In this document: positions 1-64,000 of the stretch, piece by piece
Position numbering within the stretch: position 1 is the first letter of the stretch
How the letters are laid out: the number at the start of each line of letters is the position of its first letter
Source of the DNA: Escherichia coli 042
GTDB lineage: Bacteria > Pseudomonadota > Gammaproteobacteria > Enterobacterales > Enterobacteriaceae
NCBI RefSeq assembly: GCF_000027125.1
Contig: NC_017626.1
Reading direction: 5' to 3' (one strand)
DNA: 64,000 bases
Translations under genes and position numbers: made by a program
The notes under the pieces: generated by a model
Databases searched by the model: none
What the model saw: only the letters and a program-made list of their open reading frames with translations
What the model was told of the DNA's origin: nothing

Positions 1-126
1 GTTGCCCAGGGCAATGTCCTGCCTGTTCTGTACGGTGAAATGCGCGTGGGGTCACGTGTGGCATCTCAGGAGATCAGCACGGCAGATGAAGGGGATGGTG
101 GTCAGGTTGTGGTAATTGGGCGGTAA
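1..126 (+). CDS. Phage tail assembly protein, C-terminal fragment (lambda gpI-like by position; 5-prime end lies outside window)
   Basis: Open frame 1 runs from window start to TAA at 124-126, directly upstream of the J homolog as in the lambda tail gene order K-I-J. Assignment by position only; sequence not verified. Confidence 0.4.
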   Translation, partial: VAQGNVLPVLYGEMRVGSRVASQEISTADEGDGGQVVVIGR

Positions 127-198
127 TATTATTTACTCATGTTCTAACTGATTTAATATTTATATCGAACACTGATAATTATTCTATTGGTTAGCTAT

Positions 199-537
199 AT
201 GAACAAAACGATTTTATTCTGCACGATTATTGCCTTAACAGGATGTAAATCTTTGGATTACGTAAAATCCGGAAAACCTGTAATGGAAGGTAATTCATTA
301 AAAAATATTGATGAATTGTCAGGCTGCATATCCAGACAATGGGCTGGTAATGGAACACCTATAACATCCCTTCCTATTGAGAATGGGGTAAGCCTTTTAG
401 TTCCACAGGCTATGGGGGGATATGATGTTGTGCTTGATATCAAAAAAGCAGGAAATGGCAGTAGTTTTACTCTTTATGAACGTGTACCAGCATTAACGCC
501 AAAAATTTTTGCTGATAGTGTTAATGCATGTAAATAA
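199..537 (+). CDS. Predicted outer-membrane lipoprotein, prophage moron between tail assembly gene and J
   Basis: ORF track 187..537 begins at TTG; first ATG is at 199 giving MNKTILFCTIIALTGC.. with basic n-region, hydrophobic core and lipobox LTG-C; residue after Cys is Lys (not Asp), so outer-membrane sorting is predicted. Visibly AT-rich compared with flanking tail genes; own terminator downstream. Confidence 0.6.
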   Translation: MNKTILFCTIIALTGCKSLDYVKSGKPVMEGNSLKNIDELSGCISRQWAGNGTPITSLPIENGVSLLVPQAMGGYDVVLDIKKAGNGSSFTLYERVPALTPKIFADSVNACK

Positions 538-560
538 TAGTTAATCCTGCTGTAACTCAT

Positions 561-590
561 GAGCCGCCTTTTGGGCGGCTTTGTTGTTTA
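561..590 (+). terminator. Rho-independent terminator after lipoprotein moron
   Basis: Hairpin agccgcc-tttt-ggcggct followed by ttgttgttt. Confidence 0.5.
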
Positions 591-603
591 TGGAGTGTGA
601 GGA

Positions 604-3600
604 ATGGGTAAAGGAAGCAGTAAGGGGCATACCCCGCGCGAAGCGAAGGACAACCTGAAATCCACGCAATTACTGAGTGTGATCGATGCCATCAGCGAAG
701 GGCCGATTGAAGGTCCGGTGGATGGATTAAAAAGCGTGCTGCTGAACAGTACACCGGTGCTGGACAGTGAGGGGAATACCAACATCTCCGGTGTCACGGT
801 GGTGTTCCGGGCAGGTGAGCAGGAGCAGACACCGCCGGAGGGATTTGAATCCTCCGGTTCCGAGACGGTGCTGGGTACGGAAGTGAAATACGACACGCCG
901 ATCACCCGGACCATCACGTCTGCAAACATCGACCGTCTGCGCTTTACCTTCGGTGTGCAGGCTCTGGTGGAAACCACCTCAAAGGGGGACCGGAATCCGT
1001 CGGAAGTCCGCCTGCTGGTTCAGATACAACGTAACGGTGGCTGGGTGACGGAAAAAGACATCACCATTAAGGGCAAAACCACCTCGCAGTATCTGGCCTC
1101 GGTGGTGGTGGGTAACCTGCCGCCGCGCCCGTTTAATATCCGGATGCGCAGAATGACGCCGGACAGCACCACAGACCAGCTGCAGAACAAAACGCTCTGG
1201 TCGTCATACACCGAAATCATCGATGTGAAACAGTGCTACCCGAACACGGCACTGGTCGGCGTGCAGGTGGATTCGGAGCAGTTCGGCAGCCAGCAGGTGA
1301 GCCGTAATTATCATCTGCGCGGGCGTATTCTGCAGGTGCCGTCGAATTATAACCCGCAGACGCGGCAATACAGCGGTATCTGGGACGGAACGTTTAAACC
1401 GGCATACAGCAACAACATGGCCTGGTGTCTGTGGGATATGCTGACCCATCCGCGCTACGGCATGGGGAAACGTCTTGGTGCGGCGGATGTGGATAAATGG
1501 GCGCTGTATGTCATCGGCCAGAATTGCGACCAGTCGGTGCCGGATGGCTTTGGTGGCACGGAGCCGCGTATTACCTGTAATGCGTACCTGACCACGCAGC
1601 GCAAGGCGTGGGATGTGCTCAGTGATTTCTGCTCGGCGATGCGCTGTATGCCGGTATGGAACGGGCAGACGCTGACGTTTGTGCAGGACCGGCCATCGGA
1701 TAAGGTGTGGACCTATAACCGCAGTAATGTGGTGATGCCGGATGATGGCGCGCCGTTCCGCTACAGCTTCAGCGCCCTGAAAGACCGCCATAATGCCGTT
1801 GAGGTGAACTGGATTGACCCGAACAACGGCTGGGAGACGGCGACAGAGCTTGTGGAGGATACGCAGGCCATTGCCCGTTACGGTCGTAACGTCACGAAGA
1901 TGGATGCTTTTGGCTGTACCAGCCGGGGGCAGGCACACCGCGCCGGGCTGTGGCTGATTAAAACAGAACTGCTGGAAACGCAGACCGTGGACTTCAGCGT
2001 GGGCGCAGAAGGGCTTCGCCATGTGCCGGGCGATGTCATTGAAATCTGTGATGATGACTATGCCGGTATCAGCACCGGCGGGCGCGTGCTGGCGGTAAAC
2101 AGCCAGACCCGGACGCTGACGCTCGACCGTGAAATCACGCTGCCATCCTCCGGCACCACGCTGATAAGCCTGGTTGACGGACAGGGGAATCCGGTCAGCG
2201 TGGAGGTCCAGTCCGTCACCGACGGCGTGAAGGTGAAAGTGAGCCGTGTTCCTGACGGCGTTGCCGAATACAGCGTGTGGGGGCTGAAGCTGCCGACGCT
2301 GCGCCAGCGCCTGTTCCGCTGCGTGAGTATCCGTGAAAACGATGACGGCACGTATGCCATCACCGCCGTGCAGCATGTACCGGAAAAAGAAGCCATCGTG
2401 GATAACGGGGCGCACTTTGACGGCGACCAGAGCGGCACGGTGAATGGTGTCACGCCGCCAGCGGTGCAGCACCTGACTGCCGAAGTCACCGCAGACAGCG
2501 GGGAGTATCAGGTACTGGCCCGCTGGGACACGCCGAAGGTGGTGAAGGGGGTGAGCTTTATGCTTCGCCTGACCGTGGCAGCGGATGACGGCAGTGAGCG
2601 GCTGGTCAGCACGGCCAGGACGACGGAAACCACATACCGCTTCACGCAACTGGCGCTGGGAAACTACAGGCTGACAGTCCGGGCGGCAAATGCCTGGGGG
2701 CAGCAGGGCGATCCGGCATCGGTATCGTTCCGGATTGCCGCACCGGCAGCGCCGTCGCGGATTGAGCTGACGCCGGGCTATTTTCAGATAACCGCCACGC
2801 CGTATCTTGCCGTTTATGATCCGACGGTACAGTTTGAGTTCTGGTTCTCAGAAAAGCGGATTGCGGATATCAGGCAGGTTGAAACCGCAGCCCGCTATCT
2901 TGGCTCGGCGCTGTACTGGATAGCTGCCAGTATCAATATCAAGCCGGGCCATGATTATTATTTTTATATCCGCAGTGTGAATACTGTTGGCAAATCGGCA
3001 TTCGTGGAGGCTGTCGGTCGGGCGAGCGATGATGCGGAAGGTTACCTGGATTTTTTCAAAGGAGAAATCGGGAAAACACATCTGGCCCAGGAGCTGTGGA
3101 CGCAGATTGATAACGGTCAGCTTGCGCCGGACCTGGCTGAAATCAGGACGTCCATTACGAATGTCAGCAATGAAATCACGCAGACCGTCAATAAAAAACT
3201 GGAAAATCAGAGTGCGGCAATCCAGCAGATACAGAAAGTTCAGGTTGATACAAATAATAACCTGAACAGCATGTGGGCCGTGAAACTGCAGCAGATGCAG
3301 GACGGACGCCTTTATATTGCGGGTATCGGTGCCGGTATTGAGAATACGCCAGCAGGAATGCAGAGTCAGGTGCTGCTGGCGGCAGACAGGATTGCGATGA
3401 TTAATCCTGCGAATGGCAACACAAAGCCGATGTTTGTTGGTCAGGGCGATCAGATATTTATGAATGAAGTGTTCCTGAAATATCTGACGGCTCCCACCAT
3501 TACCAGCGGCGGTAATCCTCCGGCATTTTCCCTGACACCGGACGGGCGGCTGACGGCGAAAAATGCCGATATCAGCGGTAACGTGAATGCGAACTCCGGG

Positions 3601-4083
3601 ACGCTCAACAACGTCACGATTAACGAGAACTGTCGGGTTCTGGGAAAATTGTCCGCGAACCAGATTGAAGGCGATCTCGTTAAAACAGTGGGCAAAGCTT
3701 TCCCCCGGGACTCCCGTGCACCGGAGCGGTGGCCATCAGGAACCATTACCGTCAGGGTTTATGACGATCAGCCGTTTGACCGGCAGATTGTTATTCCGGC
3801 GGTGGCATTCAGCGGCGCTAAACATGAGAAAGAGCATACTGATATTTACTCCTCATGCCGTCTGATAGTGCGGAAAAACGGTGCTGAAATTTATAACCGT
3901 ACCGCGCTGGATAATACGCTGATTTACAGTGGTGTTATTGATATGCCTGCCGGTCACGGTCACATGACACTGGAGTTTTCGGTGTCAGCATGGCTGGTAA
4001 ATAACTGGTATCCCACAGCAAGTATCAGCGATTTGCTGGTTGTGGTGATGAAGAAAGCCACTGCAGGCATCACGATTAGCTGA
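604..4083 (+). CDS. J: Host specificity protein J (central tail fibre / tip attachment protein)
   Basis: 1159 aa ORF; N-terminus [38 protein letters not shown] matches my recollection of lambda J; size and position before lom fit. SD-like gagg upstream of ATG. Confidence 0.95.
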
Positions 4084-4100
4084 ATTTTATAACCCAGATA

Positions 4101-4128
4101 CGGGCGCCAGAAATGGCGCCTTTTTTAT
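4101..4128 (+). terminator. Rho-independent terminator after J
   Basis: ggcgcc-agaaat-ggcgcc hairpin followed by tttttt. Confidence 0.5.
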
Positions 4129-4150
4129 TGCAGAAAAGCGAGAGGTAATT

Positions 4151-4750
4151 ATGCGTAAATTATGTGCTGTTATTTTGTCCGCAGTAGTCTGGCAGGTCGC
4201 CGCTGCTACGCCAGCGAGTGCAGCAGAACATCAGTCCACGCTGAGCGCGGGGTATCTCCATGCCTCGACGAACGTTCCCGGTAGTGATGATCTGAACGGG
4301 ATTAACGTGAAATACCGTTATGAGTTTACGGACGCGCTGGGGCTGATTACGTCCTTCAGTTATGCCAATGCTGAGGATGAGCAAAAAACGCGCTACAGCG
4401 ATACCCGCTGGCATGAAGATTCCGTGCGTAACCGCTGGTTCAGCGTGATGGCGGGGCCGTCTGTACGCGTGAATGAATGGTTCAGCGCGTATGCGATGGT
4501 GGGTGTGGCTTACAGCCGTGTGTCGACTTTCTCCGGGGATTATCTCCGCGTAACTGACAACAAGGGGAAAACGCACGATGTGCTGACCGGAAGTGATGAC
4601 GGTCGCCACAGCAACACGTCTCTGGCGTGGGGGGCTGGCGTGCAGTTTAATCCGACCGAATCCGTGACCATTGACCTTGCTTATGAAGGTTCCGGTAGTG
4701 GCGACTGGCGAACGGATGCATTTATTGTTGGTATCGGATACCGTTTCTGA
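4151..4750 (+). CDS. lom: Lom/Ail/PagC-family outer membrane beta-barrel protein
   Basis: 199 aa, signal peptide ending ASA-AE, C-terminal GYRF beta-barrel signature, position immediately after J as in lambda. Confidence 0.9.
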   Translation: MRKLCAVILSAVVWQVAAATPASAAEHQSTLSAGYLHASTNVPGSDDLNGINVKYRYEFTDALGLITSFSYANAEDEQKTRYSDTRWHEDSVRNRWFSVMAGPSVRVNEWFSAYAMVGVAYSRVSTFSGDYLRVTDNKGKTHDVLTGSDDGRHSNTSLAWGAGVQFNPTESVTIDLAYEGSGSGDWRTDAFIVGIGYRF

Positions 4751-4853
4751 CAACAGACGCCGATTTATCTTCTGTAAATATTGTTATGATACGCAGGTTC
4801 ATCCACCTTATGGGGTGAACTGCGTTTGAGGAAACGTAAAGTTACACTGTCCT

Positions 4854-4888
4854 GAAGCCCGTGGCGTCACTGCTGCGGGCTTTTTTTA
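4854..4888 (+). terminator. Rho-independent terminator after lom
   Basis: aagcccg..cgggctt stem followed by ttttttt. Confidence 0.5.
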
Positions 4889-4901
4889 TTGGTGGAAAAG
4901 T

Positions 4902-7900
4902 ATGACAGTAAAAATTTCTGGCGTGCTTAAAGATGGCACAGGAAAACCAGTACAGAACTGCACCATTGTGCTGAAGGCCAGACGAACCAGCAGCACGGTG
5001 GTGGTGAACACGGTGGCCTCTGAAAATCCGGATGAAGCCGGACGTTACAGCATGGATGTTGAGCATGGTCAGTACAGCGTCACCCTGCTGGTTGAAGGTT
5101 TTCCGCCTTCACATGCCGGGACCATTACCGTCTATGAAGGTTCCAGATCAGGTACGCTGAATGATTTTCTCGGTGCCATGACGGAGGATGATGTCCGACC
5201 GGAGGCACTGCGCCGCTTTGAGCAGATGGTGGAAGAGGTGTCACGTAACGCCTCCGCGGTTGCACAGAATACGGCAGCCGCGAAAAAATCAGCCAGCGAT
5301 GCCAGTGCATCAGCCAGCGAGGCGGCAACTCATGCAACCGATGCTGCAGCCTCAGCACGTGCCGCCAGCACGTCAGCCGGACAGGCCGCGTCGTCGGCTC
5401 AGTCAGCGTCTTCCAGCGCAGGAACGGCATCGACAAAGACCCGTGAAGCAGCAAAAAGTGCTGCTGCTGCAGAGTCATCAAAAAGCGCGGCAGCTACCAG
5501 CGCCAGTGCCGCGAAAACGTCAGAAACGAATGCCGCAGCATCACAAAAATCGGCAGCCACTTCTGCATCCACAGCGACCACGAAGGCGTCAGAAGCTGCC
5601 ACCTCGGCACGGGGTGCGGCGGCCTCAAAAGAGGCAGCGAAATCTTCAGAAACGAATGCATCATCAAGTGCCAGTAGTGCAGCTTCCTCGGCAACGGCGG
5701 CAGGAAATTCCGCGAAGGCGGCAAAAACGTCCGAGACGAACGCTAAGTCTTCTGAAACAGCAGCGGGACAGAGCGCCTCAGCTGCGGCAGGTTCAAAAAC
5801 AGCGGCTGCATTATCTGCCAGTGCCGCGTCAACAAGTGCCGGGCAGGCCTCAGCCAGTGCCACCGCCGCCGGAAAATCGGCAGAAAGCGCCGCATCATCC
5901 GCTTCAACAGCCACAACGAAGGCTGGCAAAGCCACTGAGCAAGCCACTGCAGCAGCGAGGTCTGCTTCTGCAGCAAAAACCTCTGAAACAAATGCAAAGA
6001 CTTCAGCAGACAATGCTGCTTCCTCTAAGGCGGCAGCCGCATCGTCAGCCAGTTCAGCGGCGTCATCGGCATCATCTGCGTCTGCTTCAAAAGATGAGGC
6101 GACCAGACAAGCGTCAGCAGCGAAAGGTAGTGCCACGACAGCAACAACGAAAGCATCAGAGGCGGCAGGCAGTGCGACGGCTGCATCTCAGAGCAAAGTT
6201 GCTGCTGAATCCGCGGCAACGCGCGCCGAGACAGCAGCAAAACGGGCAGAGGATATTGCATCCGCCGTGGCGCTGGAGGATGCGAGCACGACGAAAAAGG
6301 GGATAGTACAGCTCAGCAGTGCAACAAACAGCACCAGTGAAAAGCTGGCGGCAACGCCAAAGGCAGTTAAAACTGTTAAAGATAGTTCAGTTCAAAAAAC
6401 TGGCGACACAATGGGAGGGCAGTTAAAAATCAGCACGATAAATGCTCTTCGAATATTCAACCAAGCCTTTGGCCTTATTTTTAGGCGTTCCGAAGATCAT
6501 CTTCATCTTATTCCGACTAATGAAGGGGAGGGGGAAAATGGAGACATCGGTTCATTAAGACCATTCTCTATAAACTTAAGATCAGGGTTGGTGTCCATCG
6601 GTAATGGACTAAAAGTTGGTGGTAGTGTTACTGGTAATTTGACCGGAAACGCAGATACTGCGACCAAGATCAAGACAGCACGTAAGATTGGGGGCGTGGC
6701 ATTTGATGGATCGGCAGATATCAACTTGCCTGGAGTCAACGCTACCGGTAATCAAAACACTACAGGTAATGCTGCGACCGCCACGAAACTTCAGGCAGCC
6801 AGAACGATTAACGGTGTGTCATTTGATGGTAGTGCAAATATCACATTGACCCCTTCAAATATTGGGGCATTGGCATTAACTGGAGGGACTCTTTCAGGTG
6901 GTTTAACTGCTGCTGGTGAGGTTATTTCAAGGTCAGCAAATGGTCTGCGTATTGCCTATGGCAACTATGGATTCTTTATCCGAAATGATGGATCAAACAC
7001 ATATTTTATGTTGACAGATTCGGGTAACAGTCTTGGTACGCACAATAGCTTAAGGCCGTTTATAATTAGTAACCATACTGGCAATGTTACAATTGCAACT
7101 AAATTAAACGCGAGTGGTGGTATCACTGGATCTTTATCGGGTAATGCAAGCACAGCAACCAAATTGCAAACTGCAAGGACAATTAACGGCGTAAAATTTG
7201 ACGGCTCGGCAAATATTGAAGCGTTTCCGCCAGGTGTTCCGCTGCCGTGGCCATCAGATACACCACCTGCAGGTTATGCAATCATGCAGGGGCAGACGTT
7301 TGATAAGGCAGCATATCCGAAACTGGCTATTGCCTATCCTTCAGGTGTTATTCCAGATATGCGCGGCTGGACAATCAAGGGCAAACCCGCCAGTGGCCGG
7401 GCCGTATTGTCTCAGGAACAGGACGGCATTAAATCGCACACCCACAGCGCCAGCGCATCCAGTACGGATTTGGGGACGAAAAACACATCGTCGTTTGATT
7501 ACGGAACCAAATCCACGAATAACACCGGGGCGCATACCCATAGTATTAGCGGGACTGCAAATAGTGCCGGTGCGCACCAACACAAGAGTTCCGGTGCATT
7601 TGGTGGCACGAACACGAGCATTTTCCCTAATGGTTATACCGCGATTTCAAATCTAAGCGCGGGGATTATGAGCACAACAAGCGGTAGTGGCCTGACTCGT
7701 AATGCAGGGAAGACATCATCAGATGGTGCTCATACCCACTCGCTGTCCGGCACTGCTGCAAGCGCAGGCGCACATGCACATACTGTCGGTATTGGTGCTC
7801 ATACGCACTCCGTTGCGATTGGCTCACATGGACACACCATCACCGTTAACGCTGCTGGTAACGCGGAAAACACCGTCAAAAACATCGCATTTAACTATAT

Positions 7901-7916
7901 TGTGAGGCTTGCATAA
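4902..7916 (+). CDS. stf: Side tail fibre protein
   Basis: 1004 aa; N-terminus [22 protein letters not shown] and C-terminus ..[18 protein letters not shown] resemble lambda Stf from memory; long Ala/Ser/Thr-rich low-complexity shaft; three tandem ~38-aa repeats (TGNxxTATKxxTARxIxGVxFDGSAxI) at about 6600-7210; cluster of His-x-His motifs near the C-terminal tip. Confidence 0.92.
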
Positions 7917-8500
7917 TGGTATTCAGAATGAGTGAACAACCACGGACCATAACAATTTATAATCTGCTGGCCGGAACTAATGAATTTATTGGTGAAGGTG
8001 ATGCATATATTCCGCCTCATACAGGTCTGCCAGCAAACAGTACCGATATTGCACCGCCAGATATTCCGGCAGGCTTCGTGGCTGTTTTCAACAGTGATGA
8101 GGCATCGTGGCATCTCGTTGAAGATCATCGGGGTAAAACGGTTTATGACGTGGCTTCCGGCGACGCGTTATTTATTTCTGAACTCGGTCCGTTACCGGAA
8201 AATGTTACCTGGTTATCGCCGGAAGGGGAGTTTCAGAAGTGGAACGGCACAGCCTGGGTGAAGGATACGGAAGCAGAAAAACTGTTCCGGATCCGGGAGG
8301 CGGAAGAAACAAAAAACAACCTGATGCAGGTAGCCAGTGAGCATATTGCGCCGCTTCAGGATGCTGCAGATCTGGAAATTGCAACGGAGGAAGAAACCTC
8401 ATTGCTGGAAGCCTGGAAAAAGTATCGGGTGTTGCTGAACCGTGTTGATACATCAACTGCACCTGATATTGAGTGGCCTACGAACCCTGTCAGGGAGTAA
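7916..8500 (+). CDS. tfa: Tail fibre assembly protein (chaperone)
   Basis: 194 aa, start overlaps stf stop; sequence [54 protein letters not shown] matches recalled lambda Tfa almost residue for residue. Confidence 0.93.
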
Positions 8501-8550
8501 TCATTGGGATTATGCCGCAGCACGTCTTAAGCAAGAACGTGCTGCGGTTG
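8340..8550 (+). repeat. Direct repeat copy A (tfa 3-prime end plus downstream hairpin)
   Basis: About 210 bp, roughly 90 percent identical by eye to 9390..9600, including the post-stop sequence taatcattgggattatgccgcag. Confidence 0.8.
8513..8548. terminator. Hairpin between convergent tfa and methyltransferase genes (candidate bidirectional terminator)
   Basis: gccgcagcacgt / acgtgctgcgg arms (about 11-12 bp) around an 11-nt loop; T-run follows on the plus strand. Confidence 0.45.
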
Positions 8551-8554
8551 GATG

Positions 8555-9223
8555 CTATTTTTTCCCTGAAGCGGAAAACATTACTACAGTACCTTGAACC
8601 TTGGTTTTAACATTCTCGAAATGCTCTGAGAGTATATGTGTTAAGCCTTCTTCGGAATCTTTTGTGTTTGAAAAGATGCCTTTCTGATTGTAAATGCGCA
8701 TCAGTTTTTGACCGAAGCTATTGTGCACAACTCCATCGCCAAGAATTGTGGCTCCGTATAGAGTTCCATCGTCAGTTAAGGCCTGCGCCGCATTGCGTAT
8801 TACACAGCTTTTTGTAGATATATTTCCAGGCAGGCAGTGAAGAAGGTAAAACATGGAAATGGAATCAAATTGACCATGTAACGCCGCGGGATAAGGTTCA
8901 AAAACATCATGGCTAATTTTATGTTTAATTTTTGATTCCCCAGCCCTTGTAGATGCCGCGTTCAGGCTAGCTTCGTTCAAATCCATTAAAGATATCAGAC
9001 TACTCTCAGGTACGTGAGTAAGGTAAAACCCAGTTCCAACACCAATATCCAGATGGTTGTTACCTAAATGTTCCAGAAAGTGTGGAAGAAGGTGTTCCTT
9101 TGTAGGACATCCCCATGCAAGCCGATTTGATACTCCCAAAACCCACCAGTCATAAAGCTTTAGGGTAAGTGGTGTGTAAATTTTAGCCCCATCATCTGTG
9201 TTTTTTTTCATTAATTTCACCAT
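8555..9223 (-). CDS. Class I SAM-dependent methyltransferase (putative), prophage cargo gene
   Basis: 222 aa ORF. Motif I LDIGVGTG, acidic post-I ISLMDLN, motif II FDSISMFYLLHCLP, motif III LTDDGTLYGATIL in canonical order. Visibly AT-rich versus neighbours. Likely true start is the second Met (MKKNTDDG, about 9211) which has a GGTGA SD-like sequence upstream. Substrate unknown. Confidence 0.65.
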   Translation of the reverse strand: MVKLMKKNTDDGAKIYTPLTLKLYDWWVLGVSNRLAWGCPTKEHLLPHFLEHLGNNHLDIGVGTGFYLTHVPESSLISLMDLNEASLNAASTRAGESKIKHKISHDVFEPYPAALHGQFDSISMFYLLHCLPGNISTKSCVIRNAAQALTDDGTLYGATILGDGVVHNSFGQKLMRIYNQKGIFSNTKDSEEGLTHILSEHFENVKTKVQGTVVMFSASGKK

Positions 9224-9279
9224 GTTATAGTTTTATTTGTGAATTAAATCAATTATGGCGATGAATTACAAGGGGTTAA

Positions 9280-9549
9280 ATGCTGCCGCAGCATAGCGAT
9301 ATTGAAATAGCCTGGTATGCTTCGATACAGCAGGAGCCGAATGGCTGGAAGACCGTCACCACACAGTTCTACATCCAGGAATTCAGTGAGTATATTGCGC
9401 CACTGCAGGATGCTGTAGATCTGGAAATCGCAACGGAGGAAGAAAGATCGTTGCTGGAGGCATGGAATAAATATCGGGTATTGTTGAATCGTGTTGATAC
9501 ATCAACTGCACCTGATATTGAGTGGCCTGCAAATCCTGTCAGGGAGTAA
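9280..9549 (+). CDS. Truncated or divergent tail fibre assembly protein homolog (tfa-prime, 89 aa)
   Basis: C-terminal 52 aa nearly identical to Tfa ([51 protein letters not shown]); N-terminus unrelated and short; good SD aagggg 5 nt before ATG. Could be a functional mini-chaperone or a remnant. Confidence 0.5.
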
Positions 9550-9600
9550 TCATTGGGATTATGCCGCAGACACGTCGTATGCAGGAACGTGCTGCGGTTA
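9390..9600 (+). repeat. Direct repeat copy B (tfa-prime 3-prime end plus downstream hairpin)
   Basis: Partner of 8340..8550; hairpin arms are degenerate in this copy. Confidence 0.8.
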
Positions 9601-10135
9601 GTTTGTGAGCTTTCGATAGTGGTTGTTATTTTTGCCCTTATTTGTTCCGGAGGCCATGGTTCAATGGTCCGTCTGCCCCCTGTGGTGATGTCAGCAAAAT
9701 CAGCCACTGCGCGAACCACAATAGCCCGGGAAGATGCTGAAGATCACCAGGTAAAGCTGTCAGCGCAGAAACTGGAAGAACTGCTCGCATCAATGGTTAA
9801 GGATGAGGTTGATCGCAATGATGGGATTTATTGACGTCAGCGAGAGCAGAAGGAAGAACTGAATAACCTGAATGATTTACGCTCAATCAGAGCGATGATG
9901 ATTGGCAGTAATTAGCGGTCAATTTCGGTTTTTTTGGCTGTGCGCTCCCCGCCCAGCATTGCGCGTCAATTAGCCCCAAAAAAACGAAAAAGTTACAATC
10001 AAGTAAAAAATTCCTTCTGCAAAACTAAAAAAGATTTCAATAAAATCAGACAGTTAAAAGCATAAAAAAAGGTACAAAAAAAACATCTCAAAGTCTTGTT
10101 TTTTGCTTCAAATACAATTGGTTATTGTGTTTTTT

Positions 10136-10263
10136 GAAACCTACCAGTCTGGTACATGGATATCGATACCACCGCCAATTATAAGCTGGGCGGTGCACAG
10201 CAACACGATAGCGTACGCCTCGATCCGTGGGTGTTTATGTTCTCAGCAGGATATCGTTTTTAA
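10136..10263 (+). pseudogene. ompW: 3-prime fragment of ompW (last ~42 codons) at the prophage-chromosome junction
   Basis: In-frame translation ..WYMDIDTTANYKLGGAQQHDSVRLDPWVFMFSAGYRF-stop matches the OmpW C-terminus as recalled; an in-frame TGA lies just upstream (about 10133) and sequence 5-prime of it is phage-like and AT-rich; yciE follows as in K-12. Confidence 0.8.
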
Positions 10264-10270
10264 TTCCGCA

Positions 10271-10298
10271 CAAAAACGACCCCGTAATATACGGGGTC
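10271..10298 (-). terminator. Terminator hairpin between ompW remnant and yciE (serves yciGFE transcript)
   Basis: gaccccgta-atat-acggggtc hairpin with T-run on the minus-strand transcript. Confidence 0.55.
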
Positions 10299-10322
10299 AA
10301 TAAGGACATGGTATAAAGGGTA

Positions 10323-10829
10323 TTATTTCTTCGCTTCTACGCCATCAGTTTCAGAGCGAATTAAAAATTTCTCAGTTGTTTGCGGAATATGCTGAATCAG
10401 CCAGTCGGCCATTTCTTTTTCCTCATTTAAAATCGCTTCGATGGTTGGAATTGAAGCTGTATCACCGGCATTTTTTGCTGCTGCTAATAGTGAGGTGTAA
10501 CAGGCGATTTCAAATTGCTCGAAGACATATCCGCTAATAGAGCCTTTGACTATTTCATCAGAAGGGAATATACCACCGATTGACTGCCCAAGCGCAGCCA
10601 TTTTACTCATGGAATCTTTAATGACTGAACGTGAAATGTCATTACGATCAAGAATAGTTTCCAGTTGAACAATCTGGTTTTTGGTTTCACTAAGATGTTG
10701 TTCAATACGAGCGCGTAGTTCAGGATAATTATCTATACGACTAGCCATGGATTCAAGCATAGATTCGGCTTGCTTTTCCATTGCGTGGGCGTCACGTAAC
10801 CAGTCATGATAATGTTCAATACGATTCAT
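10323..10829 (-). CDS. yciE: YciE, ferritin-like stress protein (DUF892)
   Basis: 168 aa ORF; recognised sequence and K-12 synteny. Confidence 0.93.
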   Translation of the reverse strand: MNRIEHYHDWLRDAHAMEKQAESMLESMASRIDNYPELRARIEQHLSETKNQIVQLETILDRNDISRSVIKDSMSKMAALGQSIGGIFPSDEIVKGSISGYVFEQFEIACYTSLLAAAKNAGDTASIPTIEAILNEEKEMADWLIQHIPQTTEKFLIRSETDGVEAKK

Positions 10830-10874
10830 GAAAATGTCCTCTTTATAAAATGACTAAAAGTTAAAGTTCATATT

Positions 10875-11375
10875 TCAGGCTTTATTTTCGGCTTTCTTAT
10901 TTACGTTATTAAGTGCCAGATCAGTCAGTTTGATGTCGGTGGCCTTTTCTTCTTCCAGGGTTTCTTTCAGAAGCTTCGCTGCTTTACGATAACCTAATTG
11001 TTCAGCCAGCGTTGCTAAGGTCCCGTAACTGGCGATCTCATAGTGCTCGACCTTCTGTGCAGCGGCAATCAGTGCGGCATCACGCACTTCGTTTTTCTCG
11101 GTGCTTTCGATGACCTCATTAGCTTCATCAATTAGACCTTCCATTGCCACACATTTCATGCGCTTAATTTTCAGGTTCGATTCGGACTCCACAACTTGAT
11201 CAATACGTTCAATCTGTCCATGAGTTTCCTCGAGGTGCGCATGAAAAGCCTGACTTAATTTTTCGTTTGATGTTGCTCTTGCGAGTTTTGCCAGTGCCCG
11301 GGTTAATTGTTTTTCTGCGCTGTAGGTATCTGAAAGCAGGTGAATAAATACATCTTCAATGGTCTTCATATTCAT
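10875..11375 (-). CDS. yciF: YciF, ferritin-like stress protein (DUF892)
   Basis: ORF track gives 182 aa; K-12-like start MNMKTIEDVF gives 166 aa. Confidence 0.93.
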   Translation of the reverse strand: MNMKTIEDVFIHLLSDTYSAEKQLTRALAKLARATSNEKLSQAFHAHLEETHGQIERIDQVVESESNLKIKRMKCVAMEGLIDEANEVIESTEKNEVRDAALIAAAQKVEHYEIASYGTLATLAEQLGYRKAAKLLKETLEEEKATDIKLTDLALNNVNKKAENKA

Positions 11376-11460
11376 ATTTTTCTCCAGTGAAATCACTGCG
11401 AGCCATACGGCCCGCAGATGCAATTATCTTTATCAGCTGATATTAATAATTAACGGTGAA

Positions 11461-11640
11461 TCAGGATTTGCCTGATTTATTACCACCGCTTTGTTGACCG
11501 CCTTTTTTACCCGCTTCAGATGCGCGTTGCGGATCATTTTTAAAATTACCGCCGCTATGCTGACCGCCTTTACGGCCAGCGTCGGATGCCTTTTCACGGT
11601 CTTCGGCGAAATTTCCTGAACCACCACGATGTTCGGCCAT
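11461..11640 (-). CDS. yciG: YciG, KGG-repeat stress protein
   Basis: 59 aa from MAEHRGGSGNF.. with GGGAGA SD upstream; the ORF track's longer 78 aa frame extends upstream. Confidence 0.85.
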   Translation of the reverse strand: MAEHRGGSGNFAEDREKASDAGRKGGQHSGGNFKNDPQRASEAGKKGGQQSGGNKSGKS

Positions 11641-11984
11641 GTTATTTCTCCCGTTGCGTTGCATTGTTTCATTAATATGAGTGTTGTGTGTCGACACTCA
11701 TTAAAATTAGTCGCTAATGAAAATTAGTCAAATTAAGCGCAACGAGAAGAAAGAGGGAAAATATATTATGAGGAACATTCTGGATATATTAACAATTGCC
11801 TGAGGAATAAGTGACTTAGAGAAAATTATTTATTTTACTGGTGTTATGTTGCGGGATTAATTTGTTTGATTATATTACTGTTGGGCGGAAAAAAGACGTA
11901 AGTTGACGTTCGACAGGGGTAAGCGAAACGGTAAAAAGATAAATAATAAATGAATTTAGGATTTTTCCAGCTTCGTTAAAGAAA

Positions 11985-12016
11985 GTTAAAATGCCGCCAG
12001 CGGAACTGGCGGCTGT
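11985..12016 (-). terminator. trp operon terminator (trp t) downstream of trpA
   Basis: gccgccagcggaactggcggc hairpin immediately 3-prime of trpA on the minus strand. Confidence 0.6.
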
Positions 12017-12020
12017 GGGA

Positions 12021-12827
12021 TTAACTGCGCGTCGCCGCTTTCATCGGTTGTACAAAAGCTTTCAGTGCCGCCAGCATTTTCTCTGGCTCATTAATATGTT
12101 GCTCGATGATTTTAACGATGGCCGAACCAGAAATCGCGCCCGCAGCTCCTGCATCAATCGCTGCTTTTACCTGATCCGGGGCGGAAATACCAAAGCCCTG
12201 CAATGGAGGCGCAGCATTGTATTCTTTCAGCTTCGTGACCAGATGATTGAGGGGTAACGCGGCGCGGTTTTCTGCGCCGGTCACGCCCGCACGTGACAAT
12301 AAATAGGTGTATCCACGACCGTAGGAGGCTATCTGGCGCAGCAAATCATCGTCGGCATTCGGCGGGCAAATAAAGATAGGTGCGACATTATGACGCAACG
12401 CGGCCTGGCGGAAGGGAGCGGACTCTTCCACTGGCACATCGGCAACCAGCACCGAATCGACGCCGACTTTCTCGCACTGGGCATAAAACTCATCAATGCC
12501 TTTGTTAAACACCAGGTTGGCATACATCAAAAGGCCGATGGGAATGGTCGGGTGCTTCTGGCGAATCAGTGCCAGCATCTCAAAGCACTGTGCCGGGGTC
12601 ACACCTGCCGCAAAGGCACGCAGTGTGGCGTTTTGAATCGTCGGGCCATCCGCCAGTGGGTCGGAGAAGGGGATACCTAACTCCAGCGCGTCAGCACCGG
12701 CTTCAATTAGCGTGTCGATAATTTTCAGCGACTGCTCAATGCCCGGATCACCGAGCGTGACGAAAGGAACGAATGCGCCTTCTTTGCGCTCCTTCAACTG
12801 GGCAAACAGAGATTCGTAGCGTTCCAT
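12021..12827 (-). CDS. trpA: Tryptophan synthase alpha chain
   Basis: 268 aa; sequence [29 protein letters not shown] recognised; operon context. Confidence 0.97.
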
Positions 12828-14020
12828 CAGATTTCCCCTCGAGCTTTCAAAATATCGTGAACGGTGAAGATGTCTTTATCGCCGCGACCGGAAAGGTTAA
12901 CCACCAGTAGCTGCTCTTTTTCCGGGTTTTCGCGCATCATTTTCAGCGCATGGGCCAGGGCGTGGGAGGACTCCAGCGCCGGGATAATCCCTTCGTGCAG
13001 GCAGAGTGTTTTGAAGGCTTCCAGTGCTTCATCATCGGTAATTGACACATAATCAGCGCGCCCAGTGCTGTTGAGATACGCGTGTTGTGGGCCGACAGAC
13101 GGGAAATCCAGTCCGGCAGAAATGGAGTAAGATTCTTCAATCTGCCCGTCTTCGGTTTGCATCATCGGCGCTTTCATACCGAAATAGATGCCCACGCGAC
13201 CATGTTTTAACGGTGCGCCGTGCTCGCCGGTTTCGATACCGTGACCGCCAGGCTCCACACCAATCAGGCCGACGTCGGTTTCGTTGATGAAATCAGCAAA
13301 CATGCCGATGGCATTTGAACCGCCGCCAACACAAGCGATAACCGCATCCGGCAGGCGACCTTCTCTTTCCAGAATCTGTGCTTTGGTTTCTTCGCCAATC
13401 ATCCGCTGGAACTCACGGACAATGGTCGGATAAGGATGTGGGCCAGCTGCGGTGCCCAGCATATAGTGCGCGGTTTCATAACTGCCGGACCAGTCGCGCA
13501 GCGCCTCATTACAGGCATCTTTCAGCGTCGCGGAACCGCTATGCACCGGGATCACTTCCGCGCCCATTAAATGCATACGAAAAACGTTAGGCGACTGGCG
13601 TTCAACGTCTTTGGCACCCATATAAATACGGCATTTCAGGCCGAGCAGGGCGCTGGCAAGGGCCGACGCCACGCCATGCTGACCGGCACCGGTTTCGGCG
13701 ATGATTTCGGTTTTACCCATCCGCTTCGCCAGTAAAGCCTGACCGAGCACCTGGTTAGTTTTATGCGCGCCGCCGTGCAGCAAATCTTCGCGCTTGAGAT
13801 ACAGCGTGGTGTTAGTGCCAGCCGTGATGTTCTGGCATTTGGTGAGTGCGGTTGGACGCCCGGCATAGTTTTTCAGCAGGTCGTTGAACTGGGCCTGAAA
13901 TTCAGGATCTTTTTGCGCGCTGACAAAAGCTTCTTCCAGCTGGCGCAGAGCAGGCATCAGGATTTGTGGCACGTACATGCCGCCAAACTCACCAAAATAG
14001 GGGTTAAGTAATGTTGTCAT
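12827..14020 (-). CDS. trpB: Tryptophan synthase beta chain
   Basis: 397 aa; [25 protein letters not shown] recognised; stop overlaps trpA start. Confidence 0.97.
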
Positions 14021-14031
14021 TGTTCCTTTCC

Positions 14032-15393
14032 TTAATATGCGCGCAGCGTCTGGAAAACCGAGGCCAAAAGACGTGCGTCTTTGATGCCCGGTTGCGACTC
14101 TACAGCAGAATTAAAATCAAGTCCGGCGCAGCCGGTTTGTGCCGCTTCCACGCAGTTATCTGCGCCTAAGCCCCCCGCCAGCAGAACGTTGCCAAGCGAT
14201 TGACCGTTTAACAGTGACCAGTCGAAACGTTGCCCGCTTCCACCCTGGCCGTTGTCTAAAACATATTTATCAACGTGCTGAAGCTCGCGGGCGGGCAGGG
14301 TTTCACCGACGCTTAATGCTTTCCAGATGGCAATGTTTGCGGGCAGCGCGCCACGCAATGTGTCGATATATTGTTGATCTTCATTACCATGCAGTTGCAC
14401 TGCCGCAAGTGATAACACCTTAGCTTTGTCCACCACATCGGCAATATCGTGATTGCGGAACACGCCAACATACTGCAACGGTGCCGCAGCCATCACTTCC
14501 TGCGCCTGTTCAACGTTGACGCAACGCGGTGATGTCGCAACAAAAATCAACCCACCGTAAATCGCGCCCGCGTCATAAGCTGCTTTAGCATCTTGCCCAC
14601 GCGTCAGGCCACATACTTTATTCTCACCCAGCAACACCCGGCGCACGGCGGCGTTCAAATCGTCATGGGCCATCAACGCCGAACCAATCAGAAAACCGTT
14701 AGCGAAGTGGCTTAACTCGCGCACCTGAGCGTAAGTATTGATGCCGGATTCGCTGATTACCGTCACGTTGTGCCCCAGTTTCGGCGCAAGCTCGCGGGTA
14801 CGGTTGAGATCAATCGACAAATCACGCAGATCGCGGTTGTTGATGCCAACGACCTTTGCCCCCAATGCAATGGCACGCTCCAGTTCCTCTTCATTACTGA
14901 CTTCGGTCAGCACACCCATCTCCAGACTGTGGGCGACGGCAGCAAGCTGGCGATATTGTTCGTCATCCAGTACTGAAAGCATTAATAAGCAGGCATCGGC
15001 CTGGTAATAGCGCGCCAGATAGATCTGGTAAGGATCGATAATGAAGTCTTTACATAAAATCGGCTGCGGGGCGATTTGGCTGACGATGGGGAGGAAATCA
15101 AAGCTCCCCTGAAAATATTTCTCATCAGTCAGCACCGAAATTGCCGAAGCGTAATGTTTATAAATGGCGGCAATGCGTGCCGGATCGAAATCATCACGGA
15201 TCACGCCTTTTGACGGCGACGCTTTTTTGCACTCCAGAATAAACGACGTGCGTGCACCCTGAAGTGCATCATAAAAATGTCGCGTGCTCGGCTGAACCTC
15301 ATTCTGAAAACTGGCCAGCGGTTGCTGCTCTTTGCGGGTTTCTACCCAAATCGCCTTGTCTGCGACGATTTTCGCTAAAACGGTTTGCATCAT
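14032..15393 (-). CDS. trpC: Bifunctional indole-3-glycerol phosphate synthase / phosphoribosylanthranilate isomerase
   Basis: 453 aa; operon position and recognised sequence. Confidence 0.96.
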
Positions 15394-16989
15394 TTACCCT
15401 CGTGCCGCCAGTGCGGTGACTCTGTCGTAAGCGGAACCACTGCGCAGTACCTCAAGAACGGTTTGCGCATTGGCTTGCAGATCTTCATGGCCATGCAGGC
15501 GCATTAACATGGCGACATTCGCCGCGACGGCTGCTTCATGGGCGGCGTCGCCTTTACCTTGTAACAAGCGTGTTAAAATGTCACGGTTTTCTTCCGGTGT
15601 TCCGCCTGCCAGTTGCTCCTGGTGGTAGGGTGTCAGGCCAAAATCTTCTGCAGTTAGCTGATAGCTCTTAATTTCACCGTCATGCAGTTCGGCAACGATT
15701 GTCGGCGCGTGTAATGAAACTTCATCCATCCCGCCGCTGTGCACTACCGCAGCGCGTTGATACCCCAGCACGCGCAAGGTTTCGGCAATCGGCAGCACCA
15801 GTTCCGGACTATAAACACCAATTAGCGCCAGCGGCGGATGCGCCGGGTTAATCAATGGCCCCAGCACATTGAACAGGGTGCGGGTTTTCAGTTGCTGGCG
15901 AACCGGCATCGCGTGGCGGAATCCGGTGTGATATTTCGGCGCAAAGAGGAAACAGACGCCTAACTCATCCAGCGCCTGGCGCGATTTATCGGCGTTCATA
16001 TCAAGATTAATACCGAACGCCGCCAGCAGATCCGACGAGCCGGATTTACTGGAGACGCTACGGTTGCCGTGTTTCGCCACTTTCAGCCCACAGGCCGCGG
16101 CGACAAAAGCACTGGCGGTAGAAATATTGATACTGTTGCTGCCGTCACCACCGGTACCGACGATATCGGCAAACAGATAATCCGGGCGCGGGAACGGCGC
16201 GGCGTTTTCCAGTAGCGCGGTTGCTGCTCCGGCGATTTCGTTTGGGTGCTCGCCGCGAATTTTCATGCTTACCAGAGCCGCCGCGAGCTGTTCTGGCTTC
16301 AGCTCGCCATGCACCACTGCTGAAAACAGCTGGTGGCTTTCTTGCTGGCTAAGCGTCTGCGCCTGATACAGTTTTTCCAGAATCGGTTGCAGCGTGTTAG
16401 TCGGTTCCAGTTTCTGCTGCGCCCAGGCCAATGTTTGTTCCAGCAGGCGAGCGCCCTGGGTAGTAAGAATGGATTCCGGATGGAACTGGAATCCACAAAC
16501 GCGATCTGCATCGTGACGCACTGCCATCACCATGCCATTAAAATGGGCGTTGATGGTTAAACCGGCCGGAATGTTACTGCCAACCAGCGAGTGATAACGC
16601 GCCACTGGCAGCGGGTTTGTTAATCCGGCAAACATCGCCTGACCGTCGTGTTCAATGCTGGAGGCTTTACCGTGAAGAATTTCGCCCGCCTGACCGACAT
16701 ACCCCCCATAAGCTTCGACAATCGCCTGATGACCGAGGCAAATGCCAATAATAGCCAGCTTGCCGCGCAGGCGGGTGAGGAGTTCCGGCATACAACCGGC
16801 TTCGCTTGGCACTCCGGGGCCAGGAGAAAGCATCAGCACCGGATTGCTCATCGTCGCCAGGCGTTCAATTAAAGTCTGCGCCGGAATATGGTTGCGGTAA
16901 ATCACCACGTTATGACCATTGCTGCGCAACTGATCTGCCAGGTTGTAAGTAAAAGAGTCGATATTATCGAGCAGCAGAATGTCAGCCAT
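15394..16989 (-). CDS. trpD: Anthranilate synthase component II / anthranilate phosphoribosyltransferase
   Basis: 531 aa; glutamine amidotransferase N-domain plus PRTase domain. Confidence 0.96.
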
Positions 16990-18551
16990 CAGAAAGTCTC
17001 CTGTGCATGATGCGCGGTGGCAATAGCGCGCAGTACAGCGCGGGCTTTATTACGGGTTTCGTCGGCTTCCGACTGCGGAACAGAATCAAGTACCACGCCA
17101 GCACCGGCTTGCACGGTGGCGATACCGTTTTCCACCAGCGCCGAGCGGATCACAATGCAGGTGTCGAGATCGCCATGCGCGGTGAAATAACCTACCGCGC
17201 CGCCGTAGCTGCCGCGGCGACGACCTTCCGCCTCGGCAATTAACTGCATGGCGCGCACTTTCGGCGCACCGCTTAACGTGCCCATATTCATACAGGCGCG
17301 GTAAGCGTGCAGGGCGTCGAGATCGTGGCGCAGCTCACCGACCACGCGGGAGACCAGGTGCATCACATAAGAATAACGGTCAACTTTGGTGAGATCGGCG
17401 ACGTAGCGACTACCGGGAGTGCAAATACGCGCCAGGTCATTACGGGCGAGATCCACCAGCATCAGATGTTCAGAAAGCTCTTTATGATCGGTACGCATTT
17501 CCAGTTCGATGCGGCTGTCGAGGTCTCTGTCCAGCGAACCATCGGCACGACGACCGCGTGGACGTGTTCCGGCAATCGGGTAGATCTCAATCTGGCGGCT
17601 GGTGGCGTCATACTTGAGCGAGCTCTCCGGCGACGCGCCAAACAGGGTGAAATCATTATCCTGCATAAAAAACATATACGGGCTGGGATTACTCTTTTTC
17701 AGCACGTAATAGGCCGCCAGCGGTGACGGGCAGGGCAGAGAGAAACGGCGAGATGGCACCACCTGGAAAATTTCTCCGGCGCGAATCGCTTTTTGCAACA
17801 AACGCACTACGCCACCGAACTCTTCATCGCTCTGGTTACATTCACAATGCATATGCGGCACGGAAACCACCGGCAGCGGTGGCGCGGTTTCGGTCAGCTG
17901 CTGGCGAAGATCGTTCAGGCGAGCAGTGAGACGTTGTTTTTCTTCTTCATTCGGAGCAAAAAGACTGGCCTGAATGCGGGTGCTTTTTTTCTGATGGTCA
18001 ATCACCATCAGCGTTTCAGCGAGATAAAAACAGAAATCAGGACAGTTATTTTCCGCTGCCAGTTGTGGTAAATCTTCAAATCCCGCCACAAGGTCATAAG
18101 AGAACAGGCCGCCGAAGAACATGGCTTCTCGTTCTTCCTTCGGTACATTCAACAGATTCTGCAATAAGCGGAAAGCGTCAAAAACCGAAAGGGAGCATAA
18201 GCGGGCGTCTTCATCCAGCAGTGGACTGACAGGGGGGAAGCGCAGCACACGGCAGTTTGGTGATTGTTCACTTTCCACACCCGCAGGCAGGGCGTTATCC
18301 AGTAGTGCCAGCAGGGCTTCGCCATTGCCGGAAAGTGCCTGAATTGTGACAGTGTCACCTAATGCTGTAATGCGCAGCGCACTGTCTATCAGCAGCAGAC
18401 TTTTTAAATCATCTTTGCTGTCGATATCTGCGGATTCCAGCAGCAGCGTTGCTGGACGATGCCCACACAACTGGTGAAAAAGCGCAGTCGGGTTGTCGCG
18501 ATAAGCGCCTTCGCAGGTTAGCAGTTCGAGAGTCGGTTTTTGTGTTTGCAT
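16989..18551 (-). CDS. trpE: Anthranilate synthase component I
   Basis: 520 aa; [30 protein letters not shown] recognised. Confidence 0.97.
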
Positions 18552-18572
18552 TGTTATTCTCTAATTTTGTTC

Positions 18573-18600
18573 AAAAAAAGCCCGCTCATTAGGCGGGCTG
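18573..18600 (-). terminator. trp attenuator (leader terminator, 3:4 hairpin)
   Basis: Minus-strand cagcccgcctaatgagcgggc followed by a T-run, between trpL and trpE. Confidence 0.9.
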
Positions 18601-18641
18601 GGTATCTGATTGCTTTACGCATGGTGAATACACTGCCCGTT

Positions 18642-18686
18642 TCAGGAAGTGCGCCACCAACCTTTCAGTACGAAAATTGCTTTCAT
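18642..18686 (-). CDS. trpL: trp leader peptide [14 protein letters not shown] with tandem Trp codons
   Basis: Translated codon by codon from the minus strand; 14 aa plus TGA stop. Confidence 0.95.
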
Positions 18687-18713
18687 TGTCGATACCCTTT
18701 TTACGTGAACTTG

Positions 18714-18748
18714 CGTACTAGTTAACTAGTTCGATGATTAATTGTCAA
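18714..18748 (-). promoter_or_regulatory. trp promoter with TrpR operator
   Basis: Exact operator palindrome cgaactagttaactagtacg on the minus strand at 18714-18733; -35 TTGACA at 18743-18748. Confidence 0.9.
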
Positions 18749-18823
18749 CAGCTCATTTCAGAATATTTGCCAGAACCGTTATGATGTCGGCGCAAAAAAC
18801 ATTATCCAGAACGGGAGTGCGCC

Positions 18824-19705
18824 TTGAGCGACACGAATTACGCAGTGATTTACGACCTGCACAGCCATACCACAGCTTCCGATGGCTGCCTGACGCCAGA
18901 AGCATTGGTGCACCGTGCAGTCGAGATGCGCGTCGGCACCCTGGCGATCACCGACCATGACACCACAGCTGCAATCGCGCCAGCAAGAGAGGAAATTTCA
19001 CGTTCGGGACTGGCGCTGAATCTTATACCCGGCGTGGAAATTTCCACGGTCTGGGAAAATCATGAAATTCATATTGTCGGGCTGAATATTGATATTACTC
19101 ATCCGCTAATGTGTGAGTTCCTCGCGCAGCAGACAGAACGGCGCAATCAGCGGGCGCAGCTGATTGCCGAAAGACTTGAAAAAGCGCAGATACCAGGTGC
19201 GCTGGAAGGCGCGCAACGACTGGCGCAGGGCGGTGCGGTGACGCGCGGTCATTTTGCTCGTTTCCTTGTGGAGTGCGGCAAAGCCAGTTCAATGGCGGAT
19301 GTCTTTAAAAAATATCTGGCGCGCGGGAAAACCGGATACGTTCCGCCACAGTGGTGTACAATAGAACAAGCTATTGATGTCATTCATCATTCTGGCGGTA
19401 AGGCGGTGCTAGCTCATCCTGGGCGGTACAATCTTAGTGCTAAATGGCTGAAAAGATTGGTTGCGCATTTTGCTGAACACCACGGCGACGCGATGGAAGT
19501 CGCGCAGTGCCAGCAATCGCCCAATGAACGCACCCAGCTGGCGACACTTGCGCGTCAGCATCATTTATGGGCATCACAAGGATCTGATTTTCATCAGCCG
19601 TGCCCGTGGATTGAACTGGGTCGTAAACTCTGGCTGCCTGCAGGCGTTGAAGGCGTCTGGCAGCTATGGGAACAGCCGCAGAACACCACAGAGAGGGAAT
19701 TATGA
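18824..19705 (+). CDS. trpH: PHP-domain 5-prime to 3-prime exoribonuclease (TrpH/YciV, RNase AM)
   Basis: 293 aa; PHP motif DLHSHT; K-12 synteny. Confidence 0.93.
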   Translation: MSDTNYAVIYDLHSHTTASDGCLTPEALVHRAVEMRVGTLAITDHDTTAAIAPAREEISRSGLALNLIPGVEISTVWENHEIHIVGLNIDITHPLMCEFLAQQTERRNQRAQLIAERLEKAQIPGALEGAQRLAQGGAVTRGHFARFLVECGKASSMADVFKKYLARGKTGYVPPQWCTIEQAIDVIHHSGGKAVLAHPGRYNLSAKWLKRLVAHFAEHHGDAMEVAQCQQSPNERTQLATLARQHHLWASQGSDFHQPCPWIELGRKLWLPAGVEGVWQLWEQPQNTTEREL

Positions 19706-20322
19706 GCCAGTTTTTTTATATTCATCCTGATAACCCGCAGCAACGACTGATCAACCAGGCGGTGGAGATCGTGCGTAAAGGCGGGGTGATTGTTTATCCA
19801 ACTGATTCCGGCTATGCGCTCGGCTGTAAAATTGAAGATAAAAACGCCATGGAGCGTATTTGTCGAATTCGCCAGCTGCCGGACGGTCACAACTTTACCC
19901 TGATGTGTCGCGATCTTTCTGAGCTCTCGACCTATTCATTCGTGGATAACGTTGCGTTTCGTTTGATGAAAAACAACACGCCGGGCAACTATACCTTCAT
20001 CCTGAAGGGGACGAAGGAAGTGCCACGCCGTCTGTTGCAGGAAAAACGCAAAACAATCGGTATGCGTGTGCCTTCTAACCCGATTGCGCAGGCGTTGCTT
20101 GAAGCATTGGGCGAACCGATGCTTTCCACTTCGCTAATGCTGCCAGGCAGCGAATTTACCGAATCCGACCCGGAAGAAATTAAAGACCGTCTGGAAAAAC
20201 AGGTGGATTTGATTATTCACGGCGGCTATCTCGGGCAGAAACCAACAACGGTTATCGATCTTACTGATGATACGCCGGTCGTATTGCGTGAAGGCGTAGG
20301 TGATGTGAAGCCTTTCTTATAA
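19702..20322 (+). CDS. yciO: YciO, Sua5/YrdC/YciO-family protein
   Basis: 206 aa from MSQFFYIHPDNPQQ; ATGA overlap with trpH stop. Confidence 0.92.
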   Translation: MSQFFYIHPDNPQQRLINQAVEIVRKGGVIVYPTDSGYALGCKIEDKNAMERICRIRQLPDGHNFTLMCRDLSELSTYSFVDNVAFRLMKNNTPGNYTFILKGTKEVPRRLLQEKRKTIGMRVPSNPIAQALLEALGEPMLSTSLMLPGSEFTESDPEEIKDRLEKQVDLIIHGGYLGQKPTTVIDLTDDTPVVLREGVGDVKPFL

Positions 20323-20349
20323 CAAATTGCGTGCCACGGATGGAAGACT

Positions 20350-22251
20350 ATGGCAGGGAAGTTTCGCTGCATTTTGCTGTTGATAGCAGGGCTGTTTGTA
20401 TCATCTCTAAGTTATGCAGAAAACACGGAGATCCCTTCTTATGAAGAAGGGATCTCGCTCTTTGATGTTGAAGCCACTCTGCAACCGGACGGGGTGCTCG
20501 ACATCAAAGAGAACATTCATTTTCAGGCGCGAAATCAGCAGATTAAGCACGGATTTTATCGTGATTTACCACGACTATGGATGCAGCCTAATGGTGACGC
20601 TGCACTGCTGAACTATCATATTGTTGGCGTCACCCGTGATGGTGTTCCTGAACCCTGGCATCTTGACTGGCATATCGGTTTAATGAGTATTGTCGTGGGC
20701 GATAAACAACGTTTCTTGCCTCAAGGTGACTATCATTATCAAATTCATTATCAGGTTAAAAATGCTTTCCTGCGTGAGGGAGATTCTGATCTGTTAATCT
20801 GGAACGTGACCGGTAACAAGTGGCCGTTTGAAATCTATAAGACCCGATTTTCTCTCCAGTTCTCTAATATTGCGGGTAATCCATTTAGCGAAATCGATCT
20901 CTTTACCGGAGAAGAGGGCGACACATATCGAAATGGCCGCATCCTTGAGGACGGAAGAATTGAATCCCGCGATCCGTTTTATCGTGAAGACTTCACGGTC
21001 CTCTACCGCTGGCCTCACGCTTTACTTAGCAATGCCCCGGCTCTACAAACGACGAATATTTTCAGCCATCTTCTTTTACCCTCCACGTCATCGTTGTTAA
21101 TTTGGTTTCCGTGTCTGTTCCTGGTTTGTGGATGGTTATATCTCTGGAAGCGCAGGCCGCAATTTACGCCGGTAGATGTGATTGAAACCGATGTCATTCC
21201 GCCAGATTACACACCCGGCATGTTACGTCTCGATGCGAAGCTGGTTTACGACGATAAAGGTTTTTGTGCCGATATCGTAAATCTGATTGTGAAAGGCAAA
21301 ATTCATCTGGAAGATCAGTATGACAAGAACCAGCAAATCCTGATTCGTGTTAATGAAGGCGCGACCAGAAATAATGCGGTATTACTGCCCGCAGAGCAGT
21401 TATTACTGGAAGCGTTATTTCGTAAAGGCGATAAGGTCGTTCTTACGGGGAGACGCAACAGAGTCTTACGCAGGGCATTTTTACGGATGCAGAAATTTTA
21501 TCTGCCGCGTAAAAAGTCTTCGTTTTACCGATCTGATGCGTTTTTGCAATGGGGCGGAATGGCAATATTGGCGGTCATTCTCTACGGTAACCTGAGTCCC
21601 GTAGGCTGGGCAGGAATGAGTCTGGTAGGCGATATGTGTATTATGATCTGCTGGCTTCTTCCTTTTTTATTTTGTTCCCTTGAGCTTTTATTTGCCCGCG
21701 ATGATGACAAGCCTTGCGTTAATCGTGTAATCATCACTTTGTTTTTACCACTGATTTGTTCAGGCATGGCTATTTACTCTCTCTACATCAATGTCGGAGA
21801 TGTATTCTTTTACTGGTATATGCCAGCGGGTTATTTTAGCGCTGTTGTCCTGACCGGTTATCTCACTGGCATGGGGTATATTTTTCTGCCAAAGTTTACC
21901 CAAACTGGGCAGCAACGTTATGCCCACGGTGAAGCTATCGTTAACTATCTTGCGCGTAAAGAGGCAGCAACACACAGTGGGCGGCGGCGGAAAGGGGAAA
22001 CACGGAAACTGGATTACGCGTTGTTAGGTTGGGCGGTCTCGGCAAACCTTGGCAGAGAATGGGCAGCACGTATCACCCCATCACTCACAGCGGCTGTTCG
22101 CGCCCCGGAAATTGCCCGTAGTGGCGTTTTATTCTCATTACAGACGCACCTGAGTTGCGGGGCCTATACCAGTTTGTTGGGGCGGAGCTATTCCGGTGGT
22201 GGTTCTGGCGCTGGTGGCGGTGCGGGTGGCGGAGGCGGTGGTGGCTGGTAA
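20350..22251 (+). CDS. yciQ: YciQ, predicted inner membrane protein (DUF2207) with Gly-rich C-terminal tail
   Basis: 633 aa; signal sequence plus several hydrophobic segments; C-terminus GGGSGAGGGAGGGGGGGW. Confidence 0.88.
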   Translation: MAGKFRCILLLIAGLFVSSLSYAENTEIPSYEEGISLFDVEATLQPDGVLDIKENIHFQARNQQIKHGFYRDLPRLWMQPNGDAALLNYHIVGVTRDGVPEPWHLDWHIGLMSIVVGDKQRFLPQGDYHYQIHYQVKNAFLREGDSDLLIWNVTGNKWPFEIYKTRFSLQFSNIAGNPFSEIDLFTGEEGDTYRNGRILEDGRIESRDPFYREDFTVLYRWPHALLSNAPALQTTNIFSHLLLPSTSSLLIWFPCLFLVCGWLYLWKRRPQFTPVDVIETDVIPPDYTPGMLRLDAKLVYDDKGFCADIVNLIVKGKIHLEDQYDKNQQILIRVNEGATRNNAVLLPAEQLLLEALFRKGDKVVLTGRRNRVLRRAFLRMQKFYLPRKKSSFYRSDAFLQWGGMAILAVILYGNLSPVGWAGMSLVGDMCIMICWLLPFLFCSLELLFARDDDKPCVNRVIITLFLPLICSGMAIYSLYINVGDVFFYWYMPAGYFSAVVLTGYLTGMGYIFLPKFTQTGQQRYAHGEAIVNYLARKEAATHSGRRRKGETRKLDYALLGWAVSANLGREWAARITPSLTAAVRAPEIARSGVLFSLQTHLSCGAYTSLLGRSYSGGGSGAGGGAGGGGGGGW

Positions 22252-22463
22252 TCAAGCTGATGTTAATCGAAACAAGCTTTAACCATAAAGATAGTGTAGT
22301 ATGTTGCGCCTCAAAGCCAGGCCAGTTAAAACGTCGAGTCGTTTACTTAAGGCCTGAAGAGTTCAAACAGACTTTACTATCAGTGAGTCAGATGTAAGTT
22401 CTGACTCACTGTTGCACAAAAGCATATCAGACGCCTGGGAAGGCGACACCAAAAGGAAGCTCT

Positions 22464-23339
22464 ATGAGCGAAAAGCTACAGAAAGTGCTGGCGCGTGCCG
22501 GCCACGGTTCTCGCCGTGAAATCGAATCTATTATTGAAGCCGGTCGTGTGAGTGTTGATGGCAAAATTGCTAAACTCGGCGATCGTGTTGAAATTACCCC
22601 TGGATTGAAAATCCGTATCGATGGTCACCTGATTTCGGTACGTGAGTCCGCTGAACAAATTTGTCGCGTTCTGGCCTATTACAAACCGGAAGGTGAGTTG
22701 TGTACCCGTAACGATCCGGAAGGGCGTCCAACGGTATTTGACCGTCTGCCAAAGCTGCGTGGCGCACGCTGGATTGCCGTAGGTCGCCTGGACGTTAACA
22801 CCTGTGGTCTGCTGCTGTTCACCACCGACGGTGAACTGGCAAACCGTTTAATGCATCCAAGCCGTGAAGTTGAACGTGAATATGCCGTGCGTGTATTTGG
22901 TCAGGTTGACGACGCGAAACTGCGTGATTTGAGTCGTGGCGTGCAGCTGGAAGATGGTCCGGCAGCTTTTAAAACCATCAAGTTCAGCGGCGGCGAAGGG
23001 ATCAACCAGTGGTACAACGTTACTCTGACCGAAGGCCGTAACCGTGAAGTTCGTCGTCTTTGGGAAGCGGTTGGTGTGCAGGTAAGCCGCTTGATCCGTG
23101 TTCGTTACGGTGATATCCCACTGCCAAAAGGTCTGCCACGCGGTGGCTGGACGGAGCTGGACCTCGCCCAGACTAACTATCTGCGCGAACTGGTGGAGCT
23201 ACCGCCAGAAACCAGCTCTAAAGTCGCTGTAGAAAAAGACCGTCGTCGTATGAAGGCGAATCAGATTCGTCGTGCGGTTAAGCGTCACAGTCAGGTGAGC
23301 GGCGGTCGTCGCTCTGGTGGACGTAATAATAACGGTTAA
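22464..23339 (+). CDS. rluB: 23S rRNA pseudouridine synthase B
   Basis: 291 aa; S4-like N-terminal domain, RsuA-family core, Arg-rich C-tail. Confidence 0.94.
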
Positions 23340-23378
23340 TCAAAGTATGCCGGACGTCATATCCGGCATTTTTACAGA

Positions 23379-23969
23379 TTAGTAATCAATCCCTATCTGC
23401 GCTTTTACACCGGCATCAAACGCATGTTTGACGGGGCGTAATTCACTTACCGTATCCGCCAGTTCAAGAATATCCCGATGACAGCCCCGACCCGTAATAA
23501 TGACAGTTTGCTGATGTGGACGTTCATTTAACGCCTGCACCACTTCTTCCAGTGGCAAATAGTCATACGCCACCATATACGTCAGCTCATCGAGCAAAAC
23601 CATATCCAGTGAAGGATCGGCAAGCATCCGCTTTGCATGTTGCCAGACTTCGCGGCAGGCGGCGGTATCAGACTCGCGGTTTTGTGTATCCCAGGTAAAG
23701 CCCGTTGCCATTACCTGAAATTCAACGCCGTGTGGCTCCAGCAGATTGCGTTCGCCATTAGGCCAGGTGCCTTTAATAAACTGCACGACGCCCACTTTTT
23801 TTCCGTGACCAACTGCGCGTGTTGCCGTACCAAATGCCGCGGTGGTTTTGCCTTTTCCATTGCCGGTAAAGACGATGATAATACCGCGTTCATCCTGGGA
23901 CTGGGCCACACGGGCATCTACTTTTTCTTTCACTCGCTGCTGACGCTGTTGGTAGCGTTCATCACTCAT
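23379..23969 (-). CDS. cobA: Cob(I)yrinic acid a,c-diamide adenosyltransferase
   Basis: 196 aa; P-loop GNGKGKTTAAFG; K-12 synteny (btuR). Confidence 0.94.
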   Translation of the reverse strand: MSDERYQQRQQRVKEKVDARVAQSQDERGIIIVFTGNGKGKTTAAFGTATRAVGHGKKVGVVQFIKGTWPNGERNLLEPHGVEFQVMATGFTWDTQNRESDTAACREVWQHAKRMLADPSLDMVLLDELTYMVAYDYLPLEEVVQALNERPHQQTVIITGRGCHRDILELADTVSELRPVKHAFDAGVKAQIGIDY

Positions 23970-24724
23970 TGGGAAATTCCTGGTTTACGGCCCGGTTGGG
24001 CGTCAAAGGTCATGCCGGTTTTACGGCGGCTGTCATCACCCATCAGCCAGAGGTAGAGCGGCATGATATCAGCGGGTGTTTTAAGTTTCTGTGGATCTTC
24101 GGTCGGGAAGGCGCTGGCACGCATTGCGGTGCGCGTACCGCCTGGGTTAATACAGTTGACGCGCAGGCGCTGCTGATATTCATCGGCCAGTACCTGCATC
24201 ATCCCTTCGGTGGCAAATTTCGACGCTGCATATGCGCCCCAGTTTGCACGCCCCTGACGTCCAACGCTTGATGAAGTAAAGACCAGTGAACCCGCGTCCG
24301 ATTTGAGTAATAAAGGAAGCAGTGCCTGGGTGAGCATAAAGGTGGCATTAACGTTGACCTGCATAACGTCCTGCCAGACCTGCGGATTTTGTTCGCTCAT
24401 TGGGCAAACATCGCCGAGCAATCCGGCATTATGCAAAACACCATCCAGACGCGGATAATTAACGGCAATGCGCTGTGCCAGTTGTTGGCAATCTTCGGAC
24501 GTGCAGGTCAGCAAATCGAGAATAAACCACTGTGGCTGACGCCCTGTTTCTTCGTTGATGTGGCTGGCTACCTGACGTAATTTTTCTTCATTACGGCCCA
24601 ACAGAATCACTGTCGCACCATAGCGTGCATACGTTATCGCGGCTTCACGACCAATACCATCGCTGGCTCCTGTTACCAGGATAATGCGATCATTGAGTAA
24701 ATCTTGTTTTGGCTGGTAATGCAT
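23966..24724 (-). CDS. yciK: YciK, short-chain dehydrogenase/reductase
   Basis: 252 aa; Rossmann motif VTGASDGIG; overlaps cobA start by 4 nt. Confidence 0.93.
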   Translation of the reverse strand: MHYQPKQDLLNDRIILVTGASDGIGREAAITYARYGATVILLGRNEEKLRQVASHINEETGRQPQWFILDLLTCTSEDCQQLAQRIAVNYPRLDGVLHNAGLLGDVCPMSEQNPQVWQDVMQVNVNATFMLTQALLPLLLKSDAGSLVFTSSSVGRQGRANWGAYAASKFATEGMMQVLADEYQQRLRVNCINPGGTRTAMRASAFPTEDPQKLKTPADIMPLYLWLMGDDSRRKTGMTFDAQPGRKPGISQ

Positions 24725-24943
24725 GGCTACTCCTCAACGACGTTGTCTGTCGCGCTGCCAGTGTACTTTAAGACTTTGGGGCTTTATGCCTGAAACAGAA
24801 GGGCATTTCAATCAGCCTGGGGCGATAACACCGCAAAATGGATACTTTGTCATACTTTCGCTGCAATAACATCTCTGCGAGACGGCTTAACATGCCTGTT
24901 GTAAACTGTGAGCCAAAGCGTTGTTTAACCAAGGTGGGGACTC

Positions 24944-25993
24944 GTGGAATTGTTGTCTGAATATGGTTTGTTTTTGGCGAAAATCGTTACCGTTGTGCTA
25001 GCGATTGCGGCGATTGCCGCCATTATTGTCAATGTTGCTCAACGTAATAAACGCCAGCGTGGCGAGTTACGGGTCAACAATCTCAGCGAACAGTATAAGG
25101 AGATGAAAGAAGAACTGGCCGCGGCGCTGATGGACACTCATCAGCAAAAACAGTGGCATAAAGCGCAGAAGAAAAAGCACAAGCAAGAAGCGAAAGCAGC
25201 GAAAGCGAAAGCCAAACTGGGCGAGGTGGCAACTGACAGTAAACCTCGCGTCTGGGTGCTGGATTTTAAAGGCAGCATGGACGCCCATGAAGTGAACTCG
25301 CTACGTGAAGAGATAACGGCGATACTCGCAGCATTTAAACCGCAGGATCAGGTTGTGCTACGTCTGGAAAGCCCTGGTGGCATGGTGCATGGTTACGGGC
25401 TGGCGGCTTCGCAGCTGCAGCGTCTGCGTGATAAAAACATTCCTTTAACTGTTACGGTAGACAAAGTTGCTGCCAGTGGCGGTTACATGATGGCCTGTGT
25501 GGCAGACAAAATTGTTTCCGCACCGTTTGCTATTGTGGGTTCCATTGGCGTGGTGGCACAAATGCCCAACTTTAACCGCTTCCTGAAAAGCAAAGATATT
25601 GATATCGAACTGCACACCGCCGGGCAGTATAAGCGCACGCTGACCTTGCTGGGTGAAAACACCGAAGAAGGGCGGGAGAAATTCCGCGAAGAGCTGAACG
25701 AAACGCATCAGTTATTTAAAGATTTTGTGAAGCGTATGCGTCCGTCTCTGGATATTGAACAGGTGGCAACGGGTGAACACTGGTACGGACAACAGGCGGT
25801 AGAGAAAGGCCTGGTTGATGAAATCAACACCAGTGATGAAGTTATTCTTAGCCTGATGGAAGGCCGTGAAGTGGTCAATGTACGCTATATGCAGCGTAAA
25901 CGACTCATTGACCGATTCACCGGCAGCGCGGCAGAGAGCGCCGATCGATTGTTGCTACGCTGGTGGCAGCGGGGGCAAAAGCCATTGATGTAA
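24944..25993 (+). CDS. sohB: SohB, S49-family periplasmic protease
   Basis: 349 aa; N-terminal membrane anchor; K-12 synteny. Confidence 0.93.
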   Translation: MELLSEYGLFLAKIVTVVLAIAAIAAIIVNVAQRNKRQRGELRVNNLSEQYKEMKEELAAALMDTHQQKQWHKAQKKKHKQEAKAAKAKAKLGEVATDSKPRVWVLDFKGSMDAHEVNSLREEITAILAAFKPQDQVVLRLESPGGMVHGYGLAASQLQRLRDKNIPLTVTVDKVAASGGYMMACVADKIVSAPFAIVGSIGVVAQMPNFNRFLKSKDIDIELHTAGQYKRTLTLLGENTEEGREKFREELNETHQLFKDFVKRMRPSLDIEQVATGEHWYGQQAVEKGLVDEINTSDEVILSLMEGREVVNVRYMQRKRLIDRFTGSAAESADRLLLRWWQRGQKPLM

Positions 25994-26028
25994 AAGACAA
26001 ACGCGAGGGTAAGACCTCGCGTTTTGCT

Positions 26029-26280
26029 TTAATCAACCAGGTGATATTTTTCTGAAAGCACATGGGCCAGGTGTTTGAACATATTAAACACCGCAGTGCT
26101 TTTGGCTGTTGGCAATCCTTGTTCATCTAAAAAGTAGTCGCCGGTAAATACCAGCACGCCATTACGCTGCGTGACGCCGGTGGCTTCAATCCCTGCGAGC
26201 GTATCCTCATGCTCACGAATGATTTTATTGGCCTCTTTCAACAGCGTTTCGCGGTCGATGGGTTGTGTCTCTTTGTTCAT
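26029..26280 (-). CDS. yciN: YciN (DUF2498)
   Basis: 83 aa; K-12 synteny. Confidence 0.9.
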
Positions 26281-26659
26281 TATTTACTCCTTAAACAAGG
26301 ACATTAGTCTACGCCAGGCATGGCTTGCAGACAAATATACCACGCTGGTGGCAAGAGCGCCTTACTGGCAACTTTGGATTTTGCATGCTAATAAAGTTGC
26401 GTATCGGATTTTATCAGGTACAGTGTGACGCTTTCGTCAATCTGGCAATAGATTTGCTTGACATTCGACCAAAATTCCGTCGTGCTATAGCGCCTGTAGG
26501 CCAAGACCTGTTAACTCAGTCACCTGAATTTTCGTGAACAGAGTCACGACAAGGGGTTGATATCCGCAGAGAACGAGTCCATATCGGTAACTCGTTGCCA
26601 GTGGAAGGTTTATCAACGTGCGACGCATTCCTGGAAGAATCAAATTAGGTAAGGTGAAT

Positions 26660-29257
26660 ATGGGTAAAGCTCTTGTCATCGTTGAGTCCCCGGCAAAAGC
26701 CAAAACGATCAACAAGTATCTGGGTAGTGACTACGTGGTGAAATCCAGCGTCGGTCACATCCGCGATTTGCCGACCAGTGGCTCAGCTGCCAAAAAGAGT
26801 GCCGACTCTACCTCCACCAAGACGGCTAAAAAGCCTAAAAAGGATGAACGTGGCGCTCTCGTCAACCGTATGGGGGTTGACCCGTGGCACAATTGGGAGG
26901 CGCACTATGAAGTGTTGCCTGGTAAAGAGAAGGTCGTCTCTGAACTGAAACAACTGGCTGAAAAAGCAGACCACATCTATCTCGCAACCGACCTTGACCG
27001 CGAAGGGGAAGCCATTGCATGGCACCTGCGGGAAGTGATTGGTGGTGATGATGCGCGCTATAGCCGAGTGGTGTTTAACGAAATTACTAAAAACGCGATC
27101 CGCCAGGCATTTAACAAACCAGGTGAGCTGAATATTGATCGTGTTAATGCCCAGCAGGCGCGTCGTTTTATGGACCGCGTGGTGGGATATATGGTCTCTC
27201 CACTGCTGTGGAAAAAGATCGCCCGCGGTCTCTCTGCGGGAAGGGTACAGTCCGTTGCTGTTCGTCTGGTGGTGGAGCGTGAGCGTGAAATTAAAGCCTT
27301 CGTCCCGGAAGAATTCTGGGAAGTAGACGCTAATACCACGACGCCTTCTGGCGATGCACTGGCGTTGCAGGTGACTCATCAAAACGACAAACCTTTCCGC
27401 CCGGTTAATAAAGAACAGACTCAGGCGGCACTGAGTTTGCTGGAAAAAGCGCGTTACAGCGTTCTGGAACGCGAAGATAAACCTACCAGCAGCAAGCCTG
27501 GTGCGCCGTTTATCACTTCTACTTTGCAACAGGCAGCCAGCACACGTCTTGGTTTTGGCGTTAAAAAAACCATGATGATGGCGCAGCGTTTGTATGAAGC
27601 AGGCTATATCACTTACATGCGTACCGACTCCACCAACCTGAGTCAGGACGCGGTAAATATGGTTCGCGGTTATATCAGCGATAATTTTGGTAAGAAATAT
27701 CTGCCGGAAAGTCCGAATCAGTACGCCAGCAAAGAAAACTCACAGGAAGCGCACGAAGCGATTCGTCCTTCTGACGTCAATGTAATGGCGGAATCGCTGA
27801 AGGATATGGAAGCAGATGCGCAGAAACTGTACCAGTTAATCTGGCGTCAGTTCGTTGCCTGCCAGATGACCTCAGCGAAATATGACTCCACGACGCTGAC
27901 CGTTGGTGCGGGCGATTTCCGCCTGAAAGCACGCGGTCGTATTTTGCGCTTTGATGGCTGGACGAAAGTGATGCCTGCACTGCGTAAAGGCGATGAAGAT
28001 CGTATCTTACCGGCAGTCGATAAAGGCGATGCTTTGACACTCGTTGAACTGACACCAGCCCAGCACTTTACCAAGCCGCCAGCCCGTTTCAGTGAAGCAT
28101 CGCTGGTTAAAGAGCTGGAAAAACGCGGTATCGGTCGTCCGTCTACCTATGCGTCGATCATTTCGACCATTCAGGATCGTGGCTATGTGCGTGTAGAAAA
28201 CCGTCGTTTCTATGCGGAAAAAATGGGCGAAATCGTCACCGATCGCCTTGAAGAAAATTTCCGTGAGTTAATGAACTACGACTTCACCGCACAGATGGAA
28301 AACAGCCTCGACCAGGTGGCAAATCACGAAGCAGAGTGGAAAGCTGTACTGGATCACTTCTTCTCGGATTTCACCCAGCAGTTAGATAAAGCTGAAAAAG
28401 ATCCGGAAGAGGGTGGTATGCGCCCGAACCAGATGGTTCTGACCAGCATCGACTGCCCGACCTGTGGTCGCAAAATGGGTATTCGCACAGCGAGCACCGG
28501 GGTATTCCTTGGCTGTTCCGGCTACGCTCTGCCACCGAAAGAGCGTTGCAAAACCACCATCAACCTGGTGCCGGAAAACGAAGTGCTGAACGTGCTGGAA
28601 GGTGAAGACGCTGAAACCAACGCGCTGCGCGCAAAACGTCGTTGCCCGAAATGCGGCACGGCGATGGACAGCTATCTCATCGATCCGAAACGTAAGTTGC
28701 ATGTCTGTGGTAATAACCCAACCTGCGACGGTTACGAGATCGAAGAGGGCGAATTCCGCATTAAAGGTTATGACGGCCCGATCGTTGAGTGTGAAAAATG
28801 TGGATCTGAAATGCACCTGAAAATGGGGCGTTTCGGTAAATACATGGCCTGCACTAACGAAGAGTGTAAAAACACGCGTAAGATTTTACGTAACGGCGAA
28901 GTGGCACCACCGAAAGAAGATCCGGTGCCATTACCGGAGCTGCCGTGCGAAAAATCAGATGCTTATTTCGTGCTGCGTGACGGTGCTGCCGGTGTGTTCC
29001 TGGCGGCCAATACCTTCCCGAAATCGCGTGAAACACGTGCGCCACTGGTGGAAGAGCTTTATCGCTTCCGCGACCGTCTGCCGGAAAAACTGCGTTATCT
29101 GGCCGATGCGCCACAGCAGGATCCGGAAGGTAATAAGACCATGGTTCGCTTTAGCCGTAAAACCAAACAGCAATATGTCTCTTCGGAAAAAGACGGAAAG
29201 GCGACTGGCTGGTCAGCATTTTATGTTGATGGCAAATGGGTTGAAGGGAAAAAATAA
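26660..29257 (+). CDS. topA: DNA topoisomerase I
   Basis: 865 aa from [22 protein letters not shown] (ORF track start 26618 is upstream in frame); Toprim domain and C-terminal zinc ribbons CPTCGRKM. Confidence 0.97.
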
Positions 29258-29286
29258 CCTTTAATTCTGTCAGGTTTTTATAAACA

Positions 29287-29316
29287 AAGGGTCGCGAAAG
29301 CGGCCCTTTTTTATTG
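29287..29316 (+). terminator. Terminator after topA
   Basis: GC hairpin followed by tttttt. Confidence 0.5.
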
Positions 29317-29442
29317 CATATTATTTTTTCTTCACACCTATACACTAAGGCTATAAATGATATAGTGGTTATAGTTAGCACCTTTTTTATTATTAAATCG
29401 TATTAGTCACCCGCCAGGTGTGACGAAAAAACGATGTTCTGA

Positions 29443-30441
<999 letters not shown>

Positions 30442-30771
30442 TTTCTTGCGTTATTTCCGGCACCTTTTATGTAGAGAAGGTGCCGGAATATATTCTCTTT
30501 TGTTGCTTATTTGTATCCGCTGCACAATATTTTTATCCCTCATATTTATAGGGTAAATTACTTGTAAAGTAGTGTCTAATTACCCGCCTCGCAAACTCCA
30601 GTTTTCAAATATCTATTTCAGGTCAAAAGATTGAATTATTCACTGGAGACGATTCGTAAATTCGCTGGATTTTTGACTAAAGTTTCTTTAGGATTTGTCT
30701 CATCGTATGATTAATTACACCAATCGTTCAACGTCTTGCTGATAAGTGATGGCGATTATATGAGGTTAGCA

Positions 30772-30900
30772 ATGCCTTCTGGAAATCAGGAACCCCGCCG
30801 GGACCCTGAATTAAAACGCAAAGCCTGGCTGGCGGTATTTCTTGGTTCTGCACTTTTCTGGGTGGTTGTCGCACTGCTGATTTGGAAAGTGTGGGGATAA
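30772..30900 (+). CDS. ymiA: Small membrane protein YmiA (42 aa)
   Basis: MPSGNQEPRRDPELKRKAWLAVFLGSALFWVVVALLIWKVWG; single TM helix. Confidence 0.75.
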   Translation: MPSGNQEPRRDPELKRKAWLAVFLGSALFWVVVALLIWKVWG

Positions 30901-30902
30901 CT

Positions 30903-31070
30903 ATGGTCGGTCAGGAGCAACTGGAGTCGTCACCATTATGTCAGCATAGTGACAATGAACCAGAAACGAAACGGGAATGTTCCGTCGTTATTCCAGACGA
31001 CTGGCAACTAACAACGCAGCAGCAAGCCTTTATAGAACTGTTTGGTGAAGATGATCAGCCGAAACAATAA
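30903..31070 (+). CDS. yciX: Small protein YciX (55 aa)
   Basis: ATG 2 nt after ymiA stop; MVGQEQLESSPLCQHSDNEPETKRE.. Confidence 0.75.
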   Translation: MVGQEQLESSPLCQHSDNEPETKRECSVVIPDDWQLTTQQQAFIELFGEDDQPKQ

Positions 31071-31442
31071 TTATCATCATTCTTATTACCCATTTTTAAT
31101 CAATTAAAGGGCTTTTAATACACCGCAGCAATAACAGGTTGAGTTATCTCAACACAAAGTAATAACCGTTAAGGGTGTAGCCTATGATCAACACAAATAT
31201 GAAATATTGGTCCTGGATGGGCGCATTTTCTCTGTCGATGCTCTTCTGGGCCGAACTCCTCTGGATCATTACTCACTGATCCCTGACCCCGCTGCGGCGG
31301 GGTTTTCATTTGCTTTGCCACAAGGTTTCTCCTCTTTTATCAATTTGGGTTGTTATCAAATCGTTACGCGATGTTTGTGTTATCTTTAATATTCACCCTG
31401 AAGAGAATCAGGGCTTCGCAACCCTGTCATTAAGGAGGAGCT

Positions 31443-34118
31443 ATGTCGTCAACCCTACGAGAAGCCAGTAAGGACACGTTGCAGGCCAAAGATAAAACTT
31501 ACCACTACTACAGCCTGCCGCTTGCTGCCAAATCACTGGGCGATATCACCCGTCTGCCTAAGTCACTCAAAGTTTTGCTCGAAAACCTGCTGCGCTGGCA
31601 GGATGGTAACTCGGTTACCGAAGAGGATATCCACGCGCTGGTGGGATGGCTGAAAAATGCTCATGCTGTCCGTGAAATTGCCTACCGCCCGGCAAGGGTG
31701 TTGATGCAGGACTTTACCGGCGTACCTGCCGTTGTTGATCTGGCGGCAATGCGCGAAGCGGTTAAACGCCTCGGCGGCGATACTGCAAAGGTTAACCCGC
31801 TCTCACCGGTCGACCTGGTCATTGACCACTCGGTGACCGTCGATCGTTTTGGTGATGATGAGGCATTTGAAGAAAACGTGCGCCTGGAAATGGAGCGCAA
31901 CCACGAACGTTATGTGTTCCTGAAATGGGGAAAGCAGGCGTTCAGTCGTTTTAGCGTCGTGCCGCCAGGCACAGGCATTTGCCATCAGGTTAACCTCGAA
32001 TATCTCGGCAAAGCAGTGTGGAGCGAATTGCAGGACGGTGAATGGATTGCTTATCCGGATACACTCGTTGGTACTGACTCGCACACCACCATGATCAACG
32101 GCCTTGGCGTGCTGGGGTGGGGCGTTGGTGGGATCGAAGCCGAAGCCGCAATGTTAGGCCAGCCGGTTTCCATGCTTATCCCGGACGTAGTGGGCTTTAA
32201 ACTCACCGGAAAATTACGTGAAGGTATTACCGCCACAGACCTGGTTCTCACCGTTACCCAAATGCTGCGCAAACATGGCGTGGTGGGGAAATTCGTCGAA
32301 TTTTATGGTGATGGGCTGGATTCACTACCGCTGGCGGATCGCGCCACCATTGCCAATATGTCGCCAGAATATGGTGCCACCTGTGGCTTCTTCCCAATCG
32401 ATGCTGTCACCCTCGATTACATGCGTTTAAGCGGGCGCAGTGAAGATCAGGTTGAGTTGGTCGAAATATATGCCAAAGCGCAGGGCATGTGGCGTAACCC
32501 GGGCGATGAACCGATTTTTACCAGTACGTTAGAACTGGATATGAATGACGTTGAAGCGAGCCTGGCAGGGCCAAAACGCCCACAGGATCGCGTTGCACTG
32601 CCCGATGTACCAAAAGCATTTGCCGCCAGTAACGAACTGGAAGTGAATGCCACGCATAAAGATCGCCAGCCGGTCGATTATGTTATGAACGGACATCAGT
32701 ATCAGTTACCTGATGGCGCGGTGGTCATTGCTGCGATAACGTCGTGCACCAACACCTCTAACCCAAGTGTGCTGATGGCCGCAGGTTTGCTGGCGAAAAA
32801 AGCTGTAACTCTGGGCCTCAAGCGGCAACCGTGGGTCAAAGCGTCGCTGGCACCAGGCTCGAAAGTCGTTTCTGATTATCTGGCAAAAGCGAAACTGACA
32901 CCGTATCTCGATGAACTGGGATTTAACCTTGTGGGATACGGTTGTACCACCTGTATTGGTAACTCTGGTCCATTGCCCGATCCTATCGAAACGGCAATCA
33001 AAAAAGGCGATTTAACCGTCGGTGCGGTGCTGTCCGGCAACCGTAACTTTGAAGGCCGTATCCATCCGCTGGTTAAAACTAACTGGCTGGCCTCGCCGCC
33101 GCTGGTGGTTGCCTATGCGCTGGCGGGAAATATGAATATTAACCTCGCTTCTGAGCCTATTGGTCACGATCGTAAAGGCGACCCGGTATATCTGAAAGAT
33201 ATCTGGCCCTCGGCACAAGAAATTGCCCGTGCGGTAGAACAAGTCTCCACAGAAATGTTCCGCAAAGAGTACGCAGAAGTTTTTGAAGGCACAGCAGAGT
33301 GGAAGGAAATTAACGTCGCACGATCCGATACCTACGGTTGGCAGGAAGATTCAACCTATATTCGCTTATCGCCTTTCTTTGATGAAATGCAGGCAACACC
33401 AGCACCTGTGGAAGATATTCACGGTGCGCGGATCCTCGCAATGCTGGGGGATTCAGTCACCACTGACCATATCTCTCCGGCGGGCAGTATTAAGCCCGAC
33501 AGCCCGGCGGGTCGATATCTACAAGGTCGGGGTGTTGAGCGCAAAGACTTTAACTCCTACGGTTCGCGGCGTGGTAACCATGAAGTGATGATGCGCGGCA
33601 CCTTCGCCAATATTCGCATCCGTAATGAAATGGTGCCTGGCGTTGAAGGGGGGATGACGCGGCATTTACCTGACAGCGAGGTCATCTCTATTTATGATGC
33701 CGCGATGCGCTATAAGCAGGAGCAAACGCCGCTGGCGGTGATTGCCGGGAAAGAGTATGGATCAGGCTCCAGCCGTGACTGGGCGGCAAAAGGTCCGCGT
33801 CTGCTTGGTATTCGTGTTGTGATTGCCGAATCGTTTGAACGAATTCACCGCTCGAATTTAATTGGCATGGGCATCCTGCCGCTGGAATTTCCGCAAGGCG
33901 TGACGCGTAAAACGTTAGAGCTAACCGGGGAAGAGAAGATTGATATTGTCGATCTGCAAAATCTACAACCCGGCGCGACGGTTCCGGTGACGTTTACGCG
34001 CGCGGATGGTAGCCAGGAAGTCGTACCCTGCCGTTGTCGTATCGACACCGCGACGGAGTTGACCTACTACCAGAACGACGGCATTTTGCATTATGTCATT
34101 CGTAATATGTTGAAGTAA
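31443..34118 (+). CDS. acnA: Aconitate hydratase A
   Basis: 891 aa; [35 protein letters not shown]. Confidence 0.97.
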
Positions 34119-34181
34119 CGAGTATTTGCTTGCCGGTTATTTTGCTTCCGGCAAGCAAATGAATTACACAATGCAAGAGGG

Positions 34182-34772
34182 TTATTTGTTCAGCAAATGA
34201 CCCATTTTCTCGGCTTTGGTATCGAGATAATGTTCGTTATTGGGGTTACGACCTACAATCAACGGTACGCGTTCAACAATATTAATCCCTGCTTCGGTCA
34301 GAATTTCGACTTTTTTCGGGTTGTTGGTTAACAAGCGGACTTCATTGACGCCAAGGAGTTTGAACATATCAGCGCAAAGAGTGAAGTCGCGCTCATCAGC
34401 GGCGAAGCCTAACTGGTGGTTAGCCTCTACAGTATCGTAACCTTGATCCTGCAGTGCATAAGCGCGGATTTTATTCAGCAGACCAATGTTACGACCTTCC
34501 TGACGGTGATACAGCAAAATACCACGGCCTTCTTCGGCAATTTGCGTCAGTGCCGCTTCGAGCTGGAAGCCACAATCGCAGCGCAAGCTGAACAGGGCGT
34601 CACCGGTCAGACATTCGGAATGGACGCGCGCAAGTACCGGGGTATGCCCGGAAATATCGCCATAGACTAGCGCGACATGATCGTGTCCGGTTGCCAGTTC
34701 TTCAAATCCCACCATCAGGAAATCGCCCCATGGGGTTGGCAGTTTGGCTTCTGCCACACGTTTAAGCTGCAT
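34182..34772 (-). CDS. ribA: GTP cyclohydrolase II
   Basis: 196 aa from [18 protein letters not shown]; zinc motif CxxGxxxxxxxCDCG. Confidence 0.96.
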
Positions 34773-34941
34773 GAAATTCTCCAGATAATGCTGGTTCTGT
34801 ATTGGCTTATTTTGCCATAACGAGAAGGGGTTCACCTAATCACGACGCGTCGATCGTTCACGGAATGGCACAAATCTGTCAATTTTTCCTGGAACTGGCA
34901 TTTTCAGTTATGATTGTGGGACTTATCAAAAAGGAGAGGCC

Positions 34942-35706
34942 ATGCGTTCGATTGCCAGACGTACCGCAGTGGGAGCTGCACTATTGCTTGTTATGCCAGT
35001 AGCCGTATGGATTTCTGGCTGGCGTTGGCAACCTGGAGAACAAAGTTGGCTACTAAAAGCGGCTTTTTGGGTTACTGAAACTGTCACCCAGCCCTGGGGC
35101 GTCATTACACATTTGATTTTATTCGGTTGGTTTCTCTGGTGTCTGCGTTTTCGCATTAAGGCTGCCATTATGTTATTTGCCATTCTGGCGGCGGCAATCC
35201 TTGTGGGACAAGGCGTTAAATCCTGGATCAAAGACAAAGTCCAGGAACCACGACCTTTTGTTATCTGGCTGGAAAAAACACATCATATTCCGGTTGATGA
35301 GTTCTACACTTTAAAGCGAGCAGAACGCGGAAATTTAGTGAAAGAACAGTTGGCTGAAGAGAATAATATCCCACAATATTTGCGTTCACACTGGCAGAAA
35401 GAGACGGGGTTTGCCTTTCCTTCCGGTCACACGATGTTTGCTGCCAGTTGGGCGCTGCTGGCCGTTGGTTTGCTGTGGCCGCGTCGGCGAACGTTAACTA
35501 TTGCTATCTTGCTGGTCTGGGCAACCGGAGTCATGGGAAGCCGCCTGCTGCTCGGGATGCATTGGCCACGCGATCTGGTGGTAGCTACGTTAATTTCGTG
35601 GGCGCTGGTGGCGGTGGCAACGTGGCTTGCGCAACGAGTTTGTGGGCCATTAACACCACCTGCGGAAGAAAATCGCGAAATTGCACAACGAGAACAAGAA
35701 AGTTAA
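34942..35706 (+). CDS. pgpB: Phosphatidylglycerophosphatase B (PAP2 family)
   Basis: 254 aa; multi-TM; PAP2 motifs PSGH and HWPRD. Confidence 0.95.
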   Translation: MRSIARRTAVGAALLLVMPVAVWISGWRWQPGEQSWLLKAAFWVTETVTQPWGVITHLILFGWFLWCLRFRIKAAIMLFAILAAAILVGQGVKSWIKDKVQEPRPFVIWLEKTHHIPVDEFYTLKRAERGNLVKEQLAEENNIPQYLRSHWQKETGFAFPSGHTMFAASWALLAVGLLWPRRRTLTIAILLVWATGVMGSRLLLGMHWPRDLVVATLISWALVAVATWLAQRVCGPLTPPAEENREIAQREQES

Positions 35707-35854
35707 CGCTGGTTGATTTTCCGAATTTAGCCCTTAAATCATCAACAATGCGCGTGGATGCCATTTCGCAGACGGCGCGAAAATGGTACTTTAAAGGGCT
35801 ATTGCGGTAAGTTGACCATAATTTATTCGCTCTAACCACATAACGGGAAGTAAT

Positions 35855-36163
35855 GTGAAATATTTACTCATTTTCTTACTGGTGTTAGCGATCTTCGTGA
35901 TTTCGGTCACGTTGGGTGCGCAGAACGATCAACAGGTGACGTTTAATTATCTGTTAGCGCAAGGGGAGTACCGTATTTCCACATTGCTGGCGGTATTGTT
36001 TGCTGCGGGGTTTGCTATCGGTTGGCTGATTTGCGGCCTGTTCTGGCTGCGAGTTCGTGTTTCCCTGGCGCGCGCTGAACGTAAAATAAAGCGACTGGAA
36101 AACCAGCTTTCACCCGCGACTGACGTGGCTGTAGCGCCGCATTCGTCAGCGGCGAAGGAATAA
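35855..36163 (+). CDS. lapA: LPS assembly protein LapA (YciS)
   Basis: 102 aa; two TM segments. Confidence 0.92.
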   Translation: MKYLLIFLLVLAIFVISVTLGAQNDQQVTFNYLLAQGEYRISTLLAVLFAAGFAIGWLICGLFWLRVRVSLARAERKIKRLENQLSPATDVAVAPHSSAAKE

Positions 36164-36169
36164 CTTTCT

Positions 36170-37339
36170 ATGCTGGAGTTGTTGTTTCTGCTTTTGCCTG
36201 TAGCCGCTGCTTATGGCTGGTATATGGGCCGCAGAAGTGCGCAACAAAACAAGCAAGATGAAGCCAACCGCTTGTCGCGTGATTACGTAGCGGGGGTTAA
36301 CTTCCTGCTTAGTAATCAACAGGATAAAGCGGTAGACCTGTTTCTCGATATGCTTAAAGAGGATACGGGTACCGTTGAAGCCCACCTTACGCTCGGAAAC
36401 CTGTTCCGTTCGCGTGGCGAAGTTGATCGCGCTATTCGCATCCATCAGACCCTAATGGAAAGCGCCTCGCTGACCTATGAACAGCGTCTGTTGGCGATTC
36501 AACAACTGGGGCGTGATTACATGGCCGCCGGGTTATACGACCGCGCGGAAGACATGTTCAATCAACTGACCGATGAAACTGACTTCCGCATTGGCGCGCT
36601 GCAACAGTTGCTACAAATCTACCAGGCTACCAGCGAGTGGCAGAAAGCAATTGATGTTGCCGAACGCCTGGTGAAGCTGGGTAAAGATAAGCAGCGCGTC
36701 GAAATTGCTCATTTCTACTGCGAGTTAGCCCTACAGCATATGGCCAGCGACGATCTCGATCGTGCCATGGCCTTGTTAAAAAAAGGTGCGGCGGCAGATA
36801 AAAACAGCGCCCGCGTATCCATCATGATGGGACGCGTATTTATGGCGAAAGGAGAATACGCCAAAGCCGTCGAAAGTTTGCAACGCGTGATATCCCAGGA
36901 CAGAGAACTGGTCAGCGAAACGCTGGAAATGCTGCAAACCTGCTACCAGCAGTTGGGTAAAACTGCCGAATGGGCAGAATTCCTGCAGCGCGCGGTGGAA
37001 GAGAACACCGGTGCCGATGCTGAACTAATGCTTGCGGACATCATCGAAGCGCGCGACGGTAGTGAGGCCGCACAGGTCTATATTACGCGTCAGCTTCAGC
37101 GTCATCCGACCATGCGTGTGTTCCATAAGCTAATGGATTACCACTTAAATGAAGCGGAAGAAGGGCGTGCCAAAGAGAGTCTGATGGTGCTGCGGGACAT
37201 GGTTGGCGAGAAGGTGCGTAGTAAGCCTCGTTATCGCTGCCAGAAATGTGGTTTTACCGCATATACCCTCTACTGGCATTGTCCGTCTTGTCGGGCCTGG
37301 TCAACCATTAAACCGATTCGCGGTCTTGATGGCCTGTAA
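36170..37339 (+). CDS. lapB: LPS assembly protein LapB (YciM), TPR protein with rubredoxin-like C-terminus
   Basis: 389 aa; C-terminal CQKCGFTAYTLYWHCPSCRAW. Confidence 0.95.
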   Translation: MLELLFLLLPVAAAYGWYMGRRSAQQNKQDEANRLSRDYVAGVNFLLSNQQDKAVDLFLDMLKEDTGTVEAHLTLGNLFRSRGEVDRAIRIHQTLMESASLTYEQRLLAIQQLGRDYMAAGLYDRAEDMFNQLTDETDFRIGALQQLLQIYQATSEWQKAIDVAERLVKLGKDKQRVEIAHFYCELALQHMASDDLDRAMALLKKGAAADKNSARVSIMMGRVFMAKGEYAKAVESLQRVISQDRELVSETLEMLQTCYQQLGKTAEWAEFLQRAVEENTGADAELMLADIIEARDGSEAAQVYITRQLQRHPTMRVFHKLMDYHLNEAEEGRAKESLMVLRDMVGEKVRSKPRYRCQKCGFTAYTLYWHCPSCRAWSTIKPIRGLDGL

Positions 37340-37530
37340 TTTTTAAAAAAATCCGACTTTAGTTACAACATACTAATTATTGATGTTCCATTGTGCTCCG
37401 GTAACTCGGGCGCAGAAAAGCCTGCCAGGGGAGAAATCGCAACTGTTAATTTTTTATTTCCACGGGTAGAATGCTCGCCGTTTACCTGTTTCGCGCCACT
37501 TCCGGTGCCCATCATCAAGAAGGTCTGGTC

Positions 37531-38268
37531 ATGACGTTAACTGCTTCATCTTCTTCCCGCGCTGTTACGAATTCTCCTGTGGTTGTTGCCCTTGATTATC
37601 ATAATCGTGATGCCGCGCTGGCCTTTGTCGACAAGATCGACCCACGCGATTGTCGTCTGAAAGTCGGCAAAGAGATGTTTACGCTGTTTGGACCTCAATT
37701 TGTACGCGAACTTCAACAGCGTGGTTTTGATATCTTCCTCGACCTGAAATTTCACGATATTCCCAACACTGCAGCGCACGCTGTCGCTGCTGCAGCTGAC
37801 TTAGGCGTGTGGATGGTGAATGTTCACGCCTCCGGTGGGGCGCGTATGATGACCGCAGCGCGTGAGGCACTGGTTCCGTTTGGCAAAGATGCACCGCTTT
37901 TGATTGCTGTGACAGTATTGACCAGCATGGAAGCCAGCGACCTGGCCGATCTTGGCGTGACACTGTCACCTGCAGATTATGCAGAACGTCTGGCAGCACT
38001 GACGCAAAAATGTGGCCTTGATGGTGTGGTGTGTTCTGCTCAGGAAGCTGTGCGCTTTAAACAGGTATTTGGTCAGGAGTTCAAACTGGTTACACCGGGC
38101 ATTCGTCCGCAGGGGAGTGAAGCTGGTGACCAGCGCCGCATTATGACGCCAGAACAGGCGTTGGCGGCTGGTGTTGATTATATGGTGATTGGTCGCCCGG
38201 TAACGCAATCGGTAGATCCAGCGCAGACGCTGAAAGCGATCAACGCCTCTTTACAGCGGAGTGCATGA
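37531..38268 (+). CDS. pyrF: Orotidine-5-phosphate decarboxylase
   Basis: 245 aa from [25 protein letters not shown] (ORF track start 37471 is upstream in frame). Confidence 0.96.
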
Positions 38269-38594
38269 TGAGTGATTCCAACAGCCGTCTGGTCTACTCA
38301 ACGGAAACCGGACGTATTGATGAGCCAAAAGCGGCCCCTGTACGCCCTAAAGGCGACGGTGTGGTGCGTATTCAGCGTCAGACCAGTGGACGTAAAGGTA
38401 AGGGCGTTTGCTTGATTACCGGTGTCGATCTCGATGATGCCGAACTGACAAAACTGGCAGCGGAACTGAAGAAAAAATGCGGCTGCGGCGGAGCAGTTAA
38501 AGATGGAGTTATTGAAATCCAGGGCGATAAGCGTGATTTATTAAAATCACTGCTTGAAGCGAAAGGGATGAAGGTAAAACTCGCAGGCGGTTAA
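38265..38594 (+). CDS. yciH: YciH, SUI1/eIF1-family translation factor
   Basis: 108-109 aa; start is ATG at 38265 or 38268, overlapping pyrF stop. Confidence 0.93.
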
Positions 38595-38719
38595 CATAAA
38601 AAGCCACGGATATATCCGTGGCTTTCGAATATTTTACTGTGTGTATTATTCAGTTATTTCGTACTGAACAGAATCAAGCGTATTATAATTGCGAGTCGAT
38701 AATCGACATTTATTTACGA

Positions 38720-38938
38720 TTATTTACCGACCTGGTGACCAATAACACCACCGACAGCTGCGCCACCTAATGTACCCAGCGTACTGCCATCGGTCAGTAC
38801 TGCACCGCCTAATGCACCTGCACCCGCGCCAATTGCGGTGTTACGGTCTCGTTTAGACCAGTTAGAACAGGCACTCAGAGACATTGCCAGGGTAATTGCC
38901 AGAACAGCTGCGGTCATTTTTTTGCTCGTTACAAACAT
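38720..38938 (-). CDS. osmB: Osmotically inducible lipoprotein B
   Basis: 72 aa; lipobox LSAC; Gly-rich mature region. Confidence 0.95.
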   Translation of the reverse strand: MFVTSKKMTAAVLAITLAMSLSACSNWSKRDRNTAIGAGAGALGGAVLTDGSTLGTLGGAAVGGVIGHQVGK

Positions 38939-39206
38939 AATACTCTCTCCTGAATTTATGATTCACGGAAGTAAGCTCTCTATAACTATAATAGCTAAGA
39001 ATAAGCCGGGTGAAATTATTCCGTGAAATCCGCTCGCGCGCAGGGTTATATCACGCAGGTGATAATGACTTCCTGTTATATCGCTGATAATAATTTTATA
39101 TCTTGAGAGTGTTAATAACAGGTAAATAGTCTTAATTATCAACCAGGAATCATCTTAGAGCGGATGATTTGCCAAAGTGCAAATCATCCATAGAGAAGGG
39201 AAATGG

Positions 39207-39956
39207 TTAAATGTCAACGACGTGAACGGTGAGTTTACTGTGCTCAAGATGCATCAGATCGCTGGCGCGTATTTTCGAATCGGTAATCACGCGATTGAAT
39301 CGCTCAACGGGGCCGATGGAGTATGAATGTACAGCACCAAATTTCGAGCTGTCAGTCAGGACTATCGCTTCGCACTCTTTTTCCAGCACGGCATTGACCA
39401 CATCGGTACGCATCATATCGCGACCGGTAAACCCAGTTTCAGGTTGCCAGCCATCAATACCAATAAATGCTTTGCTGAAATGCACCTGTTGGATGCACTG
39501 GCGTGTCAAAGGGCCAACCATACTTTCGCTTTTTTTCTGGTACACGCCACCGAGCAAAATAACTTCACAAGGCGCGTCTTTCAGCAAATGCGCGATGTAG
39601 CTGCTGACCGTGATGATAGTGACATTTTTCTTCTGCTCGCCCAGAGTCCGGGCGAGCAGGGCATTGCTGCTGCCATTTTCGATAAAGATGGTTTCGCCCG
39701 GTTGAACCAGTGACGCGGCAAACTCGGCGAGTTCACGCTTCAGCGTATAGTTGCTCATCATACGAGTTTCGACGTCATCACTATCAAGCGATACTGCAAA
39801 GCCATGTGCACGGCGGAGGTAACTCAGTTTTTCGAGGGTGTTGAGATCCTGGCGAATGGTAACTTCAGAAACTCCAGTGGCTTTTGCCAGATCGGTTACG
39901 CTAACCTGACCCTGGTCAATGACCATCTGTAGAATAGTTTGTTGTCGGGAATTCAT
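39207..39956 (-). CDS. yciT: DeoR-family transcriptional regulator YciT
   Basis: 249 aa; N-terminal HTH, DeoR C-domain. Confidence 0.92.
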
Positions 39957-40045
39957 CGCTGTAATTCTTATAACGTTATAATACTAAATAAAAAAATACT
40001 GACGCGCCGGGCATCCTCAAATAGGAAAACCTGAAGGCACGATTG

Positions 40046-40219
40046 TTAAATCTCCCACGGTGCCTTCGGGATGTCTGGCGTAGATTCAGCAACCTGGCGC
40101 AAGAGTTCTGCTTTAAGTATCTCGAGATTATGGATCGCAGAGTGGTAATCGCCTGCCACAAGGATATCTAACACAATATCAATACGTTCGGCAACGCGCT
40201 GGGCATCAAATTCAGACAT
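40046..40219 (-). CDS. yciZ: YciZ small protein (57 aa)
   Basis: [20 protein letters not shown]..; ORF track frame 60 aa. Confidence 0.85.
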
Positions 40220-40366
40220 CAAGGACATCCTTATAGCAAAAGGGGGAAAATGAATAATGCAAAAATTGCCGCTAAAAGAGAAGTGTTTAACAGCAACGGC
40301 TAATTATCATCCGGGAATACGATATATAATTACGGAATATATCGCTAAGTATATATATTCATCTAC

Positions 40367-42352
40367 TTATGCGCGCTTCAGATAGCGTTTATACCAACGT
40401 TCGAAGGCGACGGCGGGCATCGGTTTGGCAAACAAAAATCCTTGCCGCTCATTGATCCCGTTCTTGGTTAAAAAAGCATCTTCCTTTTTACTCTCCACTC
40501 CTTCAGCGATCACCTGAAGATTCAATGCCTGGGCCACAGCGACGATCGCCCGGACCAGCGACTGCGATACAGGTTGTTTGTGAATATCTCGAACAAAAAC
40601 CTGGTCAAGTTTAATCGCATCGATCGGAAAGCGCGCCAGTTGCGAAAGTGAAGAGTAGCCGGTACCAAAATCGTCCAGATGCACTTGCGCACCTAGTTGG
40701 CTAAATTGTTGAATAACAGAAAGTGCCAGTTCATCATTCTCAATCAGGCAGCTCTCCGTCAGTTCAACATCAATAGGGCAGTATTCAAAATTGAGTTCCT
40801 GGAGAACCTGTTTCAGGGCGGTGAAAATGGTTTGATCGGCGAGCTGACGTGCAGAAATGTTTACCGCCACTCGCAGGTTAATACCTTTATCCCGCCACTT
40901 TGCCACCTGGCGTACGACATCGAGAATCACCCAACGGCCTAAAGGCACAATTAGCCCTGACTCTTCGGCGTAGGAAATGAAGTCCAACGGTGGAATCAAC
41001 CCACGTTCAGGTGACTGCCAACGTACTAGTGCTTCCAGACTGCGCACTTCGCCACGCCAGGTGATTTTCGGTTGATAGTGAATAACCAACTGATCGTTTT
41101 CCAGTGCTTTACGCAAGTTGGTATCCAGCCAGAGATATTCAAATACCCGCTGATTCATTTCTGGAGTAAAAACGCAAAATTGTCCTCGTCCGCCTTCCTT
41201 CGCTGTGTACATTGCTGTGTCGGCGTGACGAATAATAGCCGCGCTGTCCGAACCATGTTCGGGAGAGAGTGAAATACCCACTGAACAGCTGGTATAAACT
41301 TCAATTAAACCAATGCGGAAGGGGAGTCGTAAGCGGGTCAAAATTCGTGATGCCATTGCTTCCAGCGCGCTTTGTGAGGTATTGGATGCCAGTACCAGAA
41401 ACTCATCGCCACCTGGACGCGCCAACACCTGATCATGTTCGAGACAGCTTAAAATGGCCAATGACACGTCGCGTAATAGCTGGTCACCAAACAAATGCCC
41501 ATAGGCGTCGTTGACCTTTTTAAAATTATCCAAATCAAGATACACAACCCCAACTTTATTGTTATCTGCCTGATTAATAGCGTGATCGATTAACTCCTGC
41601 ATTGCGTTACGATTCGGCAGTCCGGTGATACTGTCGGTATTTGCCAGAATGCGCAGTCGCTCCTGAGCGCGGCGCTCTTCGGTAATGTCGGTGCCGGAAC
41701 AGATTAAAAAAATCTCGTTTTTGCCACTGCCGCTGTGGACAAATTTATTGCGAAACAGAAACAGCCGCTGGCCTTTACGTGTTGGTATCCACAGTTCGAC
41801 TTCATATGCATTGCCGCTTCGAAAAAATACACGGTTATTGCGCCTGGATGCCGCAGCTTCACGACGGCTCATAAACAGTTTAAACACGCTTTGCCCAATG
41901 ACGTCGTGTTCTTTCAACCCTGTGTAATCTTCACATAACCGATTGAAGCGCTGGATATTCCCCCGACTGTCGAGAATCACTATTGCGGAATGTGCTTCAG
42001 AAACTACCTGCTCAGCAAAGGAAAGCCCGTGTGATAAATCACGAGCAACCGCCGGTGTGTCATGCCATGCCGACGCGTTGCCAGCCCATTCCCGTTTATT
42101 GATTTTTCGTCCTACCAGATGCACAGAAAGATCGCTTTCATCGACGGTCAGACTCATCATCAGACTGGAAGTGATGACTGTCATTTCCCTGATGCGAGCA
42201 GCCTGTTCGGCAGATAACTGCAACGTACGTTCAGGTTCTGTGGTTTCGGTGGTAGAAAAGCGCAAAACATCGCTGCTTTCCGTTAACCGCCAGTATGGAT
42301 TGTGCGATCCGAGAAAGTTGTACAACGTTGTGGACTCCCTAACGGTTTTCAT
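40367..42352 (-). CDS. pdeR: c-di-GMP phosphodiesterase PdeR (Gmr/YciR), PAS-GGDEF-EAL
   Basis: 661 aa; EAL motif and degenerate GGDEF region visible in translation. Confidence 0.94.
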   Translation of the reverse strand: MKTVRESTTLYNFLGSHNPYWRLTESSDVLRFSTTETTEPERTLQLSAEQAARIREMTVITSSLMMSLTVDESDLSVHLVGRKINKREWAGNASAWHDTPAVARDLSHGLSFAEQVVSEAHSAIVILDSRGNIQRFNRLCEDYTGLKEHDVIGQSVFKLFMSRREAAASRRNNRVFFRSGNAYEVELWIPTRKGQRLFLFRNKFVHSGSGKNEIFLICSGTDITEERRAQERLRILANTDSITGLPNRNAMQELIDHAINQADNNKVGVVYLDLDNFKKVNDAYGHLFGDQLLRDVSLAILSCLEHDQVLARPGGDEFLVLASNTSQSALEAMASRILTRLRLPFRIGLIEVYTSCSVGISLSPEHGSDSAAIIRHADTAMYTAKEGGRGQFCVFTPEMNQRVFEYLWLDTNLRKALENDQLVIHYQPKITWRGEVRSLEALVRWQSPERGLIPPLDFISYAEESGLIVPLGRWVILDVVRQVAKWRDKGINLRVAVNISARQLADQTIFTALKQVLQELNFEYCPIDVELTESCLIENDELALSVIQQFSQLGAQVHLDDFGTGYSSLSQLARFPIDAIKLDQVFVRDIHKQPVSQSLVRAIVAVAQALNLQVIAEGVESKKEDAFLTKNGINERQGFLFAKPMPAVAFERWYKRYLKRA

Positions 42353-42586
42353 GATGCATATCCTCCGGTTAACAGCGGAGTCCGCGGTTAAATAAAAGGA
42401 ACAACATGACTTACATGAAATTAACGGCGGCTAAACGCATTGTTTTTTTTATATATTTATTTGTAATCCAGTTTTGGAAAAACGCCAGTTTTCAAACGAA
42501 AGTCAGTTAAAAATCTGCCGGGATATGACGAAGGTGGAGCGGGGAAATAAACGGCCCATTCATGAGGAATGGGCCGTGAAAGGAGA

Positions 42587-44521
42587 TTACGCGACCGGGC
42601 GCGCAATAATGCTGCGGGTTTCCATGCGGACTTCGGCAATGGTGACGTCAATAACGTCAGTCACTTTGTAAGCCGTTTCACCTTTAATTTGTACAGTGCC
42701 GTTTTCCTGGCTGCAAACCAGTTCATCGCGCACAGCGTGTAAGAAAGGTGCCGGAATAAAGGCGATAGCGCCGTTATCAACCAAACGCACACGCATGCCG
42801 CCACGGCTGATATCGACAATTTCCGCCGCGAAACGGGTGTCGGTCCCGGCTTTGTCTTTCAGGAAGCGTGCGTATAACCAGTCGCCAACATCACGTTCTG
42901 CCATTCGGTTGAGACGGCGACGCTCGGCCATTTGGACAGTGATTTCATCCTGCGGACGCGTCGCAGTTTCGCCTTTGATAACCGCTTTCAGCAGACGGTG
43001 GTTGATCATGTCGCCATATTTACGGATCGGCGAAGTCCAGGTGGCGTATGCCTCCAGACCGAGGCCAAAGTGAGGACCGGGTTCAGTGCTAATTTCAGCA
43101 AATGACTGGAAGCGACGAATGCGGCTGTCGAGGAAACCAGTTGGTTGCGCATCCAGTTCACGACGCAGTTTGCAGAAACCGTCCAGCGTGAGCACTTCTT
43201 CGGCATCGACATGCAGACCGTGGGTTTTCAGCAACGCTGCCAGCGCGTCGGCATTCGCCGGATCAAAGCCCATATGCACGTTATAGATGCCAAAACCGAG
43301 CTTATCGCGCAGTACGCGGGCCGCACAAATGTTAGCGGCAATCATCGCTTCTTCGACGATACGGTTGGCAATGCGACGAGGCTCGGCGACGATATCCAGC
43401 ACTTCACCTTTTTCACCGAGAATAAAGCGGTAATCCGGGCGATCTTTAAATACTAGTGCGTGGTTATGACGCCACTCGCCACGGCGTTGGCAAATTTGCG
43501 CTAACAAACGGACTTGTTCGGCAATTGCTTCACTTTCAGGCTGCCAGTCACCGGTATTTTCCAGCCAGTCAGAAACCTGGTCATACACCAGCTTCGCTTT
43601 GGATTCGATGGTGGCGGCAAAGAATTCGATATTATCTTCAATGGTACCATCAGCGGAGAGCGTCATGCGGCATGCCAGTACCGGGCGGACTTCATTGGCG
43701 CGCAGTGAGCAGAGATCGTCAGAAAGCTCGCGAGGAAGCATAGGGATGTTGAAGCCAGGCAGATAGTTGGTGAATGCGCGAATTTTCGCGGCTTTGTCCA
43801 GCTTGCTGCCTTCAGCAATCCACGCGGTTGGATCGGCAATCGCCACAATCAGCTGAAGTTTGTCATCCGGCAACGCCTTAGCGAAAAGGGCGTCATCCAT
43901 ATCTTCTGTGCTGGCACTGTCGATGGTGACAAAATCCAGCGCGGTCAGATCTTCACGAACCAGACCTTCATCGAGCATTTCGGTAGCGACGCCGTCTGGT
44001 GCTTCTTTTTCCAGATTATGGCGCGCAAGGGTAACCCACCACGGTACAAAGTGATCGTCACCAAAAGTGATGTATTGTGTCAGTTCAGCATAGAAAGAAC
44101 GATCGCCTTTCAGCGGATGACGGCGCATTTCGGCAACCGCCCAGTCGCCTTCTTTAAACTCGTGGTTCAGGCCACGGGCTGCGCGGCAAGGAATGGCGTC
44201 TTTTAAGAGTGGATGATCAGGAACGATGGCCAGACGGTCATTTTTGCCCTGAACTTTACCCACGAAACGAGTCAGAAACGGTTCAACCAGTTCTTCTGGC
44301 TCTGCGGATTCACGTTCTTTTTCACTGTGGATAACCGCGATAATTCGGTCGCCATGCATGACTTTTTTCATCTGCGGCGGCGGAATGAAATAACTTTTTT
44401 GCGCGTCGACTTCCAGGAAGCCAAAGCCTTTTTCTGTGGCTTTTACCACCCCTTCAGCGCGTGGCGTCTGGGAATGCAGTTGCTGTTTAAGCTGCGCTAG
44501 CAGCGGGTTGTCCTGAAACAT
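42587..44521 (-). CDS. rnb: Exoribonuclease II
   Basis: 644 aa; [39 protein letters not shown]. Confidence 0.97.
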
Positions 44522-44588
44522 AATTGTCTATTTTGGTGGCCATTAGAGCGGCTGACAGTTTTACGCGAATCTGTCTGACGCGGCAAGG

Positions 44589-45716
44589 TTAATATGTCTC
44601 ACCCAACGCGATTTTTAAGCGATTTATCCAGCCACACAGCCCGCTCCATACCAGCAGATTAATAATCTGCGTTGATGATTTTTCGTGTTCGAGTAATGGG
44701 CTGAACTGGGCGGCGCTAAAGCGATCGGGTGCTCGGGTCAGCCATTGTATCGCCTGAACGGTAGCGCGCTCAACAGAATGACGGTCAGCCCATTGGTTAA
44801 TTTCATTTTCGCCCTTGCGCAGAAGGGCGCTGATTTTTTTATATTCATTTGATGAATCCATACAGATGGCAAAACAAGCAGGACTGCCATTTATCCGCGC
44901 GCATAACAACGCCGCAAGCTGATTATCCGGCTGTGTATTGACCCGTGTGCTGTTTAGCAACTTTTCGAGAAGGGAAAGTGAAATAGGGTGGAGAGAGAGT
45001 GTTTCGGCCAGTTGGCAAAGTTCTGCAGTTGAACTTTTTGTGTGCTCTTCAGGTAGTTTTTCCACCTCATAGCTGCTTCGCCAGCGTATTGACTCATCAG
45101 CAAACAGTGACGCGTCGGCATAGTTTTGTATCTCCAGACCGGGTAACCAGCGTACCGGATGCCCGAGATAAGCCTGAAATGTCGCAATGGTCCGCGCCTG
45201 AAAGCCAATAAAACCAATGATTTGATTAATGATCACACAGTCCCAGACAGTAAGACCGACGTCATTCAGATGCTGGCGCGATCGGTTGTCGATAATAGAA
45301 GGCGAGCTAGCCAGTTGGCGGGCATATTGCGTGATTTGTGCTAACCGATGATTACTTTCCCTGGAGGAATCAGGCCCGGGGAGCGGCGTAAGTCGCGCCG
45401 AATAGTAGTTACATAACCGCTGGACGCCGCAAACCTGAGCAACCGTCAGGGCCGTCGACAAGCGTTCATAAGCGGTGAAGGTCTGTGAACGGGTCACGGT
45501 AAGCTGGTCAGGGAACAACTCCACTGCAAGAACGCGCGCAGGGACCAGCCATGAAAGGAAGGGTGACAGCGTTTCTTCATCAAGGATCACGTCGAGCAGA
45601 AAGGGATCGCTGACCTTTGCGGCTTCCGGGACCAGAGGCAGAACGTCATATTCCGCAGTACTGGATTGCGTTTCATGATACCAGTGGCTTTTGCCGGTGA
45701 TGTGGCGTTGTTCCAT
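44589..45716 (-). CDS. yciW: YciW, carboxymuconolactone-decarboxylase / AhpD-like family protein
   Basis: 375 aa from [15 protein letters not shown] (ORF track frame extends to 45794). Confidence 0.88.
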
Positions 45717-45859
45717 GGGCGCTCCTTGGTCGTAAAGGAAATCGTTATCCTGACGCAAGGCGGGAAGGGGAGAAAGACGGATCGGCGATAACAAATATCA
45801 GAAAGGTATAACAGAGATAACGGGCGGCAGAACGCCGCCCGTCTTGACCAACAGAACGA

Positions 45860-46648
45860 TTATTTCAGTTCGAGTTCGTTCATTGCAGCGATGCTGAAAC
45901 CGCCGTCAACGTGGACCACTTCACCGGAGATACCGGCAGAGAGATCGGAGCACAGGAATGCCGCAGAGTTACCCACATCTTCAATGGTAACGGTACGGCG
46001 AATCGGGGTAACGGCTTCGCAATGAGCCAGCATTTTGCGGAAGTCTTTGATACCGGAAGCCGCCAGAGTACGGATCGGACCCGCAGAGATGGCGTTAACA
46101 CGCACACCTTCCGGACCCATCGCGTTCGCCATATAGCGCACGTTTGCTTCCAGAGACGCTTTTGCCAGACCCATAACGTTGTAGTTCGGGATAGCGCGCT
46201 CAGCGCCAAGGTAGGAAAGGGTCAGCAGGGCAGAACCCGGATTCAGCATGGAGCGGCAAGCTTTTGCCATTGCAACGAAGCTGTAGGAGCTGATGTCGTG
46301 GGCAATTTTGAAGCCTTCACGGGTAACGGCGTTAACATAGTCACCATCCAGCTGATCGCCAGGTGCAAAACCAATAGAGTGTACGAAACCGTCAAATTTC
46401 GGCCAAACTTTCCCCAGTTCAGCGAACATGGTGTCGATGCTGGCATCTTCTGCAACATCGCACTGCAGAACGATGTCAGAACCCAATTGAGCGGCAAATT
46501 CTTCTACGCGGCCTTTCAGTTTGTCGTTCTGGTAGGTGAATGCCAGTTCAGCTCCTTCGCGGTGCATCGCCTGAGCGATACCGTAGGCGATGGACAGTTT
46601 GCTGGCAACACCGGTTACCAGAATGCGCTTACCGGAAAGAAAACCCAT
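45860..46648 (-). CDS. fabI: Enoyl-ACP reductase (NADH)
   Basis: 262 aa; [40 protein letters not shown]. Confidence 0.97.
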
Positions 46649-46813
46649 AGCTTTAATCCTTATTGTTGATGCTTGTTGTGCCTGAAAATCAGGCGATTCG
46701 TCGTTTTAGTAAACAGTACGAACAGATAAACGGTTATTATAATCAACCTGGCTGTGAGTGGCTATAGTTGCCAGGTCCGACCGGAGCAGGGTGCGGGCAG
46801 GGTGGGCGCTTTT

Positions 46814-47060
46814 CCCCTCACCCTAACCCTCTCCCCAGAGGGGCGAGGGGACCGTATTGTGCAAATATTGTCACCCCAGCAACAAACAGGCTTATACAGC
46901 CCCCTAACCCTTTCAGGGCGATGGCTGGGGTGAGAGTGAATGGTGGTTCAGACCTTGCCGAATATTCTTCATCATCCGCCTCCATGTTTTCACCACAACA
47001 GCTATTCGGCTCGGTCGGCCCCCTCGCCCTTTCAGGGAGAGGGTTGGGGTGAGGGTGACA
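46814..47060. repeat. Cluster of three GC-rich 40-52 bp extragenic repeat units in alternating orientation (REP/BIME-class)
   Basis: Unit 1 at 46814-46851; unit 2 at 46900-46950 and unit 3 at 47009-47060 are direct copies (about 85 percent by eye); unit 1 is the inverted complement of the unit 3 core; unit 3 overlaps the 3-prime end of ycjD. Confidence 0.75.
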
Positions 47061-47394
47061 GGCGGTTCAGTTCCTGCAGAATAATCTCCAGCACCGCCTC
47101 CTCATTACAATCAATCTCGTTATTCCAGAAACGCAGCACGGTCCAGCCCTGCGACTCAAGCCAGCTAGTGCGCCTGGAATCATAGGCAACTGCCAAATCA
47201 TGCTGCCCACCATCCAGCTCAACTACTACACGCGCCGAGCAGCAAGCAAAATCGAGAATGTAGCTCCCCACCGGATGTTGACGGCGAAATTTGAAATCAC
47301 CAAAACGTCGGCTGCGAAGATATCGCCAGAGCTTTCGTTCCTGCGAAGTGAGATTGCGTCTTAAATCACGCGCATTTGATTTTATTTTATCCAT
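47032..47394 (-). CDS. ycjD: YcjD, DUF559 (Vsr-like endonuclease fold) protein
   Basis: About 120 aa; ORF track start is GTG at 47397, ATG at 47394; last codons (SPSPQPSP) lie inside repeat unit 3. Confidence 0.88.
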   Translation of the reverse strand: MDKIKSNARDLRRNLTSQERKLWRYLRSRRFGDFKFRRQHPVGSYILDFACCSARVVVELDGGQHDLAVAYDSRRTSWLESQGWTVLRFWNNEIDCNEEAVLEIILQELNRLSPSPQPSP

Positions 47395-47464
47395 CACCTC
47401 ATTCTGACAAGATTTAATCTCTTGTCAGAATGAGGTGAATAATCTGGAAGGAGGATTCAGAAAA

Positions 47465-48271
47465 TTAACGATCTTTACGCCACGCATCCGCCGTCAATGC
47501 CTCGCCAAAATGACCGGCAATAAGCCGTTTGGTGAGTTCATGCAGCGGCGATGCCAGCACATCGGCGGTGCTGCCTCGCTCGACAACCTCGCCCTGATGC
47601 ATCACCAGCACCTGGTCGCTAATGTGCTTCATCATTCCGATATGCTGGGTAACATAAATATACGAAATGCCCTGTTTTTCCTGTAACTCAAGCATCAGAT
47701 TAATCAACTGCGAACGCATCGACATATCCAGTGAGGCGAGGGCTTCATCGGCAATAATGACTTTTGGGCGCAATATCAGCGCGCGTGCCAGACCCAGACG
47801 CTGTTTTTGCCCGGGTGCCAACATATGCGGATAGTAACTGACGTGATCCGGTAGCAGCCCAACCATACGCATCGTTTCAATAATCTGTTTGCGACGCTGT
47901 TCCGGTTCCAGGTCGGTGTTCAGACGCAGTGGAAAATCCAGAATTTGCGAGATACGTTGACGGGGATTCAACGAGGTCGAAGGATCCTGAAAAATCATGC
48001 GAATACGCTGACTGCGGAAGGAATAATCGCCAAAATGCAGCGGATGATCGTCAATCAATAACTCGCCGCTGGTAGGTTCTATCATTCCCGCCAGCATTTT
48101 TGCCAGCGTGGATTTACCCGAACCATTCTCGCCAATAATCGCCAGTGTCTGGCCTTCACGTAGCGTAAAGCTCAAGGGTTTTACCGCTTCTACGGTCTGA
48201 CGACGAAACCAGCCGGTTCGATAGCGGAACGTTTTACTTAAATTACGCACTTCAAGCAGCGTTTCGATCAT
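47465..48271 (-). CDS. sapF: Peptide/putrescine ABC transporter ATPase SapF
   Basis: 268 aa; Walker A GENGSGKST. Confidence 0.95.
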   Translation of the reverse strand: MIETLLEVRNLSKTFRYRTGWFRRQTVEAVKPLSFTLREGQTLAIIGENGSGKSTLAKMLAGMIEPTSGELLIDDHPLHFGDYSFRSQRIRMIFQDPSTSLNPRQRISQILDFPLRLNTDLEPEQRRKQIIETMRMVGLLPDHVSYYPHMLAPGQKQRLGLARALILRPKVIIADEALASLDMSMRSQLINLMLELQEKQGISYIYVTQHIGMMKHISDQVLVMHQGEVVERGSTADVLASPLHELTKRLIAGHFGEALTADAWRKDR

Positions 48272-48272
48272 C

Positions 48273-49265
48273 TCACTCTTTCTCCATGTTCAGCGGGAAA
48301 TGACAGGCATAGAGATGATTTTTCGCCCCCGTCAAACGTGGCGTCACAATGCATTCTCGTTGTGCATACGGGCAACGCGGCCCCAGACGACACCCAATCG
48401 GTAACTGTTCCAGCAGTGGGATAGCGCCGGGCAGCGTATTGAGGCGACTTTTATGCGGCATCGCGCTGCCGAAGTCTGGTATCGCGCGGATCAGCGCCTG
48501 GGTATAAGGATGATGTGGCATCGTCACCAACTCCTTACTTGGCGCGGTTTCCACCGTTTGACCGCAGTAAAGCACGTTAATTTTATCCGCCCATTGGCTA
48601 AGCATTTGTAAGTCATGGCTGATAAGCAAAATAGTGGTATTGCTGTTTTGGTTGAGACGCGTCAGCAGGCGAAAGATTTGCGCCTGGGTTGTTGGCTCCA
48701 TTGAGTTTGTCGGTTCGTCAGCAATCAGCAGACGCGGTTGATTCGCCAGTGCAATGGCTATCATCACTTTCTGACATTCACCTTCGGTCAACTCATAGGG
48801 AAAACTGCGCATTGCATCTTTGTGATCTTTAATCCCCACGCGGTGCAGCAGTTCAATGGCACGGCGTTTGCGCCAGCCAAAACGCTGCCACCAACGGCCT
48901 TTATAGGTCCAGGCTGGGATGTTTTGCATCAACTGGCGACCCACACGTTCTGAAGGGTCAAGACACGACTGCGGTTCCTGGAAAATCATCGACACGTTGT
49001 GACCAACCAGCTTGCGCCGTTCGCGTGCGGAGAGACGCAGCAAATCGATATCATCAAAACGCATACGATCAGCTGTAACACGCCAGTTATCTTTATTCAC
49101 CCCACAAATTGCTTTCGCAATCAAACTTTTGCCGGAACCGGATTCGCCAACAAGACCGCGGATTTCACCTTCGGTTAAGGTCATACTTACGCGGTCGACG
49201 GCTTTAACCCACTCATCACCGGTTTTAAATTCAATGGTCAGGTTACGAATATCGAGTAATGGCAT
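48273..49265 (-). CDS. sapD: ABC transporter ATPase SapD
   Basis: 330 aa; Walker A GESGSGKS. Confidence 0.95.
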
Positions 49266-50155
49266 TATTCCACCCCCGCAATAATTGCACGACGGACACC
49301 GTCGCCAAGGAGGTTAACCAACAGCACGCTAATCATAATTGCCGCACCTGGCAGCATGACAGTCCACGGGGCGACATAAATCAGTTCCAGCGCATCACCG
49401 AGCATCGCTCCCCATTCAGGCGAGGGGAGTTGTGCGCCGAGATCGAGAAAGCCCAGCGCGGCGATATCGAGAATTGCCATCGACAGTGCGCGGGTGATCT
49501 CGGTGACCAGCCCGGCGGTGATGTTTGGCATCACAGCAAACCAGAGAATATTCAGCGTTGATGCGCCATCCAGACGGGCGGCGATAACGTACTCTTTTTC
49601 CAGTTCGTCATGCACCATGCTGTAAATCGAACGTACCATACGCGGCAGTAGCGCCAGCCAGACGGCAAACATGGCGTGAGACAAACTCGGTCCGGCAAAC
49701 GCTACAACGATAATTGCCAGCAGCAGGGAAGGGATCGCCAGTAAGGTATCCAGAATATGGTTAAGCACCGCTGAGCGTAGGCCGTGCGTCGCCCCGGCGA
49801 AGGTGCCCAGTACCAGGCCACAGATCGTCGCGGCAAGCGTCACCACAAATGCGCCGCCTACGGTTGGCGCAGCTCCGCTCAGTAAACGGCTTAAAACATC
49901 GCGTCCGAGGTCGTCAGTCCCAAGGAAGAAAGAAACTTCGCCATAGCGCGACCATGACGGCGGCAATAATTGATAACCGAGAAATTGCTGATCGATGCCG
50001 TAAGGCGCAAACCAGCCGCCAAAAATACACAGTACAGCCAGCCCCGCGCAGCCGTACAGGCCGACCATCGCAGAGGCGTCACTATAAAATTTGCGCCAGG
50101 CGGTACGCAGCGTGCCCGGCGGGCGCTTTTCGCTGTATACGCTATCGTAAGGCAT
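49265..50155 (-). CDS. sapC: ABC transporter permease SapC
   Basis: 296 aa; multi-TM. Confidence 0.95.
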
Positions 50156-51107
50156 ACCATTCCTTATTTTTCAGAGGGTTAGCCATGGCACCCAAAATAT
50201 CAGAAATCACGTTAACAATAATGACCAGTGAACCACACACCATCACTCCGGCGGAAATGGCTGCGTAATCCTGCTGGCGGATGGCGTTAATTAACCAGCG
50301 GCCTAAACCCGGCCAGCTAAAAACCATTTCGGTGATCATCGCCAGCGTCAGCATGGTAGAAAACTGTAAGCCCAGGCGAGGAATAACCGGAGGTAACGCG
50401 TTATGCAGAACGTGGCGACGCAAAATAGTAAAGCGCGACAAACCGCGGGTCGCCGCTGCTTTAACATAGTTCTGGTCATACACTTCGATAGTGCTGATAC
50501 GCATCAGTCGGATCACTTCAGTTGTTGGCGCAACCGACAGGGTGATCACGGGCAATATCATATGGCGGATTGCGCTCATGATCATTTCATCCCGCCATGA
50601 TGAGTCCGAAAGCCAGGCATCAATCAACGCAAAACCGGTAATCGGTTTCACTTCGTAGAGCAGATCGAAACGCCCTGAAACGGGCAACCAACCTAGCGTG
50701 AGTGAACAAAACAGCGTCAACAGAAGCGCCAGCCAGAACACCGGGATTGAAAAGCCCAGTAAGGCGATGGCGTTGATCAAGTTATCCTGCCACTTATGGC
50801 GCGTAATCCCGGCAATCATCCCCACGGGGATGCCAACAATCAGCGCAAAACCGAAGGCGAGGATGCACAGTTCCATCGTTGCCGGGAAGACCTCTTTTAA
50901 CTGTTCGGCAATCGGTTGACCGTTAATGCTGGAAACACCAAAATCCCAGTGGATCAGGCCATTAAACCAGAACACCCAGGCATTCCACAGTGACGCGCCT
51001 TGTAACGGCGCATGTGGGGTGAAATAGCTCAAGCTGAAGCCAACGAAGGTCAGCAGGAACAAGGTGACAATCAATAACAAAATGCGGCGTAAGGTGAAGA
51101 TAATCAT
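50142..51107 (-). CDS. sapB: ABC transporter permease SapB
   Basis: 321 aa; multi-TM. Confidence 0.95.
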
Positions 51108-52747
51108 GGTTTTTTCACCTCATCCTGTTTCTCGCGATACACCCCAGCAAAGGAGGCGTTACCGAACGGGCTAAGTACCAGACCTTTGATATCGTACCGA
51201 TAGGCCTGCAAGCGCAATGACGAGGCCAGCGGCAATATTGGTAATTCCTGCGCCAGAATACTTTGCGCTTCGTCATAGGCTTCAATACGCGCCGCCAGCT
51301 GCTGCGAGGAGAGCGCCTTACGCAACACGCTGTCGAATTTCGGATCGCACCAGTGGGCGAGGTTGGTCTGCGAATGAATTGCTGCGCAGCTCAGTAACGG
51401 ACGGAAGAAACTGTCCGGGTCGTTACTGTCCGTCGCCCAACCGGATAACGTCAGATCATGGCTCATATCCATCAACCGCGCCTCCTGAAAACGACCTTCT
51501 ACCGGCACAATCACCACTTTTACGCCAACCTGCGCCATATCCGCCTGAATCAGTTCGGCGGTTTTCAGTGGACTGGGGTTCCACGCCTGCGAACGTGTTG
51601 GCACCCACAGTTTGAGCGTTAAGTTTTCCAGCCCCAACGCCTTTAACTGTTCGCGCGATTTCGCCGGATTGTATTCAGTAATTTTAGCCTCGTTGTCATA
51701 GGCCCACGAGGCGCGCGGTAAAATAGAGGCTGCCGTTTCAGCCGTACCATAATAGATGGATTGCATCAGACGCTGGTTATTGATCGCCAGTGCCAGCGCA
51801 TGGCGGACAGCGGGATTATTTAGCGGCGGTTTAGCGGTGTTAAATGCCAGATAGGCGACATTCATCCCTGGACGCAGCGTTAAACGCAAGCGTGGGTCGT
51901 CACGCAAAATGGATAGCTGACTGGCAGCAGGCCAGGCCAGAACGTCGCACTCCCCGGTCAGGAGTTTCGACAGACGTCCGGTACCGCCGGAGCCTAAATC
52001 CACCACCACCTGCGGCATTAACGGTTTGCCGCGCCAGAAGTCATCATGACGTTGTAGGCGAATAAATTGCCCGGCGCGGTATTCCGACAACTGATACGGT
52101 CCAGTGCCGACCGGCTGACGGTCGAGTTGTTCCTGACGATCTTCTTTCTCTAACTTCCGGGCATATTCTGCCGACATGACCGATGCATAATGGGTCGCCA
52201 GGTGCCACAAAAAAGAAGCATCCGGCTGGGCGAGTCGGAACTCAACGGTATGATTATCCAGTTTGCGGACGCTTTTCACGTTATCGGCAAATTGCAGGCT
52301 GTCGAAGTAGGGGAAGTTGCTGCCGTTGACGTTATGCCACGGGTTGTTGCGGTCAAAAATTCGCTGGAAGGTAAACACCACATCGTCGGCATTCATTTTA
52401 CGAGTGGGAGTAAACCAGTCGGTTTTTTGAAACGGAACATCGCGACGCAGGTGGAAGCGATAGGTCGCGCCGTTATCGAGAACTTCCCAGCTTTCGGCAA
52501 GTTCCGGCATCAGGCGATAGGTATAGGGATCGACATCCAGCAGTCGATCATAAAACTGGGCGGCAAGGGTATCGACAATTAACCCACTGCTCGCTTTGGA
52601 TGGGTTAAAGGTGTTGACTTGCCCGCTGACGCAATAGACAAAACCGCTGTCGCGGATATCAGCATGCGGGGGGGATTCAGGCGCGGCGATTGCCTGACCA
52701 CTCACAAGTCCAGCAATCACCAAAAGAGACGATAATACCTGGCGCAT
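51104..52747 (-). CDS. sapA: Periplasmic substrate-binding protein SapA
   Basis: 547 aa; signal peptide; family 5 SBP. Confidence 0.95.
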
Positions 52748-52994
52748 AATATTAATGGATTTTATGTAAAGAGGCTATCTTACTAATATTTAATGACATT
52801 TGCCATTACCGTTTGTGTTCAGGGGTCGTAATGAGGGCCGTGTGGTTGGTCGTTGAACAGGTGACGTCGCCATCTGTTCAACATTCGTACCCGTGATTTC
52901 TCTATAACTATAACTCACAGAACAACTTAGCGAGGAGCAGAGCGGTACGATCGTGAGAACCCCATTAAAGCACGCTGCAGTGCGTGTCATTTTT

Positions 52995-53025
52995 AGCCGG
53001 ATGCGGCGTGAACGCTTTATCCGGG
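52995..53025. repeat. REP (repetitive extragenic palindrome) element
   Basis: gccggatgcggcgtgaacgctttatccgggc matches the REP consensus. Confidence 0.8.
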
Positions 53026-53059
53026 CAACGATACTGACCGAGCGTCTGCAATGAAATAA

Positions 53060-53305
53060 TTACTCATTACCCCATTGATTCAAAAACTCTGCGATCTCAT
53101 CAATGCGTACGGGATTAATCCCCGCTTCAGCAGCCATTTCATGTTGGGCTTCTTCGCTGATCTCTTCATTGTTCATCAAACGGGTGAGCAGTAACTGGAA
53201 GTAGTGGGCCAGCGGTGTGCGTTCAGCGTCTGCGACAGGCTCTGCGCATTCGGTCGCGTACTCATCGGCAATATCAAAATATTTTAGCGGGATATCGTGG
53301 TTCAT
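53060..53305 (-). CDS. ymjA: YmjA (DUF2543)
   Basis: 81 aa; K-12 synteny. Confidence 0.88.
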
Positions 53306-53438
53306 TATTTGCCCCTGGGGTTAATGCGCTAAGCATAAGGGCGGATGATAGCACTCGTGATCCGGGTCATACATCTTTTTATAGTTAATGGCGCGGTGCA
53401 TTACCCTCAGGCAGGATAATGCGCCGCGCATCCGACTA

Positions 53439-54824
53439 TTACGTTTCGCTCACCGGCGTTCTGTCACCATCATACAACGGCACTTTGCGATAGCGGCGGA
53501 TCAGATACCACAAATATGCGCCGCCTAACGAAGCCCATACCAGACCGAGTGTCAGTGACGTTGACTCGAGGTTAACCCACAGCACACCCACCGTCAGCGC
53601 GCCAACCAGCGGCATCAGCAAATAGTGGAAGTGATCCTTCCAGCTTTTATTCATTCCTTTACGCCGCCAGAAATGATTAAACACCGACAGATTTACGAAG
53701 GTAAATGCCACCAGAGCACCGAAGTTAATCAATGCTGTCGCGGTGACTAAATCAAAGAACAGCGCTGACAACGCGACAATCCCGACCATAATGACGTTCA
53801 GTGCCGGAGTCCGCCATTTCGGGTGCACATAGCCAAACACGCGCTCCGGAAACACATTGTCACGCCCCATCACATACAGCAGACGCGACACGCTGGCGTG
53901 CGACGCCAGGCCAGACGCTAACGTGTTCACAAACGTGGTACAGAGGAAAATCGACTGGAAGAGCTTGCCGCCGACGTATAGCGCAATTTCAGGCAGTGCG
54001 GCGTCCGGGTCTTTAAAGCGGCTGATATCGGGAAAGAACAGCTGCATAAAGAACGACGCAGCGATAAAGATAACGCCGCCGTATACCGCCGTCAGGAAGA
54101 TGGCTTTCGGGATCACGCGTGCGGCGTCCGGCGTCTCTTCCGAAAGCGTGGTCACCGCATCGAAACCGAGGAAGGAGAAACAGACAATCGTCGCCCCGGT
54201 AATAATCGGGATCAGGTGCGCGTTCTCGCTGATAAACGGCTGAAGTGACCAGACGGTGCCAACGCCTTCTCCTTTATGCAGTCCCTGAACCACCAGGAAG
54301 ATAAACACCACCATGATGGAGATTTGCACCAGTACAAACAGGGTATTGAAGTTAGCAACCAGGTTGACGCTCTTCAGATTCGCGGCGGTTAAAATGGCGA
54401 CGAAGGTTACCACCCACACCCACGGCGGCACTTCCGGGAAGAGGGCGGAGAGATAGATTTTCGCCAATAAAACGTTGATCATTGGCAAAAAGAGATAATC
54501 CAGCAGTGATGACCATCCGACCATAAATCCGACGTGCGGGTTAATCGACTTTTGCGCGTAGGTATAGGCCGAACCGGCTTCCGGAAACTGGCGAACCAGT
54601 TTGCCGTAGCTGATAGCGGTAAACAGCACGCCCGCCAGCGCCAGCAAATAGGACGCCGGAACGTGACCGTCGCTAATGCCGGAGACAATACCAAAAGTAT
54701 CAAATACGGTCATCGGCGTGAGATAGGCCAGACCCATCATCACCACCTGCCACAATTTCAGTGATTTTCGCAGACGGGTTTTGCCAGATTGCGCAGCAAT
54801 AGTCAGTGGTGAATTAATAGCCAT
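53439..54824 (-). CDS. puuP: Putrescine importer (APC family)
   Basis: 461 aa from [14 protein letters not shown]; about 12 TM segments. Confidence 0.94.
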
Positions 54825-55126
54825 AATTGCTGCCTCCCCTGCGTAATAAGGTTTGCGGTCGTGTCGACCTGAAATCAAACCTGTTTAGCAAGGGAAGCAA
54901 AGGGGGCAGAGTCCAGTCAGTCGCAGGAGGGGCGCATACGCAGCCTCCCTCGCCATGCGGGGATTTAATCATCGGCATCATCTCATTTCCTCGTCACAGT
55001 CTTAATCGTTAACGGAAGCCCGTTGCCGCCTGCGCTCCATAACGCGACATCCGGAAAATGTCTGGATTACCAGCAAATGTCAGGCCTGGCTCCGCTCAGG
55101 CCGATGAAACAACCCCGCAAGGGGTA

Positions 55127-56545
55127 TTACGCGTTTTTCAACATCCACTCAATTTCTGTTTCTGTGATGAGGCGCTCAAACTGCAACAGCTCATCATTTT
55201 TACAGGCGTGATAGACATGGCAGAAGCGTTCGCCTAAATAGCGGCGCAGGTGATCATTCTCGATAAACTCACCCAGGGCATCGCTCTGACGAATCGGGAA
55301 GGGTAAGCCTTCCTGTTCCAGCCCGTTACCTTCGACTTCTTCCTGTAATGGCAGTTCGTTATCAAGGCCATGCAAAATACCGGCAAAAATCGCCGCCATC
55401 ACCAGATACGGGTTGGCATCGGCACCCGCCACGCGATATTCCACGCGGTGATTATGGCGATCGCCGCACGGAATACGCAGGGCGACGGTGCGGTTGTTAT
55501 GGCCCCACGACGCCTGCGTCGGTACATACATACCTGGCTGGAAGCGGCGATACGAGTTCACGTTTGGTGCCAGCAACGCCATTGATGACGGCATCAGGTC
55601 AATCATCCCGGCAAGCATCTTTTTCAGCAGCGGCGAATCTTCGCCTTCCGCGTCAGAAAGCACGTTCTCGCCACGGTTATTTTGCATACTGATATGGATA
55701 TGCATCCCGCTGCCCGCGTGCTCTTCATACGGCTTCGCCATAAAAGTGGCGTGCATCTTATGCTTTTCTGCCATCAGACGCACCAGGCGTTTTAGTGCCA
55801 GCGCATCATCGCAAGCTTCCAGCACGTTATCAGTATGGTAAAGATTGATTTCAAACTGACCTGGCGAGGCCTCGGCGACCGCGCCATCTGCCGGAATCAG
55901 CTGTAACTGCGCCAGCTCATCAATATCATTAAGCACGTCGGCGAAGTGGTTGAGGTTATCAACGGAGTAAACCTGGCTTTGTGTATTGCGGTCATCGGTG
56001 CCGGGCGCGCAGGGCGGTTGCAGATATCCTTCAGCGTCGCGCTGGCGATCCAGTAAATAGAACTCCAGCTCTACCGCTACGACCGGGAACAATCCGCGCT
56101 GGCGCAGCTGCTGCCACAGGCGGTTAAGAACGTTCCGCGGCTCAACGTCAAAGGGAGCGCCATCTTCATCGACCATGGTCAGGAGCATCTGACCGATAAA
56201 CTCTGGATCGGCGGCAGAAGGGGTTAAGGAACCGAGAACAGGAACACAGGTACGATCCGGCTCGCCCATTTCCTGACCCAGGCCCGCTTCTTCTACTACA
56301 TTACCCAGAATATCCATTGCAAACACCGAGGCCGGGAAATAACACCCTTTCTCGAGCTTCTTCAGGCTTGAAACAGGAATACGTTTTCCACGGAAGCAAC
56401 CATTCAAATCGGTAAGTAAAACATCAACATATTGCGTATTCGGGTAGCGCTCCAGGTAGCGTTTCACTTCCTGCGTAAAGGCGCTACCCCGCCTCTCTTC
56501 TGACTGCTGAACAAAGTTCTCTACTTCAACGATATTGGTTTCCAT
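55127..56545 (-). CDS. puuA: Gamma-glutamylputrescine synthetase
   Basis: 472 aa from METNIVEVENFVQQ; glutamine synthetase fold. Confidence 0.95.
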   Translation of the reverse strand: METNIVEVENFVQQSEERRGSAFTQEVKRYLERYPNTQYVDVLLTDLNGCFRGKRIPVSSLKKLEKGCYFPASVFAMDILGNVVEEAGLGQEMGEPDRTCVPVLGSLTPSAADPEFIGQMLLTMVDEDGAPFDVEPRNVLNRLWQQLRQRGLFPVVAVELEFYLLDRQRDAEGYLQPPCAPGTDDRNTQSQVYSVDNLNHFADVLNDIDELAQLQLIPADGAVAEASPGQFEINLYHTDNVLEACDDALALKRLVRLMAEKHKMHATFMAKPYEEHAGSGMHIHISMQNNRGENVLSDAEGEDSPLLKKMLAGMIDLMPSSMALLAPNVNSYRRFQPGMYVPTQASWGHNNRTVALRIPCGDRHNHRVEYRVAGADANPYLVMAAIFAGILHGLDNELPLQEEVEGNGLEQEGLPFPIRQSDALGEFIENDHLRRYLGERFCHVYHACKNDELLQFERLITETEIEWMLKNA

Positions 56546-56756
56546 GATTCTTCGCCTTTGGTTTGTTTTCCGCTCGTTATCAAAGCGTAAAATATAATGA
56601 CCACCATTCGAATCTGTATGCAAACTAAATGTTTGTCAAATGTTAAATTGAGTTTGCAAAAATGAAAACCCACTGCTAGATTGAAAAAATATTGAACATA
56701 AAGGTCATTTAAAGCGCAGTAATGGCGATAATTTAGTCCACTTTGTGAGATTGAGC

Positions 56757-57521
56757 ATGGAAAATATAATGAACAATCCGGTTATCGGTGTCGTAATGTG
56801 CAGGAACAGGCTTAAGGGTCATGCGACCCAGACTCTGCAAGAAAAGTACCTGAATGCCATCATCCACGCAGGCGGCTTGCCAATTGCGCTGCCACATGCG
56901 CTGGCGGAACCGTCATTACTTGAACAACTTTTGCCGAAACTCGATGGCATTTATCTTCCTGGTAGTCCCAGCAATGTGCAGCCGCACCTATATGGTGAAA
57001 ACGGCGATGAGCCTGACGCCGATCCCGGGCGTGATCTTCTGAGCATGGCGTTAATTAATGCCGCACTCGAAAGGCGCATCCCCATTTTCGCCATCTGCCG
57101 GGGTTTACAGGAACTGGTGGTGGCAACCGGTGGTTCGTTGCATCGCAAGCTGTGCGAACAGCCTGAATTGCTGGAACATCGGGAAGATCCCGAACTGCCG
57201 GTGGAGCAGCAATATGCGCCGTCGCATGAAGTTCAGGTTGACGAGGGGGGATTACTGTCTGCGTTGTTACCTGAATGTAGCAACTTTTGGGTAAACTCTC
57301 TGCATGGACAAGGGGCGAAGGTCGTTAGCCCACGGTTGCGTGTTGAAGCTCGCTCGCCGGATGGCTTAGTTGAGGCGGTTAGCGTCATCAATCATCCTTT
57401 TGCGCTGGGCGTACAGTGGCACCCGGAATGGAACAGTAGCGAGTACGCGCTTTCGCGTATATTGTTCGAGGGCTTTATCACCGCTTGTCAGCACCATATC
57501 GCTGAAAAACAGCGACTCTGA
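56757..57521 (+). CDS. puuD: Gamma-glutamyl-GABA hydrolase
   Basis: 254 aa from MENIMNNPVIGVVMC; class I glutamine amidotransferase-like. Confidence 0.94.
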   Translation: MENIMNNPVIGVVMCRNRLKGHATQTLQEKYLNAIIHAGGLPIALPHALAEPSLLEQLLPKLDGIYLPGSPSNVQPHLYGENGDEPDADPGRDLLSMALINAALERRIPIFAICRGLQELVVATGGSLHRKLCEQPELLEHREDPELPVEQQYAPSHEVQVDEGGLLSALLPECSNFWVNSLHGQGAKVVSPRLRVEARSPDGLVEAVSVINHPFALGVQWHPEWNSSEYALSRILFEGFITACQHHIAEKQRL

Positions 57522-57547
57522 CCACTACAGTTTAAGGAAATGCAAAT

Positions 57548-58105
57548 ATGAGTGATGAGGGACTGGCGCCAGGAAAACGCTTGTCGGAAATCCGCCAGCA
57601 GCAGGGGCTTTCACAACGTCGTGCCGCCGAACTCTCCGGGCTGACTCACAGTGCTATCAGTACGATAGAACAAGATAAAGTCAGCCCTGCCATCAGTACG
57701 CTGCAAAAGCTGCTGAAGGTGTATGGTCTGTCACTCTCGGAATTCTTTTCCGAGCCGGAAAAACCTGATGAGCCGCAGGTCGTCATTAATCAGGACGACT
57801 TAATTGAGATGGGCAGTCAGGGTGTGTCAATGAAGCTGGTTCATAACGGTAACCCGAATCGCACGCTGGCGATGATCTTTGAAACGTACCAGCCGGGCAC
57901 AACCACTGGGGAAAGAATTAAGCATCAGGGTGAGGAAATAGGCACTGTACTGGAAGGTGAAATTGTTCTGACGATTAATGGTCAGGATTACCACCTCGTC
58001 GCGGGGCAAAGTTATGCCATTAATACCGGCATCCCGCACAGTTTCAGTAATACGTCGGCAGGTATTTGCCGAATTATCAGCGCCCATACGCCCACCACGT
58101 TTTAA
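57548..58105 (+). CDS. puuR: Puu operon repressor (HTH-XRE plus cupin)
   Basis: 185 aa. Confidence 0.94.
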   Translation: MSDEGLAPGKRLSEIRQQQGLSQRRAAELSGLTHSAISTIEQDKVSPAISTLQKLLKVYGLSLSEFFSEPEKPDEPQVVINQDDLIEMGSQGVSMKLVHNGNPNRTLAMIFETYQPGTTTGERIKHQGEEIGTVLEGEIVLTINGQDYHLVAGQSYAINTGIPHSFSNTSAGICRIISAHTPTTF

Positions 58106-58254
58106 TCTTTTTGTTCTGTAAGCCGGGTAAGCGCAATGCGCCCGGCAATCTATAAAGAATGTCGCCAGAAATAAACGGGCATACGGCCCGGGGATCTCTG
58201 CGCCCTGACGTTCACAAACTGCATATATCTGATAGACGTGAAACAGGAGTCATA

Positions 58255-59742
58255 ATGAATTTTCATCATCTGGCTTACTGGCAGGATAAAGCGTTAAGTC
58301 TCGCCATTGAAACCCGCTTATTTATTAACGGTGAATATACTGCTGCGGCGGAAAATGAAACTTTTGAAACCGTTGATCCGGTCACCCAGGCACCGCTGGC
58401 GAAAATTGCCCGCGGCAAGAGCGTCGATATCGACCGTGCAGTGAGCGCAGCACGCGGCGTATTTGAACGCGGCGACTGGTCACTCTCTTCTCCGGCTAAA
58501 CGTAAAGCGGTACTGAATAAACTCGCCGATTTAATGGAAGCCAACGCCGAAGAGTTGGCACTGCTGGAAACGCTCGACACCGGCAAACCGATTCGTCACA
58601 GTCTGCGTGATGATATTCCCGGCGCGGCGCGCGCCATTCGCTGGTACGCCGAAGCGATCGACAAAGTGTATGGCGAAGTGGCGACCACCAGTAGCCATGA
58701 GCTGGCGATGATCGTGCGTGAACCGGTCGGCGTGATTGCCGCCATCGTGCCGTGGAACTTCCCGCTGCTGCTGACTTGCTGGAAACTCGGCCCGGCGCTG
58801 GCGGCGGGAAACAGCGTGATTCTAAAACCGTCTGAAAAATCACCGCTTAGTGCGATTCGTCTCGCGGGGCTGGCGAAAGAAGCAGGTCTGCCGGATGGCG
58901 TGTTGAACGTGGTGACGGGTTTTGGTCATGAAGCGGGGCAGGCGCTGTCGCGTCATAACGATATCGATGCCATCGCCTTTACCGGTTCGACCCGTACCGG
59001 GAAACAGCTGCTGAAAGATGCAGGCGACAGCAACATGAAACGCGTCTGGCTGGAAGCGGGCGGCAAAAGCGCCAACATCGTTTTCGCCGACTGTCCGGAT
59101 TTACAACAGGCAGCAAGCGCCACCGCAGCAGGCATCTTCTACAACCAGGGGCAGGTGTGTATCGCCGGAACGCGCCTGTTGCTGGAAGAGAGCATCGCCG
59201 ATGAATTCTTAGACCTGTTAAAACAGCAGGCGCAAAACTGGCAGCCGGGCCATCCACTTGATCCCGCAACCACCATGGGCACCTTAATCGACTGCGCCCA
59301 CGCCGACTCGGTCCATAGCTTTATTCGGGAAGGCGAAAGCAAAGGGCAACTGCTGCTGGATGGCCGTAACGCCGAGCTGGCTGCCGCCATCGGCCCGACC
59401 ATCTTTGTGGAGGTAGATCCGAATGCGTCCTTAAGCCGCGAAGAGATTTTCGGTCCGGTGCTGGTGGTCACGCGTTTCACATCAGAAGAACAGGCGCTAC
59501 AGCTTGCCAACGACAGCCAGTACGGACTTGGCGCGGCGGTATGGACGCGCGACCTCTCCCGCGCGCACCGCATGAGTCGCCGCCTGAAAGCCGGCTCCGT
59601 CTTCGTCAATAACTACAACGACGGCGATATGACCGTGCCGTTTGGCGGCTATAAGCAGAGCGGCAACGGGCGCGACAAATCCCTGCATGCCCTTGAAAAA
59701 TTCACCGAACTGAAAACCATCTGGATAAGCCTGGAGGCCTGA
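58255..59742 (+). CDS. puuC: Gamma-glutamyl-gamma-aminobutyraldehyde dehydrogenase
   Basis: 495 aa from MNFHHLAYWQDKALS; aldehyde dehydrogenase family. Confidence 0.94.
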   Translation: MNFHHLAYWQDKALSLAIETRLFINGEYTAAAENETFETVDPVTQAPLAKIARGKSVDIDRAVSAARGVFERGDWSLSSPAKRKAVLNKLADLMEANAEELALLETLDTGKPIRHSLRDDIPGAARAIRWYAEAIDKVYGEVATTSSHELAMIVREPVGVIAAIVPWNFPLLLTCWKLGPALAAGNSVILKPSEKSPLSAIRLAGLAKEAGLPDGVLNVVTGFGHEAGQALSRHNDIDAIAFTGSTRTGKQLLKDAGDSNMKRVWLEAGGKSANIVFADCPDLQQAASATAAGIFYNQGQVCIAGTRLLLEESIADEFLDLLKQQAQNWQPGHPLDPATTMGTLIDCAHADSVHSFIREGESKGQLLLDGRNAELAAAIGPTIFVEVDPNASLSREEIFGPVLVVTRFTSEEQALQLANDSQYGLGAAVWTRDLSRAHRMSRRLKAGSVFVNNYNDGDMTVPFGGYKQSGNGRDKSLHALEKFTELKTIWISLEA

Positions 59743-59743
59743 A

Positions 59744-61024
59744 ATGACCGAACATACCAGCAGTTACTACGCCGCCAGTGCGAATAAATACGCGCCATTC
59801 GACACGCTGAATGAGTCGATTTCCTGCGACGTTTGCGTGGTCGGTGGCGGCTATACCGGGCTGTCTTCCGCGCTGCATCTGGCGGAAGCGGGCTTTGACG
59901 TGGTGGTTCTTGAAGCCTCACGCATCGGCTTCGGCGCAAGCGGACGCAACGGCGGGCAGCTTGTGAACTCCTACAGCCGCGACATCGACGTCATTGAAAA
60001 AAGCTACGGCATGGACACCGCCCGTATGCTCGGCAGCATGATGTTCGAAGGTGGCGAGATCATCCGCGAACGTATCAAACGTTATCAGATTGACTGCGAC
60101 TACCGCCCCGGCGGCCTGTTTGTGGCGATGAATGATAAACAGCTCGCGACTCTGGAAGAGCAGAAAGAGAACTGGGAACGCTACGGCAATAAACAGCTGG
60201 AATTGCTGGACGCCAACGCCATTCGCCGCGAGGTCGCCAGCGATCGCTACACTGGTGCGCTGCTGGATCACAGCGGTGGGCATATTCACCCGCTAAACCT
60301 CGCCATTGGTGAAGCCGATGCCATCCGCCTGAACGGCGGGCGCGTGTATGAGCTTTCCGCCGTGACGCAGATCCAGCACACCACGCCAGCCGTGGTGCGG
60401 ACTGCCAATGGTCAGGTGACGGCGAAGTATGTGATTGTCGCCGGGAATGCGTATCTGGGCGATAAAGTAGAGCCGGAACTAGCGAAACGCAGCATGCCGT
60501 GCGGCACGCAGGTGATCACCACCGAACGGCTGTCGGAAGATTTAGCCCGTTCGCTGATCCCGAAAAACTACTGCGTTGAAGACTGTAACTATCTGCTTGA
60601 TTACTACCGTCTTACCGCCGATAACCGCCTGCTGTACGGCGGCGGCGTGGTCTACGGCGCGCGCGACCCGGATGACGTTGAGCGCCTTGTGGTGCCGAAA
60701 CTGCTGAAAACCTTCCCGCAGCTGAAGGGCGTGAAAATTGATTACCGCTGGACGGGCAACTTCCTGCTGACCTTGTCGCGCATGCCGCAGTTCGGTCGCC
60801 TTGATACCAACATCTATTACATGCAGGGTTACAGCGGCCACGGCGTCACCTGTACCCATCTTGCCGGGCGTTTGATTGCCGAACTGCTGCGCGGCGACGC
60901 CGAACGTTTCGATGCCTTCGCCAATCTGCCGCATTACCCGTTCCCCGGCGGGCGCACGCTGCGCGTGCCATTTACCGCGATGGGCGCGGCTTATTACAGC
61001 CTGCGCGATCGTCTGGGCGTTTAA
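59744..61024 (+). CDS. puuB: Gamma-glutamylputrescine oxidase (FAD)
   Basis: 426 aa; FAD motif VVGGGYTG. Confidence 0.95.
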   Translation: MTEHTSSYYAASANKYAPFDTLNESISCDVCVVGGGYTGLSSALHLAEAGFDVVVLEASRIGFGASGRNGGQLVNSYSRDIDVIEKSYGMDTARMLGSMMFEGGEIIRERIKRYQIDCDYRPGGLFVAMNDKQLATLEEQKENWERYGNKQLELLDANAIRREVASDRYTGALLDHSGGHIHPLNLAIGEADAIRLNGGRVYELSAVTQIQHTTPAVVRTANGQVTAKYVIVAGNAYLGDKVEPELAKRSMPCGTQVITTERLSEDLARSLIPKNYCVEDCNYLLDYYRLTADNRLLYGGGVVYGARDPDDVERLVVPKLLKTFPQLKGVKIDYRWTGNFLLTLSRMPQFGRLDTNIYYMQGYSGHGVTCTHLAGRLIAELLRGDAERFDAFANLPHYPFPGGRTLRVPFTAMGAAYYSLRDRLGV

Positions 61025-61061
61025 TTTCCGATTAACAGTGAAGAGTCAAAAGGTGTGAAAC

Positions 61062-62327
61062 ATGAGCAACAATGAATTCCATCAGCGTCGTCTTTCTGCT
61101 ACCCCACGCGGGGTTGGCGTGATGTGTAACTTCTTCGCCCAGTCGGCAGAAAACGCTACGCTGAAGGACGTAGAGGGCAACGAATACATCGATTTCGCCG
61201 CAGGCATTGCGGTGCTGAATACCGGGCATCGCCACCCTGATCTGGTCGCGGCGGTGGAGCAGCAATTGCAACAGTTTACCCACACGGCGTATCAGATTGT
61301 GCCGTACGAAAGCTACGTCACCCTGGCGGAGAAAATTAACGCCCTTGCCCCGGTGAGCGGGCAGGCTAAAACTGCGTTCTTCACCACCGGTGCGGAAGCG
61401 GTTGAGAACGCGGTGAAAATCGCCCGCGCCCATACCGGACGCCCTGGCGTGATTGCGTTTAGCGGCGGCTTCCACGGTCGTACATATATGACCATGGCGC
61501 TGACCGGAAAGGTCGCGCCATACAAAATCGGCTTCGGCCCGTTCCCCGGTTCGGTATATCACGTACCTTATCCGTCAGATTTACATGGCGTTTCAACGCA
61601 GGACTCTCTCGACGCCATCGAACGCTTGTTTAAATCGGACATTGAAGCGAAGCAGGTGGCGGCGATTATTTTCGAACCGGTGCAGGGCGAAGGCGGTTTC
61701 AACGTTGCACCAAAAGAGCTGGTTGCCGCCATTCGCCGCCTGTGCGACGAGCACGGCATTGTGATGATTGCCGATGAAGTGCAAAGCGGCTTTGCGCGTA
61801 CCGGTAAACTGTTTGCCATGGATCACTACGCCGATAAGCCGGACTTAATGACGATGGCGAAAAGCCTCGCAGGCGGCATGCCGCTTTCGGGCGTGGTCGG
61901 TAACGCGAATATTATGGACGCGCCCGCGCCGGGCGGGTTGGGTGGTACTTACGCCGGGAACCCGCTGGCGGTGGCTGCCGCGCACGCTGTGCTCAACATT
62001 ATCGACAAAGAATCACTCTGTGAACGCGCGAATCAACTGGGCCAGCGCCTGACAAACACGTTGATTGATGCCAAAGAAAGCGTTCCGGCCATCGCGGCGG
62101 TACGCGGTCTGGGGTCTATGATTGCGGCAGAGTTTAACGATCCGCAAACGGGCGAGCCGTCAGCGGCGATTGCACAGAAAATCCAGCAACGCGCGCTGGC
62201 GCAGGGGCTGCTTCTGCTGACCTGTGGCGCATACGGCAACGTGATTCGTTTCCTGTATCCGCTGACCATCCCGGATGCGCAATTCGATGCGGCAATGAAA
62301 ATTTTGCAGGATGCGCTGAACGATTAA
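61062..62327 (+). CDS. puuE: 4-aminobutyrate aminotransferase
   Basis: 421 aa; class III PLP aminotransferase. Confidence 0.95.
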   Translation: MSNNEFHQRRLSATPRGVGVMCNFFAQSAENATLKDVEGNEYIDFAAGIAVLNTGHRHPDLVAAVEQQLQQFTHTAYQIVPYESYVTLAEKINALAPVSGQAKTAFFTTGAEAVENAVKIARAHTGRPGVIAFSGGFHGRTYMTMALTGKVAPYKIGFGPFPGSVYHVPYPSDLHGVSTQDSLDAIERLFKSDIEAKQVAAIIFEPVQGEGGFNVAPKELVAAIRRLCDEHGIVMIADEVQSGFARTGKLFAMDHYADKPDLMTMAKSLAGGMPLSGVVGNANIMDAPAPGGLGGTYAGNPLAVAAAHAVLNIIDKESLCERANQLGQRLTNTLIDAKESVPAIAAVRGLGSMIAAEFNDPQTGEPSAAIAQKIQQRALAQGLLLLTCGAYGNVIRFLYPLTIPDAQFDAAMKILQDALND

Positions 62328-62446
62328 TAGCCCAACGCAATAATGTCTGATGCGCTGCGCTTATCAGGCCTGCAAACGACGTATTGATTATGTATGCCGG
62401 ACAAAGCATTCACGCCGCATCCGGCAAGTTGTATTGCCCAACTTCG

Positions 62447-63424
62447 CTAAATCTGGTGCTTTTTCAACAACGCGCGGAACTGATGATAGGTTAACCCCAG
62501 TAATTCAGCCGCGCGCTTCTGGTTATATTTCCCTTGTTGCAAACTGAGTTGCAGCAACTCTTTTTCCTGCTGCATCTGAAACTCACGTAAATCCAGCGGC
62601 AGTGTTGGAAGCGAGGTGGTTTCTGAAACGGCGATAGCGTCTTCAGGCGGACGCCGTTTAAAGGGATCAATAATAATGTCATCAAGCGGATAATCGCTGG
62701 TGCCGTGGCGATATACTGAACGTTCCACCACGTTTTTCAATTCACGAATATTTCCCGGCCAGCGATAATTCAGCAATGTTTCTCTGGCGCGCTCCGTAAA
62801 CCCCGGGAACAGAGGCAGCTTGATTTCCCGACACATCTGAATGGCAAAGTGTTCTGCCATCAGCATAATGTCGCTTTCGCGCTCGCGCAGGGGCGGCAGT
62901 TGCACTACATCGAAAGCCAGCCGGTCGAGCAGGTCAGCGCGAAAATTACCTTCATTGACCATCGCCGGGAGATCGGCATTCGTCGCGCATACCAACCGCA
63001 CATTCACCTGCAATGGCTGGCTGCCGCCAACGCGCTCCAGTTCACCGTACTCAATCACACGCAATAATTTCTCCTGCACCATCATCGGTGCCGTAGCGAG
63101 TTCATCAAGAAATAGCGTACCGCCGTCGGCACGTTCAAATCTCCCTGGATGACGTTTTTGCGCACCGGTAAACGCGCCCGCTTCGTGACCAAACAGTTCG
63201 GAATCCAGCAGATTTTCATTTAACGCCGCGCAGTTAAGGGAAATAAACGGCCCCTGCCAACGGGAGGAGAGATAATGCAGACGGCTGGCAATCAGCTCTT
63301 TACCTGTGCCGCGCTCGCCGATGATGAGCACCGGTTTGTCCAGCGGTGCGAGATGCGAAACCTGTTCCAGCACTTCGAGAAAGCTGTTCGCCTCACCGAG
63401 TAAATTATCTTTGTATTCTGCCAT
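62447..63424 (-). CDS. pspF: Phage shock protein operon activator (sigma54 enhancer-binding protein)
   Basis: 325 aa; AAA+ GAFTGA motif; C-terminal HTH. Confidence 0.96.
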   Translation of the reverse strand: MAEYKDNLLGEANSFLEVLEQVSHLAPLDKPVLIIGERGTGKELIASRLHYLSSRWQGPFISLNCAALNENLLDSELFGHEAGAFTGAQKRHPGRFERADGGTLFLDELATAPMMVQEKLLRVIEYGELERVGGSQPLQVNVRLVCATNADLPAMVNEGNFRADLLDRLAFDVVQLPPLRERESDIMLMAEHFAIQMCREIKLPLFPGFTERARETLLNYRWPGNIRELKNVVERSVYRHGTSDYPLDDIIIDPFKRRPPEDAIAVSETTSLPTLPLDLREFQMQQEKELLQLSLQQGKYNQKRAAELLGLTYHQFRALLKKHQI

Positions 63425-63518
63425 GATGAAATTCGCTACTTGTTAGTGTAATTCGCTAACTCATCCTGGCATGTTGCTGTTGATTCTTCAATCAGATCTT
63501 TATAAATCAAAAAGATAA

Positions 63519-64000
<482 letters not shown>

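Follow-up and report, generated by a model that had tools for sequence, protein, structure and literature searches.

The gap between the tail genes I and J of a lambda-like prophage, which is integrated at ompW in Escherichia coli 042, carries a self-contained cassette of foreign composition, which is a moron in the sense of Hendrix and was recombined into this position. The cassette spans positions 127 to about 555 of the window, by which we mean the whole stretch of 64,000 nucleotides of contig NC_017626.1 that was analyzed. It encodes a predicted lipoprotein which, by its sequence, belongs to PHROG 914, an already catalogued family of moron lipoproteins, as an E. coli member located between I and J. 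The lipoprotein gene shows no coupling to the receptor type of the neighboring J. Overall we consider it a well-defined but ordinary uncharacterised moron, for which, by analogy, a role in phage exclusion in some form is plausible. The annotation was taken from RefSeq for the identical region in strain CB7453, and the locus contains the following features:

1 to 126, plus strand: 3' end of the tail assembly gene I, with the stop codon TAA at 124-126 (CB7453 RefSeq annotation)
127 to 198, plus strand: AT-rich leader of the cassette, GC content 31%, absent from mEp460 and lambda
199 to 537, plus strand: prolipoprotein coding sequence, 112 amino acids, PHROG 914 / phiKO2 gp19 family (ATG at 199, stop codon at 535-537)
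199 to 243, plus strand: signal peptide of the lipoprotein, amino acids 1-15
235 to 246, plus strand: lipobox LTGC (L13-T14-G15-C16), with the predicted acylated Cys16 at 244-246
325 to 327 and 529 to 531, plus strand: Cys43 and Cys111 of the mature part
561 to 591, plus strand: intrinsic-terminator-like hairpin GAGCCGCC-TTTT-GGGCGGCT with a T-rich tail, just 5' of the ribosome-binding site of J
604 to 4083, plus strand: tail tip and host specificity gene J, 1159 amino acids, the downstream neighbor outside the cassette
4151 to 4750: lom, just downstream of J

In lambda the genes I (14773-15444) and J (15505-18903) are only 60 bp apart and no gene lies between them, as the first-pass annotation had stated, whereas the gap measures 477 bp here. 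In the alignment against mEp460 the difference is a single, cleanly bounded insert of about 417 bp, corresponding roughly to positions 127-555. The insert had been described earlier as AT-rich and about 480 bp long; the composition agrees with this, but the length is that of the whole gap and not that of the net insertion. Over 100 lambda-like phages, as well as mEp460, align to both flanks but, like lambda, lack the insert, and the 3' end of gene I is approximately 96% identical to the I genes of lambda-like phages up to the last 2-3 codons. The GC content amounts to 31-41% over positions 101-600 in comparison to 54-60% in J. For the lipoprotein ORF itself it is 36.3%, with a GC3 of 23.9%, between flanks of 57-58%. 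The same low-GC bias is present in 12 other phage copies of the family.

A terminator scan identified a stem-loop at 561-581 with 9 pairs, 6 of them G-C, followed by TGTTGTTTAT. When its folding was compared with shuffled sequences we obtained a z-score of -2.4, with 7 of 200 shuffles folding as well. Each of the 11 phage-borne copies examined, which between them occupy four different positions in structural operons, has a hairpin with a T-run right 3' of its stop codon. However, the 60-bp gap of lambda and mEp460, which lacks the insert, contains a very similar hairpin as well, and the earlier statement that the insert has its own terminator therefore describes the presence of the hairpin correctly but not something peculiar to the insert. 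Of the features that characterize morons according to Hendrix and Juhala, the cassette shows the extra gene, the foreign composition and the terminator, the last with a similar counterpart in insert-free lambda.

Upstream of the gene on the plus strand no sigma-70-like promoter reached the threshold of a consensus scan. The best score under relaxed settings was 8.5 and did not exceed the values at control tail genes, and neither the consensus scan nor the relaxed scoring has discriminating power; a weak promoter-like candidate lies at about 132-160 (TTTACT, 17 nt, AATATT). The Shine-Dalgarno sequence of the E. coli copy is weak as well. Two possible repeats at the insertion borders were considered: a direct one of 8 bp, with TTGGGCGG occurring at 116 and again at 571, and an inverted one of 10 bp between 127-136 and 530-539. 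Both were rejected as being at chance level in AT-rich DNA. A search of positions 1-5000 against Rfam gave only a sub-threshold match to GcvB (E = 0.41).

The ORF at 199-537, annotated in RefSeq as WP_001332187.1, translates into a predicted lipoprotein with all the properties ascribed to it by the first-pass annotation: 112 amino acids, the lipobox LTGC, Lys at position +2 and two further cysteines. Its N-terminus reads MNKTILFCTIIALTGC, followed by KS, and comprises a charged n-region (MNK), a hydrophobic h-region (TILFCTIIA) and the lipobox, for which the pattern [LVI][ASTVI][GAS]C was used (PMC11893012). In an alignment of 43 diverse family members C16, C43 and C111 are invariant, and none of the members examined has Asp at +2. 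Since the +2 residue is Lys and not Asp, sorting to the outer membrane by the Lol system is predicted. The AlphaFold model of the mature domain of about 97 amino acids has a pLDDT of 92.3 and predicts a compact beta-alpha-beta4-alpha fold of the generic helix-grip/TBP-like kind. In the model the folded domain starts approximately 3 residues after Cys16, leaving a short tether. It superimposes on AFDB relatives from Citrobacter, Salmonella, Shimwellia, Serratia, Pseudomonas and Bordetella with TM scores of 0.72-0.89; further structural similarities at 6-12% identity were ascribed to the common fold. Pairwise dN/dS values range from 0.08 to 0.6, and coding is conserved among relatives down to about 25% identity with frame, length, lipobox and cysteines kept. 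The motifs CKSLD, MGGYDVVLD and LYER are strongly conserved across Enterobacteriaceae. Judged by this conservation the ORF is a genuine gene and no chance ORF.

The protein matches PHROG 914 with E = 7.3e-33, its residues 1-112 being aligned to positions 1-118 of the 118 positions of the profile. The database label of this group is “function unknown”, and literature searches under its RefSeq and PHROG identifiers returned no entry. PHROG 914 is also matched by a homologue from phage Fraca (VUF53278.1), which is 49% identical to phiKO2 gp19; the latter is annotated as “putative moron” together with a “putative terminator”. Other named members are LMessi CDS0039, Serratia phage OS31 p54 and B7ML65 of E. 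coli S88. Family members have a length of about 110-115 amino acids with the lipobox cysteine and two further invariant cysteines, and those outside E. coli are 30-56% identical to the E. coli protein. For OS31 p54 a role as a Cor analogue has already been proposed (PMC7556043).

Of 5426 complete E. coli genomes, 339 (about 6%) carry the lipoprotein gene, at 351 places in total, and in 330 of these places it is full length. In relation to all lambda-type J loci of E. coli this corresponds to 351 of 8727 places, or about 4%. Carriers include the ExPEC strain S88 and numerous isolates from humans and poultry. Disruptions affect a few copies, namely L045, L046 and the frameshifted variants P0002 and P0018. 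A representative search yielded 59 relatives across Proteobacteria, and AFDB contains more than 160 structural relatives, all of which are named “Lipoprotein” or uncharacterised. The representative search also returned giant proteins of 800-3700 amino acids, which are repetitive and adhesin-like, were matched via the repeated motif “..SYQWQ.NG..I.GAT” and were treated as spurious. Copies outside phages comprise a GC-ameliorated chromosomal one in Shimwellia blattae (62% GC) and a tandem pair on a Rep3 plasmid. In tblastn searches of the phage collection the E. coli protein found only Fraca and LMessi and the Fraca protein found phiKO2 and OS31, while neither the Klebsiella protein in the same search nor the insert in a megablast search gave any match. 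The locus scan of viral contigs used an alignment of the enterobacterial subset as query.

The large majority of the sampled copies lie inside phage structural operons, mainly between K and I or between I and J. The order I, lipoprotein gene, J was found in 27 E. coli loci. In Klebsiella, Serratia, Hafnia, phiKO2 and Fraca the gene is located between K and I instead, which is the commonest place among the relatives; there it is tightly packed, with 33-41 bp separating it from K and 36-62 bp from I. In one locus (L064) the gene is part of the head module, and in another group (L049-54) it is located upstream of the tape-measure gene, a position like that of HK97 gene 15. In addition we noticed lipoprotein genes adjoining gene I in the Pseudomonas phages AH14a (p83) and AH14b (p21), which belong to an unrelated family of 140 amino acids.

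Copies of the lipoprotein with 99-100% identity adjoin at least four different types of J C-terminus. Compared with the J of the window, the last 250 amino acids of these J proteins show 90-100%, 68%, about 55% and 10% identity, and the C-terminal 173 amino acids of the window J are identical to the J of the VT1-Sakai and PPompW prophages. The lipoprotein gene adjoins J at its conserved 5' end, 3.3 kb away from the receptor-binding segment. Furthermore, in three phage genomes or loci (Fraca, L047 and L055) a family member occurs together with a genuine cor gene, which lies downstream of J. Co-variation with or linkage to the receptor-binding protein, as expected of an Llp-type lipoprotein, was not seen. 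The placement 5' of J had been taken to suggest receptor masking or exclusion, but the variety of adjoining J types, the co-occurrence with cor and the 3.3-kb distance speak against masking.

Among known genes the closest likeness is to phiKO2 gp19 and the other members of PHROG 914, which share the length, the lipobox, the two cysteines, the location in the tail-tip block, the low GC content and the trailing terminator, although there the gene is mostly found between K and I rather than between I and J. Cor of phi80, N15, HK022 and T1 (PHROG 1119) is likewise a small prophage lipoprotein of the tail region that contains a disulfide and a signal for sorting to the outer membrane. However, Cor comprises only about 77 amino acids, is encoded downstream of J near the receptor-binding end and goes together with FhuA-using phages, whereas the gene investigated here is located upstream of J and shows no coupling to the J type. 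In profile searches our query matched only PHROG 914 and the Cor of Fraca matched only PHROG 1119, and no Cor was among the fold matches in BFVD. Llp of T5 is a periplasmic outer-membrane lipoprotein whose termini are held by a Cys11-Cys58 disulfide and which binds to the periplasmic face of its receptor, as seen in the complex with FhuA (PDB 8A60; PMC9586334). The short tether and compact disulfide domain predicted by our model would permit a similar docking. Beyond the signal peptide there is no sequence relation to Llp, nor was there a match to it among PDB or BFVD folds. The homology and structure searches against Cor and Llp suggested by the first-pass annotation thus returned no relation other than at the signal peptide.

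Lpp010 and Lpp021 of mEpimmI phages, when expressed alone, exclude phages that depend on LamB, among them lambda, or on OmpA (PMC11893012). They are also lipoproteins encoded within the structural gene cluster, but have 82 amino acids, and their gene directly follows the 3' end of J in the opposite orientation. An hhalign comparison between Lpp010 (PHROG 12984) and our lipoprotein covered only 16 columns of the signal peptide. Cor, Llp and Lpp010 adjoin the receptor-binding end, which the family gene does not. Every tested small lipoprotein gene that we found from a siphophage tail module has proven to be an exclusion factor, namely Llp and Cor (PMC9586334) as well as Lpp021 and Lpp010 (PMC11893012). 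The lambda genes lom and bor and HK97 gp15, which are expressed from the prophage, resemble the cassette in being extra, AT-rich genes with their own terminator in or beside the late operon. They differ in their products, since Lom forms a beta-barrel, Bor resembles Iss and is a lipoprotein from the lysis region and gp15 is an inner-membrane protein, and none of them is homologous to our lipoprotein. Cumby et al. reportedly described in 2012 that HK97 gene 15 lies within the tail genes and that phage is excluded at the step of DNA entry.

Searches for other identities remained empty. Pfam gave nothing at E ≤ 0.001 for the protein and for all 43 aligned members, NCBIfam gave only a match to VirB7 at the level of the signal peptide (E = 0.08), and no model of PADLOC-DB was matched. 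By these results we ruled out that the protein is a Bor/Iss, TraT, MliC/PliC, spanin or VirB7 homologue; the gene also lies outside the lysis cassette, and the protein lacks a C-terminal transmembrane segment. A profile search of PDB sequences returned only signal-peptide or chance matches, and the fold searches returned only unnamed lipoproteins in AFDB50 and only uncharacterised phage proteins in BFVD.

We tentatively favor the explanation that the lipoprotein resides in the envelope of the lysogen and interferes there with incoming phages, without being a mask matched to the receptor of the neighboring J. By analogy to the exclusion lipoproteins we regard this as possible, though it falls short of being probable. 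Bacterial lipoproteins pass through Sec, Lgt, LspA, Lnt and Lol. Following this established route the protein would be exported and then acylated on Cys16, and the missing Asp at +2 would place it in the outer membrane. A DsbA-dependent disulfide between Cys43 and Cys111 may tie the C-terminal helix to helix 1. Because a terminator follows every phage copy at any position, the gene may constitute a separate transcription unit that could be active even in the repressed prophage while leaving the late tail genes untranscribed. The target would more likely be a step or partner that is independent of the receptor-binding domain of J. Several points stand against this envelope-exclusion proposal: no promoter could be demonstrated and the packing between K and I allows co-transcription with late genes, PADLOC gave no match and the generic fold names no partner, the copies in the Shimwellia chromosome and on the Rep3 plasmid make a function outside phages quite possible, and only about 4% of the E. 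coli lambda-type J loci carry the gene. A more specific version seems distinctly unlikely to us, namely that PHROG 914 lipoproteins form a widespread exclusion system of lambda-like siphophages, independent of the receptor, in which the periplasmic protein, tethered to the outer membrane, intercepts a conserved component of the incoming tail tip on its way across the periplasm. Such a component might be the tape-measure protein or protein K, an NlpC/P60 protein whose gene is the usual neighbor of the lipoprotein gene; that the gene travels with the K-I-J block and not with the receptor-binding domain would follow from a target of this kind.

Among the alternatives, a lysogenic-conversion factor that serves host fitness or virulence (serum resistance, adhesion, stress, envelope) similar to Bor and Lom of lambda is rather unlikely. 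It would agree with an AT-rich, terminator-bounded cassette like the nearby lom, with the carriage in ExPEC S88 and in human and poultry isolates, with the resident relatives in the Shimwellia chromosome and on the plasmid, and with motifs conserved across Enterobacteriaceae, which suit a fixed host partner better than an arms race. On the other hand, Pfam detected no homology to Bor/Iss, TraT or Lom, the structural similarities are limited to 6-12% identity within a common fold, and most sampled copies are located in phage structural operons, which is unexpected for a generic host gene. We consider it improbable that the lipoprotein inactivates the outer-membrane receptor of its own J and thereby blocks re-adsorption, as Llp and Cor do with FhuA. 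A small disulfide lipoprotein with an outer-membrane sorting signal in a tail module is what such a factor looks like, Llp, Cor, Lpp010 and Lpp021 act in this way or give such a phenotype, and the modelled tether is compatible with docking to the periplasmic face in the manner of Llp. This is outweighed by nearly identical proteins beside at least four J types, one of them at 10% identity, by the additional cor in three cases, by a gene that borders the 5' end of J or precedes I, away from the receptor-binding end, by the missing homology and fold match to Cor, Llp and Lpp010 and by the chromosomal and plasmid copies.

A late lytic function, silent in the lysogen and co-transcribed with the tail genes, for example in keeping progeny from being trapped on debris and vesicles or in aiding release, appears very improbable. 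The same orientation and tight packing among tail genes and the lack of a convincing own promoter would suit it. Q-type antitermination as known from lambda would moreover read through the hairpin; yet the conserved terminator after each copy would then be without obvious use, the gene is dispensable in 96% of the related E. coli tails, and copies outside phages exist. That the ORF is a non-functional remnant or was miscalled is barely conceivable: a few disrupted copies and the weak Shine-Dalgarno sequence are met by a conserved frame, length, lipobox and set of cysteines, dN/dS values below 1, 330 full-length copies among 351 and a confident fold model.

The genes for PHROG 914 lipoproteins occupy a recurrent site for accessory genes within the tail-tip operon. 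The family has no Pfam entry and occurs in many Enterobacterales prophages. If a role in host fitness holds true, the lipoprotein would join Bor and Lom as a conversion factor. If instead receptor-independent exclusion holds true, the lipoprotein would represent a new class of mechanism for Gram-negative hosts, in which it would correspond to Ltp, a lipoprotein of a Streptococcus phage. Envelope proteins of prophages shape which phages infect clinical E. coli and Klebsiella, which matters for phage therapy and for the competition between prophages.

Between the lambda-type tail genes I and J the window carries a small AT-rich gene, whereas the 60-bp I-J gap of lambda is gene-free. The junction is composed as follows:

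1–126, plus strand: 3' end of the lambda-type tail assembly gene I, stop codon TAA at 124–126 (annotation)
199–537, plus strand: ORF for a 112-aa prolipoprotein, from ATG at 199 to the stop codon at 535–537 (translation)
561–581, plus strand: terminator-like stem-loop of 9 pairs followed by a T-rich tract (terminator scan)
604, plus strand: start of J (annotation)

The GC content is 31–41% at positions 101–600 compared with 54–60% in J; the ORF itself has 36.3% GC and 23.9% GC3. Alignment with mEp460 leaves a single clean extra block in the window (about 127–555), and over 100 lambda-like phages align with the flanks on either side at ~96% identity, over a span ~417 bp shorter than in the window. 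GC values, lambda gap and mEp460 alignment thus bear out the first-pass annotation, which had described an AT-rich lipoprotein gene wedged between I and J. We also noticed a perfect 10-bp inverted repeat (TATTATTTAC / GTAAATAATA, 127–136 and 530–539) whose arms coincide with the left boundary of the insert and with the ORF stop codon, and an 8-bp direct match (TTGGGCGG, 116–123 and 571–578) at the end of I and in the hairpin's 3' arm. We estimate both to be within chance for AT-rich DNA.

The translated product reads MNKTILFCTIIALTGC up to and including Cys16 and continues as KSLDY...NACK. A basic n-region and a hydrophobic core precede the lipobox L-T-G-C with Cys16, the +2 residue is Lys and the mature part holds two cysteines, C43 and C111, in agreement with the earlier reading of the protein. 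RefSeq lists it as hypothetical protein WP_001332187.1, and Pfam, NCBIfam and PADLOC contain no family for it. Its match to PHROG 914, a family of unknown function, covers the full length (E = 7e-33). Homology searches found lipoproteins of ~110 aa in Escherichia, Klebsiella, Enterobacter, Kluyvera, Jejubacter, Shimwellia, Serratia and Hafnia, and more distant ones in Pseudomonas, Bordetella, Pandoraea and others. When 43 diverse members were aligned, C16, C43 and C111 proved to be the sole invariant residues, with G63 almost invariant; Asp at +2 occurs in no member examined. Pairwise dN/dS, calculated only where dS was not fully saturated, ranges from 0.08 to 0.6. The ORF is conserved as coding sequence, and these sequence patterns indicate a real coding gene under selection. 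The AlphaFold2 model built from the same alignment (pLDDT 92.3, pTM 0.81) predicts a signal helix, a short helix 19–24 and a beta-alpha-beta4-alpha arrangement, a predicted fold described as Flpp3/BamC-like.

Of 5426 complete E. coli genomes, 339 carry the 521-bp segment, at 351 places in all, 330 of them essentially full length. Since the conserved 5' end of lambda-type J is found at 8727 places in E. coli, about 4% of lambda-type tail modules in this species carry the insert.

The window matches strain CB7453, with the prophage at ompW and the chromosome (yciEFG, trpAB) resuming at ~10.1 kb. The side tail fibre gene (4902–7916, 1004 aa) contains a very long Ala/Ser/Thr-rich low-complexity stretch (~aa 110–450) that yields long spurious ORFs in other frames of both strands (e.g. 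5188–6306 plus, 5399–6136 minus), and its length differs from that in the otherwise near-identical prophage of BEC1-S17-ESBL-09 (2250 bp, L001 16716–18965). The right-hand end of the prophage (8555–9223 minus, 9373–9915, 10138–10263) encodes, on the opposite strand, a class I SAM-dependent methyltransferase. Its gene lies amid tail-fibre-assembly and DUF4376 remnants, shortly ahead of the truncated ompW attachment site, and is probably another moron.

When mapping the family members we found the order I-lipoprotein-J in all 27 E. coli IMG/VR loci with flanking genes on the contig. The lipoprotein gene lies between K and I in Klebsiella, Serratia fonticola and Hafnia, in the metagenomic prophages L014–L017, L047, L048, L055 and L056, in the Hendrixvirinae phages Fraca and LMessi, and in the linear-plasmid prophage phiKO2. 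In loci L049–L054 it precedes the tape-measure gene, ~3.5 kb upstream of M, and in locus L064 it is part of a head module. In every phage context it is AT-richer than its flanks (GC 36–49% versus 44–58%). In three of the metagenomic prophages a ~4.6-kb immI-like block (L015 1420–5939, L016 2197–5939, L017 1711–6001) with Arc-like repressor and Bro-N/KilA-N/ANT antirepressor-like genes, in L017 also a SocA_Panacea-domain gene, separates K from the lipoprotein gene, which still adjoins I.

The K-I and I-J junctions also gather unrelated lipoprotein genes (LMessi, Fraca, AH14a, AH14b). In LMessi the PHROG 914 gene is immediately preceded by one for a second lipoprotein (PHROG 2320, lipobox IVGC; L003 7647–7994), whose Fraca counterpart (L002 7725–7994) is annotated as N-terminally truncated. 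A 140-aa lipoprotein unrelated to PHROG 914 adjoins gene I in Pseudomonas phage AH14a (L067 3239–3661) and in its satellite AH14b (L068 2640–3062), where these two are almost the only structural genes.

Copies outside phages were found as well. In Shimwellia blattae (CP001560) a chromosomal copy (L009 6001–6339) is flanked by a yidB-like gene and ecotin. Its 62% GC means that it has ameliorated to the host genome, and its surroundings (copCD, yebY, thiamine ABC transporter) are non-prophage. This suggests that, in one species or more, the family has a cellular role too. Two diverged copies (L012 904–1272 and 1393–1740) lie in tandem next to the replication gene of a small Rep3/ParA/KfrA plasmid contig, with a PhdYeFM/YafO toxin-antitoxin pair alongside.

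The insert had been credited with its own terminator. The hairpin at 561–581 is indeed more stable than most shuffles (z = -2.4), but it is not unique to the insert, because a very similar one is present in the short I-J gap of lambda (form AAACCGCC-TGC-GGGCGGTTT) and mEp460. There the insert-free 60-bp gap (lambda 15445–15504, L069 2046–2105; mEp460, L004 ~327–386) holds, in the middle of the late operon, a strong terminator-like hairpin with T-rich tail that closely resembles those ending lipoprotein cassettes; it could be a moron landing site or the scar of a lost moron. The phiKO2 record labels gp19 a 'putative moron gene product' and places a 'putative terminator' after it; a further 'putative terminator' is annotated between I and J (L070 8007–8029). 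The gp19 annotation reportedly stems from Casjens et al. 2004. A GC-rich hairpin and T-run follow the stop codon within ~10–30 nt in 11 of 11 phage copies examined, ahead of the RBS of the next structural gene. The terminator is therefore a conserved attribute of the cassette at any position. Together with the AT-richness this is a classic moron signature, which argues that the lipoprotein gene may be transcribed independently of the antiterminated late operon. The scan upstream of the ORF detected no promoter at the consensus threshold; promoter scores upstream of family copies are no higher than at control tail genes, with good extended -10 candidates at two loci.

The first-pass annotation had taken the placement 5' of J as a hint of a receptor-masking or exclusion function. 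A mask of the phage's own receptor would be expected to co-vary with the receptor-binding C-terminus of J, as Llp co-varies with pb5. We compared 16 E. coli loci with full-length J downstream of a 99–100% identical lipoprotein gene (one copy disrupted). Over its first 800 aa J is 96–99% identical in all 16; by their last 250 aa the J proteins sort into four types.

J C-terminal types (identity of the last 250 aa to the J of the window)
Window type: 90–100%, 9 loci
Second type: 68%, 1 locus
Third type: about 55%, 4 loci
Fourth type: 10%, unrelated, 2 loci

The C-terminus of the window's J is identical to that of the VT1-Sakai and 'PPompW' prophages; lambda's LamB-binding one is 56% identical to it. 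Fraca and the metagenomic prophages L047 and L055 carry a family member plus a bona fide cor downstream of J. Moreover, cor and Lpp010 lie close to the 3' end of J, whereas the lipoprotein gene sits at the conserved 5' end or upstream of I, a part of the module without say in receptor choice. The four J types, the co-occurrence with cor and the gene position argue against a mask matched to the neighboring J's receptor. An exclusion function itself is compatible with all three.

We also compared the protein with known exclusion lipoproteins. T5 Llp (8a60_B) aligned over the signal peptide only (E = 1.4) in the PDB sequence-profile search, and the BFVD fold search returned uncharacterised phage proteins only. 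Fraca's Cor belongs to PHROG 1119 as opposed to PHROG 914. Lpp010 of mEp010, experimentally validated and excluding lambda (PMC11893012), belongs to PHROG 12984 and aligned by hhalign over 16 signal-peptide columns only. The kinship with Cor, Llp or related proteins that had been considered was therefore not recovered, and membership in the three families was ruled out.

The cassette is foreign; its product is a compact domain that bears a lipobox and two conserved cysteines and is under selection, and its terminator is conserved. Judging from the cassette architecture, the gene would be expressed from the prophage, and we tentatively favour a possible action of the lipoprotein on the envelope against incoming phage that would not be matched to J's receptor. 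The specific version in which it would intercept a conserved tail-tip component (for example the tape-measure protein or gpK) in the periplasm is doubtful. A receptor mask of the Cor/Llp kind, given the J types and the separate families, appears slightly more doubtful still. Conversion of the host by a fitness or virulence factor like Bor or Lom is somewhat unlikely; it draws on the chromosomal and plasmid copies, on motifs strongly conserved over Enterobacteriaceae and on the predicted Flpp3/BamC-like fold. We regard a purely late lytic function as improbable, and junk as hardly credible.

The family had been catalogued already as PHROG 914, and its S88 copy is named 'Lipoprotein' in UniProt (B7ML65). 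On a positional argument, the one also used in the first-pass annotation, a Serratia phage OS31 member was proposed as a putative Cor analogue (PMC7556043), and the same speculation was made for the unrelated AH14a/AH14b lipoprotein at the equivalent place by gene I (PMC4936722). We classify the protein as a moron-encoded phage lipoprotein. Added here are the I-J insertion variant, the terminator as a conserved feature, the family's breadth and a confident fold, as well as the finding that these lipoproteins share no kinship with Cor, Llp or Lpp010 and are uncoupled from the receptor-binding domain of J.

Follow-up and report, generated by a model that had tools for sequence, protein, structure and literature searches.

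A modular lambda-type side tail fibre gene with a T4 gp37-like tip in an Escherichia coli prophage

One of the closest described relatives of the gene analysed here is the stf of Ur-lambda, whose product counts 774 aa and which is represented by orf-401 and orf-314 in lambda PaPa. In lambda-type phages, each virion bears four Stf trimers, by which adsorption is accelerated. In Ur-lambda, the Stf N-domain builds a 12-copy collar where gpV meets gpM, and residues 102–393 form the proximal coiled coil (PMC12617516). The distal part of such fibres has its counterpart in T4 gp37, which in turn is devoid of the lambda-type N-domain and coiled coil and joins gp36; H929 of gp37 is described as an iron ligand (PMC6957217). 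Fibre proteins of the contractile-tail phages P1/P7 (S) and Mu (S), as well as T4 gp34, differ from Stf in their N-termini, yet in the middle module, the only part that we compared, they share with it a junction box and a knob-plus-GNAxTATKL-repeat module. In P7, the C-terminal part of S is located on an invertible C-segment, while none was noticed beside stf here.

Locus, docking domain and shaft

The window, i.e., the whole stretch of 64,000 nt of E. coli 042 DNA that was analysed, contains the following features around the gene:

4854..4883, + strand: terminator-like hairpin with a T-run in the lom/stf gap (13-bp stem, best match of a consensus scan; putative)
4902..7916, + strand: stf, side tail fibre gene, 1004 aa (ORF from ATG to TAA)
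7916..8500, + strand: tfa, tail fibre assembly chaperone gene, 194 aa (Pfam PF02413 Caudo_TAP, E=2e-44)

The assignment of this ORF to side tail fibres, made earlier in a sequence-only reading, was borne out by the Pfam PF08400 phage_tail_N domain (aa 1–134, E=1e-68), by the match to PDB 9e7m (E=4e-46) and by the flanking J-lom and tfa genes. We found that the gene order J, lom, stf, tfa is the one of lambda, as seen both in the ORF map and in the annotated identical locus. The prophage is inserted at ompW in the E. coli chromosome and retains a complete set of head and tail genes, with J-lom-stf-tfa at its right end. The start of tfa overlaps the stf stop codon, and its product shares 94% of its residues with lambda Tfa and 29% with T4 gp38 (E=6.5e-17), which is likewise encoded directly downstream of its fibre gene. 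Neither Stf nor Tfa matched an NCBIfam family, and a PADLOC scan of the neighbouring methyltransferase gave no match to defence systems. The terminator-like hairpin ends 18 nt 5' of the stf ATG; we do not regard it as strong counter-evidence, since antitermination operates in the late transcription of lambda.

Five RefSeq E. coli records contain the stf sequence at full length and 100% identity, and the one of them that was read lists it under the accession WP_000216506.1 with the product name "prophage tail fiber N-terminal domain-containing protein"; at least 80% of the sequence is present in 422 genomes. We conclude that 4902–7916 is a real ORF, namely an ordinary intact stf of a lambda-like prophage. 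As the family is already well described, the gene is a good example and not a discovery.

The proximal half of the protein is composed of the following parts:

4902..5183, + strand: N-terminal tail-docking domain, aa 1–94 (PDB 9e7m/9mgh lambda tail fibre chain, E=4e-46)
5202..6311, + strand: Ala-core coiled-coil shaft, aa 101–470, 53 uninterrupted heptads
5811..6125, + strand: extra stretch relative to lambda Stf, 105 aa or 15 heptads, aa 304–408 (global alignment, single gap)

Ala, Ser and Thr together make up 54–78% of each 50-aa block of the shaft from aa 101 to 450. The top lags of its autocorrelation are all multiples of 7, and its Fourier peaks fall at 3.49, 2.33 and 7.04 residues. One heptad position is occupied by Ala in 47 of the 53 heptads, with no shift of register; three residues ahead of it, Ala occurs in 35/53 heptads, and the position directly preceding that one is Ser in 37/53. 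The shaft is thus a coiled coil with a strict heptad repeat, not disordered low complexity. An earlier description of this part as a low-complexity shaft of about 350 aa was right as to its richness in Ala, Ser and Thr, while the length (about 370 aa) and the strict periodicity call for correction.

We determined that the shaft is homologous to the lambda proximal coiled coil and collinear with it apart from a single gap of 105 aa. Stf 1–303 corresponds to lambda 1–303 (83% identity) and Stf 409–500 to lambda 304–395 (77%), the exact position of the gap being arbitrary owing to the repetitive sequence around it. The same long shaft is found in phage ev099, whose Stf is 89% identical over aa 1–499. 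Tandem Repeats Finder reported only two trivial short arrays and no DNA-level tandem array in the shaft, which is therefore not a recent DNA-level tandem expansion. With 15 heptads more than in lambda, the shaft would be about 15 nm longer.

Junction box, distal shaft and tip

The distal half comprises the following elements:

6321..6398, + strand: conserved junction box, aa 474–499 (Pfam PF03406 Phage_fiber_2, E=2.5e-7)
6402..7226, + strand: distal-shaft module with two knobs and three copies of a 26-aa motif, aa 501–775 (Pfam, PDB, T4 gp37 alignment)
6645..6722, + strand: motif copy 1, aa 582–607 (regular-expression match)
6765..6842, + strand: motif copy 2, aa 622–647 (regular-expression match, 40 aa past copy 1)
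7140..7217, + strand: motif copy 3, aa 747–772 (regular-expression match, 125 aa past copy 2)
7227..7436, + strand: collar domain, aa 776–845 (Pfam PF07484 Collar, aa 778–825, E=3.6e-10)
7437..7583, + strand: descending half of the needle, HxH 1–3, aa 846–894 (aligned to T4 gp37 HxH pairs)
7584..7730, + strand: hypervariable head cassette of 49 aa, aa 895–943, between HxH 3 and 4 (receptor specificity, by homology)
7731..7913, + strand: ascending half of the needle with HxH 4–7 and the C-terminus, aa 944–1004 (aligned to T4 gp37)

The junction box is common to lambda Stf and Mu S and falls where R393, an engineered fusion point, lies in lambda Stf; directly after it the likeness to lambda and ev099 stops. 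Where Ur-lambda Stf possesses a 133-aa module (396–528), the protein studied here carries a 275-aa double-knob module of the T4 gp37/gp34 and P1/P7 S type, while the middle module of ev099 Stf is unrelated to it and about 130 aa longer. The module lies within the collinear alignment of Stf aa 491–1004 with T4 gp37 560–1026 (42.5% identity). It includes a Pfam PF21446 Gp34_trimer domain at aa 620–722 (E=1e-26) and a weak match to a second copy at aa 496–557 (E=0.024), and it matches the structures of Mu S (5yvq, E=3e-30) and T4 gp34 (4uxe, E=2e-17). Among phages, it is best matched by P7 Sv' (70%) and by a P1-like phage (65%). The two knobs (approximately aa 501–575 and 666–741) are a duplicate pair with 34% identity (E=5e-11), a relationship seen only by direct pairwise comparison; self-BLAST of the middle region gave no match.

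Three strict copies of the motif GNAxTATKxxxARxIxGVxFDGSAxI were retrieved by regular expression. The sequence-only reading had likewise counted three and had taken all of them to be in tandem; this holds for copies 1 and 2, whereas copy 3 is separated from copy 2 by a knob of about 75 aa, the first knob preceding copy 1. A loose version of the expression found 0 copies in lambda Stf, T4 gp37 and gp34; any copies in these proteins would have diverged beyond the reach of that pattern.

As for the tip, the collar is 83% identical to that of lambda and 77% to that of T4 gp37, and the ascending half of the needle is 77–80% identical to T4 and lambda. Exactly seven HxH motifs lie in the last 159 aa (846, 878, 892, 944, 958, 967 and 976), in agreement with an earlier count of at least seven in the last 170 aa or so, and an eighth, at 533, is unrelated to this cluster. 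Shuffles of the last 184 aa yield a mean of 0.98 HxH motifs, and 0/10,000 reach seven. In the alignment to T4 gp37, H846/848, H878/880 and H892/894 of the descending half fall on H883/885, H915/917 and H929/931, and H944/946, H958/960, H967/969 and H976/978 of the ascending half on H966/968, H980/982, H989/991 and H998/1000. Ur-lambda Stf differs in having eight pairs, and the 10-aa SFDYGTKTTG duplication of lambda is missing here; its collar and needle are 68–83% identical. The tip agrees with the T4 gp37/lambda Stf tip family, which is characterised by a distal tip of about 215 aa, in its conserved flanks (T4 812–931 and 966–1026) and in the gp38/Tfa-type chaperone gene (184–207 aa in the family) directly 3' (PMC9659904).

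The segment between HxH 3 and 4 behaves in another way. It is only about 18% identical to the heads of lambda and T4, compared with 68–83% for its flanks, and among 120 homologues the head occurs in length classes of 32–53 aa, as discrete types with mostly unrelated sequences. Its place is that of T4 gp37 932–965, where the residues in contact with OmpC/LPS are found in a head of unrelated sequence and 34 aa, 15 aa shorter than the one here. The closest allele, WP_001403614.1 (1008 aa, E. coli strain WP7-S17-ESBL-01), is located in the same prophage context and is 100% identical over 1500 nt upstream and over stf nt 1–2581; the 129 differing positions all fall within nt 2582–2955. The two loci differ only in tip aa 861–985, which is mostly head, and in the start of tfa, which amounts to a cassette replacement of the head between alleles that are the same elsewhere. 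Among other lambdoid phages, ev099 has an Stf that is 94% identical over aa 773–1004; at the DNA level its tip, head included, shows 98.8% identity, and that of mEp332 97.5%.

Over its full length, the protein is not collinear with lambda Stf, from which it is distinguished by the 105-aa shaft insertion, the longer middle and the unrelated head. The earlier proposal that a fibre longer than the 774-aa lambda Stf may have a modular or mosaic tip is therefore correct, and module exchange is seen in the relatives. The module junctions coincide with R393 and S528, the functional engineered fusion points of lambda Stf.

Proposed fibre, its receptor and alternative readings

We are confident that the locus represents an intact stf of a lambda-like prophage, accompanied by tfa and encoding a modular fibre. 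The identity of the gene, its module boundaries and homologies, the heptad register, the conservation of the His residues and the cassette exchange are seen in the sequences, and we infer that Stf is expressed, forms trimers and binds metal and a receptor. Going by the homologous Ur-lambda Stf and T4 gp37, one fibre would be built of three Stf chains; it would be docked on the tail tip by aa 1–94 and continue as the long Ala-core coiled coil of 53 heptads (aa 101–470). Beyond the junction box at aa 474–499, two knob-plus-repeat units (aa 501–775) would make up the distal shaft, followed by the collar and a six-stranded needle (aa 776–1004). The seven HxH pairs of each chain (42 His per trimer) would coordinate seven metal ions, which are iron in T4, and the 49-aa segment between HxH 3 and 4 would form a small head at the far end. 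Reversible binding of this head to a host receptor would accelerate adsorption before gpJ binds its own receptor, and Tfa would be needed for the folding of the trimeric tip. Recombination may change the host range at three conserved sites, namely directly behind the box of aa 474–499, where the collar begins, and within the HxH-bearing needle sequences on either side of the head.

As regards the receptor, lambda and T4 fibre tips use OmpC, and the T4 tip itself also binds LPS, with residues that overlap those for OmpC. Within the same tip family, PhiNP binds LPS Glc-II, and Gifsy-1 Stf, whose tip was left out of our comparison, recognizes LPS core Gal II. Together with the low identity of the head to those of lambda and T4 and its 15 additional residues relative to T4, this brings close to an even chance, in our estimate, the alternative of an otherwise unchanged fibre whose head recognizes, in place of OmpC, a sugar of the LPS core or a different outer-membrane protein. 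Against it, the ligand is not identifiable from sequence, and mEp332, which carries the same head, has E. coli K-12 as its recorded host, though gpJ alone could suffice for that. A literature search on ev099, mEp332 and the PhiR phages returned nothing on the receptor of the shared head type.

It seems improbable that stf is a relic of a defective prophage, never built into particles and retained only as a stock of sequence with which incoming phages may recombine. Defective prophages are frequent in E. coli, and pseudogenes, a tfa fragment among them, are located immediately 3' here; besides, databases contain proteins with the Stf tip fused to terminase or J fragments, and the stf of ev099 has an in-frame stop. 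However, stf is open over all of its 1004 codons, tfa is intact as well, and in a strain with identical stf the structural module is uninterrupted from terminase to tfa. Moreover, 92 of the 130 substitutions that distinguish the shaft from that of ev099 fall at third codon positions of stf, which argues for purifying selection in the stf frame and thereby for the functional, modular fibre.

An HxH cluster that is a mere His-rich motif without metal sites, only superficially like T4, is a reading to which we attach next to no credit. It could draw on the failure of structure prediction: an AF2 linked pseudo-trimer (three times aa 770–1004 with 30-aa GGS linkers and an 11-row tripled alignment) reached a mean pLDDT of 35 and a pTM of 0.22, and the tip monomer (50-sequence alignment) a pLDDT of 47. 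Both models are unusable, and the needle geometry is for that reason taken from homology. Yet, aa 776–1004 match the T4 gp37 crystal structure 2XGF with E=1e-79 and 73–77% identity across collar and needle. All of the HxH His (14/14) align to the seven pairs of T4 with conserved spacing, and they are invariant in alignments of 11 and of 50 homologues, the latter with different head types. The likeness to the T4 needle noted earlier reflects homology and goes beyond mere resemblance.

The codons of the shaft also leave other frames open, as had been suggested from the sequence, and two long ORFs were found there:

5188..6306, + strand: 372-aa +1-frame ORF within the shaft, spurious (no Pfam match; less conserved than Stf)
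5399..6136, - strand: spurious 245-aa antisense ORF over the shaft (no Pfam match; length as in codon shuffles)

In favour of real overlapping genes, the open run of the +1 frame counts 374 codons and exceeds that of 99% of codon shuffles, and comparable ORFs are annotated in public records, i.e., the antisense orf206b over the same region in the lambda reference record and an alternative-frame ORF of this kind in that of ev099. We nevertheless rejected them as almost certainly false, since neither ORF matches any Pfam family, the minus-strand open run has just the length expected from codon shuffles and is explained by composition, the +1 product is conserved to 71% with ev099 against 91% for Stf, and the +1 frame of lambda is broken at 201 codons. 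The Ala/Ser codon content of the shaft accounts for these long ORFs.

Implications for annotation, evolution and engineering

As a discovery, the gene carries little weight, its protein being present in RefSeq and lambda Stf, the T4 gp37 tip and Tfa/gp38 being already characterised. For annotation, it illustrates how an Ala/Ser tract that passes for low complexity is a regular coiled coil of 53 heptads, the codons of which create long false ORFs, and such ORFs stand in public phage records (orf206b of lambda, ev099). In terms of evolution, it exemplifies how specificity shifts when a cassette of about 50 aa, flanked by conserved sequences with HxH, is exchanged and how the length of the shaft varies by whole heptads.

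A wider reading, which we put forward tentatively and hold to be somewhat less probable than its opposite, combines three elements: that the receptor of the head differs from OmpC (e.g., an LPS core sugar or a particular porin allele), that the 15 extra heptads with the double knob extend the reach of the fibre for encapsulated or smooth E. coli, and that the gene is a ready-made donor for retargeting lambda-based delivery particles. The last of these is suggested by the coincidence of the natural junctions with proven engineering sites of lambda Stf. As these junctions are the sites at which engineered lambda Stf chimeras work, prophage alleles of this kind could be mined for host-range engineering.

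The stf gene and its surroundings

The open reading frame at 4902-7916 (+) is a genuine gene, running from ATG to TAA over 1004 aa, and encodes the side tail fibre (Stf) of a lambda-like prophage. Its neighbours are:

604-4083, gpJ homologue, 1159 aa, 5' of stf
4151-4750, Ail/Lom protein (Pfam, E=4e-124), between the gpJ homologue and stf
7916-8500, tfa, Caudo_TAP protein, 194 aa; its start overlaps the stf stop

Five RefSeq E. coli records contain an stf 100% identical to this one, annotated in one of them as WP_000216506.1 ('prophage tail fiber N-terminal domain-containing protein'); the gene is of a well-understood kind and its sequence is already known from RefSeq. In the annotated identical record the structural genes of a lambda-like phage are complete from terminase to tfa, and stf is the last large one among them. 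This module sits at the right end of the prophage, next to which come an ompW remnant, yciE and the trp operon. By the annotation of that strain the remnant, N-terminally truncated, spans ~10138-10263, beside yciE (10323-10829); this truncated copy just past the right end suggests that the prophage inserted in ompW. At least 80% of stf is present in 422 of 5426 complete E. coli genomes, and in the INPHARED collection no isolated phage record reaches 80% coverage of the gene.

Between lom and stf lies a strong terminator-like hairpin (4854-4883, +; 13-bp stem and T-run). It leaves 18 nt to the stf start codon and might shield lom, which is expressed in the lysogen, from the late tail-fibre genes. 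The segment between tfa and the prophage end holds a class I SAM-dependent methyltransferase gene (8555-9223, -) in a region with a GC content of 0.42, below that of the tail genes; it matched no PADLOC defence family and may be a cargo ('moron') gene. The same segment includes an 89-aa ORF (9280-9549, +), the last 63 aa of which are 81% identical to the intact Tfa C-terminus (E=2e-33). RefSeq labels it a tail fibre assembly pseudogene that has lost its N-terminus; a broken DUF4376 gene follows, with fragments up to ~9915, and these remains look like what is left of another tail-fibre cassette, earlier or alternative.

Shaft periodicity and overlapping reading frames

The sequence-only reading described a low-complexity Ala/Ser/Thr-rich shaft. 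The richness holds (over aa 101-450, each 50-aa block is 54-78% A+S+T), the low complexity does not. In the autocorrelation of aa 101-480 all top lags are multiples of 7, and Fourier peaks fall at 3.49, 2.33 and 7.04 residues. With the phase kept constant for the 53 heptads of aa 101-470, Ala occupies one heptad position in 47/53 heptads and the position three residues before it in 35/53, while Ser stands one residue before the latter in 37/53, with no register shift anywhere in this stretch. With its unbroken heptads the shaft is a regular coiled coil; no tandem array is present in it at the DNA level. Global alignment with lambda Stf pairs aa 1-303 with lambda 1-303 (83%) and aa 409-500 with lambda 304-395 (77%), leaving a single 105-aa gap, i.e., exactly 15 heptads, as an extra stretch in the prophage protein.

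The suspicion that this region generates long spurious ORFs was borne out for two frames:

5188-6306 (+), +1 frame of stf, 372 aa
over the shaft (-), 245 aa

Neither has a Pfam match, and both are by-products of the Ala/Ser codon content. The antisense open run has the length given by codon shuffles. The +1 frame is open for 374 codons, a length reached by just 0.8% of codon shuffles, and for 359 codons in the lambdoid phage ev099 (LR597635.1); in lambda it is interrupted. Compared with ev099, the +1-frame product is 71% conserved and Stf 91%, and of the 130 substitutions in the shaft, 92 affect the third position of an stf codon. Purifying selection on the stf frame is shown; the +1 frame bears no sign of protein-level conservation, its long open run being likely due to heptad-repeat dicodon constraints.

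The ev099 stf (3001-6402) is interrupted in frame by a stop at codon 723 and appears in its record as fragments, with three antisense 'hypothetical proteins' over its 5' half. ORFs of the same kind appear in lambda's reference record (orf206b, antisense); they seem to be artefacts of annotating the Ala/Ser coiled-coil region.

Distal shaft module and needle tip

The distal shaft module (aa 501-775) matches Pfam Gp34_trimer (E=1e-26) and the solved structures of T4 gp34 and Mu S; among phages, P7 Sv' (70%) and a P1-like phage (65%) match it best. Of the three tandem repeats claimed for the protein, all three copies of a 26-aa motif are strict matches, only the first two being tandem:

aa 582-607, copy 1
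aa 622-647, copy 2, tandem with copy 1
aa 747-772, copy 3, not tandem

Ahead of copy 1 stands a knob domain of ~75 aa, and copies 2 and 3 are separated by another. Since the knobs precede motif copies and form a 34%-identical pair (aa 501-585 versus 666-750, E=5e-11), the true repeat unit is 'knob plus motif'.

The crystallised tip of T4 gp37 (2XGF) is matched by aa 743-1004 (E=1e-79), and T4 gp37 560-1026 is collinear with aa 491-1004 (42.5%).

Identity of tip segments to lambda Stf and T4 gp37 (three-way alignment)
Collar, aa 776-845: 83% to lambda, 77% to T4
Needle, aa 846-894: 68% to lambda, 73.5% to T4
Head, aa 895-943: ~18% to lambda, ~18% to T4
Needle, aa 944-1004: 80% to lambda, 77% to T4

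At least seven His-x-His (HxH) pairs had been noticed in the last ~170 aa; there are exactly seven in the last 159 aa (846, 878, 892, 944, 958, 967 and 976), while shuffles of the same residues contain ~1 on average and none of 10,000 contains seven. Their likeness to the T4 needle is confirmed, as 14/14 His align to T4 H883/885, 915/917, 929/931, 966/968, 980/982, 989/991 and 998/1000, and none of the 14 varies in two alignments, of 11 and 50 homologues, in which the heads differ. The T4 needle coordinates seven iron atoms along its length, with H929 among the ligands (PMC6957217). AF2 gave pLDDT values of 35 for a linker-joined pseudo-trimer and 47 for the monomer; for the needle, homology is in any case the stronger evidence, identity to the crystal structure being 73-77% and every ligand conserved.

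The protein is, as the earlier reading said, longer than the 774-aa lambda Stf (395+133+246 aa, against 500+275+229). Domain-wise, the 230-aa excess splits into +105 in the shaft, +142 in the middle and -17 in the tip. The lambda C-terminus is 65% identical to aa 764-1004, its 133-residue middle (396-528) has no counterpart here, and its tip contains a 10-aa duplication and an eighth HxH unit, both absent from the prophage protein. The earlier reading was essentially right in what it observed and how it interpreted it, apart from two points: tandem arrangement holds for only two of the three repeats, and the shaft is a regular coiled coil rather than low-complexity sequence.

Module exchange, receptors of relatives and probable mode of action

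The suspected mosaic nature of the tip is supported by its relatives. In the tip's 120 best database homologues, flank identity is typically 86-100%, and the heads sort into discrete length classes of 32-53 aa, in most cases with no similarity detected between them; the 49-aa head type found here occurs in ~40 of the 120 clusters. The middle module is also exchanged. The ev099 protein shares aa 1-499 (89%, equally long shaft) and aa 773-1004 (94%, same head), and its middle is unrelated. The first junction lies right after a conserved 26-residue box (PF03406), the second at the start of the collar; they are the counterparts of R393 and S528, at which engineered lambda Stf chimeras are functional (PMC11338833).

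In database proteins P0043, P0058, P0062, P0065, P0068, P0079 and P0115, the tip, from about one 13-residue stretch onward, is fused to unrelated N-termini: the gpJ C-terminal region in P0062 and P0115, terminase domains in others (precomputed Pfam hits). Most join at almost the same collar point; deletions in decaying prophages could have produced them, or chimeric assembly across a repeated sequence.

The head corresponds to T4 gp37 932-965, a region in which mutagenesis located the residues contacting LPS and OmpC and which is termed the 'receptor specificity domain' of the T4/lambda RBP family (PMC9659904). OmpC is the receptor of lambda Stf and T4 gp37, the latter using LPS too; LPS core sugars are used by PhiNP, which belongs to the tip family, and, outside the set of tips compared, by Gifsy-1 Stf.

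Gene identity, homology, heptad register, module boundaries, His conservation and cassette exchange are direct observations; the mode of action is modelled on lambda and T4. Three Stf chains would form one fibre, their trimerisation chaperoned by Tfa (94% identical to lambda Tfa), with the N-domains joining a 12-copy collar at the gpV/gpM junction. The coiled coil, exceeding that of lambda by ~15 nm, would hold out, together with the double-knob distal shaft, a six-stranded needle locked by seven metal ions, and the head would bind a surface receptor reversibly before gpJ binding.

The closest E. coli allele (WP_001403614.1) is identical in DNA over 1500 nt upstream and stf nt 1-2581. A block of 129 differences is then confined to stf nt 2582-2955 (aa 861-985), and sparse ones follow in the first 250 nt of tfa. 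Against that allele, 14 of the 19 downstream mismatches fall in tfa at window positions 7916-8165, a low-density continuation of the head-replacing patch. This run-on of the recombinant patch into 5' tfa suggests joint exchange of the tip with the N-terminal portion of its chaperone.

Follow-up and report, generated by a model that had tools for sequence, protein, structure and literature searches.

An intact ybcY-family methyltransferase gene carried after tfa in a lambda-like prophage of Escherichia coli 042

Introduction

The closest described counterpart of the locus studied here is the tfaD-ybcY-tfaX segment (b0561-b0563) of DLP12 in Escherichia coli K-12, a prophage remnant in which ybcY is a pseudogene of 655 nt and tfaD lacks its true 5' end. 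The K-12 annotation has included the gene, its site after the tail fibre assembly gene (tfa) and its tfaX partner for decades; the gene is routinely named in RefSeq, which labels the copy described below as a class I SAM-dependent methyltransferase (WP_000239881.1); literature searches returned nothing on this accession and only incidental mentions of ybcY. The corresponding phage protein family, PHROG 2132, carries the function field "unknown function". Lambda-like phages including 2G7b, ev243 and PhiR26_1, among others, encode proteins 99-100% identical to that of strain 042 at the same site after the tail-fibre genes, followed by an alpha/beta hydrolase gene and ompT, and in 2G7b by an integrase gene too. 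The loci of PHROG 2132 phages show no material difference from the one in strain 042, with an upstream tail-fibre module and downstream cargo that vary by phage. Additional phage genes of this kind are termed morons, such as lom and bor in lambda.

Beyond phages, the same fold and family are found in fungal alpha-pyrone O-methyltransferases (VerB/DovB, AurB, CtvB and AstB) and in VrtF-like enzymes, whose genes are clustered with that of a polyketide synthase and whose substrate is an intermediate of the dedicated pathway; O-methyltransferase activity has been demonstrated for DovB (PMC12312803). Another relative, a putative SAM-dependent methyltransferase, is encoded beside rmpA on hypervirulence plasmids of Klebsiella pneumoniae (pK2044, BAH65943.1), and has been reported only as a marker associated with liver abscess and hypermucoviscosity (PMC5126061, PMC9846069, PMC9372168). 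Prophage e14 of K-12 carries ymfD, annotated as encoding a putative SAM-dependent methyltransferase of similar length (221 aa), which adjoins ymfE, lit and intE, in a stretch that showed no tail-fibre genes over the part examined.

In this work, we analysed the surroundings of a methyltransferase gene within a 64,000-nt stretch of E. coli 042 (contig NC_017626.1; hereafter the window, at its full length). The gene is the intact form of ybcY, an already annotated and very common cargo gene of lambda-like E. coli prophages, and we regard it as an ordinary, known moron. We consider it reasonably probable that it encodes a small-molecule enzyme of benefit to the lysogen, and that the direct repeats around it arose by recombination within tfa.

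Results and discussion

Gene identity and genomic context

The first-pass annotation of this DNA had described a single, AT-rich, reverse-oriented gene of 222 aa in the cargo slot after tfa, and these features all hold: the gene follows a lambda-like J-lom-stf-tfa order on the opposite strand (Table 1). The resident prophage is integrated in ompW, beyond whose remnant lie yciE, yciF, yciG and trpA-E. Strain SW4848 matches window positions 8500-9600 at 100%, and its RefSeq annotation contains a DUF4376 pseudogene in the stretch equivalent to the tail-fibre remnant of Table 1.

Table 1. Coordinates of features at the methyltransferase locus (positions in the window)
Feature	Coordinates	Strand	Basis
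tfa, full-length tail fibre assembly gene, 194 aa	7916..8500	+	ORF; phrog_105 "tail fiber assembly", E=2.7e-100
Left direct repeat, made up of the codons for the Tfa C-terminal domain, the stop codon and the hairpin	8335..8549		Repeat search; pairwise alignment
Post-stop hairpin A	8514..8548		Between the convergent stops of tfa (8498-8500) and the methyltransferase (8555-8557)
YbcY-family class I SAM-dependent methyltransferase	8555..9223	-	ORF of 222 aa; PHROG, Pfam, model, alignment
Divergent promoter spacer, 56 bp, 27% GC	9224..9279		Candidate promoter elements within
tfaX-like ORF, 89 aa	9280..9549	+	phrog_2341, E=4e-61; residues ~29-87 similar to the C-terminal portions of Tfa profiles
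Right direct repeat, made up of the 3' end of tfaX, its stop codon and hairpin B	9384..9599		Repeat search; pairwise alignment
Tail-fibre gene remnant with internal stop	9646..9915	+	phrog_7703, E=8e-15; phrog_1141 "tail fiber protein", E=2e-10
ompW 3' remnant, right prophage end	10138..10263	+	Coordinates from RefSeq annotation of strain SW4848; ORFs

Order, strands and spacing of the three genes are those of tfaD-ybcY-tfaX in DLP12, with 97% identity over window positions 8062-9526; unlike in DLP12, the methyltransferase ORF of strain 042 is intact, follows full-length stf and tfa genes, and belongs to a prophage in ompW. A kinship with YmfD of e14, which had been suggested from size and position, was rejected, as pairwise BLASTP gave E=14 and no meaningful alignment; in K-12, its actual counterpart is the ybcY pseudogene of DLP12. 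Likewise, the term "orphan" overstated the case for a gene with thousands of RefSeq annotations, found in roughly 70% of the complete E. coli genomes and assigned to PHROG 2132. This family matches at full length (E=7.9e-157), residues 5-222 aligning with profile positions 1-218 of 218, and most homologues have 218 aa. The likely start codon is accordingly the ATG at 9211-9209 (Met5), which would yield a protein of 218 aa; start site and codon are given as tentative because the -10 hexamer of a candidate promoter abuts the annotated ATG.

Base composition, candidate promoters and placement as a moron

The methyltransferase gene has a GC content of 0.408 and a GC3 of 0.356, unlike the flanking tfa (0.485 and 0.454) and stf (0.521 and 0.436), the GC content of the whole window being 0.511. 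At the collinear junction of lambda, the gene is absent, and tfa with its hairpin runs straight into unrelated sequence and ea47. The locus resembles the lambda morons lom and bor in being an extra gene with a candidate promoter of its own, a flanking hairpin and a deviant base composition; it differs in that these encode envelope proteins, while the YbcY-family enzyme is predicted to be cytoplasmic and its gene is transcribed opposite to the late genes.

Two candidate promoters were recognised in the spacer between the methyltransferase gene and tfaX. The element TTGATT-17-TATAAC lies on the minus strand at 9252-9224 and its pattern occurs once in 64 kb, with 0 expected; a second, consensus-like element, TTAACC-16-CATAAT, is found at 9279-9252. 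The first is identical to an element of the K-12 ybcY/tfaX spacer listed as a promoter bound in vitro by RpoD holoenzyme, with an H-NS site (PMC3946193). Transcription is predicted to start near 9217 or 9245. The gene would be cargo transcribed independently, immediately downstream of tfa at the right end of lambda-like E. coli prophages, its expression in the lysogen presumably starting from its own AT-rich promoter, the one targeted by H-NS in K-12, and running opposite to the late operon. The hairpin shared with the end of tfa would separate the two transcription units.

This hairpin (A in Table 1) has a predicted stability of -29.3 kcal/mol on the plus strand (z -3.5) and -26 kcal/mol on the minus strand (z -4.1), and its counterpart B (9563-9598) is less stable (-25 kcal/mol, z -1.9). 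Hairpin A lies 6 nt past the methyltransferase stop, lacks a neighbouring U-tract on the minus strand and has a U-run 8 nt from the stem on the plus strand, and a scan for consensus intrinsic terminators did not call it on either strand; a role as terminator or insulator may nevertheless be proposed from its position. The same hairpin stands 3' of tfa in lambda.

Predicted fold and chemistry

Pfam families Methyltransf_12/23/25/11/31 match residues 52-182 of the protein. Motif I is present as GVGTG at 61-65, within LDIGVGTG at 58-65, and in an alignment of 95 homologues the three glycines G61, G63 and G65 show conservation of 90% or more, and neither D81 nor H129 varies. The AlphaFold2 model (mean pLDDT 93.6) displays the seven-stranded class I fold, with the beta-6/beta-7 hairpin at the end of the sheet; in this model D81 closes the strand at 76-81, the position of the beta-2 acidic residue, where it is predicted to contact the SAM ribose. 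The class I assignment made at first pass is upheld on all these grounds, and the protein is, by sequence and predicted fold, a class I SAM-dependent methyltransferase, one that the substitution data below indicate is kept functional by selection.

Foldseek and sequence searches both placed the enzyme closest to small-molecule methyltransferases, which overwhelmingly dominate the structural neighbours of the model. The Foldseek match to the AFDB entry "Methyltransferase verB" has 35% identity, a TM score of 0.89 and E=4.4e-25, and that to a vrtF-named entry has 41% identity; the fungal comparison was made through these named entries, and many unnamed fungal homologues reach 40-47%. The nearest characterised enzymes are about 35% identical. 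When an Aspergillus member of the family was used as seed to look for named enzymes of the AurB/CtvB type, the search returned uncharacterised proteins only. By fold and homologues, we place the YbcY family among the small-molecule methyltransferases, closest to fungal polyketide O-methyltransferases, and a small molecule is its most likely target; that methylation occurs on oxygen, over nitrogen, carbon or sulphur, is a guess from the nearest named relatives. Unlike the fungal genes, the one in strain 042 is a lone gene on a mobile element, and no biosynthetic cluster was found around it, its neighbours being tail-fibre genes and ompW; the bacterial homologues likewise stand alone. PDB sequences were searched with the protein and with the 95-sequence profile, and none of them was a close relative: the top match, NodS (E=8e-7), covers the SAM-binding core only.

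Methylation of nucleic acids had been among the options raised at first pass; an orphan DNA methylase with an anti-restriction or epigenetic role, or an RNA or tRNA modifier, appears extremely improbable. The motifs (D/N/S)PP(Y/F/W) and PCQ are absent from the protein, DNA-methylase families of Pfam give no match, and the 218-222 aa modelled are fully taken up by the methyltransferase fold, so that a target-recognition domain could not be accommodated. NCBIfam gave only sub-threshold matches far from their cutoffs (CpaM and RquA, which scored 17 bits where 175-180 are required), the best neighbours in structure and in sequence are small-molecule enzymes, and stand-alone homologues are common in fungi and soil bacteria. 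The gene has no partner nuclease. A role in defence or anti-defence, also contemplated earlier, found no support either: PADLOC returned nothing significant, with mad2 as the only match to the methyltransferase (E=0.0033, 14 bits) and none to the neighbouring genes.

The position of the gene next to stf and tfa, and a class I fold compatible with protein substrates, would suit an enzyme that modifies a phage protein, e.g., the tail fibre, or a host protein. We consider this very unlikely, since the gene is transcribed opposite to the late operon, follows at least three different tail-fibre/tfa arrangements (with no tfa homology upstream of the hairpin in 14 of 80 loci), has homologues at 53-88% identity without tail genes nearby, and yields no protein methyltransferase among the top structural matches.

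Under the small-molecule reading that we favour, a soluble cytoplasmic enzyme would transfer the methyl group of SAM to a small molecule, most likely to an oxygen (hydroxyl or enol) on a metabolite or xenobiotic of aromatic, pyrone-like or other type. The invariant His129, which directly follows strand beta-4, would serve as the base, helped by the N-terminal lid residues Tyr24, Asp25, Trp37 and Cys39. The lysogen, rather than the virion, would benefit, through detoxification or modification of a metabolite.

Prevalence, selection and distribution

The gene together with its promoter spacer (window positions 8555-9279) is present at 95% identity or more in 3797 of 5426 complete E. coli genomes, and the cluster of the 222-aa protein has 6589 member sequences, placing it among the most widespread E. 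coli prophage cargo genes. Segregating sites fall 10/4/24 by codon position, and pN/pS is 0.165, an estimate from few substitutions among closely related alleles; this is similar to the value for the functional tfa (0.174, 18 alleles), and the pattern of substitutions indicates that the methyltransferase is under purifying selection. None of the 76 full-length gapless copies is disrupted, in a set of 80 loci that, as the best-scoring matches, is biased toward intact copies.

These data bear on whether the gene is inert baggage, i.e., a decaying hitch-hiker without current function that spread through linkage to the recombination-prone tail-fibre region. Decay is seen in the frameshifted copy of K-12 and in truncated forms (a 161-aa cluster with 445 members, and a 194-aa form in strain S88), the H-NS association in K-12 suggests silencing, and the neighbouring tfaX looks like a decaying remnant. 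Such a reading is nonetheless unlikely in view of the excess of third-position changes, a pN/pS equal to that of tfa, the prevalence and intactness of the full-length form given above, and the retention of catalytic and SAM-binding residues.

Homologues of the enzyme extend well beyond prophages. Virulence plasmids in Klebsiella, Rhodococcus equi and Erwinia carry them, and those at 53-88% identity lie on plasmids and chromosomes. The genes around the chromosomal homologues of Salmonella, Erwinia, Enterobacter, Yersinia, Citrobacter, Pseudomonas and Janthinobacterium included no common partner; because no neighbour is conserved across the bacterial homologues, guilt by association offers no clue to the substrate.

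Direct repeats and probable recombination within tfa

The first-pass annotation had also proposed that the gene is bracketed by direct repeats, each with a tfa 3' end and the post-stop hairpin. The repeats are real: 8324-8520 aligns with 9373-9569 (197 nt, 89%) and 8521-8549 with 9571-9599 (29 nt, 90%), with a 1-nt indel between the two segments, and strong similarity begins at 8335/9384. Each copy spans about 215 nt at approximately 90% identity, the copies lie 1049-1050 bp apart, and the two aligned segments are the only two repeat families found in 4.5 kb, far beyond chance. Each copy contains the final ~54 codons of a tfa frame with its stop codon, and the hairpin, the coding part of the left copy being the last ~165 nt of tfa, a gene approximately 92% identical to lambda orf-194. 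The sequence just past the right repeat resembles the lambda post-tfa sequence (GGTTAGTT).

We compared 80 related loci from IMG/VR; the scan returned only E. coli loci at 99-100% identity and served to map junctions, not diversity. The left edge of the block shared with the window fell at 7245-7967 in 28 loci, at 8369-8403 in 38 and at 8509-8515 in 14, and the right edge at 9504-9527 in 38, at 9621 in nine, at 9897 in eight, at the contig end in 22, and at 9265, 9331 and 10265 in one each. Flanks thus vary around a core, 8515-9504, that is constant in all but two of the loci and comprises the hairpin, the methyltransferase gene, the promoter spacer and the 5' part of tfaX; the gap from the methyltransferase to tfaX is 56 bp in 79 of the 80, that is, wherever tfaX was detected. 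Hairpin A travels with the methyltransferase, being kept in those 14 loci whose shared block starts at 8509-8515 and in which tfa homology is missing upstream of it. Breakpoints cluster inside the conserved C-terminal coding region of tfa; in Tfa proteins, the C-terminal domain is conserved and the N-terminal domain variable (PMC9608196).

The cargo slot proposed at first pass stands. By their alignment and junctions, the repeats appear to be scars of recombination in conserved tfa sequence and not cassette ends. Two repeats of ~215 nt and 90% identity could recombine to delete exactly one unit, restoring a lambda-like tfa-hairpin arrangement, which would suit functional ends of a mobile cassette or a programmed, RecA-mediated gain and loss of cargo. 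To this possibility we assign a very low probability, given that the ends of the shared block differ from locus to locus, lying anywhere within the conserved tfa coding sequence, that the left tfa homology is wholly missing in the 14 loci mentioned, that no recombinase is associated, and that the repeated sequence is plain coding sequence for a conserved protein domain. A cassette with defined ends was rejected on the varying junctions.

Recombination in tfa, the explanation we prefer, would have proceeded through its conserved 3' part, which encodes the oligomerisation domain of the chaperone and is common to many phages. Homologous exchange there would have joined the unit of hairpin, methyltransferase, promoter spacer and tfaX behind different tail-fibre modules, leaving a second, decaying tfa 3' end, namely tfaX. 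The locus offers a clean example of the conserved tfa 3' end as a joint for the swapping of tail-fibre and cargo modules.

Relatives on virulence plasmids

The Klebsiella homologue is 65-67% identical over residues 8-222 and occurs on 603 Klebsiella plasmid records. It is likewise AT-rich, stand-alone, divergent from its neighbours and carried on a mobile element; in contrast to the prophage gene, it lies beside rmpADC, peg-344 and iroN with no phage genes near. Other close relatives are found in the vap pathogenicity island of Rhodococcus equi, beside virR, and on plasmid pEA29 of Erwinia amylovora. We suggest, tentatively and at a fairly low probability, that the YbcY family is a mobile fitness or virulence factor methylating one small molecule derived from the host, the microbiota or the environment, by which that molecule would be detoxified or changed as a signal; if true, this would explain the independent recruitment of the family by E. 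coli prophages, Klebsiella rmpADC plasmids, R. equi and E. amylovora.

As a genome feature, the gene changes little, and its interest lies in its biochemistry. The plasmid relatives in Klebsiella and R. equi sit beside key virulence regulators and have been used only as markers. Identification of the substrate would give a function to thousands of annotated genes, and might reveal a trait of lysogenic conversion exerted through small-molecule methylation.

The tfaX-like ORF, a probable remnant

The N-terminal ~35 aa of the tfaX product are unrelated to Tfa, and the remainder corresponds to the conserved Tfa C-terminal domain. Its pN/pS is 0.45-0.68, segregating sites are spread evenly over codon positions, and internal stops occur in three of 83 copies; tfaX is probably a decaying remnant on which selection is apparently relaxed. 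A weaker, additional idea is that its product, a Tfa oligomerisation domain without the fibre-binding domain, might poison the assembly of tail fibres in superinfecting phages. Traced in other phages without pointing to an origin, the 38 N-terminal residues that do not derive from Tfa recur after the side tail fibre gene of phage Ayreon and in unannotated Klebsiella phage records.

The gene and its surroundings

A lambda-like prophage occupies the left part of the window with its right arm, whose features and gene order are listed in the table. The prophage is inserted in ompW, of which nothing but a 3' fragment is left, and this is followed by chromosomal yciE, yciF, yciG and trpA-E (10323-11697 and 12021-12827). 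Between tfaX and the end of the prophage there is a third tail-fibre-related remnant, interrupted by an internal stop, so that fragments of tail-fibre genes and tfa are piled up in the right arm. The AT-rich, reverse-strand gene for a 222-aa protein that the first-pass annotation had placed after tfa is indeed present, with a GC content of 0.408 (GC3 0.356), against 0.485 in tfa, 0.521 in the side tail fibre gene (stf) and 0.268 in the upstream spacer.

Features of the prophage right arm in the window, and homologues on plasmids of other bacteria (in the coordinates of each locus)
Sequence	Feature	Position	Strand	Remark
Window	gpJ	604-4083
Window	lom	4151-4750
Window	stf	4902-7916		1004 aa
Window	tfa	7916-8500
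Window	methyltransferase (ybcY)	8555-9223	-	222 aa; opposite strand to tfa
Window	spacer	9224-9279		56 bp, between methyltransferase and tfaX-like ORF
Window	tfaX-like ORF	9280-9549	+	89 aa; phrog_2341 match
Window	tail-fibre-related remnant	9646-9915	+	phrog_1141/phrog_7703
Window	ompW 3' fragment	~10138-10263		marks prophage end
K. pneumoniae phvKP2_1 (L103)	homologue, 65%	6995-7648		hypervirulence plasmid
Hypervirulence plasmid (L092)	homologue, 65%	6001-6654
Erwinia amylovora pEA29 (L106)	homologue, 53%	4001-4660
R. equi pVAPA2288 (L105)	homologue, 32%	7103-7717		vap pathogenicity island

A kinship with YmfD of prophage e14, which had been suggested, was rejected (BLASTP E=14). The actual counterpart is ybcY of MG1655, as window positions 8062-9526 are 97% identical to tfaD-ybcY-tfaX of the cryptic prophage DLP12, whose ybcY bears the annotation of a pseudogene; the label 'YbcY' that the gene bears in one phage record is consistent with this identity. 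The gene product falls within PHROG 2132 ('unknown function', E=8e-157), the RefSeq annotation is class I SAM-dependent methyltransferase, and fifteen sequenced E. coli phages carry the gene. Of 5426 complete E. coli genomes, 3797 contain it together with its upstream spacer (coverage of at least 80% required), with up to 4 copies per genome, all matches being ≥95% identical and 3291 of them ≥99%. Thus, the gene is a known and very common one, already routinely annotated: the reading as a cargo methyltransferase in the position of a moron (an independently transcribed phage cargo gene) holds, and its novelty had been overrated.

Direct repeats and hairpins

The gene is bracketed, as had been noted, by two direct repeats of about 210 bp that each contain a tfa 3' end and a hairpin after the stop codon. 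Positions 8324-8520 match 9373-9569 at 89%, and 8521-8549 match 9571-9599 at 90%, a 1-nt indel separating both parts; since strong similarity begins at 8335 and 9384, each copy measures about 215 nt, with the stop codon and hairpin at its end. The left hairpin folds at -29.3 kcal/mol (z -3.5), the right one more weakly. The left hairpin separates the stop codons of tfa and the methyltransferase gene, which converge on it. We infer a terminator or insulator role for it; a terminator scan and folding revealed a canonical intrinsic terminator on neither strand. The plus-strand T-run that follows it (8549-8566) is the complement of the C-terminal Lys-Lys codons of the methyltransferase, and the convergent genes therefore have the hairpin and T-run region in common.

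Further, the Rfam model RF02111 ('IS009', a candidate sRNA; gathering score 117) matches the plus strand at 8259-8457 (225 bits) and 9303-9506 (112.5 bits). Both matches fall within the tfa and tfaX reading frames and cover most of each direct repeat, and what the model detects is probably not an RNA gene but tfa coding sequence that cryptic prophages have conserved.

Junctions and origin of the repeats

Eighty IMG/VR loci with 99-100% identical proteins were mapped onto the window. The methyltransferase ORF was intact in 80/80, in what is a best-scoring set biased toward intact copies, and its distance to the start of the tfaX-like ORF was 56 bp in all 79 loci where tfaX was detected. The block in common with the window began at 7245-7967 in 28 loci (same tfa), at 8369-8403 in 38 (within the conserved C-terminal coding part of tfa) and at 8509-8515 in 14 (hairpin only); it ended at 9504-9527 (38 loci), 9621 (9), 9897 (8), the contig end (22), or 9265, 9331 and 10265 (one each). 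Thus, all but two loci have a constant core, 8515-9504, comprising the hairpin, the methyltransferase gene, the spacer and the first 225 nt of tfaX.

In Tfa chaperones, a variable N-terminal domain binds the fibre and a conserved C-terminal one serves oligomerisation (PMC9608196), and the PHROG matches to the tfa C-terminus display the same pattern. In phage lambda, tfa and the same hairpin are followed by unrelated sequence, whose first bases resemble those directly after the right repeat. Most simply, different tail-fibre modules would acquire the cargo unit behind them through homologous recombination in the 3' sequence of tfa, which is conserved. The repeats on both sides are recombination scars, made up of the 3' ends of the resident tfa and of tfaX, and not cassette ends.

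The tfaX-like ORF itself looks like a remnant, with a pN/pS of 0.45-0.68, an even distribution of segregating sites across codon positions, and stops in the 5' part of 3 of 83 copies; this is only suggestive, because variable sites are few. Its non-Tfa N-terminal 38 aa recur at 75% and 51% identity in methyltransferase-free phages, namely Ayreon (L104, 3501-3596), directly downstream of the side tail fibre gene, and Klebsiella phages Kp4882-3 and relatives.

Selection, promoter and start codon

Among 26 distinct alleles, the methyltransferase gene displayed a pN/pS of 0.165, equal to the level of functional tfa (0.174), with 10/4/24 segregating sites by codon position. The spacer contains TTGATT-17-TATAAC on the minus strand (9252-9224), its single match in the window. 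Exactly this element, which in K-12 lies in the spacer between the divergent ybcY and tfaX, was reported by Shimada et al. as an RpoD-holoenzyme-bound ybcY promoter with an H-NS site (PMC3946193). The -10 hexamer of this promoter directly adjoins the annotated start codon (ATG at 9223), and the PHROG profile and most homologues begin at residue 5; on this sequence evidence the true start is probably Met5 (ATG at 9211-9209, minus strand), for a protein of 218 aa. A second consensus-like promoter candidate lies at 9279-9252, and its transcript would keep the GGTGA ribosome-binding site. A putative promoter of its own, a flanking hairpin, a deviant composition and absence from lambda jointly fit the classical moron pattern.

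Fold and probable function

The prediction of a class I SAM-methyltransferase was borne out, on sequence and model grounds, by Pfam matches (Methyltransf_12, 23, 25, 11 and 31), by motif I LDIGVGTG (58-65), kept in a 95-sequence alignment, and by an AlphaFold2 model with a seven-stranded fold (pLDDT 93.6, pTM 0.89). Y24, D81, H129, G157 and D189 are invariant in this alignment, and Y16, D25, W37, C39, H57, C130, P132, G133 and K138 nearly so. The protein sequence contains neither (D/N/S)PP(Y/F/W) nor PCQ motifs, nor a hydrophobic segment.

The enzymes compared with YbcY comprise juvenile-hormone-acid O-methyltransferase, phosphoethanolamine and phosphatidylethanolamine N-methyltransferases, DhpI, BelI/CysG, PsmD, Coq5, UbiG, polyketide-synthase C-methyltransferase domains, and the detoxifying TmtA and Rv0560c. 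Models in the AlphaFold database reveal a large family, with unnamed proteins of Klebsiella, Pantoea, Pseudomonas, Vibrio, Legionella and Streptomyces and many fungal matches at 35-47% identity; two matches are named, 'Methyltransferase verB' (35%, TM 0.89) and a vrtF-named protein (41%). The ver cluster is near-identical to the dov cluster, whose DovB (homologues AurB, CtvB and AstB) was shown to O-methylate an alpha-pyrone hydroxyl (PMC12312803). From these comparison enzymes, named matches and DovB chemistry, our reading of YbcY is that it probably methylates a small molecule in the cytoplasm, most likely as an O-methyltransferase. The enzyme would be active in the lysogen, with the invariant H129, directly after beta-4, as putative catalytic base. 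Comparison of the neighbourhoods of homologues in other bacteria revealed no common neighbour gene, in keeping with an enzyme that works alone, on a compound that is generally available or comes from the environment.

Wider distribution

At 50% identity, the family falls into about 1300 clusters. In Enterobacterales, homologues at 56-69% identity each stand as a lone gene on the chromosome, at differing sites, and often have a higher AT content than the DNA around them. Those at 79-88% in Salmonella contigs (L097, L098, L099) lie among IS elements, ccdAB, a plasmid integrase, or perC with an autotransporter; phages are therefore just one of several kinds of mobile element on which the gene moves. 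A 65-67% homologue is found on 603 Klebsiella plasmid records, adjoining rmpADC (the mucoid-regulator operon), peg-344 and iroN, and papers list it solely as a marker gene associated with liver abscess or hypermucoviscosity (PMC5126061, PMC9846069, PMC9372168). Two homologues are more distant: on pEA29, the ubiquitous fire-blight plasmid, the gene adjoins a choline transporter, and in Rhodococcus equi it points away from genes for a LysR regulator and an MFS transporter and from vapH. This repeated placement on virulence-linked mobile elements is the sole part that could prove interesting.

In Pseudomonas (L107-L109, 2925-5681), a family member stands in a same-strand run with DUF892 (YciE/YciF-like), Mn catalase and DUF6388 genes, which looks like a stress-gene set; that yciE and yciF also abut the prophage of the window is a coincidence of the ompW insertion site.

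Follow-up and report, generated by a model that had tools for sequence, protein, structure and literature searches.

The window analysed here is a stretch of 64,000 nucleotides from Escherichia coli 042, and the locus of interest within it forms the right-hand end of a lambdoid prophage that sits in ompW. A side tail fibre gene is followed by a tail fibre assembly gene (tfa), a methyltransferase gene and a remnant of a second tfa, here called tfa'. The features are as follows, with positions counted from the first letter of the window.

4902–7916, plus strand: stf, side tail fibre gene, 1004 aa; an open reading frame that PGAP annotates, in the identical locus L001, as 'prophage tail fiber N-terminal domain-containing protein'.
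7916–8500, plus strand: tfa, tail fibre assembly chaperone of the lambda Tfa type, 194 aa; matches PHROG 105 'tail fiber assembly' (E 2.7e-100).
8324–8549: copy A of a direct repeat (last 59 codons of tfa, stop codon and hairpin A), from alignment, repeat search and BLAST.
8514–8548: hairpin A, from RNA folding; separated by 13 nt from the stop codon of tfa, which precedes it, and by 6 nt from that of the methyltransferase gene.
8555–9223, minus strand: class I SAM-dependent methyltransferase of the YbcY family, 222 aa, 40.8% GC; matches Pfam Methyltransf_12/23/25/11 and PHROG 2132.
9224–9279: AT-rich spacer, 26.8% GC, from which the methyltransferase gene and the tfa' open reading frame diverge, from composition and promoter scan.
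9280–9549, plus strand: tfa' open reading frame, 89 aa, with AAGGGG at 9270–9275, 4 nt before the ATG.
9373–9599: copy B of the direct repeat, from alignment; up to 9504 it matches the cassette tfa' of phages PhiR26_1, 2G7b and Turner.
9563–9598: hairpin B, terminator-like, with a partly U-rich tail next to it, from RNA folding and terminator scan.
9646–9915, plus strand: a second remnant, a DUF4376 / tail-fibre-related pseudogene according to PGAP, with an internal stop seen in the translation.
10138–10263, plus strand: 3' fragment of ompW, from the PGAP annotation of the identical locus.

The tfa region has 94% DNA identity to lambda 21875–22608, which covers the end of orf-314, orf-194/tfa and the first hairpin. 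The methyltransferase is flanked by copies A and B and lies on the strand opposite to tfa. Its GC content and that of the spacer (40.8% and 26.8%) compare with 48.5–52.1% in tfa and stf (also given as 48–52%). Further to the right, an open reading frame at 9553–9834 matches PHROG 7703 and PHROG 1141 'tail fiber protein'. The junction between prophage and chromosome is just left of the ompW 3' fragment, which is followed by yciE/F/G and then trpA. A search of NCBIfam gave no match for Tfa, tfa' or a 93-aa open reading frame, and only noise-level ones for the methyltransferase.

The repeat of the tail-fibre chaperone gene around the methyltransferase is real. Local alignment and repeat search place copy A at 8324–8549 and copy B at 9373–9599, with 201 of 227 columns identical (88.5%), the differences being 25 mismatches and one single-base indel; BLAST gives an E value of 3e-82 (about 1e-81) and finds no third copy within the 64-kb window. 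A preliminary description of this DNA had put the identity at roughly 90% by eye, and the formal alignment agrees; the identity is neither far lower than this nor confined to a few codons. The repeat and its hairpin were also described correctly there, while the extent needs adjusting: the start lies 16 nt further left, and the final 59 codons of tfa are included, rather than about 50, together with the stop codon and the conserved hairpin. The copies are direct repeats in register, 1049–1050 nt apart, and both include the hairpin. Only two runs of perfect identity longer than 16 bp occur within the repeat, of 39 and 35 bp.

It is worth adding that Rfam family RF02111 ('IS009') matches both copies, with 225.2 bits at 8259–8457 in the copy A region, above the gathering threshold of 117, and 112.5 bits at 9303–9506 in the copy B region, just under it. 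The matching stretch sits within the tfa reading frame and the tfa remnant, and is coding sequence. The match shows a family built on tfa 3' sequence, and we would not read it as showing an RNA gene here.

The hairpins are predicted to be stable, folding of 78–79 nt segments giving −29.3 kcal/mol for hairpin A and −25 kcal/mol for hairpin B. Hairpin A is kept across eight loci, with one compensatory change of a C-G to an A-U pair, and the region of hairpin B (9563–9621) has 90% identity to lambda 24161–24219. A terminator scan flags hairpin B only, by way of an inner 5-bp stem with the tail GTTAGTTTGT; in hairpin A the T-run is 8 nt past the stem, and on the minus strand there is no U-tract. 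The hairpin may be a transcript-end structure.

The arrangement is one that is already known, namely tfaD-ybcY-tfaX of the DLP12 prophage in E. coli K-12. Window positions 8062–9526 have 97.0% identity to about 581,659–583,121 of NC_000913.3, and the gene order and orientation are as in MG1655 (b0561–b0563). All the elements of the DLP12 module are present: a tfa with its hairpin upstream, a YbcY-type methyltransferase on the opposite strand, and a truncated tfa resembling tfaX downstream. The direct repeat is there too, between the end of tfaD and tfaX. There are nevertheless differences. K-12 has a pseudogene for ybcY and a TfaX of 61 aa, whereas here the methyltransferase is intact; the K-12 repeat is 157 bp at 84% and lacks the second hairpin, whereas copy B here has a full 3' end and a hairpin; and appY and ompT come after the K-12 module, which lies at the argU site, whereas the present prophage is in ompW.

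The same block is found in several phages and in other loci, with 97.8–99.5% identity in these other contexts (PhiR26_1, 2G7b, Turner, Nissle). PhiR26_1, in which the methyltransferase is annotated as 'putative uncharacterized protein YbcY', shares window positions 7720–9504. Phage 2G7b shares 8380–9504, with a mere fragment of copy A, and Turner shares 8515–9504, the block there coming after an invertase region. At the Nissle locus the block occurs without a downstream tfa'. The upstream part of tfa' and its junction (about 9358–9373) are common to K-12, PhiR26_1, 2G7b and Turner, none of which has a hairpin at the right boundary of the block, and the tfa' of the PhiR26_1 type enters unrelated sequence past 9504. 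Other cargo also occurs in this position: sitABCD after tfa in phage SPF_0923, and a hydrolase with ompT after the module in PhiR26_1, 2G7b and Turner. In lambda the corresponding place, immediately downstream of tfa, is taken by ea47 of the b region (minus strand), with a copy of the same hairpin on either side, though the cargo is different and only the hairpin is duplicated, not the coding end of tfa. The proposal that cargo is exchanged at the tail-fibre end is thus supported by the ea47, sitABCD and hydrolase/ompT cases, and by the alleles with and without the block that are described below.

At ompW the locus exists in two forms. The filled form, with the same flank, is present in 365 genomes; filled and collapsed forms together number 379, so about 14 are collapsed. 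The collapsed form consists of an intact tfa of 585 nt (194 codons), hairpin B and the same flank. It had been predicted that recombination between the copies would excise the methyltransferase gene and fuse tfa with the tail of tfa', and related genomes do have this configuration at the same place in the chromosome, as an intact 585-nt tfa joined to the hairpin and flank of copy B. Eight collapsed alleles were read at this site (designated below by L numbers, as are the filled alleles), and they represent five haplotypes. The switch from A-type to B-type bases lies between 8440 and 8480 in seven of the eight and between 8485 and 8521 in the remaining one, and both intervals contain one of the longest identity runs of the repeat (the 39- and 35-bp runs noted above). 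The collapsed alleles and the position of their junctions in these runs bear out the idea of a recombination scar.

Two of the collapsed alleles are very close to what a deletion would produce. Over 1,135 bp, only 2 mismatches and 1 gap separate collapsed L003 from the product predicted for a deletion in filled allele L016, and 3 mismatches and 1 gap separate collapsed L004 from that predicted for filled UM146 (L019). L003 moreover has the same Tfa protein accession as filled L016 and L017 (WP_000885577.1). A search for filled partners covered two further haplotypes, the L006/13/14 type and L015. No exact filled partner of either tfa was found in 5,426 genomes, the best filled matches over 845 bp being 98.2% for the L006/13/14 type and 99.1% for L015, and a recent deletion can therefore not be claimed for these haplotypes. 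In the L004-6 type a B-type base (8431) precedes two A-type bases (8435 and 8440), so that this type is not the product of a clean single crossover. In loci of the DLP12/PhiR26_1 type the repeat is only 132 bp at 85%, and the best 60 of 379 records showed no collapsed form there.

On the basis of these observations, we consider it probable that homologous and illegitimate recombination among lambdoid phages, acting where the tail-fibre operon ends, left the repeat behind as a scar. The low-GC YbcY-type methyltransferase, a putative moron, would move as a block made up of a hairpin, the opposite-strand gene, the AT-rich promoter spacer and, usually, a truncated tfa that retains the stretch coding for the conserved C-terminal helical domain. 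This Tfa C-terminal stretch and the hairpin are conserved among otherwise different tail-fibre modules, and would therefore provide shared homology for gain and loss of the block in prophages. In the ompW prophage, the block would lie between a working tfa (copy A) and a remnant with a complete 3' end (copy B), and a crossover between A and B would restore a normal tfa of 194 codons while removing one repeat unit (1049–1050 bp) and the methyltransferase. The enzyme responsible would be the host RecA or a phage Red-type recombinase. Each event may have been a deletion or an import; L003 and L004 look like deletion products, while the other collapsed haplotypes may represent sites at which the block never arrived.

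There is experimental precedent for such recombination. It has been shown across stf/tfa between lambda and K-12 prophages; in lytic growth a divergence of 12% reduces it only about 100-fold, mainly through Red-beta (PMC3945230). The present locus resembles this relaxed homologous recombination of lambdoid phages in that stf/tfa is likewise the target of exchange, the divergence is about 12%, and the crossovers fall in short conserved stretches between modules. It differs in that the published work measured exchange between phage and prophage, whereas here the event would be a deletion between direct repeats in one prophage.

The most serious alternative is that the scar is historical and inert: the collapsed alleles would be ancestral empty sites, the cassette would have been imported once, and repeat-mediated loss would play no meaningful part. 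Several observations fit. For two collapsed haplotypes, out of five, the tfa allele was never seen in front of the methyltransferase among 5,426 genomes, and the collapsed alleles are diverse, with five haplotypes in eight genomes. Seven of the eight share the B-type bases at 8480–8485 along with the flank, as would be expected of a resident allele. Left of 9504 copy B matches the cassette tfa' of other phages, and from 9529 on its diagnostic bases are those of the tfa end and hairpin in seven of the eight collapsed alleles read, which fits an import crossover at 9490–9528. However, L003 and L004 lie within two to three mismatches and one gap of predicted deletion products, with two different junction intervals, and the PhiR26_1-type tfa' is itself truncated, so that its source must have been a form whose 3' end was complete, as that of copy B is here. 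We regard an inert scar as possible, but rather unlikely.

A second alternative is that tfa' has been retained as a working gene, expressing a free Tfa C-terminal domain from the prophage. The preliminary description had suggested such a mini-Tfa, and in one respect it was right: the 89-codon frame is open, and has a good Shine-Dalgarno sequence (the AAGGGG already noted). The protein matches PHROG 2341, a family of 88 positions, over its full length, and its first 70 or so residues are constant across variants. Tfa proteins consist of a variable fibre-binding N-domain and a conserved C-terminal helical domain (PMC9608196), and it is the latter that is present in tfa', from about residues 27–32 on. 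Matches to Tfa families start at residues 29–33, and tblastn matches to phage Tfa genes at residues 27–39, those to the genes of P2, P1 and Mu covering the C-terminal part only. Only the C-terminal 58–60 residues or so thus match Tfa, and the fibre-binding N-terminal domain of a functional Tfa is not there. No homologue of the first 26–31 residues or so was detected, nor did a large protein search find a full-length Tfa containing this N-terminal part.

MAFFT suggested that the first 35 residues come from a Tfa N-domain. This was rejected, the Smith-Waterman score being equal to the shuffle mean.

The comparison of variants is against a working tfa' gene. In common variants the C-terminal end, itself a piece of the conserved domain, has been truncated, frameshifted or swapped for unrelated sequence; those compared have lengths of 55, 61 (K-12 TfaX), 82, 101, 117 and 142 aa, the 82-aa form occurring on the largest number of contigs (998). 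In 2G7b the region is split into two overlapping open reading frames, and Nissle-type loci have the methyltransferase but no tfa'. PGAP labels 9373–9549 as a pseudogene fragment, and the constancy of the N-terminal part merely reflects the roughly 99% DNA identity of the cassette. As for expression, genomic SELEX for RpoD constitutive promoters lists a divergent site in the K-12 ybcY/tfaX spacer, which is flagged for HNS as well (PMC3946193). In the window there is a promoter-like site at 9279–9252 on the minus strand, in a region with no more such sites than shuffles have. Given the PGAP annotation and the variable 3' ends, the suggestion of a working gene is unsupported, and we consider it very improbable. 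More improbable again is a specific version of it, in which the tfa' product would be a free Tfa C-terminal trimerisation domain with a decoy-type exclusion function beside the methyltransferase; were it true, the product could co-assemble with, and poison or modulate, the chaperones of superinfecting or co-resident phages.

The repeat could also have arisen in place, by tandem duplication of the tfa 3' end through slippage or unequal crossing-over, with the methyltransferase inserted later. The copies are direct and in register, each with a hairpin, as this would require. However, they differ by 11.5%, while the cassette is 97–99.5% identical among unrelated phages. For this reason, copies A and B derive from different tfa alleles, and not from duplication in place. 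The left part of copy B moreover matches tfa' in phages whose upstream full-length tfa is different or missing, and the lambda hairpin is doubled around ea47 without any duplication of tfa coding sequence. Tandem duplication is thus very improbable.

Finally, the repeats or hairpins might be sites for a site-specific recombinase, either an invertase of the Pin/Gin/Cin type working on direct sites or an integron-like system specific for hairpins. Mu, P1 and e14 have invertase systems at their tail-fibre ends. The invertible segments (Mu G, P1 C, e14 P and p15B Min) also duplicate tfa or fibre ends at the same position, as alternative fibre ends; phage Turner has a DNA invertase between tfa and the block; and the cargo is bounded by copies of the hairpin both here and in lambda. 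But such segments use inverted repeats, a dedicated invertase (an adjacent serine invertase) and fixed gix/cix sites, whereas the present repeats are direct, the interval of the window from stf to the ompW fragment contains no recombinase gene, with no serine invertase open reading frame between 7916 and 10263, and a search of the window for gix-like sites found none at up to 3 mismatches. The junctions fall at two places within coding homology and not at a fixed site, and the right boundary of the block has no hairpin in PhiR26_1, Turner, 2G7b or K-12. A recombinase of this kind is scarcely credible.

Returning to the recombination scar, the cargo itself has the character of a moron. Juhala and Hendrix reportedly described morons as extra transcription units in lambdoid phages. 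Here the methyltransferase is present or absent among near-identical prophages, as the filled and collapsed alleles at the ompW site show, and its low GC content is unlike that of the surrounding phage genes. The opposite orientation, the promoter-like spacer, the flanking stem-loop and the position at the end of the late operon also resemble those of a moron. The cargo is unlike the usual moron in being bracketed by 227 bp of homology that permits its precise loss. As to function, PADLOC gave only a noise-level match on the cargo (mad2, E 0.003), with no sign of a known defence gene. A PDB sequence search with the methyltransferase gave weak matches to UbiG and to juvenile-hormone-acid methyltransferases (E about 1e-3); these are not diagnostic, but hint that the substrate may be a small molecule rather than DNA.

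The locus is a case of ordinary lambdoid mosaicism, which is already known; the idea that such modular exchange runs through conserved boundary or linker sequences is said to come from Susskind and Botstein and from Clark et al. It has little significance beyond being a clean illustration at nucleotide resolution. A biological question that lies close by is the role of the YbcY methyltransferase, which is very widespread: the block (8555–9372) is present in 3,843 of 5,426 complete E. coli genomes (about 71%), in up to four copies each. What the locus illustrates is that the 3' end of tfa and its hairpin would act as a shared docking homology, by which cargo is gained and lost while the chaperone gene remains undamaged.

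A lambdoid prophage integrated in ompW reaches into the window with its right end, which takes up the first 10.1 kb. The gene order, taken from the PGAP annotation of a genome 100% identical to the window, is as follows.

Left of stf: gpJ and lom
4902-7916: side tail fibre gene (stf), 1004 aa
7916-8500: tail fibre assembly chaperone gene (tfa)
8555-9223, minus strand: class I SAM-dependent methyltransferase
9373-9549: tail fibre assembly pseudogene, "missing N-terminus"
9646-9915 (ORF 9553-9834): DUF4376 pseudogene with an internal stop, matching tail-fibre-related PHROG 7703 and 1141
10138-10263: ompW 3' fragment
Right of the ompW fragment: yciE, yciF, yciG, then the trp operon

Tfa is of the lambda type (PHROG 105, E 2.7e-100), and lambda 21875-22608, which includes orf-194, has 94% DNA identity to the tfa region. 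Long open frames (372 aa and 245 aa) also occur out of frame and antisense to the Ala/Ser-rich, repetitive middle of stf (5100-6350); they were rejected as genes, being composition artefacts.

The end of tfa is present twice. Local alignment of copy A (8324-8549) with copy B (9373-9599) gives 201 identities in 227 columns (88.5%), with 25 mismatches and one 1-nt indel. A separate repeat search returned the same pair; its BLAST E value is 3e-82, and BLAST finds no third copy in the window. The preliminary description had estimated about 90% identity by eye, which proves accurate. It also located the repeat correctly apart from a left edge 16 nt too short, and recognised the tfa 3' end and hairpin, but counted about 50 codons where the alignment gives 59. 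The repeat therefore takes in the final 59 tfa codons with the stop codon, then a stem-loop at 8514-8548 (hairpin A) or 9563-9598 (hairpin B). Coding differences between the copies fall equally in synonymous and non-synonymous codons (11 nt each), with 8 amino-acid changes.

Tfa proteins have a variable N-terminal fibre-binding domain and a conserved C-terminal helical trimerisation domain (PMC9608196). The repeated portion encodes the latter, and because this domain is conserved, the stretch can serve as homology between otherwise different tail-fibre modules. When the 89-aa ORF containing copy B (tfa', 9280-9549) was used in tblastn, the Tfa genes of P2, P1, Mu and many other phages matched only from residues 27-39 onward. 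A separate observation concerns the other half of the gene. The prophage of EFF60 differs from the window by 5 mismatches in stf 4902-7400 and by none in 8167-8526, but at about 75 positions within 7400-8166, which covers the fibre tip and the N-terminal fibre-binding half of Tfa. Judged from this comparison, 7400-8166 looks like a receptor-binding module exchanged as a single unit.

It had been proposed that the repeats are a recombination scar around exchangeable cargo, and that homologous recombination could collapse them, which could be looked for in related genomes. The sequence that such a collapse should leave, 7916-8549 joined to 9600-10100, was searched against 5,426 complete E. coli genomes. 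It is covered in 379 genomes, and the filled form, with the methyltransferase between the copies, is present in 365; the difference indicates about 14 genomes with the collapsed form. Among the best 60 matches at least 12 were in a single piece, and eight of these were read (L003-L006 and L012-L015). All eight, representing five haplotypes, lie at the same ompW site; their 585-nt tfa is intact, and hairpin B, the DUF4376 remnant and the ompW fragment come after it. The proposal is thus supported by naturally occurring filled and empty alleles.

At the 25 positions that distinguish the copies, all eight collapsed alleles begin with A-type bases and change to B-type further right. The switch lies between 8440 and 8480 in seven of them, and between 8485 and the indel at 8520/8521 in the EFF60 allele (L003). 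The first interval holds a 39-bp run of perfect identity (8441-8479) and the second one of 35 bp (8486-8520), the longest two in the repeat, where no other run exceeds 16 bp; homologous recombination would be expected to leave such a pattern. Two collapsed alleles come close to a predicted deletion product. When a class-Y deletion is modelled on the filled locus L016, 2 mismatches and 1 gap in 1,135 bp separate the result from L003, which shares its Tfa protein accession with filled loci L016 and L017; for a class-X deletion modelled on UM146, the difference from L004 amounts to 3 mismatches and 1 gap. The L004-L006 types are not clean single crossovers, since one B-type base (8431) precedes two A-type bases.

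Site-specific inversion or excision is excluded: the repeats are direct, the locus has no recombinase gene, the junctions lie at two different places, and no gix-like site is found in the window at up to 3 mismatches. Duplication in place was also rejected as the source of the copies, which are 11.5% apart while the cassette (hairpin, methyltransferase, AT-rich spacer and usually tfa') is almost invariant. The same comparison indicates that the copies derive from different tfa alleles that recombination has joined. Up to 9504, copy B matches the cassette tfa' of phages PhiR26_1, 2G7b and Turner; from 9529 on, it has the bases diagnostic of the tfa ends in seven of the eight collapsed alleles, together with their hairpin and flank. 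Recombination within a 227-bp repeat of this divergence is mechanistically plausible from experiments with lambda and K-12, in which recombination between phage and prophage across stf/tfa was demonstrated, and 12% divergence lowered recombination about 100-fold in lytic growth, chiefly via Red-beta (PMC3945230).

The methyltransferase and its upstream spacer (8555-9372) occur in 3,843 of the 5,426 genomes (71%), in up to 4 copies per genome, with identity always at least 95% and in most at least 99%. In about 1,495 of the genomes searched, tfa is followed by the hairpin and methyltransferase. The GC content (methyltransferase 40.8%, spacer 26.8%, stf and tfa 48-52%) is that of a moron. The block is 97.8-99.5% identical in PhiR26_1, where the gene is annotated "putative uncharacterized protein YbcY", 2G7b and Turner, and its edges differ. 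In 2G7b it begins at window 8380, so that the upstream tfa is itself just a fragment, and in Turner, behind an invertase region, at the hairpin (8515). The right edge is 9504 in each of the three phages; there the tfa' ORF passes into unrelated sequence, with a hydrolase gene and ompT beyond. In Nissle similarity stops at 9309, and no tfa' follows.

The stem-loop after tfa is kept in 8 loci, with one compensatory C-G to A-U exchange. Lambda (NC_001416) has it twice, directly after tfa (22572-22608) and at 24161-24219, with the minus-strand gene ea47 in between. Since ea47 is bracketed by the hairpins, and window 9563-9621 shares 90% identity with the second lambda copy and its flank, this gene occupies the same slot as the methyltransferase here. 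In SPF_0923, deposited as a 'Salmonella phage', region 3798-6657 has the same tfa, hairpin and flank and, beyond them on the opposite strand, the manganese/iron transporter genes sitABCD, another cargo at this post-tfa position. From the DUF4376 remnant 3' of hairpin B it would seem that tail-fibre modules were replaced more than once, a 3' fragment staying behind each time.

Three annotations overlap these elements. The Rfam family RF02111 'IS009' (gathering threshold 117) matches at 8259-8457 (225 bits) and 9303-9506 (112.5 bits), both inside the tfa reading frame or its remnant; this 'RNA gene' family appears to have been built on tfa 3' coding sequence. CssrB, a chromosome-encoded Shigella sRNA, gives a weak partial match at 8484-8546 (32.6 bits, threshold 76), overlapping the end of tfa and hairpin A. 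The PGAP hypothetical protein WP_001309429.1 (45 aa, 8473-8610), whose ORF crosses the tfa stop, the hairpin and the methyltransferase 3' end, has probably been called in error over hairpin A.

Intramolecular deletion from a filled allele and cassette import into an empty one yield the same filled and collapsed structures, so that exchange may have run in either direction. Filled partners were sought for two further collapsed haplotypes (L015 and the L006/L013/L014 type), using tfa joined to hairpin A and the methyltransferase end. No exact partner was found in the 5,426 genomes, the best matches being 99.1% and 98.2%, and these two may have been empty from the start. Since the PhiR26_1-type tfa' is cut at 9504, its ancestor must have had a complete 3' end, as copy B has; this argues that the window-type arrangement is old rather than derived late. 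In the DLP12/PhiR26_1 setting, the repeat is just 132 bp at 85%, a crossover would leave Tfa with a C-terminus of foreign origin, and no collapsed form was seen among the best 60 records.

The tfa' ORF had been put forward as a possible mini-Tfa. It is indeed an open 89-aa frame with AAGGGG 4 nt 5' of the ATG, and it matches PHROG 2341 (88 positions) end to end; in PMC3946193 the K-12 ybcY/tfaX spacer is among the divergent RpoD promoter sites, with an HNS flag. A working gene is nevertheless very unlikely: PGAP calls the ORF a pseudogene, its ends vary, and Nissle-type loci lack it. Versions of 55, 61 (K-12 TfaX), 82, 88, 89, 101, 108, 117 and 142 aa are in the protein database, the 82-aa version being on the most contigs among those compared. 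Their first 70 or so residues are constant and the ends truncated, replaced or frameshifted, and in 2G7b the region is two overlapping ORFs. With tblastn, the first 26-31 or so residues have no homologue outside the cassette, and the first 35 resemble the Tfa N-domain no more than expected by chance. The constancy of the first part mirrors the roughly 99% identity of cassette DNA.

The cryptic prophage DLP12 of E. coli K-12 MG1655 carries the same module, as tfaD, ybcY (a pseudogene, opposite strand) and tfaX, at 97.0% identity to window 8062-9526. The arrangement is thus the already known, long-annotated DLP12-type tfa-ybcY-tfa' module, and the locus is ordinary lambdoid mosaicism. The methyltransferase has generic class I Pfam domains, weakly resembles UbiG and juvenile-hormone-acid methyltransferases, and belongs to PHROG 2132, a family with no assigned function; NCBIfam and PADLOC (defence systems) give no credible match.

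Follow-up and report, generated by a model that had tools for sequence, protein, structure and literature searches.

A probable remnant of a DUF4376 tail-fibre chaperone-type gene at the right end of an ompW-integrated lambdoid prophage in Escherichia coli 042

Positions 9646-9915 (plus strand) of the window, our term for the whole 64,000-nucleotide stretch of Escherichia coli 042 DNA that was analysed, very probably hold a dead fragment of a DUF4376 gene, namely the final ~89 of its ~190 codons, left as a recombination scar when a tail module was replaced. The interrupted frame described in the original prediction is present at its coordinates (ATG at 9688-9690, TGA at 9832-9834 and TAG at 9913-9915), and its reading as a pseudogene is borne out by the truncation, the internal stop, the existence of intact counterparts and the flag in RefSeq. 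An intact gene is found at the same att site in the ETEC4073 prophage, and RefSeq (PGAP) already marks the same stretch as a DUF4376 pseudogene with an internal stop and a missing N-terminus in strains H3, ST131 and 55989. The object is thus already known in kind, an ordinary pseudogene, and the fragment is most likely non-functional. The features on which the analysis draws are the following.

9280..9549, plus strand: tfa′, a fragment of a lambda-type tail-fibre assembly gene (Caudo_TAP) that covers the C-terminal part (PF02413 positions 75-130 of 131, E-value 6e-25; PGAP "tail fiber assembly protein, missing N-terminus")
9553..9647, plus strand: 5′ flank of the breakpoint, made up of a 59-nt lambda b-region-like element (9563-9621) and 28 nt resembling the Rac attR arm (9620-9647)
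9646..9915, plus strand: probable 3′ remnant (~47%) of a DUF4376 tail-fibre assembly/chaperone-type gene, a pseudogene without its ~102 N-terminal codons (BLASTP, phrog_1141, alignment, PGAP)
9664..9834, plus strand: 56-codon ORF (MVRLPPVVMSAKS...GIY) behind GGAGG at 9649-9653, read from the sequence; contains the ATG at 9688
9832..9834, plus strand: in-frame nonsense codon TGA inside the remnant, aligned to sense codons in relatives
9913..9915, plus strand: TAG, the original stop inherited from the ancestral DUF4376 gene; SerU-LTIIb stf2 terminates at this point too (...SSN/GSN), where its alignment with the remnant ends
9916..9998, plus strand: non-coding segment travelling with the remnant and common to phage SerU-LTIIb (in blastn, 9662-9998 corresponds to L002 (SerU-LTIIb) 4001-4333 at 75.7%)
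9996..10172, plus strand: A-rich attP arm and attR, with the core, approximately TGGTACATGGATATCGATACCAC, at 10150-10172 and the displaced ompW 3′ end at 10138-10263 (alignment of attR with the 55989 attL; PGAP OmpW fragment)

Homology to intact genes that follow tail-fibre genes

As read from the sequence, the frame has 48 sense codons (MSAKS...DGIY) from the ATG at 9688 up to the TGA and, past it, 26 further in-frame codons (RQREQ...IGSN) before the TAG. Homologues exist in both intact and interrupted configurations, so the frame is neither without relatives nor unconserved among them. Three phages with intact genes, Rac-SA53, SerU-LTIIb and phiP27, were recovered by tblastn with E-values of 1e-23 to 6e-21. 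In BLASTP searches, the joined frame aligned without gaps to residues 102-186 of Rac-SA53 tail4 (59% identity, E-value 3e-33) and to residues 106-192 of SerU-LTIIb stf2 (64% identity, E-value 1e-31). A PHROG search showed that the fragment covers positions 106-191 of the 194 in phrog_1141 ("tail fiber protein", E-value 3.7e-21) and also matches phrog_7703 (E-value 3.5e-25). At the DNA level, the region is 70-76% identical to genes in the phage collection that come right after the side-tail-fibre gene: "stf2" of SerU-LTIIb, "tail4" of Rac-SA53 and the terminal "tail fiber protein" of phiP27. According to an alignment of six sequences, with 43 invariant columns, residues ~103-192 of a 192-residue protein are kept in the window.

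The full-length relatives pass the Pfam model for DUF4376 (PF14301) (61.9 and 58 bits; cut-off 25). This domain spans residues 70-174 of the Rac-SA53 protein, and the remnant begins mid-domain at residue ~102. A Pfam scan of the fragment, which covers only the back part of the domain, yielded no PF14301 match at E ≤ 1, and the NCBIfam models yielded no match to it. Since the fragment scores below every Pfam and NCBIfam threshold, its family assignment rests on pairwise and PHROG homology. A match of the fragment to DUF5646 (E-value 0.012) was below the cut-off and was disregarded. Searching PDB sequences with the intact ETEC4073 homologue returned nothing.

Compared with known DUF4376 proteins (PF14301; Rac-SA53 tail4, ALP46893.1; SerU-LTIIb stf2, ALP46936.1; the phiP27 terminal "tail fiber protein"; and V22 gp27), the fragment has 59-64% amino acid identity over the last ~87 residues, and it shares its C-terminal end and stop position with SerU-LTIIb stf2. 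Like these genes, it occupies the place of the last late-region gene before attP/attR. Unlike them, it lacks the first ~102 codons, carries an in-frame TGA and falls below the Pfam threshold. Homology begins at residue ~103 of 192, and the DNA upstream of this point is unrelated and non-coding. The small protein of 75 residues that the original prediction had considered is thus not one, but what is left (the 3′ ~47%) of a gene of ~190 codons after deletion of the first ~102. The copy in the window is also separated from the functional fibre gene, which ends at 7916, by tfa, a methyltransferase gene and tfa′, whereas in Rac-SA53, SerU-LTIIb and ETEC4073 the DUF4376 gene directly adjoins, and usually overlaps, the fibre gene. 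Lambda/Mu-type Tfa (Caudo_TAP, PF02413) is likewise encoded by a small assembly chaperone gene following the fibre gene. It belongs to another Pfam family, however: DUF4376 is matched by neither the intact tfa of the window (7916-8500) nor tfa′, and Caudo_TAP by none of the DUF4376 relatives.

In Alteromonas phage V22, a DUF4376 protein (gp27) encoded downstream of the fibre gene is needed for fibre maturation (PMC7289586, PMC10579305), and the same holds for fibre/RBP maturation by the DUF4376 protein downstream of the fibre gene in Campylobacter CJIE1 prophages (PMC7882524). Chaperone activity was shown by experiment only in these distant members of the family, V22 gp27 and the CJIE1 downstream gene. 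By analogy, their role in maturing fibres suggests that the ancestral gene of the remnant was of the tail-fibre chaperone type and not cargo. Such activity is not expected from a half-gene with a stop codon.

The in-frame stop and competing readings

The TGA had been proposed to be a premature stop, and relatives do have a sense codon at this position: CGC (Arg) in Rac-SA53, CAG (Gln) in SerU-LTIIb, CGT (Arg) in the closest intact relative (L013, 82% nucleotide identity) and CAA (Gln) in a Rac-site variant (L014). A 41-mer centred on the TGA occurs exactly in 956 E. coli records. As the number of records with a copy of at least 95% identity is the same (561 + 395), the TGA is fixed in the lineage. 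Three database proteins of 83 residues show a tryptophan (W) at the TGA position. We rejected these as sense-codon alleles, because the contig DNA has TGA and the translation fits only with genetic code 4, so the W versions are gene-caller artefacts. The 83-residue W versions in public protein collections stem from short metagenome E. coli contigs (L010-L012).

The ATG at 9688, from which the frame had been read, is not a start codon but the conserved internal methionine of PVVM(A/S)AKS in the six-sequence alignment. A better-looking start is the upstream ATG at 9664, 10 nt after the GGAGG. The frame is open already from 9553, and in the ORF list the TTG-started ORF has 93 codons. Automatic gene finders most often call the 56-codon form, the exact protein of which is found on at least 1000 contigs under names such as "hypothetical protein" or "tail component"; the 48-, 56- and 93-residue versions deposited by gene callers occur on more than 1000 contigs in all. 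The alignment and a comparison of the junctions indicate that the GGAGG and the ATG at 9664 derive from ancestral internal Gly-Gly and Val/Met/Leu codons. This is relevant for annotation hygiene, as callers keep reporting products of 48, 56, 93 and even 83 residues at the remnant.

The stretch was found in about 1,000-1,200 of 5,426 complete E. coli genomes. In ~956 complete genomes, the remnant with its TGA lies beside the ompW end of a lambdoid prophage, and fragment and TGA are 98-100% conserved across these. Such conservation could reflect constraint, but is accounted for just as well if a single prophage lineage spread recently. The copies differ at 1-5 sites each, with N73K and four changes at the 3′ end among the non-synonymous ones, and these are too few independent differences to measure selection. 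The remnant probably persists by hitch-hiking with the widespread ompW-integrating lambdoid prophage.

Several of these observations might be taken as signs of a product. We consider it improbable that the frame encodes a genuine small protein of 56 residues (from the ATG at 9664) or 48 residues (from 9688), that is, a domesticated C-terminal piece of the chaperone that could, for example, hinder the fibre assembly of competitors. The GGAGG at a spacing of 10 nt, the ORF calls on at least 1000 contigs and the high conservation, with a fixed TGA, in 956 records would fit such a protein, but the ORF opens partway through the Pfam DUF4376 domain, and its Shine-Dalgarno sequence and ATG are altered internal codons. 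Moreover, the Rac-site variant has a wholly different C-terminal half and no stop, which argues that length and sequence are unconstrained, and the few polymorphisms include the non-synonymous ones named above. A promoter and terminator scan found no promoter-like site on the plus strand upstream (9396-9688) and no terminator-like site after the stop, and PGAP calls the stretch a pseudogene. Even less likely is a reading in which the 56-codon ORF is translated and the orphan chaperone piece acts on other phages, for instance as a dominant-negative decoy against super-infecting or co-resident phages that use DUF4376 proteins; if true, this would explain why the remnant is retained in ~18% of complete E. 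coli genomes. In a milder form of this reading, no more likely, the fragment would serve the prophage as a homology landing pad for capturing new fibre cassettes, a role at which the crossover at 9784, described below, hints.

Programmed read-through or recoding of the TGA, giving an 83-residue product (MVRLPP...IGSN), deserves almost no credence. The stop is followed by C, TGAC being a comparatively leaky stop context, and the three database proteins with W at this position appear to fit. These, however, come from the short metagenome contigs that have TGA and are genetic code 4 artefacts, Rfam shows no recoding or SECIS-type element, and the gene is 5′-truncated anyway. Within 9200-10400, Rfam detected nothing in the remnant, the sole match being IS009 on the neighbouring tfa′. 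The original prediction had offered a pseudogenised cargo gene, and a position at the prophage end beside a methyltransferase moron is indeed typical of morons. Yet a cargo gene unrelated to virion structure is highly unlikely and already refuted by homology, as the homologues all directly follow the tail-fibre gene, carry DUF4376 and fall in PHROG "tail" families, and no promoter-like or terminator-like site of its own was found for the remnant. Its homology instead traces it to a DUF4376 tail-fibre assembly/chaperone-type gene of the structural module. Finally, chance alone can yield an ORF of this length, which is common in the window, with many spurious ORFs of 40-150 codons in the same 6 kb. 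We judge the frame at 9646-9915 to be real because it has homologues, not because of its length: E-values of 1e-31 to 3e-33 to phage proteins and collinear DNA homology of 73-82% to intact genes already refute a chance ORF in non-coding att-proximal DNA, which has practically no probability left.

The ompW-site prophage and the 5′ breakpoint

The remnant of the DUF4376 gene belongs to a lambda-like siphovirus prophage integrated at the 3′ end of ompW. In E. coli 55989, it lies inside one complete lambdoid prophage, bounded on one side by int/xis at the regenerated ompW and on the other by the displaced 3′ end of ompW, which adjoins yciE. With the att core at ~10150-10172, the remnant is ~235 nt inside the right end of the prophage. 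At attL, the prophage supplies a diverged ompW 3′ end that is 80% identical to the displaced original at attR, so ompW stays intact.

The intact counterpart at this site is found in ETEC4073 (L009; E. coli NZ_CP122660.1, 2566000-2615900), a phiP27-like, Stx2e-encoding prophage with a contractile tail. Its integrase is 98% identical, its early region is similar, and the attP arm at 9996-10172 is 92% identical to the ETEC4073 arm. The right end of the ETEC4073 prophage consists of the tail fibre gene, an intact gene for a 192-residue DUF4376 protein, rha, ash and attR, from which we conclude that the intact gene is normally the last late gene before this att arm. As the one prophage is a siphovirus and the other a myovirus, a single integration and early backbone can carry either tail module. 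In the lambdoid version, a lambda-type tail/fibre module takes the place of everything upstream of codon ~103.

Other parts of this end vary as well. The rha-ash module occupies the point of the 9916-9998 segment in ST131 and ETEC4073; the window is without rha-ash and has the 83-nt SerU-LTIIb-like segment there instead. In ST131 (L004, NZ_CP103710.1), rha-ash separates the remnant from the ompW fragment, the methyltransferase gene is cut short by an IS66-family element (ISEc23), and yciE/F/G are missing beside trpA. Descent of the remnant in place from a phiP27-like ompW prophage was softened as an explanation, because its identity to the ETEC4073 gene is ~75% and because the same breakpoint is found at the Rac site, flanked by the Rac att-arm.

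The sequence on the 5′ side of the breakpoint resembles the right arm of Rac-SA53, with which 9563-9647 is collinear (L003 4255-4312 and 4541-4571). Its first part (9563-9621) is 89.8% identical to lambda 24161-24219 in the b region, and the same 59-nt element is also present after the first tfa (8500-8549) and after the Rac-SA53 DUF4376 gene. More generally, the element recurs downstream of tfa and DUF4376 genes in several phages. It contains an inverted repeat (CCGCAG...CTGCGG) and a terminator-like site (9580-9596), and could serve either to terminate the late operon or as a recombination hotspot. The second part (9620-9647) matches the Rac-SA53 sequence leading into attR and ends in TTGTTC, the 6 nt with which the 26-nt Rac core TTGTTCAGGTTGTATTGTTCTTTCTT begins. 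Homology to DUF4376 genes starts at the very next base, where the window has CGG AGG and its relatives have CGG TGG. A breakpoint within the Rac att core might be a sign of an event tied to att, as opposed to illegitimate crossing-over at a random site, although the match is 28-31 nt long and could be due to chance.

An identical breakpoint, followed by an identical first 138 nt (9646-9783), was found in a few prophages at the Rac site, ttcA/uspF (L014-L017, strain rl0044). There, the remnant comes immediately after an intact tfa; its 3′ half is Rac-SA53-like, and the stop is absent. A second, fuller copy of the flank (59 nt, 228 nt, 31 nt and core) after the remnant is the true attR. Complete genomes contain the two forms in a ratio of roughly 950 (ompW/TGA) to 5 (Rac site). 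The two variants switch sharply at 9784, from no differences to 20 in 72 nt, which marks a homologous crossover. Because the same breakpoint is found at two att sites, we conclude that the truncation happened once and that the scar then moved between prophages by recombination. Only two points of this analysis are mildly new, namely that the breakpoint is common to both att sites and that it falls within the Rac att core. The breakpoint can serve as a marker linking ompW-site and Rac-site prophages.

Probable stacked scars of tail-fibre replacement

The DUF4376 remnant is not the only truncated fibre-module gene at this end. The fragment tfa′ is also a 3′ fragment left beside a newer fibre cassette, and tfa′ and remnant are collinear with the intact tfa and remnant of the Rac-site form (L014/L017). 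This suggests that the tfa was truncated by the later cassette, which consists of stf (4902-7916), tfa (7916-8500) and the methyltransferase gene (8555-9223, minus strand). With two successive truncations, the right end of the prophage would represent two stacked scars of fibre-module replacement.

From these observations, we infer an order of events. An ancestral recombination would have swapped the upstream tail/tail-fibre module for a lambda-type stf-tfa and cut the DUF4376 gene at codon ~103, leaving the orphan 3′ half beside the att arm. The TGA would have arisen from a codon for Arg or Gln (relatives have CGN or CAR), either later or already before the cut. In a second, later replacement, the arrival of a new stf-tfa with the methyltransferase moron would have reduced the earlier lambda-type tfa to tfa′ (9280-9549). 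The first cut possibly occurred when Rac-type prophages collapsed and one endpoint fell in the Rac att core. Two such prophages would once have been arranged in tandem or nested, and the second would have been mostly deleted, from the central att core to a point in its DUF4376 gene. We propose this collapse because the layout of the flank is as expected from it.

Lambdoid prophages are mosaics, and the exchange of modules by recombination leaves remnants of genes at module boundaries. The DUF4376 fragment resembles such remnants in lying at a module junction, in having a breakpoint common to different att sites and in containing a crossover (9784). It differs from them in having a junction of which one side reaches 6 nt into the Rac att core. 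As a textbook scar of module exchange in a lambdoid prophage, the remnant matters little alone. Together, the stacked scars record successive replacements of the tail fibre, and the position of the breakpoint hints that the att-associated collapse of tandem prophages can generate scars of this type.

The methyltransferase moron (class I, SAM-dependent; 8555-9223, minus strand) is bracketed by direct repeats at 8324-8549 and 9373-9599. These repeats of 227 nt are 88.5% identical and correspond to the tfa 3′ end plus ~50 nt. This bracketing suggests that the methyltransferase gene came with a fibre cassette that recombined within tfa. The Rfam match to IS009 (RF02111) covers 9303-9506 on the plus strand and scores 112.5 bits, just below the gathering score of 117 (E-value 7.9e-27). 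As it lies wholly on tfa′, this "sRNA" family seems to describe the 3′ ends of genes for tail-fibre assembly.
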